A DNA stretch of 64,000 nt from Macrostomum lignano (lineage: Eukaryota), in contig NIVC01001364.1 in NCBI GenBank assembly GCA_002269645.1, forward strand, positions 186,001 to 250,000, in the 5' to 3' direction. Of this stretch, positions 1 to 64,000 are shown one piece after another. The first letter of the stretch is position 1; each line of letters starts with the position of its first letter. The position numbers and the translations under genes are program-made. The notes below the pieces were generated by a model. It saw only the letters and a list, made by a program, of their open reading frames with translations. It ran no database searches and was not told the origin of the DNA.

Positions 1-3000
1 CGGCTGCTGGACAAACCCGGAAAAACCATCCTGGAGACAAGAAGAGCTCTCCTAGTACCTTGGCGCTCCAGTCATCGAAGGAGAATGCTATGGTTGAGGA
101 ATGCGACTCAAGTGCTGCTGATCTCATGATCACGTCATCTGCTAACAAAATACAAGACCGGAAACCGTCACCACAGCGTCAGCATTTTGAATCGGTGAGC
201 ATTGCTGAGTTGAGTTACACTAACGCTGGAAAAGTGCATTCGCTTTACTTAATGAATATCATTTTTATTGGGCCAAAAATATGCTGCAGCTTTCAATGTC
301 TTAGTTTCGATTGTAAAAAAGCAAACTTTATCATGACGTATGCCAAGTCAGCACAATCAATCAAATTTCAGCATATTTGTCGCGGGTCCAGCTAAACCCT
401 CATTGAATGTTTCACATTGACTGTGGGTGCTTCAAGCATCGACTGCCAAACATACTTTCAGACATGGGGTCCAGCTAAACCCTCATTGAATGTTTCACAT
501 TGCCTGTGGGTGCTTCAAGCATCGACTGCCAAACATACTTTCAGACATGGGGTCCAGCTAAACCCTCATTTATTGTTTCACATTGCCTGTGGGTGCTTCA
601 AGCATCGACTGCCAAACATACTTTCAGACATGGGGTCCAGCTAAACCCTCATTGATTGTCGTTCACATTGACTGTGGGTGCTTCAAGCATCGACTGCCAA
701 ACATACTTTCAGACATGGGGTCCAGCTAAACCCTCATTGATTGTCGTTCACATTGAGTGTGGATGCTTCAAGCACCGACTGCCAAACATACTTTTAGACA
801 TGGGGTCCAGCTAAACCCTCATTGAATGTTTCACATTGACTGTGGGTGCTTCAAGCACCGACTGCCAAACATACTTTCAGACATGGGGTCCAGCTAAACC
901 CTCATTGATTGTCGTTCACATTGAGTGTGGATGCTTCAAGCACTGACTGCCAAACAGACTTTCAGACATGGGATCCAGCTGAATCCTCATTGAGTCATAA
1001 TATGTTTACATTAGTTCATCAAAATCAATCATTGTGCAGATGGGCAGCGACGTGACCATCCCACAAGCAGAGGGATCTTCTGCTGATGCTGACGCTGGCG
1101 ACAGCGAACCGTGTGCATCTCGCGATGAGTCGAGTGTAGAGAAGGCGGCTACGAAGAAGACGACTTCCGTTCATAAGTCGCGTGAACAGCTCTCAGCATC
1201 GGCCAGGGTGACGAGAGCTACTCAAGAGGCAGCGGCTGCTGGACAAACCCGGAAAAACCATCCTGGAGACAAGAAGAGCTCTCCTAGTACCTTGGCGCTC
1301 CAGTCATCGAAGGAGAATGCTATGGTTGAGGAATGCGACTCAAGTGCTGCTGATCTCATGATCACGTCATCTGCTAACAAAATACAAGACCGGAAACCGT
1401 CACCACAGCGTCAGCATTTTGAATCGGTGAGCATTGCTGAGTTGAGTTACACTAACGCTGGAAAAGTGCATTCGCTTTACTTAATGAATATCATTTTTAT
1501 TGGGCCAAAAATATGCTGCAGCTTTCAATGTCTTAGTTTCGATTGTAAAAAAGCAAACTTTATCATGACGTATGCCAAGTCAGCACAATCAATCAAATTT
1601 CAGCATATTTGTCGCGGGTCCAGCTAAACCCTCATTGAATGTTTCACATTGACTGTGGGTGCTTCAAGCATCGACTGCCAAACATACTTTCAGACATGGG
1701 GTCCAGCTAAACCCTCATTGAATGTTTCACATTGCCTGTGGGTGCTTCAAGCATCGACTGCCAAACATACTTTCAGACATGGGGTCCAGCTAAACCCTCA
1801 TTTATTGTTTCACATTGCCTGTGGGTGCTTCAAGCATCGACTGCCAAACATACTTTCAGACATGGGGTCCAGCTAAACCCTCATTGATTGTCGTTCACAT
1901 TGACTGTGGGTGCTTCAAGCATCGACTGCCAAACATACTTTCAGACATGGGGTCCAGCTAAACCCTCATTGATTTTCACATTGACTGTGGGTGCTTCAAG
2001 CACGACTGCCAAACATACTTTCAGACATGGGGTCCAGCTAAACCCTCATTGATTGTCGTTCACATTGAGTGTGGATGCTTCAAGCACCGACTGCCAAACA
2101 TACTTTCAGACATGGGGTCCAGCTAAACCCTCATTGATTGTCGTTCACATTGAGTGTGGATGCTTCAAGCACTGACTGCCAAACAGACTTTCAGACATGG
2201 GATCCAGCTGAATCCTCATTGAGTCATAATATGTTTACATTAGTTCATCAAAATCAATCATTGTGCAGATGGGCAGCGACGTGACCATCCCACAAGCAGA
2301 GGGATCTTCTGCTGATGCTGACGCTGGCGACAGCGAACCGTGTGCATCTCGCGATGAGTCGAGTGTAGAGAAGGCGGCTACGAAGAAGACGACTTCCGTT
2401 CATAAGTCGCGTGAACAGCTCTCAGCATCGGCCAGGGTGTCGAGAGCTACTCAAGAGGCAGCGGCTGCTGGACAAACCCGGAAAAACCATCCTGGAGACA
2501 AGAAGAGCTCTCCTAGTACCTTGGCGCTCCAGTCATCGAAGGAGAATGCTATGGTTGAGGAATGCGACTCAAGTGCTGCTGATCTCATGATCACGTCATC
2601 TGCTAACAAAATACAAGACCGGAAACCGTCACCACAGCGTCAGCATTTTGAATCGGTGAGCATTGCTGAGTTGAGTTACACTAACGCTGGAAAAGTGCAT
2701 TCGCTTTACTTAATGAATATCATTTTTATTGGGCCAAAAATATGCTGCAGCTTTCAATGTCTTAGTTTCGATTGTAAAAAAGCAAACTTTATCATGACGT
2801 ATGCCAAGTCAGCACAATCAATCAAATTTCAGCATATTTGTCGCGGGTCCAGCTAAACCCTCATTGAATGTTTCACATTGACTGTGGGTGCTTCAAGCAT
2901 CGACTGCCAAACATACTTTCAGACATGGGGTCCAGCTAAACCCTCATTGAATGTTTCACATTGCCTGTGGGTGCTTCAAGCATCGACTGCCAAACATACT

Positions 3001-6000
3001 TTCAGACATGGGGTCCAGCTAAACCCTCATTTATTGTTTCACATTGCCTGTGGGTGCTTCAAGCATCGACTGCCAAACATACTTTCAGACATGGGGTCCA
3101 GCTAAACCCTCATTGATTGTCGTTCACATTGACTGTGGGTGCTTCAAGCATCGACTGCCAAACATACTTTCAGACATGGGGTCCAGCTAAACCCTCATTG
3201 AATGTTTCACATTGACTGTGGGTGCTTCAAGCATCGACTGCCAAACATACTTTCAGACATGGGGTCCAGCTAAACCCTCATTGATTGTCGTTCACATTGA
3301 GTGTGGATGCTTCAAGCACCGACTGCCAAACATACTTTCAGACATGGGGTCCAGCTAAACCCTCATTGATTGTCGTTCACATTGAGTGTGGATGCTTCAA
3401 GCACTGACTGCCAAACAGACTTTCAGACATGGGATCCAGCTGAATCCTCATTGAGTCATAATATGTTTACATTAGTTCATCAAAATCAATCATTGTGCAG
3501 ATGGGCAGCGACGTGACCATCCCACAAGCAGAGGGATCTTCTGCTGATGCTGACGCTGGCGACAGCGAACCGTGTGCATCTCGCGATGAGTCGAGTGTAG
3601 AGAAGGCGGCTACGAAGAAGACGACTTCCGTTCATAAGTCGCGTGAACAGCTCTCAGCATCGGCCAGGGTGTCGAGAGCTACTCAAGAGGCAGCGGCTGC
3701 TGGACAAACCCGGAAAAACCATCCTGGAGACAAGAAGAGCTCTCCTAGTACCTTGGCGCTCCAGTCATCGAAGGAGAATGCTATGGTTGAGGAATGCGAC
3801 TCAAGTGCTGCTGATCTCATGATCACGTCATCTGCTAACAAAATACAAGACCGGAAACCGTCACCACAGCGTCAGCATTTTGAATCGGTGAGCATTGCTG
3901 AGTTGAGTTACACTAACGCTGGAAAAGTGCATTCGCTTTACTTAATGAATATCATTTTTATTGGGCCAAAAATATGCTGCAGCTTTCAATGTCTTAGTTT
4001 CGATTGTAAAAAAGCAAACTTTATCATGACGTATGCCAAGTCAGCACAATCAATCAAATTTCAGCATATTTGTCGCGGGTCCAGCTAAACCCTCATTGAA
4101 TGTTTCACATTGACTGTGGGTGCTTCAAGCATCGACTGCCAAACATACTTTCAGACATGGGGTCCAGCTAAACCCTCATTGAATGTTTCACATTGCCTGT
4201 GGGTGCTTCAAGCATCGACTGCCAAACATACTTTCAGACATGGGGTCCAGCTAAACCCTCATTGATTGTTTCACATTGCCTGTGGGTGCTTCAAGCATCG
4301 ACTGCCAAACATACTTTCAGACATGGGGTCCAGCTAAACCCTCATTGATTGTCTTCACATTGACTGTGGGTGCTTCAAGCATCGACTGCCAAACATACTT
4401 TCAGACATGGGGTCCAGCTAAACCCTCATTGATTGTCGTTCACATTGAGTGTGGATGCTTCAAGCACCGACTGCCAAACATACTTTTAGACATGGGGTCC
4501 AGCTAAACCCTCATTGAATGTTTCACATTGACTGTGGGTGCTTCAAGCACCGACTGCCAAACATACTTTCAGACATGGGGTCCAGCTAAACCCTCATTGA
4601 TTGTCGTTCACATTGAGTGTGGATGCTTCAAGCACTGACTGCCAAACAGACTTTCAGACATGGGATCCAGCTGAATCCTCATTGAGTCATAATATGTTTA
4701 CATTAGTTCATCAAAATCAATCATTGTGCAGATGGGCAGCGACGTGACCATCCCACAAGCAGAGGGATCTTCTGCTGATGCTGACGCTGGCGACAGCGAA
4801 CCGTGTGCATCTCGCGATGAGTCGAGTGTAGAGAAGGCGGCTACGAAGAAGACGACTTCCGTTCATAAGTCGCGTGAACAGCTCTCAGCATCGGCCAGGG
4901 TGACGAGAGCTACTCAAGAGGCAGCGGCTGCTGGACAAACCCGGAAAAACCATCCTGGAGACAAGAAGAGCTCTCCTAGTACCTTGGCGCTCCAGTCATC
5001 GAAGGAGAATGCTATGGTTGAGGAATGCGACTCAAGTGCTGCTGATCTCATGATCACGTCATCTGCTAACAAAATACAAGACCGGAAACCGTCACCACAG
5101 CGTCAGCATTTTGAATCGGTGAGCATTGCTGAGTTGAGTTACACTAACGCTGGAAAAGTGCATTCGCTTTACTTAATGAATATCATTTTTATTGGGCCAA
5201 AAATATGCTGCAGCTTTCAATGTCTTAGTTTCGATTGTAAAAAAGCAAACTTTATCATGACGTATGCCAAGTCAGCACAATCAATCAAATTTCAGCATAT
5301 TTGTCGCGGGTCCAGCTAAACCCTCATTGAATGTTTCACATTGACTGTGGGTGCTTCAAGCATCGACTGCCAAACATACTTTCAGACATGGGGTCCAGCT
5401 AAACCCTCATTGAATGTTTCACATTGCCTGTGGGTGCTTCAAGCATCGACTGCCAAACATACTTTCAGACATGGGGTCCAGCTAAACCCTCATTTATTGT
5501 TTCACATTGCCTGTGGGTGCTTCAAGCATCGACTGCCAAACATACTTTCAGACATGGGGTCCAGCTAAACCCTCATTGATTGTCGTTCACATTGACTGTG
5601 GGTGCTTCAAGCATCGACTGCCAAACATACTTTCAGACATGGGGTCCAGCTAAACCCTCATTGAATGTTTCACATTGACTGTGGGTGCTTCAAGCATCGA
5701 CTGCCAAACATACTTTCAACATGGGGTCCAGCTAAACCCTCATTGATTGTCGTTCACATTGAGTGTGGATGCTTCAAGCACCGACTGCCAAACATACTTT
5801 CAGACATGGGGTCCAGCTAAACCCTCATTGATTGTCGTTCACATTGAGTATAGATGCTTCAAGCACTGACTGCCAAACAGACTTTCAGACATGGGATCCA
5901 GCTGAATCCTCATTGAGTCATAATATGTTTACATTAGTTCATCAAAATCAATCATTGTGCAGATGGGCAGCGACGTGACCATCCCACAAGCAGAGGGATC

Positions 6001-9000
6001 TTCTGCTGATGCTGACGCTGGCGACAGCGAACCGTGTGCATCTCGCGATGAGTCGAGTGTAGAGAAGGCGGCTACGAAGAAGACGACTTCCGTTCATAAG
6101 TCGCGTGAACAGCTCTCAGCATCGGCCAGGGTGTCGAGAGCTACTCAAGAGGCAGCGGCTGCTGGACAAACCCGGAAAAACCATCCTGGAGACAAGAAGA
6201 GCTCTCCTAGTACCTTGGCGCTCCAGTCATCGAAGGAGAATGCTATGGTTGAGGAATGCGACTCAAGTGCTGCTGATCTCATGATCACGTCATCTGCTAA
6301 CAAAATACAAGACCGGAAACCGTCACCACAGCGTCAGCATTTTGAATCGGTGAGCATTGCTGAGTTGAGTTACACTAACGCTGGAAAAGTGCATTCGCTT
6401 TACTTAATGAATATCATTTTTATTGGGCCAAAAATATGCTGCAGCTTTCAATGTCTTAGTTTCGATTGTAAAAAAGCAAACTTTATCATGACGTATGCCA
6501 AGTCAGCACAATCAATCAAATTTCAGCATATTTGTCGCGGGTCCAGCTAAACCCTCATTGAATGTTTCACATTGACTGTGGGTGCTTCAAGCATCGACTG
6601 CCAAACATACTTTCAGACATGGGGTCCAGCTAAACCCTCATTGAATGTTTCACATTGCCTGTGGGTGCTTCAAGCATCGACTGCCAAACATACTTTCAGA
6701 CATGGGGTCCAGCTAAACCCTCATTGATTGTCGTTCACATTGAGTGTGGATGCTTCAAGCATCGACTGCCAAACATACTTTCAGACATGGGGTCCAGCTA
6801 AACCCTCATTGATTGTCGTTCACATTGAGTGTGGATGCTTCAAGCATCGACTGCCAAACATACTTTCAGACATGGGGTCCAGCTAAACCCTCATTGAATG
6901 CTTCACATTGACTGTGGGTGCTTCAAGCATCGACTGCCAAACATACTTTCAGACATGGGGTCCAGCTAAACCCTCATTGATTGTCGTTCACATTGAGTGT
7001 GGATGCTTCAAGCACCGACTGCCAAACATACTTTCAGACATGGGGTCCAGCTAAACCCTCATTGAATGTTTCACATTGACTGTGGGTGCTTCAAGCACCG
7101 ACTGCCAAACATACTTTCAGACATGGGGTCCAGCTAAACCCTCATTGATTGTCGTTCACATTGAGTGTGGATGCTTCAAGCACTGACTGCCAAACAGACT
7201 TTCAGACATGGGATCCAGCTGAATCCTCATTGAGTCATAATATGTTTACATTAGTTCATCAAAATCAATCATTGTGCAGATGGGCAGCGACGTGACCATC
7301 CCACAAGCAGAGGGATCTTCTGCTGATGCTGACGCTGGCGACAGCGAACCGTGTGCATCTCGCGATGAGTCGAGTGTAGAGAAGGCGGCTACGAAGAAGA
7401 CGACTTCCGTTCATAAGTCGCGTGAACAGCTCTCAGCATCGGCCAGGGTGACGAGAGCTACTCAAGAGGCAGCGGCTGCTGGACAAACCCGGAAAAACCA
7501 TCCTGGAGACAAGAAGAGCTCTCCTAGTACCTTGGCGCTCCAGTCATCGAAGGAGAATGCTATGGTTGAGGAATCCGACTCAAGTGCTGCTGATCTCATG
7601 ATCACGTCATCTGCTAACAAAATACAAGACCGGAAACCGTCACCACAGCGTCAGCATTTTGAATCGGTGAGCATTGCTGAGTTGAGTTACACTAACGCTG
7701 GAAAAGTGCATTCGCTTTACTTAATGAATATCATTTTTATTGGGCCAAAAATATGCTGCAGCTTTCAATGTCTTAGTTTCGATTGTAAAAAAGCAAACTT
7801 TATCATGACGTATGCCAAGTCAGCACAATCAATCAAATTTCAGCATATTTGTCGCGGGTCCAGCTAAACCCTCATTGAATGTTTCACATTGACTGTGGGT
7901 GCTTCAAGCATCGACTGCCAAACATACTTTCAGACATGGGGTCCAGCTAAACCCTAATTGAATGTTTCACATTGCCTGTGGGTGCTTCAAGCATCGACTG
8001 CCAAACATACTTTTAGACATGGGGTCCAGCTAAACCCTCATTGAATGCTTCACATTGACTGTGGGTGCTTCAAGCATCGACTGCCAAACATACTTTCAGA
8101 CATGGGGTCCAGCTAAACCCTCATTGAATGTTTCACATTGACTGTGGGTGCTTCAAGCATCGACTGCCAAACATACTTTCAGACATGGGGTCCAGCTAAA
8201 CCCTCATTGAATGTTTCACATTGCCTGTGGGTGCTTCAAGCATCGACTGCCAAACATACTTTTAGACATGGGGTCCAGCTAAACCCTCATTGAATGCTTC
8301 ACATTGACTGTGGGTGCTTCAAGCATCGACTGCCAAACATACTTTCAGACATGGGGTCCAGCTAAACCCTCATTGAATGTTTCACATTGACTGTGGGTAC
8401 TTTAAGCATCGACTGCCAAACATACTTTCAGACATGGGGTCCAGCTAAACCCTCATTGAATGTTTCACATTGCCTGTGGGTGCTTCAAGCATCGACTGCC
8501 AAACATACTTTCAGACATGGGGTCCAGCTAAACCCTCATTTATTGTTTCACATTGCCTGTGGGTGCTTCAAGCATCGACTGCCAAACATACTTTCAGACA
8601 TGGGGTCCAGCTAAACCCTCATTGATTGTCGTTCACATTGAGTGTGGATGCTTCAAGCACTGACTGCCAAACAGACTTTCAGACATGGGATCCAGCTGAA
8701 TCCTCATTGAGTCATAATATGTTTACATTAGTTCATCAAAATCAATCATTGTGCAGATGGGCAGCGACGTGACCATCCCACAAGCAGAGGGATCTTCTGC
8801 TGATGCTGACGCTGGCGACAGCGAACCGTGTGCATCTCGCGATGAGTCGAGTGTAGAGAAGGCGGCTACGAAGAAGACGACTTCCGTTCATAAGTCGCGT
8901 GAACAGCTCTCAGCATCGGCCAGGGTGACGAGAGCTACTCAAGAGGCAGCGGCTGCTGGACAAACCCGGAAAAACCATCCTGGAGACAAGAAGAGCTCTC

Positions 9001-12000
9001 CTAGTACCTTGGCGCTCCAGTCATCGAAGGAGAATGCTATGGTTGAGGAATGCGACTCAAGTGCTGCTGATCTCATGATCACGTCATCTGCTAACAAAAT
9101 ACAAGACCGGAAACCGTCACCACAGCGTCAGCATTTTGAATCGGTGAGCATTGCTGAGTTGAGTTACACTAACGCTGGAAAAGTGCATTCGCTTTACTTA
9201 ATGAATATCATTTTTATTGGGCCAAAAATATGCTGCAGCTTTCAATGTCTTAGTTTCGATTGTAAAAAAGCAAACTTTATCATGACGTATGCCAAGTCAG
9301 CACAATCAATCAAATTTCAGCATATTTGTCGCGGGTCCAGCTAAACCCTCATTGAATGTTTCACATTGACTGTGGGTGCTTCAAGCATCGACTGCCAAAC
9401 ATACTTTCAGACATGGGGTCCAGCTAAACCCTCATTGAATGTTTCACATTGCCTGTGGGTGCTTCAAGCATCGACTGCCAAACATACTTTCAGACATGGG
9501 GTCCAGCTAAACCCTCATTTATTGTTTCACATTGCCTGTGGGTGCTTCAAGCATCGACTGCCAAACATACTTTCAGACATGGGGTCCAGCTAAACCCTCA
9601 TTGATTGTCGTTCACATTGACTGTGGGTGCTTCAAGCATCGACTGCCAAACATACTTTCAGACATGGGGTCCAGCTAAACCCTCATTGAATGTTTCACAT
9701 TGACTGTGGGTGCTTCAAGCATCGACTGCCAAACATACTTTCAAACATGGGGTCCAGCTAAACCCTCATTGATTGTCGTTCACATTGAGTGTGGATGCTT
9801 CAAGCACCGACTGCCAAACATACTTTCAGACATGGGGTCCAGCTAAACCCTCATTGATTGTCGTTCACATTGAGTATAGATGCTTCAAGCACTGACTGCC
9901 AAACAGACTTTCAGACATGGGATCCAGCTGAATCCTCATTGAGTCATAATATGTTTACATTAGTTCATCAAAATCAATCATTGTGCAGATGGGCAGCGAC
10001 GTGACCATCCCACAAGCAGAGGGATCTTCTGCTGATGCTGACGCTGGCGACAGCGAACCGTGTGCATCTCGCGATGAGTCGAGTGTAGAGAAGGCGGCTA
10101 CGAAGAAGACGACTTCCGTTCATAAGTCGCGTGAACAGCTCTCAGCATCGGCCAGGGTGTCGAGAGCTACTCAAGAGGCAGCGGCTGCTGGACAAACCCG
10201 GAAAAACCATCCTGGAGACAAGAAGAGCTCTCCTAGTACCTTGGCGCTCCAGTCATCGAAGGAGAATGCTATGGTTGAGGAATGCGACTCAAGTGCTGCT
10301 GATCTCATGATCACGTCATCTGCTAACAAAATACAAGACCGGAAACCGTCACCACAGCGTCAGCATTTTGAATCGGTGAGCATTGCTGAGTTGAGTTACA
10401 CTAACGCTGGAAAAGTGCATTCGCTTTACTTAATGAATATCATTTTTATTGGGCCAAAAATATGCTGCAGCTTTCAATGTCTTAGTTTCGATTGTAAAAA
10501 AGCAAACTTTATCATGACGTATGCCAAGTCAGCACAATCAATCAAATTTCAGCATATTTGTCGCGGGTCCAGCTAAACCCTCATTGAATGTTTCACATTG
10601 ACTGTGGGTGCTTCAAGCATCGACTGCCAAACATACTTTCAGACATGGGGTCCAGCTAAACCCTCATTGAATGTTTCACATTGCCTGTGGGTGCTTCAAG
10701 CATCGACTGCCAAACATACTTTCAGACATGGGGTCCAGCTAAACCCTCATTGATTGTCGTTCACATTGAGTGTGGATGCTTCAAGCATCGACTGCCAAAC
10801 ATACTTTCAGACATGGGGTCCAGCTAAACCCTCATTGATTGTCGTTCACATTGAGTGTGGATGCTTCAAGCATCGACTGCCAAACATACTTTCAGACATG
10901 GGGTCCAGCTAAACCCTCATTGAATGCTTCACATTGACTGTGGGTGCTTCAAGCATCGACTGCCAAACATACTTTCAGACATGGGGTCCAGCTAAACCCT
11001 CATTGATTGTCGTTCACATTGAGTGTGGATGCTTCAAGCACCGACTGCCAAACATACTTTCAGACATGGGGTCCAGCTAAACCCTCATTGAATGTTTCAC
11101 ATTGACTGTGGGTGCTTCAAGCACCGACTGCCAAACATACTTTCAGACATGGGGTCCAGCTAAACCCTCATTGATTGTCGTTCACATTGAGTGTGGATGC
11201 TTCAAGCACTGACTGCCAAACAGACTTTCAGACATGGGATCCAGCTGAATCCTCATTGAGTCATAATATGTTTACATTAGTTCATCAAAATCAATCATTG
11301 TGCAGATGGGCAGCGACGTGACCATCCCACAAGCAGAGGGATCTTCTGCTGATGCTGACGCTGGCGACAGCGAACCGTGTGCATCTCGCGATGAGTCGAG
11401 TGTAGAGAAGGCGGCTACGAAGAAGACGACTTCCGTTCATAAGTCGCGTGAACAGCTCTCAGCATCGGCCAGGGTGACGAGAGCTACTCAAGAGGCAGCG
11501 GCTGCTGGACAAACCCGGAAAAACCATCCTGGAGACAAGAAGAGCTCTCCTAGTACCTTGGCGCTCCAGTCATCGAAGGAGAATGCTATGGTTGAGGAAT
11601 CCGACTCAAGTGCTGCTGATCTCATGATCACGTCATCTGCTAACAAAATACAAGACCGGAAACCGTCACCACAGCGTCAGCATTTTGAATCGGTGAGCAT
11701 TGCTGAGTTGAGTTACACTAACGCTGGAAAAGTGCATTCGCTTTACTTAATGAATATCATTTTTATTGGGCCAAAAATATGCTGCAGCTTTCAATGTCTT
11801 AGTTTCGATTGTAAAAAAGCAAACTTTATCATGACGTATGCCAAGTCAGCACAATCAATCAAATTTCAGCATATTTGTCGCGGGTCCAGCTAAACCCTCA
11901 TTGAATGTTTCACATTGACTGTGGGTGCTTCAAGCATCGACTGCCAAACATACTTTCAGACATGGGGTCCAGCTAAACCCTAATTGAATGTTTCACATTG

Positions 12001-13526
12001 CCTGTGGGTGCTTCAAGCATCGACTGCCAAACATACTTTTAGACATGGGGTCCAGCTAAACCCTCATTGAATGCTTCACATTGACTGTGGGTGCTTCAAG
12101 CATCGACTGCCAAACATACTTTCAGACATGGGGTCCAGCTAAACCCTCATTGAATGTTTCACATTGACTGTGGGTGCTTCAAGCATCGACTGCCAAACAT
12201 ACTTTCAGACATGGGGTCCAGCTAAACCCTCATTGAATGTTTCACATTGCCTGTGGGTGCTTCAAGCATCGACTGCCAAACATACTTTTAGACATGGGGT
12301 CCAGCTAAACCCTCATTGAATGCTTCACATTGACTGTGGGTGCTTCAAGCATCGACTGCCAAACATACTTTCAGACATGGGGTCCAGCTAAACCCTCATT
12401 GAATGTTTCACATTGACTGTGGGTACTTTAAGCATCGACTGCCAAACATACTTTCAGACATGGGGTCCAGCTAAACCCTCATTGAATGTTTCACATTGCC
12501 TGTGGGTGCTTCAAGCATCGACTGCCAAACATACTTTCAGACATGGGGTCCAGCTAAACCCTCATTTATTGTTTCACATTGCCTGTGGGTGCTTCAAGCA
12601 TCGACTGCCAAACATACTTTCAGACATGGGGTCCAGCTAAACCCTCATTGATTGTCGTTCACATTGACTGTGGGTGCTTCAAGCATTGACTGCCAAACAT
12701 ACTTTCAGACATGGGGTCCAGCTAAACCCTCATTGAATGTTTCACATTGACTGTGGGTGCTTCAAGCATCGACTGCCAAACATACTTTCAGACATGGGGT
12801 CCAGCTAAACCCTCATTGAATGCTTCACATTGACTGTGGGTGCTTCAAGCACCGACTGCCAAACATACTTTCAGACATGGGGTCCAGCTAAACCCTCATT
12901 GAATGTTTCACATTGACTGTGGGTGCTTCAAGCATCGACTGCCAAACATACATTCAGACATGGGGTCCAGCTAAACCCTCATTGATTGTCGTTCACATTG
13001 AGTGTGGATGCTTCAAGCACCGACTGCCAAACATACTTTCAGACATGGGGTCCAGCTAAACCCTCATTGATTGTCGTTCACATTGACTGTGGGTGCTTCA
13101 AGCACCGACTGCCAAACAGACTTTCAGACATGGGGTCCAGCTAAACCCTCATTGATTGTCGTTCACATTGAGTATAGATGCTTCAAGCACTTACTGCCAA
13201 ACAGACTTTCTGACATGGGATCCAGCTGAATCCTCATTGAGTCATAATATGTTTACATTAGTTCATCAAAATCAATCATTGTGCAGATGGGCAGCGACGT
13301 GACCATCCCACAAGCAGAGGGATCTTCTGCTGATGCTGACGCTGGCGACAGCGAACCGTGTGCATCTCGCGATGAGTCGAGTGTAGAGAAGGCGGCTACG
13401 AAGAAGACGACTTCCGTTCATAAGTCGCGTGAACAGCTCTCAGCATCGGCCAGGGTGACGAGAGCTACTCAAGAGGCAGCGGCTGCTGGACAAACCCGGA
13501 AAAACCATCCTGGAGACAAGAAGAGC
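1..13526 (+). repeat. Large-unit tandem array (10 complete units of ~1229-1981 bp plus a partial), unit = exon + minisatellite-bearing intron
   Basis: The identical 197-aa ORF recurs at 1034, 2263, 3495, 4726, 5957, 7274, 8751, 9983 and 11300. Spacings are 1229, 1232, 1231, 1231, 1317, 1477, 1232, 1317 and 1981 bp. Identity to the terminal copy ends at 13526. Confidence 0.98.
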
Positions 13527-16500
13527 AGTCCTGGTGTCTTGGCGCTCCCGAATTCTTCATCCGGACGTTCTCCCTTAAAGCAGTCTACGACGACGAATGT
13601 TCCGTTGACGAATGAAGTTTCGAATTCAAGGCTGTCTGCTCTTAGAAGTCGTGTTATGAATAAGTTGCGATTTGGTGGTTCTCGATTAAAAAAATTAAAA
13701 GTTGACTTAGATGACAGCAACGAAAGCGAAGAGAGTGATTTCGATGAGGAAGTAGAGTTTGAGAAGGTGATGAATTCCTGTGTGGAAGAAAGTGCTGCCT
13801 CTGGCAATGTAGATGATGTGCCTGAATTCGACTTTGGTGACGTCGAGCTCGAGGAGTTGTCGTCGGATCTACATCCAGCTCTTCAAATGATTGCTGACGA
13901 AAATGAAAAATTGGAGTCGAATGCACAGAAGAAGATGAAGGGCCGATCATTTGAGAAGAAGCGTCATAATTGCGTTTTCTGTAATGAGCTGTTTTCTAAA
14001 ATACGCCGGCATATTATTCGTTGTCATAGTGATCAAGTGGACGTGCAGCGCGCGCTATCTTATGGTTCTAATTCTAATGGTAAGCCTAAGTGAATATGCT
14101 TCTTACATCAAAACTGAATAAATAGTCCACTGGTTTTAATTTTTGAATATTTCTAGTTTGATCTAAATAGTTAAGTTTTAGTTTTTTAAAATGAAAACTA
14201 ATTCTTTCAAATTTTGTCTGAAGCAAGTCAGAATTTACTCGTGCTTCAGTTTGGCACAACAGTTTTATTAGAACGCCTCTATATGTATGATTTAAACTGT
14301 CAGATCGATTGATTCTTTTTGTTGTGATCGTAAAGATTTATATTTAATTGGCTGCCTTTTTTAATTTCTCTGTTAGGTTACAATCGGGAGATGGACAGAC
14401 TGCGACTTCTAGGCGATTTTCATCACAATATTGCTGTACTGAAGGATGAAAAGGACGGTAAAATTATTGTCTGTCGGGAGAAAAGCGTGACCATGGAGTC
14501 TACGGAAGTACACACCTATCTTCCTTGTGTTCACTGCTTTGGATTTTTTTACGGACGTGAAATAAGTCGCCACTGGGACCGCTGCAAATTTAGATCTAAC
14601 TCGAAATCTTCAAGTCGTTCGAATGCCGCTTCGCAAGGAAATTGTCTGCTGCTGTCATCGTGCCTCCCCTCGACGTTTCCTGAAGAATATCAAGACCTGC
14701 TCAGCAGAATGAAAAAAGATCACCTTTCCATTGTCGTCCGCTCTGACAAATTAATTTTAAGTCTTGGGCACTTTTGGTTTGAAGGCTACACAGCTGGAAA
14801 GACAGGCCGACAGATTGTTTCCACTAAGATGAGGGAGCTTGCACGCTTGTTAGTAGCGTTTAGAGAACGTGTAGAGCAGCCGTCCATTGATTTGGAGAAT
14901 GCACTAACCGCTCGTCATTTCGATGATCTTGTTGAGGCGACAAGAACAGTCGCAGGATTTATGAGCAAGAAAAGCGAAGCGACATCTGACAGCTTTGACA
15001 TTCCTTTCATTGCGCTAAAAATCGGCTTTAGTCTCAAGACGGCTGCCGAAGTCTCCATGGTTTTCGCCTTAAAAAGTGATCTATTATCAAAGGTTGAGGA
15101 AAGACGAAATTTTATTTCTGTCTTTGAGAGTCTTTGGAAGCGAAAAGTTTCTACGATCGCACATCTGACTTTGAAGGAAAGAAAAGCCGACAAAGCCGAA
15201 ACTCTGCCCTTGACGGAGGACATTACAACCATCACATGCTATTTAAAGCAGGCGCTGGCACAGGTTGTTGATGATAATCTATCCGAACCTGCCTACTGGA
15301 AAAGCGTTGCTGAGCTAGTTGCAATCCGCCTCATGATTTTGAACAGAAGGCGAGCGTCGGAAACCTTCAAACTGACGCTTAAAGACTGGGAAGCAGCAAA
15401 AAAGCTCGATCAAGAATATGACGACACTACTGACTCTCTACTGAGTGAGCTTGAGTTAAAGATTAAAGGGCGCATGTTTCTTCCGTATGTCCGCGGCAAA
15501 CGAGCAGGAAAAAAGGTACCTCTGCTCGTGCCACTAGAGGTGGCCACTCTCATCGATAAGCTCATAAGCACACGTCATTCACCAACTGGCAACGAGTACG
15601 TTTTTGGCATGCTCAATGGAATGCGTTATTTATCACCGTTTGAATCCATTCAAAACGTCACTTCAAAGTGTGCAGATCTCAAACATCCTGAACGCTTGAC
15701 GTCAACAAAACTGAGGAAATATGTGGCAACAGTATCACAAATCCTCGAGTTGAATGAAAACGAATTGGGCTGGCTGTCCAGACATCTAGGCCACAGCCTA
15801 CAAGTGCATCATACGTTCTATCGAATTCACGAGCGAACAATCGAGCTAGCAAAAGTCGGTAAGCTGATGCTTGCGATTGAATCTGGGAAGCTAGATCAGC
15901 TGAAAGGAAAGAAACTGGAGGAAATCGAAGTTGATGACATTGATGTCGATTTGGATGACTCGAATGAGGCCGAAGTTGCTTCCAAGACAAAGAAGTCAGC
16001 AAAGTTTTCAAACGAGAATGAACAAAGCAGCAGCAAAACTTTGAGTAGCAAGTCTGGTTTGATTAGAAAGCGACCACAACCAGCTAATTCCACCGAAAGC
16101 AAATCAAAGCGTCCATGTCGCATATCCTCCGGAGAAGCATCAGAAAATCATGACGAAGAGCAGACACAGCTGGATTTTCGTGGTGCGCCTCTCTCTTTGA
16201 AGGAATTAAAAGAATCTAAGAAAAAGAGAAAGCCGGAGACAAAGTCGCATCTGCATTCTCCGCCTGATTCCGCCGAAGATGATCCTTCCTACGAACCTCC
16301 ATCTAAAGTCAGCAGAAAGAAAGACCGAAAACTGAAGCAGGTGCATGTCAAGTGGTCAGAAGAGGAAGACGCAGCGTTCAAACGTGTTTTCGACAGAATG
16401 CTTGAAGAATCAGGTGGAAAAGTTCCTGGGTTAAATGCGCTGCTTAGGCTGAAGCAAGATGAGCCAGCCCTGAAAGATCGATCTGTTCTGAAGCTTAAAA

Positions 16501-16538
16501 GCAAGTTTTTTAACGAAATGCAGAAACTTAAGAAATAG
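1..16538 (+). CDS. Crypton-type tyrosine recombinase gene, 5'-incomplete, including tandemly repeated N-terminal exons (spliced model)
   Basis: Predicted exons: <1-194, 1040-1426, 2269-2655, 3501-3887, 4732-5118, 5963-6349, 7280-7666, 8757-9143, 9989-10375, 11306-11692 (each 387 nt, TGCAG|ATGGGC...GAATCG|GTGAGC, phase 0-0), 13287-14079 and 14377-16538. All junctions keep frame. Inclusion of the repeated exons in the mRNA is inferred from splice motifs only. Confidence 0.55.
384..13240 (+). repeat. Nested 83/85-bp minisatellite clusters inside each array intron
   Basis: Unit GGGTCCAGCTAAACCCTCATTGAATGTTTCACATTGACTGTGGGTGCTTCAAGCATCGACTGCCAAACATACTTTCAGACATG (83 bp; an 85-bp variant has ATTGTCGTT). 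Copy numbers per intron inferred from spacing: 7,7,7,7,7,8,10,7,8,16. Confidence 0.96.
13287..14079 (+). CDS. Penultimate exon of YR gene: S/T-rich and acidic region plus C2H2-type zinc finger
   Basis: ORF 13281-14093 contains CVFCNELFSKIRRHIIRCH (CxxC-x9-H-x4-H). Acceptor TGCAG precedes 13287. Donor G|GTAAGC at 14080 (phase 1) matches acceptor TGTTAG|GT at 14376/14377, giving ...SNSN-G-YNREMDRLRLLGDFHHN in frame. Confidence 0.8.
14377..16538 (+). CDS. Main exon of tyrosine recombinase (phage-integrase fold) with CxxC-H-C finger and C-terminal Myb/SANT-like domain
   Basis: Uninterrupted 715-aa ORF. YLPCVHCFGFFYGREISRHWDRC finger; YR box motifs LNRRRASE (R), VRGK (K), TSTKLRKY (HxxR position read as TxxR), RHLGHS (H) and HTFYR (catalytic Y). 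Tail KWSEEEDAAFKRVF...LKDRSVLKLKSKFFN resembles a Myb/SANT helix-turn-helix. Confidence 0.88.
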
Positions 16539-17601
16539 CTGGTTACGAGTATGCTTAAGTCTCCAACCTATAATGGTGCTCTTTCCTTGCTGCACTGAAC
16601 TCACGTTTTGTTCAATGATACATGTATTTTCTCTAACCTTATAATTAGTGGCTGAGATTGATTAAATATTATGTCACTTCGATAGCGAAAGCAACTTTAG
16701 ATTTGCAAGACACAAAGTAGCTTGCCATAAAAATTTCTGTGCCAAAATATCCGAATTTTTTTTAATCTCTCTCCAAAATTTGATGAATACATTCATTCAT
16801 CATTATAAATTCATTCAAATTTTAGCCTACCGAAGTGACATGGAGGCAGTTAGCCCCGAAAATTTTCCTATTATTCAGTTGTCGCGGTATACCGCACTAT
16901 TTTCACAATTGATTTGTAACGCTTCTCCCACGTTTCTATAAACTGTGAATTTAAACTATAAATGCATCTAAAAACTTTGGCTTGGGCTGGCTTGTTGAAT
17001 GTCAAAACTGCAGTATTTTTTGCACTGCACGTCTAAAAAATCGAAAAACTTCCAATTATTCTCTCTTGTTTAAGTTTTGCTTTGCAGTTTAGTAATTTTT
17101 GTCAAATTTAGCATTTTACCACCTTTATGTCATCATATTTGATGAGTGTTAATCATTTATAGTTATAGCTCGTAGCTCGTATGATCCAAATGTATTTGCG
17201 GTACCTTTACAATAATTACTCACTCAGTCCTACATCGCTAAATTTTTTAAACAAATAATACAAATAAAAATTTTAACATCGCTTTCATGCTTTACAGGAA
17301 AACTTGAACAGCAGTTCAGAACAATAACTATCGACTGTTAAAAATCTTTGTTGCTCTAGATTTTTATATTGGTCCACGTACACCATCATGTTCTTAAAGG
17401 TCCGTTTAAACCTGGTCTACCTAACAACATAGTTCGAATAGTTTAATTTACTCGAATTGAAGACCTTTTGAAATTAAAAAGGCAACAGTATTTTCCAAGC
17501 GTCTCAAATTAAGCTGGTTCCCCGATTTTCTAACCATAACTAATTGGTCCACCTAACGCATTGTCAGAACAACGGTCTATGTAACCACACATACACTAGT
17601 A

Positions 17602-17781
<180 letters not shown>

Positions 17782-17999
17782 ACTTATTTCCTGTTTCTCT
17801 AAGATGTCTTCCCATTAGCATAAAGCATACTACTATGAAGTAGCACAGAGCATGCTCCCCTAACTTGTTACAGAGCCAGTTTTAACCACCCAATGGAATC
17901 AAGAAACCGCCTACTCTATTGCTAGCAGCTATAAGACCCCAATCAACTCAAACCCAGGCACTCCAGCTTCCCGAAGCCCAGCTCACTCCCATCCCCAAG

Positions 18000-41717
<23,718 letters not shown>

Positions 41718-42171
41718 ACTGGACTGGTCACGCCCTGTCCAGACACTCGGCTCCACGAAAGTTTAAATTTGCACTTACCAGAACTTAATAATAACGTCTT
41801 TGTAGATTGTATCCTTTGTAATAGAAGTGACACCTGAATAGCAGTAAATATTTTTACATTCAATGCTTTATTACCGTAGTCTATTACATGTCTATTACAA
41901 GCATATACACGGCGTTACTACAGAGTATGAAAGTATCAGCATAAAACTTAATTCCCAGCTTTTCCATCCGAACCTGTAGCCCAACCCCAATCCCAGCTGA
42001 CTGACACCAATAAAATACCTTAGACTTGCATCCTGCGCTTATTCCGTTCTCACAGCATGCAGAACTTTTTATTATTGTTATTTATAAGCGTCAAATATAT
42101 TTTGATAACTCCGAATGCTGCAGAACGGTTTTAGCTCCCACTTATTCTCACCTCTCTGACTCTACCCCTTA

Positions 42172-42318
42172 TTTTCTCCTCTCCTCTCCTCTCCTCTCCT
42201 CTCCTCTCCTCTCCTCTCCTCTCCTCTCCTCTCCTCTCCTCTCCTCTCCTTTCCTCTTCTCTCCTCTCCTCTCCTCTCCTCTCCTCTCCTCTCCTCTCCT
42301 CTCCTCTCCTCTCCTCCC
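42172..42318 (+). repeat. (CTCCT)n microsatellite between the convergent genes
   Basis: Direct reading. Confidence 0.95.
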
Positions 42319-42850
42319 CAGTCAGTACTCGGCAGGCTGAGCACGAAAAGATACGAAGTCAAAGTGGCCAATTCCGTTAATAGCTCGTAAAAAATCAGGA
42401 TTCAGCAGCTGTTGTTTATTGTACACTCAGCAATCACGTGACTTCATTCTCCAGCCCAAACCCTAATCGTCATGAATAAATTCGAAGAAAGTTGGGGAGA
42501 CAGATAGGCAAATACATGTATATTTCCATAGGGAGGCTAATAGATACATAAATATTCGGAAGCTCATTAAAAACATTCAGTACATGTATTGTAGTCGAAT
42601 TGTGTCATTGATTTTATATACTTCTTGAAATGTCAATTCAAAATAAATTGAAGAAGCTACACTTACTAAATACGCAAAAAAGCTTTTAGAAATACAAGGT
42701 GTATTACTAATTCGAGAATTATGTTTGCAAGTTGCGTTATAAGTACTTGAAAATCAGGATACTTGTAGTCAAAAGTTCAGATTTCAGATTTTAGTTCGCT
42801 GCTTAAAATTCGAGTCCTTCTCAAAATCAAAATTGCCTTTTGTCCGACTT

Positions 42851-45800
42851 TTAAGAAACCATCTGGTGACCCATCTGCTGGGTGCGGGTCATTGACAAGT
42901 TGAGCTTTCGCTGAGTCAACTCAGCCTTCATCGCGCGCAGCTCAGCCTCCGCTTGTGAACGCAGCTGAAATTGATTTTTAATATTGCCTGGTTTATTGAG
43001 ATTCTGTAGTTTCAGCTTCTAAAGTTCATATATTTTATATGTTTAGTAAATGGACAGTTCACATTGACAGTGTACATAGACAGTGTAAAGTAAGAGACAG
43101 GAGGGATGTGGGACTCTCAGTGTGACTTTTTGAGGGTGTGACGTTTCGAGGGTGTGACTTTTTGAGGGTGTGACTTTTTGAGGGCGACTTTTTGAGGGTG
43201 TGACTTTTTAAGGGTGTGAATTTTTGAGGGTGTGACGTTTCGAGGGTGTGACTTTTTGAGGGTGTGACGTTTCGAGGGTGACTTTTTGAGGGTGTGACTT
43301 TTTGAGGGCGACTTTTTGAGGGTGTGACTTTTTAAGGGTGTGAATTTTTGAGGGTGTGACTTTTTGAGGGTGACTTTTTGAGGGTGTGACTTTTTGAGGG
43401 TGACTTTTTGAGGGTGTGACTTTTTGAGGGTGTGACTTTTTGAGGTCCATGGCCTAGAGACGCGCTCTATGACTTTCCCCCCCCCTTTCTGGCCACTGCG
43501 TGGCTGGCGGGAGGAGTATTTTGTTGTTTTTGTTGTTGTTATAGACAGTGTACATTGACAGTGTACATTGACAGTGTACATTGACAGTTCCAATCACATT
43601 TTCGAATGACAATAACAATGTACACTAAAATTATACGACCTAAAATTTCTAACAGACTAGAATAACTAGAATAACAAAAGTTCATATATTTTATATGTTT
43701 TAGTAAATGGACAGTTAACATTGACAGTGTACATAGACAGCTCACTTTGACTGTGTACATTGACAGTGTAAAGTAAGAGACAGGAGGGATGTGGGACTCT
43801 CAGTGTGACTTTTTAAGGGTGTGACTTTTGAGGGTGTGACTTTTTGAGGGTGTGACTTTTTGAGGGTGTGACTTTTTGAGGGTGTGACTTTTTACGGGTG
43901 TGACTTTTTGAGGGTGTGACTTTTTGAGGGTGTGACTTTTTGAGGGTGTGACTTTTTGAGGGTGTGACTTTTTGAGGGTGTGATTTTTTGAGGGTGTGAC
44001 TTTTTGAGGGTGTGACTTTTTGAGGGTGTGACTTTTTACGGGTGTGACTTTTTAAGGGTGTGACTTTTTGAGGGTGTGACTTTTTGAGGGTGTGACTTTT
44101 TGAGGGTGACTTTTTGAGAGTGACTTTTAGAGGGTGACTTTTTGAGGGTGTGACTTTTTGAGGGTGACTTTTTGAGGGTGTGACTTTTTGAGGGTGACTT
44201 TTTGAGGGTGTGACTTTTTGAGGGTGTGACTTTTTGAGGTCCATGGCCTAGAGACGCGCTCTATGACTTTCCCCCCCCTTTCTGGCCACTGCGTGGCTGG
44301 CGGGAGGAGTATTTTGTTTTTTTTGTTGTTGTTATAGACAGTGTACATTGACAGTGTACATTGACAGTTCCAATCACATTTTCGAATGACAATAACAATG
44401 TACACTAAAATTATACGACCTAAAATTTCTAACAGACTAGAATAACGTTTTCAGGGTAGATGCTGTCAACTTTGGCAGAGAAAAGTGAGCACTGCCAGCA
44501 TCCTCTCCCCAACTAATCAGCTCCTCACTTTCACTTCGGCCGTAAGCTTCATCTTGGAGTCGTCGACTCGACGCTGAAGCTCCTCGATTTCGTGCTGCAT
44601 CCGCGTGGCCTGGATGCGCAGGTTCAGCTGCGGGCCAGGGGGATGGGGCGATTTCTTAGAAATCCAGTTTAATTACGTGCCAAGGACCAGTAATAATGAT
44701 GATTTCAGGAGATTGTAAGCACCCTGGCGCAACGCCTGGGGCGACATCGTCTCACAACCAGCCCTGACGGCAATTCTGCCCATTCCGCAGACTCCTGAGC
44801 ACTCGTACACTCGCTCACACAGGATGTACAGCAGCCCTGACTTTCTAATCGTCAGGCATGTACACTGTCTGCGCCTTGGGGGCTGGCCCTCATGAGTGTA
44901 TAACTCATGATACTATTAACTAATGTCGCAGAGAACACGCCCAAGGCTTTCGACTGCTCCCTGTCTTTAATAACATGTTCTCTCAATGTATTAATCGACC
45001 AAGTGAACTGAACTCCGTTTGAGAAATTCCTATCTCGCTAAAAGCCTTCATATAAGTTAACACGGATCTCCAGTCTATTGCAGCAGTAGACTCACCTGCT
45101 GGGTAGCATCCGGTGTGTCAATATTCTTGCCTTCCTTGACTCGGGACGTCATGGTGCTGACCATCCGCTTGTGATAGGACTCAAGCTCATCCCGGAGTCG
45201 GTTGGCCTGGTCCTCGAGTGGCGTGGTCAGCTTCTTCTCTTCGAAGTAGCGCTTCTTCCACATGTCTCGGGCTGCGAGATTTTTGGACAACTTCAATAGT
45301 AATTTTTATCTGCATTCTTGATAATTTTGTTTTCCTTAACTTTCTAAAACTTCTGCATACTCCTCCGCACCCTCGATCGCGAAGCCGATTCACTCCCTAC
45401 CCCTACAGACCCCAACCCAGCCACATCTCACTTCCTACCCCTACAGACCCCAACCCAGCCACACCTCACTTCCTACCCCTACAGACCCCAACCCAGCCAC
45501 ACCTCACTTCCTACCCCTACAGACCCCAACCCAGCCACACCTCACTTCCTACCCCTACAGACCCCAACCCAGCCACACCTCACTTCCTACCCCTACAGAC
45601 CCCAACCCAGCCACACCTCACTTCCTACCCCTACAGACCCCAACCCAGCCACACCTCACTTCCTACCCCTACAGACCCCAACCCAGCCACACCTCACTTC
45701 CTACCCCTACAGACCCCAACCCAGCCACACCTCACTTCCTATCCCTACAGACCCCAACCCAGCCACACCTCACTCCCTACCCCTACAGACCCCAACCCAG

Positions 45801-48800
45801 CCTCACCTCACTCCCTACCCCTACAGACCCCAACCCAGCCACACCTCACTCCCTACCCCTACAGACCCCAACCCAGCCACACCTCACTTCCTACCCTAAA
45901 GACCCCAACCCAGCCACACCTCACTCCCTACCCCTACAGACCCCAACCCAGCCTCACCTCACTCCCTACCCTACAGACCCCAACCCAGCCTCACCTCACT
46001 CCCTACCCTACAGACCCCAACCCAGCCTCACCTCACTCCCTACCCCTACAGACCCCAACCCAGCCTCACCTCACTCCCTACCCCTACAAACCCCAACCCA
46101 GCCTCACCTCACTCCCTACCCCTACAGACCCCAACCCAGCCTCACCTCACTCCCTACCCTACAGACCCCAACCCAGCCTCACCTCACTCCCTACCCCTAC
46201 AAACCCCAACCCAGCCTCACCTCACTCCCTACCCCTACAGACCCCAACCCAGCCTCACCTCACTCCCTACCCTACAGACCCCAACCCAGCCTCACCTCAC
46301 TCCCTACCCCTACAGACCCCAACCCAGTCTCACCTCACTCCCTACCCCTACAGACCCCAACCCAGCCTCACCTCACTCCCTACCCTACAGACCCCAACCC
46401 AGCCTTACCTCACTCCCTACCCCTACAGACCCCAACCCAGCCTCACCTCACTCCCTACCCCTACAGACCCCAACCCAGTCTCACCTCACTCCCTACCCCT
46501 ACAGACCCCAACCCAGCCTCACCTCACTTCCTACCCCTACAGACCCCAACCCAGCCACACCTCACTTCCTACCCATACAGACCCCAACCCAGCCACACCT
46601 CACTTCCTACCCATACAGACCCCAACCCAGCCACACCTCACTTCCTACCCATACAGACCCCAACCCAGCCACACCTCACTTCCTACCCATACAGACCCCA
46701 ACCCAGCCACACCTCACTTCCTACCCATACAGACCCCAACCCAGCCTCACCTCACTCCCTACCCCTACGAATTGCCTTCGCTATTCGTCCTACATCATTT
46801 TTAACTCCCACAATACTTCTCAACCTCCATGCTGTTGTCCCTGCACAATTTTTCCGCAAGTACATGCTCGTATAGCTAGGTGTTACTACGCAGCAAAACT
46901 ATTGAAAATGCTACAAATATTTAGTAAAATCCGAATCAAAAGTAAACATAATGATATAAGTACTCGTAGGTACAATAGTAACATATTTTTAGTTTGAGGT
47001 TGGAATTACACTGATTTTGTTCATCAATATTTCTCAAGGTTTTATAAGGAACAATTTGGTTCATAATTAGTAGAATTTCGTAGATCACCCGACACGCAAC
47101 AAGTAAATAGAAGGAACTAAGCAATCAGCAATTCAAGCCGTACCAGTAAGACTTTGAAATCCTGAAAGTCAATTTTTAATTTGATACTTTTTCTCTTATT
47201 TTTGTGCCAAGGCAAACTTCGGTGAAAAAAAATTATAAACATTACTGAGAGTAGAGCGAGAAGGAAAAATAGATTCACCTTGATTTCGCATGTTCTGCGT
47301 CCGCGCCTGCAGCTGCCTGGCCCGCCTGATCAGGTCGTCCCGGCGTCGCTCAATCTCGGTGCGATCGTCGCGAATCCGCTGCAGCTCGGAGAGCAGCTGC
47401 TCGCCTGTTGCCGAGAGCGGTTAAAAGTACAGAGTGTACTATAATGTTCATACACTAAAACAACTAGAATAATAAGGTCTGTTAGCACCCCTGTCGCAAC
47501 GCCTTAAACGAAATCGTCCCATAGACAGTGCTGACGGAAATTGTGCCCGTTCCGCTGACTCCTGAGAGCACACAAGCGCGCCAATACTGTACGCAGGCAC
47601 GCACTCATACACACAGCTCACACAGGGTGTACAGCGGCCCTGACTTTCTAATCGTCAGGCATGTGCACTCCCTGCTTTGGATGTTTTTGCGACTTTCTTA
47701 GTCACTTCTTTAGTTCACCTGCACTTGTCTCTGTTTAGTTCCTCTCTCTCCCTCGCTGCCTTCTGATTGGCTGGCTCTCCAGTCTCGCCTCTTTCCTCGG
47801 TCGCACACTCCACCCCTCCTTGTCTTATCTTGCACTGAACCCCCCCCCCCTAATTTTCAATGCCTAAATCACAATGTACTGATTTCGGCCCAGCGCTGCC
47901 CAATCTCTGACTCATGGTTGCTTTGTTTGTTTTTCAATTTGGAATTTGACAAAAATGACTTTGAATCTGGCATGCATAAGCAAAGTAAGCTTCAAAACTG
48001 GTTGAAAAAAAATTCCGTCAATGGTCAACAGCTCATATTTCTTTTTCGAATTCTATCGTTATCCTAGAATAATTATCGCCATTTTCTACACTGCACTACT
48101 GACAGTAACCAGAAACGAGTAGCTTGTTAGTAAAAAATCTATTCAAAATGTTCACTGCACGCTGTGCGTTGCCATGGTGCCCATCAGCATCATAGAAAGG
48201 AATTTACCTACAACTCAGAATTTCCTTGTCTTGAAGGTTTAATACAAGCGGCCTATTCGGGTGCGTACTAACCGCAACCATATTTGCTTAACTTGTAGGA
48301 TCTCACAATTAAGGTCATAAGTCGTCATCAGCAGTACTCGTCCCCCCCCCCGAGTGCTGGCATCAGTGGCAGAATTCAAAGAGGAAAATTCTCAACAGCA
48401 AATTAGTGGACCGCAAGCGAAGGCACGCTGCAGTCACTTACACCTGCCAGCGCGGTGGGTGGTCAACATTGGCTGAGGATAAATTTCGCTGAAATTTTAT
48501 AGTATCCAGAGTATTATACTTTACTTTCAGCCCTATTTCATATTGATAGCCAATGAGCCTATGCTTTGACAGCGATATTTGGCAACCCTAGCCCTTTAGT
48601 CCTAGCTTTAACCCTAACCCTAAACCAAGGGGTCCGCGAAGCCTCTCTATCCGGCCCTCGGGTCCTTTGAAACTTCACAATAGCAACCCGGCCCGCTCAA
48701 GGTTTGTGTCTCTTCTCAGCTCTCTTCTCTCTCATCTCCTCTCCTCTCTCCTCTTCCTCTGAGGTCTCCTCTCACTTCTCTCCTCCCTCCACTCATCTCT

Positions 48801-51800
48801 CATCTCACCTCTTTCCTCTCTCCCCAGCTCTCCCCTCTCCTCTTCCTCTCCTTTCTCGCCTCATCTGCCCCTCTCCTCTCTAACCATGCCATCCTCTTCT
48901 CTTTCCTCTCCTCTCCACTCTCTTCTCTTATCTCCCCTCTCTATATCCTCTATTCTTCCCTTTTCTCCTCTATAACCTCTCTTCTCTTCTCTCCTCTCTC
49001 TGGCCCTCTCTCTGCTTTGAAGAAAATTTCCAACCCCAGTCCTAAACCCTAACCACAACCGTAGCTTCTGCCGACACCAATCCTAAACCCTAACCACAAC
49101 CGTAGCTTCTGCCGACACCAATCCTAAACCCTAACCACAACCGTAGCTTCTGCCGACACCAATCCTAAACCCTAACCACAACCGTAGCTTCTGCCGACCC
49201 CAATCCTAAACCCTAACCACAACCGTAGCTTCTGCCGACACCAATCCCAAACCCTAACCACAACCGTAGCTTCTGCCGACACCAATCCTAAACCCTAACC
49301 ACAACCGTAGCTTCTGCCGACCCCAATCCTAAACCCTAACCACAACCGTAGCTTCTGCCGACCCCAATCCTAAACCCTAACCACAACCGTAGCTTCTGCC
49401 GACCCCAATCCTAAACCCTAACCACAACCGTAGCTTCTGCCGACCCCAATCCTAAACCCTAACTACAACCGTAGCTTCTGCCGACCCCAATCCTAAACCC
49501 TAACCACAACCGTAGCTTCTGCCGACCCCAATCCTAAACCCTAACTACAACCGTAGCTTCTGCCGACCCCAATCCTAAACCCTAACCACAACCGTAGCTT
49601 CTGCCGACCCCAATCCTAAACCCTAACCACAACCGTAGCTTCTGCCGACACCACTTACGATCTCGTCGCATTTCCTCCTGGGGATCAATTGACGTGGCCT
49701 CTTCAATCAGCAGATTAGGAACCATCTGAAAGCAGCAAAAATCAATAGTAAATAAATATCAACTCGGGCATAAAAGTGATAGACTCTGTTTCCATTGGCA
49801 ACTGACAATTATCCAAGCAACCAATCTTTCAGGGGTAGAGGCTGCTCTAGGCAAGTAAACTGAGTTTGCTGAGCACTTATCCCAATCATTTGAGGGCTGC
49901 AGCAGCCGCGGACAGCTCCAGCTCAGGGAAGATTTTTTATTTCCCATTTAGCGAGGATGAGGATTTTTCCCCTTCCCTGCTGCAGCTCATATATACTTTT
50001 TCTAACTCTTATCGGGCGCATTTCTCGCACCTGGCGAACCGGCATAGCAACCAGAATTCTCGCGGGCCTTGCGGGTGGAAGCTCAGTTCAGTTCCGCAGT
50101 CAGCTGCTCACTAACTCACTTTCCCTTCTCATTCCCTATTATTCCCCAATCCGGAGTTCAATGCCATTTTGAGTCTGTGTGAATTTTTCAGGCTTCAAGT
50201 TGACTGTGCAAAAAATGATGAGATACTCAAACTCTAATGAGGTGATGCTCAAAATAAGTTTAATAGGAAGCTCAAGTCAGCGACAAAGGAACTGGGGATA
50301 GATGGGTAGAGGAGTAGAGGGAGAGGGGTAGAGGGAGAGGGGTAGAGGGAGAGGGGTAGAGGGAGAGGGGTAGAGGGAGAGGGGTGGAGGGAGAGGGGTA
50401 GAGGGAGAGGGGTAGAGGGAGAGGGGTAGAGGGAGAGGGGTGGAGGGAGAGGGGTGGAGGGAGAGGGGTAGAAGGAAATCGATAGGGAGGGGAGAAAGAT
50501 AGGGGTATATGAAGAGGCAGAAAGAGAGGAACAGTGGAGGAATAGGGAGAGGGGAGACGAAGATTAAGAGGTAGAGTGAGAAGTAGAGGTGGGATAGCAG
50601 GTCAGGCCGGCACAGGGGAGCTCTCACCCCTCCAATTCCGGCCTCTTCCTCTTCTCGCTCTCGCCGTCTCCTCTCGGCCTCCTCCTCATCGGCGAGTCTG
50701 CAAATTCAAAGGCAGATTTTATTATCAAGCATGGAGGCGGGCAACTGATTGTGAAGATTAGTAACTGGGATGCACATTGTAACCATGGGATAGATTAGTC
50801 ATCAAGTATAGGTGAGGTGAGGCTTCAATCAGGCTGTTTTGCAGCCCCAACACAACTATTAATTTAAACTGTGCCATGCAGAATTAGTTGAAAAAGAAAA
50901 TAATTAATTTGCCTGGCATGGCAGGCGGTAGGAAGTCAGTCAATAAGATTGCAGCCCGCTGAGCTCTTATTATAAAACCCCTTAATTGCATGCAGACTCA
51001 GGCTTTGAAACCTGTGTGCGCACATTTGGCCGGCTTGAGTAAACACACTGAACAGGCAGAATCAAGAGTGACTGACTGATGAGGCTGCCTCCCACACGCT
51101 TGAGGGTGAGACTGGCCGAGGCTGAGGACAGTTAAAAACAGCTTGAGTAAATCAGAGGGGGCCAGCGACAAGCACAGACAGTTCGGTTGCCATGCCAATC
51201 GAGTCCGCCGTGTAAAAAGAGTTGAATAATGAAATGCATCGAATTTTAATTTGTTATAATCATCAAATTAATTATTGGGTGAATAAAAACATCGGACACT
51301 GTGCTAAAAATGTCAATTTAATTAATTTTGATTAGTTTGATTTATTAGTCGGGTCAAAATCCTGCGCATCAGGCTCACTCTCGCTTATTCTCTTCGTTTG
51401 GGGCCTCGGCCCCGGTTGTTGGCTCTGTTGCCATGACAACCGCATGACTTTCGTCGTCGGCACGACTGTCTTTGCTTGCGGCGACTGTTTCCTTCAATTT
51501 TTTATCTTGAATTTTTCGGAAATTAAAATTGCCTTTAATTTGAGCTTTTGTTTTACTTTTATTTTTTATTTACGATTTATTTTTCATTTTTACCGGCTTC
51601 GACTGGCTCCGATTTGCTCGGGGATTCCTTGGGGTTGGCGCTGAAATCAGCGGGAAGCGACAATCTTTGACTTCCTGCCCGATCTACTCTGCCCGATCTA
51701 CTCTGCCCGATCTACTCTGACCGATCTACTCTGCCCGATCTACTCTGCTTGATCTACTCTGCCCAATCTACTCTGCTTGATCTACTCTGCCCAATCTACT

Positions 51801-54800
51801 CTGCCCGATCGACTCTGCCCAATCTACTCTGCCCGATCGACTCTGCCCGATCTACTCTTTAAAGTCTACTCTGCCCAATCCACTCTGCCCAATCCACTCT
51901 GCCCGATCTACTCTTTCAAATCTACTCTGCCTGATCTACTCTTCCCGATCTACTCTGCCCGATCTACTCTACCCGATCTACTCTGCCCGATCTACTCTGC
52001 CCGATCTACTCTGCCCGATCTACTCTGCCCAATCTACTCTGCCCGATCTACTCTGCCCGATCTACTCTGCCTGATCTACTCTGCCTGATCTACTCTGCCC
52101 GATCTACTCTGCCCGATTTACTCTGCCTGATCTACTCTGCCTAATGTACTCTGCCCGATCCACGACTTCCGATCAAAAGTAATCTGCTCTACTCTATCTA
52201 GTCTATGAAATCTAATCTGCAAAATCTACAGCCTCCATCCCATACTTCCCATACTCTGTTTAATCTACAATATCCAAAATATCCTGTGAAACCTTTCCAT
52301 CGCCGTCCACCCACCTTTGTCTCTCCGCCTCCTCTTCTCTCCAGCGTCGCTCCTCTTCCTCTTCTTTCAGGCGCCGTCGTCGTTCCTCCTCTTCTTGGCG
52401 CCGTCGGCGCTCATCTTCTTCCAGGCGCCTTCGTCGCTCCTCCTCTTCTTGGCGCCGTCGGCGCTCCTCTTCCTCCCGCATCCGTCTTTCTTCATCCTCG
52501 CGCCTTCGGCGCTCCTCCTCCTCCAGACGACGTCTCCGCTCTTCCTCTTCTTCCAGGCGCCGTCGGCGCTCCTCCTCTTCCCATCTTTTGCGATCTTCTT
52601 CTTCTCGTCTTCGACGCTCTTCTTCTTCCTGACGCCGGCGCTGCTCTTCTTCTTCCGCTTTCCTGCAAAATTTGAAAGCAATTTAGCAATATCAACTAAC
52701 CCCAGATTGCCAAAGTCTTGGTAGCAAAGCGCGTGATAGGCTGGTTAATAGGGTGATTATCGACTTAAGCATCCATTTTACGAGTATGTCAGTTTAAAGT
52801 GCGCATGCACTTTTCCACTCGTACTAATAATAACAGGAAAAATTGACAATAGAACAGCAGTCGGTTGTTCTCCATCTTCTTGTGGTAGGTTGCTGCAGCG
52901 GATGGGGGCAGCGGCTGAGAAGGAATGCAATGTGAGGCTTTTATGGCCCTGAACCGATAGTGCGGCGAGAGCGAGGGACAGAGAGAGAGAGAAAAGTTTC
53001 CGAAGCCAGGCGCTGACTGCTGGGAAGGATGGGCTGCGTGAGGATAAACTGCGGATCCCATAAAAAGCCAAGATGGATGAGGAAGGGAGACAGAGCAGGA
53101 GACGACAGCTCAGGCTCAATACAGAGGGCTGCTGCATATCAACTGCATTCAAGGCTGCCCAAATTCCTCCTCCAGCTACTGAAAGAGAATTTTTTAAACA
53201 ATAAAAAGAAAAGAAAAGCTGACAGCCTTTGGCAGGAGCAGAGGAGACGGGGAACAAAGGAATTTCGGGCTTACAGGAAGGATGCTGAAAGTGAGGCTGA
53301 TGTCGCCTATTTGTTTAACAATATCGGTGCTAAGTTCACATATGAGCACACTGCCAAGCCCATGATTCAGCTAGGATCTACGAACAGAGACAAAGACCAG
53401 GATCTCTAGACAAATATCAGGATCTCTAGACAAAGACCAGAATCTCTAGACAAAGACCAGGATCTCTAGATAAGACCGAAATCGCTAGACACAGACCAGG
53501 ATCTCTAGACAGAGACCAGAATCTCTAGACAAAGACCAGAATCTCTAGACAAATATCAGGATCTCTAGACAAAGACCAAAATCTCTAGACAAAGATCAGG
53601 ATCTCTAGACAAAGACCAGAATCTCTAGACAAAGACCAGGATCTCTAGACAAAGACCAGAATCTCTAGACAAAGACCAGGATCTCTAGACAAAGACCAGA
53701 ATCTCTAGACAAATATCAGGATTTATAGACAAAGACCAGAATCTCTAGACAAAGACCAGGATCTCTAGACAAAGACCAGAATCTCTAGACAAAGATCAGG
53801 ATCTCTAGACAAAGTCCAGGATCTCTAGACAAATATCAGGATCTCTAGACAAAGACCAAAATCTCTAGACAAAGACCAGAATCTCTAGACAAATATCAGG
53901 ATTTATAGACAAAGACCAGAATCTCTAGACAAAGACCAGGATCTCTAGATAAAGACCAGAATCTCTAGACAAAGATCAGGATCTCTAGACAAAGTCCAGG
54001 ATCTCTAGACAAAGACCAGAATCTCTAGACAAAGACCAGGATCTCTAGACAAAGACCAGAATCTCTAGACAAAGACCAGGATCTCTAGACAGAGACCAGA
54101 ATCTCTAGACAGAGACCAGAATCTCTAGACAAATATCAGGATTTATAGACAAAGACCAGAATCTCTAGACAAAGACCAGGATCTCTAGACAAAGACCAGA
54201 ATCTCTAGATAAAGACCAGAATCTCTAGACAAAGATCAGGATCTCTAGACAAAGTCCAGGATCTCTAGACAGATATCAGGATTTCTAGACAAAGTCCAGG
54301 ATCTCTAGACAAAGACCAGAATCTCTAGATAAAGACCAGAATCTCTAGACAAAGATCAGGATCTCTAGACAAAGTCCAGGATCTCTAGACAGATATCAGG
54401 ATTTCTAGACAAAGACCAGAATCTCTAGACAAAGACCAGAATCTCTAGACAAAGATCAGGATCTCTAGACAAAGTCCAGGATCTCTAGACAGATATCAGG
54501 ATTTCTAGACAAAGACCAGAATCTCTAGACAAAGTCCAGGATCTCTAGACAAATATCAGGATTTCTAGACAAAGACCAGAATCTCTAGACAAAGACCAGA
54601 ATCTCTAGACAAAGATCAGGATCTCTAGACAAAGATCAGGATCTCTAGACAAAGATCAGGATCTCTAGACACAGACCAGGATCTCTAGACACAGACCAGG
54701 ATCTCTAGACAAAGAATAGAATCCCAGGACTGGGACGAATGTCTCCCTAAAGTTTATAATCTGCAGATTAAGAACAGAGAATATCTGGTCATTGAAAGTC

Positions 54801-57800
54801 TCTGCGAGGAACTACAATGGTTTCAGAGAAAAAACGTTTACTTTTTAGAAGAAAAAAACCGCCTTAGAAACGAATCTCTAACTCGGAAACTGATGCCACA
54901 CACACAGTTTGAGCGGCAGCCCGAGTGGCTGCTGCAGAGTCTCTCGCACCCACCCCTTATCATGGCCCGGCAGCCCCCCGAACTGACTAACTGTGAAAGC
55001 ATCAGCAAGAGGGCTCAGCTGAGTGACAGTAAGGGGTATTGTAAGAGCCTGTTCTGCAAAAGCATAGAAAAACACTCTAGAGCACTGGAGTTGATAGTGG
55101 GGGGGGGAGATGTCAGCTAGTTCGTATTGCATAGCAACTACACAGCTCTAGGCTGTCTGCCTGCTGATTGTGAAATCAACTCACAATGCTGCACTGCAGG
55201 ACTGGGGAAGCTGGGCTATAAACCAGTGATTAAATATCGGCGATAATTTATTAATGAATCGATAATTTTGCAAGCTGCTTGGGCAGAGGTAAAGAAATTT
55301 TCATTAGTATGGGAAAATTACGAGCGTACTTGAGGCTGAAAGCAAAATTTGCTACTTATGAGTACACTGGGATCAAGCAAAAAGTTTTCAAAGACTCATA
55401 GATTCTTTAGGGTAAGCCCTAAACTCAAAATCCTTTACGGGGTACATCTATGCTCATGGTCCTTTCTTGGGTACATCAGCCCCTCAGGTGCTTCAGTGGG
55501 TAACATCAACCCCTCAGCTGCTTCAGTGGGTAACATCAACCCCTCAGGTGCTTCAGTGGGTAACATCAACCCCTCAGCTGCTTCAGTGGGTAACATCAAC
55601 CCCTCAGGTGCTTCAGTGGGTAACATCAACCCTTCAGGGTACATCCAGCTACTGTGTTCTTCCCTTTATCCTTCAATCTTGAACAGCTCAATCAGGAGTC
55701 GTTCAACTTCAATATTTGTGTTGTACTTTCAAAAAAAAGTAATTACTCTCTCAAATACGTGATTTGGTTAGTTAAGGAGAATCTCTGTGACTAAAAATTG
55801 TAAAGAAATCAAGCACAGGTGAAGCAAGTGATAAGCTCTGTTTATTGCCTTCGAGCTTCCAATTCCGCCAGGCGTCTTCTGGCCTCGGCTTCTTCCTTGA
55901 TGCGGCGCAGTCGATCTCTAAGCTCGGGTGCGAATTCGAATCAATGAACGCATTTTTTTGTTTGTCCGGTGGCGAGTTTGTTTAAATGATAAAATGACGT
56001 TTTTAAGTTTCACGCATCCAAACTGGCAGCTCAGGATTGAATTACCCGACTATTTATTAAAACAGCTCAGACGTGTGGACCTGCCACTCACCGCACCCTG
56101 TCAGCCAGGGCGAGCTCGGCATCCTTGATCTGACGCCGGAGCTGATTCTCCATCTGTTCCAGCTGCCGCAGCCGCCGGCTTCGCTCCTCTTCCTCGCGCT
56201 GCAGCTGCTCGAACTCCAGCAGTTTAGCCTTCAGCATCCCGTTGGCGGCTTCATCAGACTTCGCCTGCTCCCCAGCCGCGGGCAGCTCGGCCGCCGCTGC
56301 CGCCATTCGCGCCTTCTCCGCCTCCCAGAGTCGCCGTTGACGACGCATCTCGTCCAGCAGCGCCTCGGCTGACATCGCCGTCAGACGGGCGTCGTCATTC
56401 TCGTCGCTGTTGTCCTTGACAACGACGCTTCGAGCTCTCGGCGTTATCGGGATTTGAGAGGTGGAATCGTTGTTGAAGGCGTCGGTGTCGGCGGCAGCGG
56501 CGGCGGCGGCGATGGAGGCGTCGGTTTCAGCGCTGGCGGCTCCTCGGCGCTGGTCCTGCCCGCCCGTCGACAGTCGATAGGTGGCGCCGCTGACTGTCCG
56601 CTCCGACGTCGATGACGGCGGCTCCGTCAGCGGCGACTCGTCAAACGGCGGCGGAGGCGGCGGCGGCGGCGGCAGCGGCATAGGCGAAGATCTCAGTGAA
56701 TCTTCATCGTCAGCCTCCGCTCCCGTTGCGGAGGCACCAGCGGCCGCGGCCGCAGCCTGAGCTTTGCTGCAAAATTTGCGTCAAATAGGAGTTTCTATGA
56801 GTTTTTCTTGGTTCGCAAATTGAGGCAGCTGCTGCTATCCTGCTGAGAATCGTTCTGTTTCAATTTTAACTAGCTAGTTGTTTGGTTGCGGGGGAGGGGT
56901 CGGGATTAGGTGTGCATGTAATCAAACTTCTGAGAACAGACTAGCCATTGTTCTTTGCAAATAAAGAGCTTAGAGGAGGGCTAACCGAGATTCAATGTAC
57001 ATTGAGAGTTTCGAAGAGGGCTAGTCGGGATTCAATGTACATTAAAAGTTTCGAGAAGGGCTAGTCGAGATTCAATGTACATTGAAAGTTTCGAGAAGGG
57101 CTAGTCGAGATTCAATGTACATTGAGAGTTTCGAGAAGGGCTAGTCGAGATTCAATGTACATTGAGAGTTTCGAGAAGGGCTAGATGAAATTCAATGTAC
57201 ATTGAGAGTTTCGAGAAGGGCTAGATGAGATTCAATGTACATAATTTAGATTCAATGTGCAATATTACTTCGCAAAGTTAAGTATAAATGCGTTTGTATA
57301 TAATAAGGACAGAGAGAAACCCAAATAAGAGGTATCAAAGAAACGTAAAATTTATTGTGAATTTCTAAATTAAAGAGTGCATTACAGTCTTTTATCAGCT
57401 GAGGAAATGCAAAAGAAACACACAGGAAGGGTTTAAGCAGACTATCAAACTGGCACGTACACTTTGCTCTAGAAGTTTTATTTTGCTGATCGATAAAGTG
57501 TACTGAATAAAGATGCTGGCTTCTTACAATATGTACCTGCATTGCTTCGGGTGTTTTCTGTCGATTTTTGCTCCATCCGCAGGCTCACACACCCCTATAT
57601 AAGAAGTATTAAGTCCACGACCAAGCAATTGCAGGACCAGAAGCCCCAGGCCAAAGTTTCGAGCACAAGCTCCGAAATGAATGCAGCCTTGCACGGAATA
57701 GAAGCAGGTGTCGTGGAGCGAGAGTCGGACCGCCGCTCTTGCCCTCCCACTAAATTCCCTAGACAGTTCTAACCACTGCTCTCAATAAAGTTTCAACAGC

Positions 57801-60800
57801 AGTTTACAAAGGCACTCACCACCGCGGCATTCAATCCTCTGGCCAAGCCAGCTCAGAAGCTTCGAACTCGGGCCAAGTCTACAAACACTCTTCCAGTCTC
57901 TGGGCTGAACTTCAAGACAGGTAGGCAGACGACAGAAGCGAGAAGCAAAGGTAATAAATAACGAGTATTTTTGTGCTTGTTGACAGGTAGGCAATACGTC
58001 TGTGCAGTTGGTGCAGCTATCAATGATATTTAAAAAGGAAAATTCATAATTGCGTGCATAAATAAAATATGCAAAAAAAAATAATAGAGTATTGTGTACA
58101 GTAAAAATCAACTGAGCTGCCATATTTGGTGCGATAGAGAAGAATCCAAGTGCTCAAGATTTCTCACCTCTCCAGCTCTTCGTAGTCCATGTCCAGTCCG
58201 GAGTCGAAGGGAACGGGAGATCGGGACTGACCTGCCAGGTGAACCAAAACAATGCTTCACTCAGTGTTAACTAATGCACAGCGAAAACTAATTACTGTAA
58301 CTACAGAAGAATCCTGTTTTCTTAGAAAGCAACTATTGCGCTTTGCCCAAGCAGTTGATGAAGCTAAGAAGTTTTAAAACAATAGAAAACATTGCGCCAG
58401 TCGCTTATTCATCCAGATGTTTCATAAAAATGCATAACAATACTTCTGCTTCTCTGACAACAAAATTTGCATTCGATCGCTTGCTTCTTACATACACTCG
58501 TACGTAACCCGTCAGTGTGACGACCTCTTTAATTTCTAACGAACAAATTGCTTTCTAGAAGTATATTAAGTCCATCTTCATCTACCCAGGATTTATTACA
58601 GGATACGCCTAAAGTGTATCCTTATCGTAATCGGTCTCGCTGTATTCATGTGTATATTTAAATTCTGCTAACGGAATAGAAGCAGGTGTCGTGGAGCGTA
58701 AAATTACTTCAGGGGCCCGTGCTATCGAATACTCTTAACTCCTAAATCCTTAAGAGTGTCCTAACTCCTAGCTCCTAGCTGGCTTTTCTGTGCTATAGAA
58801 TCAAGAGTAAATTTTAAGAGCTAGGAGGCTCCTTAAGGACGTTAGGATACTCCTTGGTGAATTTAGGAGACCTCATTAAGGTTTGTCGCGTGCTATAGAA
58901 TAAGGAGCGGAGCGTAGGAGCTAGGAGCTAGGAATTGCCGTTTAGGAGTGAGTTTTAGGAGTGCGTGTCCTATAGAAGGAGCGAAACTCATTTCTAGCTC
59001 CTAATTCCTAGTTAAGACTTCAAGGGCCAAATTTCACTCTTAGGTTATAGTAGGATCGTATGATTCGTTTCTTTTTTCATGTTTTCGGACAGTGAGCTAG
59101 GCTCGGACGATGAGGGAGCTAATGATCGACGACCCAGACAATTTAAGCAGAGCATTAACTTTTTTGAAGAATATAATACTGTGTCAGGATTTCGGCTCAA
59201 TGAGAATCAACTCTTGGCGACATTCAAGGATGACCTCTCTCCACATTTCAATCTTGAGTGCTTTTGTTATTGTTGGCGAAAAGGCACCGAAAAGGTGCAC
59301 GTCCTTTCGAGCCGCAATCGCTTTAACAAACGCAACTTTTTGGTTTGCTTGCATTGTTTGAATTCACGAATTGCTCCTATAATTACTCCTTAAGGTGCGT
59401 ACATTTAGGAGTTTAATATAGCACGTAGATTGGCAGACTCCTTAGCCAATCGCCTTACACTCCTTAGAACTCCTCCTCACTCCTATGCTGCACTCCTTAA
59501 AACAACTCCTAGCTCCTAACTCTTGATTCTTGAACTCTATAGCACACAAAATCGATTCGCTCCTTGCTAGGAGCACTCCTGACTCCTAACTCCTTACTCT
59601 TTGCTCTTAAATCTATAGCATGGGCCCCAGATCTCTCCCCTCTGTCCCTAAAGTACAATGTAATCCACCTCACTTGGTTGATGTGCAACTTTCAATTTTG
59701 CCGTCTCCATCCATCTGCCTTTCTTTCCCTTCCGCCCTAAATAATGTACATTGTGTGTTGTTATCGATCCGTCTCCAACTTCAGTGTGTATTTTAACTTT
59801 CGCTACCCCTCTACCCCAACGTGCACGCCCGAGTCTCTCCCCCTCTGCCCCCTAACTGTGTGTTTTTATCGATCCCTCTCCCTCGGGCGCATTTTAGCTT
59901 TCGCTTTACCCCTCTACTCCAATGTGCACACCCAAGTCTCCCCTCTGCCCAATAGTGTACATTGCCATCGGCCGCAAATAATCTCTGGCTTACTGTCGGC
60001 AGTGCCGGGCCGCGAGCCGAGGCCCGGGTAGCTCTGCATCGGGTAGGGGCCGATGTACACTCCAGTGATGCCCTTGTGCGCCACCTTTGGCGTCCTGCCG
60101 TGATATACGGCTAGAAACAAAGAGCGGGATAAAACGGAGCCGAAATACAGAATCACTGAGGCTGTTTCATTAATTCGGGATCTAAAAAATGGTCAGGAGC
60201 TAAATCTAAAACCAGTTTTGTGTTAAAAATTCGGAACAACCAAAAATGAAAAAACGGCGGTAAAATGCATAAGCAATTTATGCAAATTTAGTCTCCATAG
60301 AGACTGCTACAGTTTCTCCTGTAATTTAGTATCGATTTTTTAAAAATCAAAAGTAAGGTAGCTTGTATGTGGTATTCGTTACTACTGTGCGTGATTGAAA
60401 ACGGAAATTATTAGTAAGCCATCATAGCATAAAATCGATAAGCTCGGCTAAAAATTATTTCTTAAAAAAATTTAAAATGGCGCATTTCTGCCTCACTCGT
60501 CTCGCTCAGTCGTTGGTGATGCCTCATTCTTTGTGCTGAAAATTAGAGAGACCAAAAAGGCATTGCAGTCTAACGTTCATCGTCAGGACGGCTAATTGTG
60601 AGGTCGACCACTTAGAAGAGTGCCACACTGTTCTGACTGAAGATTGCTAACATTAACTTGGCCATAAAGAGTGCCGCACCCCATGCCTGATCAGCCTTGA
60701 CAACTGAGCAGCAAAGCGAGCTAAATACAGTTTTTTAGGCAAACCGGAGAACCAGTTTCTCTAGGATGACTCACTTTGACGAGGCGAATCGAAGTTTTGC

Positions 60801-63619
60801 TGCTGCAAAGGTGGCTGCTGCTGCTGCTGCCTCGACGACCGTTGCGGCTGCTGCAGGGCTCGGTGATTCGGGTAGCTGCGATTCGAAGCAATGGAGCCAT
60901 CGGAGCTCGATTGAGATCGGCGAGCGATGTCATAGTCCAGCACGAATATCTCGGGGCAGTAGGCCTGTTGTGCACGATTCAATTTTCGTATTTGCAGTCT
61001 ACTCCGATTCGGGAAAATAGTGTTTTACGCTAGTAATAATATTAATAATAATAATTGATTACACCTGCCCTAATGGCCAGATGTGCAACCGACAGCTCAG
61101 CCGCAGCTATTGCGCGGCGCATCTGAAGGCTGCGTACGGCTGTTCAGTCCAAGGACTGGGGGGTCGCCACACACATCCTCAATTACCCCAGCTTATTCTT
61201 GCACCCATTTTACAGCTGGGTGAACTGAAGCAATGCAGAGTTAAGTGTCTTGCTTAATGACAAAAATTGTTCTAGTGGGATCGGGAATCGAACCCCCGAC
61301 CATCAAGTCGTGAGTCCGACGCTCTAACCACTAGGCTACAACCCCTCCACTAGGCTACAACCCCTCCACTAGGCTACAACCCCTCCACTAGGCTACAACC
61401 CCTCCACTAGGCTACAACCCCTCCACTAGGCTACAACCCCTCCACTAGGCTACAACCCCTCCACTAGGCTACAACCCCTCCACTAGGCTACAACCCCTCC
61501 ACTAGGCTACAACCCCTCCACTAGGCTACAACCCATAGCCTTCTACCCAGATTTAATGGTGCAAGAGGTCAGAACATGTTAATAGCTACACTGCTCAATA
61601 AGTCTTCAGAAAACTCTGCTTGATACAATTACTAGAGTTATGCCAAACTACTCTCTAGCTACACAGATCTGGCAGACGGCTTACGTGAGGCGGCAGAAAG
61701 TGCTTCACTTTTAGCTCCTTTTCCTGTCGGCTGCGAACCTGAAATTTCCGGTACGACAACGCCAATAGCTTAAATTGCTCGATTATGTTTTGCTGAAGTT
61801 ATAAAAAACCAACACAACAAGCACTAACTTGAGTCAAGCAGCGACCGACGCTTTTGCAGAAGACAAAGTTTCTGGGAACAATCTCGTAGCCAAGCTGGCG
61901 CTCGATGTCGCTGCGGACCTGCTGCAGCAGGGACTCGGGGAAGACGCTGAAATCATTGTGTGCCCAGAGTACTGGCTAATCCTTTTTTATCACACCTGCC
62001 TAATTTGGGCCAGATGTGCAACCGACAGCTTAGCCGCAGCTATTGCGCGGCGCATCTGAATGCTGCGTACGGCTGTTCAGTCCAAGGACTGGGGGTGGGG
62101 GGATCGCCACACACACCGTCAATGACAATTACCCCAGCTAATGCTGGCACCCATTTTACAACTGGGTGAACTGAAGCAATGCAGAGAGTTAAGTGTCTTG
62201 CTCAAAGACACAAATTGTTACTGGGTGGTCGAGAATCGAACCCCCGACCTTCAAGTGGTGAGTCTACTCAGATCACTATTGGTTCATACGGACATTTCCA
62301 ACAGTAGTTGCCTCCGTTCTAGCGCAGTTGCACCATCCCGACCCCATTAGCTTCGCCTCCAATAGAAATTCCGGCTTCAGTTCACTGGATGAAGGAAGCC
62401 AGTCAATCAACCGCATAAAAATTGTCAAACCATCCATATTCGCAGGAGGGCTGCGGCCAACCTGGCGCAACGCGATGTGTGACGTCATTCACAACAAGCA
62501 CTGAGGCAATTCTTAGTCTGACCATTCCGCTGGCTCCTGAGCACGTACAAGTGCAAGCGCGCCAATACTGTACGCAGGCACGCACTCATACACTCGCTCA
62601 CACAGGGTGTACAGCGGCCCCTGACTTTCTAATCATCAAGAATGTACACTCTCTGTGCTTCGAGGATTGGCCCTCATGGCTGTGAATCGCACGACAACCC
62701 CCGGCCAATTTTCAAGCACAAACCCCAAATGAATGTGGCGGAATCGAACGAGGTGCTTAGAGCTGTTTTGCCCCATCAGTCAGCCTTACCGAATGAATCC
62801 GGCAGACACGGTCTCGCCGATGATCTGGTTGAACGCGCTGTGCAGCCGCTCCTGCCACAGTGCTGGCGGGACAACGTAGACATGCAAGTCGACCATCTGG
62901 TTAGGTTGGGATTTTAGCAAATCATTTGAATTAGCCAATTAGAAGTAAAAAAGCAATTTTTGTTTTTTGTTTTCTAAAATATCCTTGAAATTATATTATC
63001 AGTGAAAGTGTCACCTTGATCAATTGCTGTTTTCCAACTATAAATAATTTAAATATGAAGGTAATACAATCTCTCAAACAACTATATCACCAGAAAAGTT
63101 AAAACTTGCATTAAATGTTTAATAAATTAAAGTCAAAAGTGGGAATACTAATTCATCCATTTATTATTAATTATAAAATAAAAATAAAAGTAACTTTTAC
63201 AATAATAAAATAAAACAGATTTTAAAAGCTTATGTTCTCCAACCGAGGCCATAAACAGGGTACCCATATAAAAATTTCTACTAAAATAGTTTTGTGTACT
63301 GAAAAAAGTGCAAGAAATACAAAAAATTTTAATTACGAGTTTACGACCTACAGTCAAGCATACAAAAATCTGCATAATGATTTATCTTCTGTAGTACATG
63401 TACATATACGTATACTCGCACGTATATTCCAACTAATGTTTGTAAAAACAATGAGAATTCAAGCATACTAAATAGTTAACTACAGACTACAGTCTACACT
63501 ACAGTGCACTACACGTGAAAGATGCAAAAAATAATTAAGAAGCGCAGGCTGGTAACCTTTTTAAATTACAAATTTACCTGCTCGGATGGCGGTCTATTAG
63601 GATGGCTCTCATAATCCAT
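42851..63619 (-). CDS. SPATA1: SPATA1-like protein (spermatogenesis-associated 1) with ER-rich helical insert, 16 exons, ~811 aa
   Basis: Exons (gene order) 63619-63578, 62896-62790, 61946-61829, 61738-61685, 60964-60775, 60110-59994, 58231-58168, 56766-56092, 55917-55849, 52662-52315, 50697-50628, 49725-49659, 47404-47279, 45271-45096, 44627-44529, 42964-42851 join in frame (2436 nt). N-term MVDLHVYVVP...SAGFIRVFPE...FVFCKSVG...QEKELKVKHFLPP.AYCPEIFVL and C-term ARDMWKKRYFEEKK...KMKLTAEVK.R.QA..ELRAMKAEL recall the vertebrate SPATA1 N- and C-terminal domains (recognised from memory, not searched). Confidence 0.85.
43021..44446 (+). repeat. Local tandem duplication (~655 and ~770 bp units), each holding a 15-16-bp GAGGGTGTGACTTTTT minisatellite
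   Basis: Units 43021-43676 and 43677-44446 share near-identical unique flanks but differ in minisatellite copy number. Confidence 0.9.
44719..44866 (+). mobile_element. Dispersed element family B copy
   Basis: GCACCCTGGCGCAACGCC...CCCATTCCGC.GACTCCTGAGCAC...CCTGACTTTCTAATCGTCAGGCATGTACACT. Confidence 0.75.
45386..46766 (+). repeat. 38-bp C-rich minisatellite in SPATA1-like intron
   Basis: Unit CCCTACAGACCCCAACCCAGCCACACCTCACTTCCTAC. Confidence 0.96.
47485..47669 (+). mobile_element. Dispersed element family B copy
   Basis: Same start (GCACCCCTGTCGCAACGCC) and 3' hairpin/TGTGCACT end. Confidence 0.75.
48712..49015 (+). repeat. Degenerate CT-rich low-complexity tract
   Basis: Direct reading. 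Confidence 0.85.
49040..49652 (+). repeat. 41-bp minisatellite containing CCCTAA, abutting a splice donor
   Basis: Unit CCTAAACCCTAACCACAACCGTAGCTTCTGCCGACACCAAT, ~15 copies, ending ~6 bp from the donor at 49658. Confidence 0.95.
50315..50472 (+). repeat. 14-bp purine-rich minisatellite (GAGGGAGAGGGGTA)
   Basis: Direct reading. Confidence 0.92.
51676..52160 (+). repeat. 14-bp minisatellite (GATCTACTCTGCCC)
   Basis: Direct reading. Confidence 0.93.
53388..54715 (+). repeat. 20-bp minisatellite (GACAAAGACCAGGATCTCTA)
   Basis: About 66 copies with patterned variants. Confidence 0.96.
55476..55640 (+). repeat. 30-bp minisatellite with alternating G/C variants
   Basis: ATCAACCCCTCAG(G/C)TGCTTCAGTGGGTAAC x~5.5. 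Confidence 0.92.
56980..57245 (+). repeat. 40-bp minisatellite containing the palindrome TCAATGTACATTGA
   Basis: About 6-7 copies. Confidence 0.92.
58713..59627 (+). mobile_element. Internally deleted PIF/Harbinger DNA transposon (915 bp)
   Basis: TIRs GGGCCCGTGCTATCGA / (rc) GGGCCCATGCTATAGA; identical CAG 3-mers flank both ends (58710-12, 59628-30; CWG TSD). Subterminal TGCTATAGA and CTCCTA repeats. Remnant ORF 59079-59393 (RRPRQFKQSINFFEEY...FRLN) resembles a Harbinger transposase N-terminus. Confidence 0.85.
61032..61346 (-). mobile_element. tRNA-derived SINE copy 5
   Basis: Full head with A/B boxes, core, body and (ATT)n tail on the minus strand. Confidence 0.9.
61328..61535 (-). repeat. 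19-bp tandem derived from the SINE 5' terminus (GGGGTTGTAGCCTAGTGGA) x~11
   Basis: The unit equals the first 18 nt of the adjacent SINE copy plus one base. Confidence 0.93.
61991..62255 (-). mobile_element. tRNA-derived SINE copy 6, 5'-truncated
   Basis: Body and B box present; A-box head missing. Confidence 0.85.
62461..62650 (+). mobile_element. Dispersed element family B copy
   Basis: CCTGGCGCAACGC...CCATTCCGCTGGCTCCTGAGCAC...CAGGGTGTACAGCGGCCCCTGACTTTCTAATC...TGTACACT. Confidence 0.75.
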
Positions 63620-64000
63620 GACTGTGTTACTTGCGGTTCAGTGCTTTACTGCTTCATTTCACTATTTTAAGTTTTGTAACAAGGTGGTAAGACTAAATTG
63701 GGACTAGCTTAGCGAAAAGGGGCGACTGATAACATGTTGAATTGTTCGCGACTCTAAATTAAGCTCGTAGTTATCTCTTTTATAGTAAGATCTTAGTAGA
63801 CAAAAACAGTTTTTTTAAAGTTTATTTTACAATTTTTACAAGTTTTAAAAGTATTATTACGATATTATAAACAGAGATCATTGCTTGTTTGTTAGTTCAA
63901 GGATTGAAAAAAAATCCGTAAAATATAAAATAAAAAGCGACTTTGTGTTTTAAAATTTTGGAATTGAAAAGTATCTTTATCATTAGATAAATACTTCTTC

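Follow-up and report, generated by a model that had tools for sequence, protein, structure and literature searches.

No class of eukaryotic DNA transposons is understood less well than the Cryptons, described by Goodwin et al. (2003) and by Kojima and Jurka (2011; PMC3212892); their activity was first observed only in 2023, in a study of the active element CryptonF-1_cRei (PMC9977147). The direct repeats that bound them are 4–6 bp long and equal the target sequence, and a circle–target crossover model has been proposed for their insertion (PMC3212892, PMC9977147). Here we describe a 38.4-kb Crypton-like tyrosine-recombinase DNA transposon of Macrostomum lignano. Like Cryptons, it has one tyrosine recombinase gene and no reverse transcriptase, carries no target-site duplication, and is bounded by direct repeats equal to its target, which fits crossover of an excised circle with a near-identical target. 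It differs from them in that a whole (TGTC)n microsatellite, rather than 4–6 bp, makes up its terminal direct repeat, in that it has a 13-bp terminal inverted repeat where Cryptons have none, and in that its protein carries an N-terminal chromodomain, two zinc fingers and a Myb-like tail, with no match to DUF3504 or GCR1_C. By architecture, Crypton-type is a fair label. An earlier note on this DNA, made from the sequence alone, knew of no description of such an architecture in a Crypton-type element; in agreement, we found no report of an intragenic cassette-exon array in the Crypton literature searched, and the literature searched likewise gave no description of a Crypton of Macrostomum or of one with tandem repeats, a SET domain or a chromodomain.

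Clustered binding sites of recombinases and transposases are familiar from the arm sites of lambda Int and the subterminal repeats of Ac/Ds and En/Spm. As in those systems, the M. lignano element has several same-strand copies of a short motif no more than a few hundred bp from its ends, whereas here the motif, a putative binding site, is also amplified to 45–184 copies in recombinase-gene introns that lie kilobases away from the end. Chromoviruses, which are Ty3/gypsy LTR retrotransposons whose DDE integrase carries a chromodomain at the C-terminus, also fuse an integration enzyme to a chromatin-reader domain; in the M. lignano DNA element, in contrast, the chromodomain is N-terminal and a repeat spacer stands between it and the tyrosine recombinase. 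Hosts have tandem arrays of symmetric exons in nebulin and mucin-type genes, where, as here, phase 0-0 exons are tandemly duplicated together with their introns and the repeat number in the protein varies. The M. lignano array, however, lies inside a transposon, its units are ~99% identical with a minisatellite in each intron, and within a single genome its copy number changes from one copy of the element to another. DIRS, Ngaro and PAT retrotransposons encode a tyrosine recombinase as well, but the present element has no reverse transcriptase or RNase H coding capacity and no split or inverted long terminal repeats.

The element, its target and its recombinase

The window analysed here is a stretch of 64,000 nucleotides of contig NIVC01001364.1 (C1364), whose positions 1–17781 hold the 3' 46% of the transposon copy spanning C1364:165187-203598. 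From 5' to 3', the gene consists of three chromodomain mini-exons, an array of ~1.23-kb units, a zinc-finger exon, and an exon for a zinc finger, the recombinase and a Myb-like region (Table 1). Outside this single gene, non-coding DNA amounts to ~1.1 kb per end, with longest stray ORFs of 60–91 aa. The 13-bp inverted repeat (TAGTGTATGTGTG and CACACATACACTA) lies directly inside (TGTC)n at both element ends, and (TGTC)n was found on either side of the element in two copies with different flanks. The flanks of the C1364 copy were found again at C1972 and C2886 with 98–99% identity and only (TGTC)n between them, so that each of these paralogous empty sites is one continuous, uninterrupted (TGTC)n; the insertion shows presence/absence polymorphism. 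A search of the M. lignano genome itself recovered at least three full-length copies with different flanks and at least six copies with one common internal deletion junction. Copies share their 5' end, at C850:278350 and C1364:165140, and their 3' end, at window position 17781. The filled and empty sites, the several insertion loci and the deletion-derivative family speak against a domesticated host gene. With exact ends, a defined (TGTC)n target, filled and empty sites and non-autonomous derivatives, excision and integration are directly testable, and the animal can be made transgenic.

Table 1. Features of the transposon copy. Positions refer to the window unless preceded by C1364; a slash within a sequence marks an exon border.
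Feature	Position	Strand	Sequence or remark
(TGTC)n, flank of the element's 5' end	C1364:164970-165181		
Terminal inverted repeat, 5' partner	C1364:165187-165199		TAGTGTATGTGTG, 13 bp
Chromodomain exons	C1364:166315-166608		repeated at C1364:172366-172659
3' part of tenth cassette, cut by window edge	1-187	+	start at C1364:185808
Cassette exon	1040-1426	+	387 nt, 129 aa, phase 0-0
Cassette exon	2269-2655	+	
Cassette exon	3501-3887	+	
Cassette exon	4732-5118	+	
Cassette exon	5963-6349	+	
Cassette exon	7280-7666	+	C to S variant
Cassette exon	8757-9143	+	
Cassette exon	9989-10375	+	
Last complete cassette exon	11306-11692	+	same T and S variants as the P0010 module
Minisatellite blocks 1-5	384-993, 1616-2222, 2845-3454, 4077-4685, 5308-5916	+	
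Minisatellite blocks 6-10	6539-7233, 7856-8710, 9333-9942, 10565-11259, 11882-13240	+	
Zinc-finger exon	13287-14079	+	first 262 nt are cassette; then acidic region and first C2H2-like zinc finger
First C2H2-like zinc finger	13971-14027		
Intron	14080-14376	+	GTAAGC...TTAG
Last exon	14377-16538	+	second zinc finger, recombinase core, Myb/SANT-like C-terminus
Second zinc finger	14526-14585		
Tyrosine recombinase core	about 14718-15938		
Catalytic R	15342-15362		in NRRRASE
Catalytic K	15495-15515		in GKRAGKK
Catalytic R	15702-15722		in STKLRKY
Catalytic H...Y	15786-15824		in LGHSLQVHHTFYR
Myb/SANT-like C-terminus	16350-16391 onward		
Stop codon	16536-16538		TAG
3' non-coding and subterminal region	16539-17598	+	four direct motif copies and terminal inverted repeat
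Subterminal motif copy, direct	17371-17384		GGTCCACGTACACC
Subterminal motif copy, direct	17399-17412		GGTCCGTTTAAACC
Subterminal motif copy, direct	17414-17425		GGTCTACCTAAC
Subterminal motif copy, direct	17546-17557		GGTCCACCTAAC
Terminal inverted repeat, 3' end	17586-17598		CACACATACACTA, 13 bp
(TGTC)45, flank of the element's 3' end	17602-17781	+	
Junction of exon 3 with a cassette or with the last exon			AAAACGATGACG/ATGGGCAGC; also AAAACGATGACG/ATGGGCAGCGAC
Junction, cassette donor to next exon			CATTTTGAATCG/ATGGGCAGC; also CATTTTGAATCG/ATGGGCAGCGAC
Unspliced sequence at cassette donor			GAATCGGTGAGC
Tryptic peptide of predicted protein			QHFESMGSDVTIPQAEGSSADADAGDSEPCASR

The zinc-finger exon, into which the last unit of the array runs, splices in frame to the last exon, as the earlier note had read it, and the result is one 984-aa ORF. 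Among 35 homologues, R (NRRRASE), K (GKR), R (STKLRK), and H and Y (GH...HTFY) are invariant or at least 90% conserved, and the His of HxxR is replaced in the element's family by a conserved Thr. In a Foldseek search of the PDB with an AlphaFold model of the recombinase (pLDDT 90, pTM 0.75), the top 15 matches were all tyrosine recombinases, including XerH, XerA, IntI, lambda Int and Cre, with probabilities of 0.96–1.0 and E values of 8e-4 to 7e-2 at TM-scores of only 0.3–0.5. Pfam gave no match for the 984-aa protein or the 129-aa module, PF00589 included; with PF00589 the homologues scored 13–19 bits, below the cut-off of 27.1, and 4 of the 35 reached E<=0.01 (best 2e-7). An HMM profile search of PDB sequences with the recombinase returned nothing useful, and no homologue of the set matched DUF3504 or GCR1_C in Pfam. 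Judged from the predicted structure, the assignment to the tyrosine recombinase fold, already made in the earlier note, holds.

The three mini-exons upstream of the array, outside the window, encode a 71-aa chromodomain N-terminus (PF00385 in Pfam, 29.2 bits against a gathering cut-off of 25.1, residues 14–47 of the deposited model P0001). Every exon junction has GT-AG borders, and the exon ahead of the array ends in phase 0. Since these mini-exons lie upstream of the array, the cassettes are internal exons, and the description of a gene fronted by the array needs correcting.

Cassette exons and their splicing

Positions 1–13548 of the window are a tandem array of units of ~1.23 kb, in each of which an open segment of 387 nt in phase 0-0 is accompanied by an 83-bp minisatellite. 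The array runs ~20 kb further upstream on C1364, to ~167 kb, and holds 24 cassettes in total, all of 387 nt. The cassette borders are TGCAG/ATG...TCG/GTGAGC, that is TTGTGCAG/ and /GTGAGC, and the nine complete copies in the window, which the earlier note had placed correctly, are stop-free and start with ATG; the sole differences among them are T/S at nt 172 and C/S at nt 296. The variants of the cassette at 7280 match the module of P0010, the deposited model of C1364, as do those of the cassette at 11306. The 129-aa module is rich in S, A, T, K and E, a composition that predicts disorder. The units of the window measure between 1229 and 1981 bp, because the inner minisatellite has 7–16 copies, and a 3-unit super-period is visible. 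Cassette number differs among the copies of the element, with 2 in C850, 24 in C1364 and other numbers elsewhere; nine loci besides C1364 carry arrays of differing size, where those at C1010, C230 and some other places were read in part only and the exact length at C1364 comes from one long-read assembly. This comparison of genomic copies bears out the notion of an expandable array.

The expansion had also been called very recent. The units, ~99% identical across 31 kb, agree with this, but the architecture itself is not young. The unit at 13287 is 98–100% identical to the cassettes over its first 262 nt, and just beyond nt 262 identity falls sharply from ~99% to ~70%; together with the occurrence of this design in other phyla and in a second M. 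lignano family, this drop indicates that the architecture is old and has been kept homogeneous. Among the cassettes of this family (family 1), three sites vary in the 387-nt exon and four in ~188 nt of adjacent intron, a comparison that is uninformative about selection because the units are too young.

The annotation of the M. lignano assembly used RNA-seq and transcript assemblies only, with no ab initio prediction, and its gene models come from short reads, for which as many as 1000 multi-mappings were permitted (PMC5730564). All three deposited models on full-length copies, P0001, P0009 and P0010, contain the junction ...QRQHFES/MGSDVTIPQ..., which needs the splice GAATCG/ATGGGC; therefore the cassette donor is used in these RNA-derived models. 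A splice from one cassette to the next and a splice from a cassette to the last exon give one and the same junction sequence. The earlier proposal that the recombinase gene has the 387-nt segments as cassette exons, which preserve its frame, is supported. An acceptor beside the ATG that serves solely as a spliced-leader trans-splice site was set aside as less likely, since it leaves the cassette donor junction in the models unexplained. P0001 and P0010 (1184 aa) consist of the chromodomain exons, one cassette and the gene, P0009 (1235 aa) has two cassettes and the gene, and in the C850 model the first of its two cassettes is skipped. Among the deposited family-1 proteins, none was found with three or more cassettes or with a length of ~1290–4100 aa and cassettes. 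With models of one or two cassettes and no longer protein, the N-terminal polymer of at least 10 x 129 aa suggested in the earlier note is unsupported by the models.

Related arrays and the intronic motif

Family 2 of M. lignano (P0002, locus C29) has 75-aa cassettes, four of 225 nt in the model and four older ones of 216 nt, which retain intact splice sites and differ from the former by an in-frame 9-nt indel. Eight cassettes of 114 nt (38 aa) with a 461-bp period were found in the catfish Hemibagrus wyckioides, and eight of 99 nt (33 aa) with a ~763-bp period in the sea cucumber Apostichopus japonicus. In seven aligned units of the latter, 25% of exon columns are variable, and gap columns number 0/99 in the exon as against 204/702 in the flanking introns. 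A chromatin-type N-terminal domain is present in the family 2, catfish and sea cucumber elements alike, the domain in relatives being SET or BRCT. Furthermore, N-terminal tandem repeats occur in at least 20 of the best 150 homologues, and some of these are intronless ORFs, whose repeats must therefore be translated. Recurrence of the design with unrelated cassettes in a flatworm, a teleost and an echinoderm argues for selection or a strong common mutational mechanism rather than accident. A wider reading, which we regard as tentative and on balance doubtful, is that these elements form a metazoan-wide, undescribed group of microsatellite-targeting tyrosine-recombinase transposons with a self-expanding intragenic module. 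Each unit would add one frame-neutral exon, as a disordered spacer behind a chromo, SET or BRCT domain, and with it one intronic block of the recombinase's own binding motif; unequal crossing-over would then tune protein length and cis-site number jointly, under element-level selection.

The ten minisatellite blocks of the window (384–13240, + strand), one per unit, contain 84 copies of an 83-mer that always begins GGGTCCAGCTAAACCC and occurs on the + strand only. This start is a variant of the subterminal motif of the element. The 12-mer GGTCCACCTAAC is subterminal at both ends of family 1, and its variant GGTCCAGCTAAAC has 184 copies in the C1364 element, all on the + strand and none on the - strand. 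The family-2 locus contains 46 copies of GGTCCACCTAAC, again all on + and none on -, of which 45 lie in array introns and 1 is subterminal. In addition, the array introns of the catfish element have a 15-mer in common with its 3' subterminal region, where a GT-rich microsatellite lies ~50 bp away. For the sea cucumber and two intronless metagenomic relatives, k-mers common to repeat and subterminal DNA were only short, probably chance matches. The GGTCCACCTAAC-like motif copies in the array introns may be recombinase binding sites.

Possible roles of the array

We consider it probable that the 38.4-kb unit is a single-gene Crypton-like transposon with a cassette-exon array, inserted in (TGTC)n, whose cassettes may act as a variable flexible spacer and whose intronic motifs may act as extra binding sites. 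The array would grow and shrink by unequal recombination or slippage between units, and the recombinase would stay translatable at any array length, every cassette being frame-neutral and any subset able to splice. The modules would link the chromatin-reading N-terminus to the DNA-binding and recombinase body as a spacer of variable length, and the intronic motif copies would offer additional sites to the element's own protein, so that protein length and cis-site number would change together. Insertion would be conservative, by crossover of the (TGTC)n carried on an excised circle with a (TGTC)n of the genome. Since every unit is a symmetric exon, a 9-kb and a 38-kb element differ in spacer length but not in the enzyme that they encode. 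Here a coding region tolerates, and perhaps uses, runaway tandem duplication, and such arrays will be mis-called in annotation as satellites or giant repeat proteins.

The array could instead be a neutral or degenerative expansion at the DNA level, driven by the minisatellite, with the cassettes mostly or entirely skipped or the 24-cassette copy transcriptionally dead, with 0–2 modules in the protein, and with no function for the element in either the modules or the intronic repeats. This explanation, which we judge unlikely but of real weight, draws on the deposited models, which stop at one or two cassettes and in one case skip a cassette, and on the absence of longer ones; it also fits the weak polypyrimidine tract of the cassette acceptor, the lack of measurable constraint in family 1, and the arrays that are still present in deletion derivatives unable to make recombinase. 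It is opposed by the independent arrays of unrelated sequence in a second family and two other phyla, by the intact frame and splice sites of cassettes diverged up to 25%, by the four consecutive cassettes in the family-2 model and by the translated N-terminal repeats of intronless relatives. In addition, the intronic motif is strictly strand-biased, and its core is conserved from one family to the other, although the repeats do not align elsewhere.

An assembler might also have inflated a true locus of one or a few units, as ~99% identical units over 31 kb exceed typical PacBio-era reads and the redundancy of this assembly is known. We regard such an artefact as very unlikely, because the units carry non-periodic markers (T/S, C/S and lengths that vary between 1149 and 1981 bp), the C1364 array contains an inserted partial copy of the 5' region, arrays of other sizes stand at nine further loci, and arrays occur in unrelated assemblies of other species. 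The least probable reading, to which we give almost no credence, makes each unit a separate small gene with its own ATG and a 196-codon ORF through GTGAGC, and involves no splicing between units. An ATG does open every cassette, and the frame is open for 67 codons beyond the donor in C1364, C850 and C1010; a 1-bp deletion, however, trims this tail to 46 codons in C1814, C2377 and C503 and leaves the 129 codons intact, and the read-through tail is hydrophobic, with a composition unlike that of the module. The RNA-derived models, moreover, are spliced at the donor, and the cassettes of family 2, the catfish and the sea cucumber have no ATG start.

The cassette array and the element that carries it

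Tandem Repeats Finder and direct reading defined a higher-order tandem array with a unit of ~1.23 kb, composed of a 387-nt open segment (the cassette, which encodes a 129-aa module), ~190 nt of unique sequence, an 83-bp minisatellite of 7-16 repeats and ~46 nt leading into the next TTGTGCAG/ATGGGC. All nine complete cassettes in the window were stop-free, bordered by TGCAG/ and /GTGAGC, and varied at only one T/S and one C/S codon. A tenth cassette-like start shares 262 nt with them, and its exon is joined through an intron (GTAAGC...TTAG) to the tyrosine recombinase (YR) exon, giving a 984-aa ORF. The description of the array in the earlier note, from its position, segments and borders to both codon differences and the splice to the YR exon, was accurate. 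It did not mention the frame that stays open past the cassette donor or the way similarity between cassette and gene ends: just past nt 262 it dropped to ~70% over roughly 30 nt before disappearing, a pattern more like the border of a homogenised tract than a recent duplication breakpoint. Since two successive triplets of units repeat one pattern of variant states (T/C, S/C, T/S) and lengths, the super-period suggests a duplication step of three units (~4 kb). The array reaches ~20 kb past the left edge of the window, where a partial duplicate of the element's 5' region, chromodomain exons included, interrupts it, so that three cassettes lie between two potential gene starts. The reading frame remains open beyond the cassette donor in units of C1364 (the window's contig), C850 and C1010, which is unusual for intron sequence (chance ~0.04); in units of C1814, C2377 and C503, a 1-bp deletion cuts this stretch to 46 codons.

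Coordinates of features (window, G000:C1364:186001-250000, unless another contig or locus is named)
Feature	Position	Detail
Higher-order tandem array	1-13548	
Complete cassettes, starts	1040, 2269, 3501, 4732, 5963, 7280, 8757, 9989, 11306	by script
Open frame past donor	1427-1627 and equivalents	67 codons
Three-unit super-period	4732-13286	
First triplet	4732, 5963, 7280	unit lengths 1231, 1317, 1477
Second triplet	8757, 9989, 11306	unit lengths 1232, 1317, 1981
Tenth cassette-like start	13287	
Exons of 984-aa ORF	13287-14079; 14377-16538	
Frameshift, deleted copies	14544-14550	T7 to T6
Junction, deleted copies	14601 to ~17330	
Copies related to GGTCCACCTAAC	17371-17425	three
Subterminal GGTCCACCTAAC	17546; C850 ~278665	
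Element 3' end	17781	
Element 5' end	C1364:165140 = C850:278350	
Second 5'-region copy	C1364:171737-173275	
Chromodomain exons in it	C1364:172366-172659	
TRP-channel gene	17886-~40000	+ strand
Minisatellite in TRP intron	19281-21007	14-mer x123
Minisatellite in TRP intron	23458-25628	11-mer x197
GT-rich microsatellite, catfish	L037 10190-11810	
Family-2 element end	L036 ~567135	

A DNA search of the assembly (764 Mb, 5269 contigs) identified three full-length copies of this family 1 (C1364, C850 and C1010) and at least six deleted copies with one common junction (C4340, C1814, C2377, C503, C230 and C128; L004-L009), and every copy found had cassette arrays upstream. Comparison of C850 with C1364 defined common ends, both flanked by (TGTC)n with a 13-bp inverted repeat directly inside (TAGTGTATGTGTG ... 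CACACATACACTA). Measured between inverted repeats, the C1364 copy is 38.4 kb long and has 24 donors and 25 acceptors for cassettes; the C850 copy is 8.8 kb long and has two cassettes. Sequences flanking the window's copy are also found at C1972 and C2886 (98-99% identity), where one continuous (TGTC)n alone separates them. This is a filled-versus-empty polymorphism without target-site duplication, a pattern that would be the expected trace of a conservative recombinase crossover inside a microsatellite. These results demonstrate a mobile YR element in (TGTC)n whose cassette number varies between copies. The deleted copies form a non-autonomous subfamily sharing a frameshift and an additional GGTCCAC at the deletion junction; their 326-aa product (P0011 and P0012, named C2H2-type domain-containing protein) has both zinc fingers and no recombinase, and could act as a trans regulator.

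Splicing of the cassettes

A protein search retrieved P0001, the 1184-aa C850 model, which comprises a 71-aa N-terminus, one module and the 984-aa protein. Its cluster includes P0010, which is composed in the same way and comes from C1364, and the 5'-partial P0009 (C1010), with two modules and the gene. Three GT-AG mini-exons, which every copy has ~1.2 kb in from its 5' end, code for these 71 aa, which exceed the Pfam cut-off for a chromodomain; the third mini-exon ends in phase 0. The cassettes are therefore internal exons; the array does adjoin the zinc-finger and YR exons, but the gene it was thought to front begins further upstream. The deposited annotation derives only from StringTie/TACO RNA-seq assemblies and mapped de novo transcripts, in which TransDecoder called the ORFs (PMC5730564), so the junction QRQHFES/MGSDV, present in three deposited models, stems from RNA that has GAATCG joined to ATGGGC. 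These RNA-derived models show use of the cassette donor and support the cassettes as spliced exons. The proposed polymer of at least 10 x 129 aa stays hypothetical, the models holding one or two modules. Since the underlying mapping permitted up to 1000 multi-mapping places, cassette-to-cassette and cassette-to-last-exon junctions are identical, and the 387-nt exon exceeds short-read length, the cassette count of a model need not match the number of cassettes per mRNA.

The calculated product with all 24 cassettes is 4151 aa; none of the deposited proteins of 1290-4100 aa searched contained these modules, and of the two cassettes at C850 the model includes the second but not the first. For the 24-unit C1364 copy, neutral expansion with most cassettes skipped is possible, though fairly unlikely. 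That the array is an assembly artefact is very improbable, given the marker variation among units and the arrays at other loci. Still harder to credit is that each unit is an independent small gene, since the read-through tail has decayed and the deposited models are spliced at the cassette donor.

The recombinase and its relatives in other lineages

Pfam found nothing in the 984-aa protein, matched homologues to Phage_integrase only under the cut-off, and gave no DUF3504 match in any member of the homologue set. An exhaustive HMMER search recovered 4520 representative clusters of homologues; in alignments, R, K, R, H and Y were invariant or nearly so with the spacing expected for tyrosine recombinases, and the His of HxxR was replaced by a conserved Thr. 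The AlphaFold model had a pLDDT of 90, and its top 15 PDB matches were tyrosine recombinases only. On these grounds we call the element Crypton-like by architecture rather than a proven member of any named Crypton clade. Six HMMER homologues (P0016, P0017, P0018, P0024, P0041 and P0158) are 2400-4150 aa long with 2-5 recombinase-like stretches and internal periods of 480-1550 aa, and may represent tandem copies of the element that gene callers merged, or have another origin.

The same design recurs across lineages. In a second M. lignano family (family 2; P0002, 56% identical in the recombinase region), at least eight copies each have 8-10 cassette matches 0.7-2.1 kb apart. Its C29 locus has an RNA-derived model with four 225-nt cassettes in series and strong splice sites (...ttattctctaacttcctag/GAG ... 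AAA/gtgagt), and upstream four older 216-nt cassettes that differ by an in-frame 9-nt indel and keep both splice sites. The catfish Hemibagrus wyckioides has eight 114-nt cassettes (cag/GTG...GAG/gtatga; 461-bp period) adjoining a SET-domain piece, and the sea cucumber Apostichopus japonicus has a SET domain followed by eight 99-nt cassettes (~763-bp period). Across seven aligned sea cucumber units, 25 of 99 exon columns were variable and none had gaps; the flanking introns had gaps in 204 of 702. Furthermore, at least 20 of the best 150 homologues carry N-terminal tandem repeats of unrelated sequence. In one homologue with a BRCT N-terminus and two metagenomic ORFs, repeats are coded contiguously, without introns, and are thus necessarily translated. 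Module composition predicts disorder. This recurrence in family 2, catfish, sea cucumber and other homologues makes it a family trait that a repeat spacer separates a chromatin-type domain from the zinc-finger/recombinase body; the exon-cassette array is one recurrent means of encoding this spacer. This cross-lineage comparison carries the main weight of the case. The gene models are present in public databases as hypothetical proteins only, and none of the literature searched describes these elements, reports Cryptons from Macrostomum or mentions YR transposons that have chromo or SET domains or exon arrays.

Intronic motifs, proposed mechanism and surroundings

The motif GGTCCACCTAAC is subterminal at both family-1 ends, and the family-1 83-mer opens with the variant GGGTCCAGCTAAACCC, found 184 times on the + strand and never on the - strand of the window's element. 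At C29, this 12-mer occurs 46 times, all on one strand: 45 copies fall within the ~71-bp minisatellite of the introns, and the remaining one sits subterminally at the 3' side, ahead of GGTCCACGTAAC and a short (TGTC)n. The two families' minisatellites do not align beyond the motif core. In the catfish element, TGGGTCCCCACATTG is common to each array intron and the 3' subterminal region, where it lies ~50 bp from a long GT-rich microsatellite; the sea cucumber element gave no comparable intron/subterminal signal. We infer that these copies are putative binding sites for the element's own protein. The ends of relatives likewise adjoin GT-rich microsatellites: in catfish, (GT)n/(GTGTGAGT)n spans at least 1.6 kb, and family 2 has a short (TGTC)3. 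The whole group may share microsatellite targeting.

In the mechanism we propose, unequal recombination between units would alter the array, and symmetric exons would leave any array length translatable. The module spacer would hold chromatin targeting apart from catalysis, and intronic motif blocks would supply putative additional cis sites. At integration, (TGTC)n tracts flanked by the 13-bp inverted repeats would recombine by crossover, the type of integration described for Cryptons by the Goodwin model, which has been confirmed for a Chlamydomonas Crypton.

A TRP-channel gene with ankyrin repeats, transmembrane segments and a TRP-box region begins ~200 bp downstream of the element, and its introns contain ~20 different minisatellites of 0.2-2.2 kb each.
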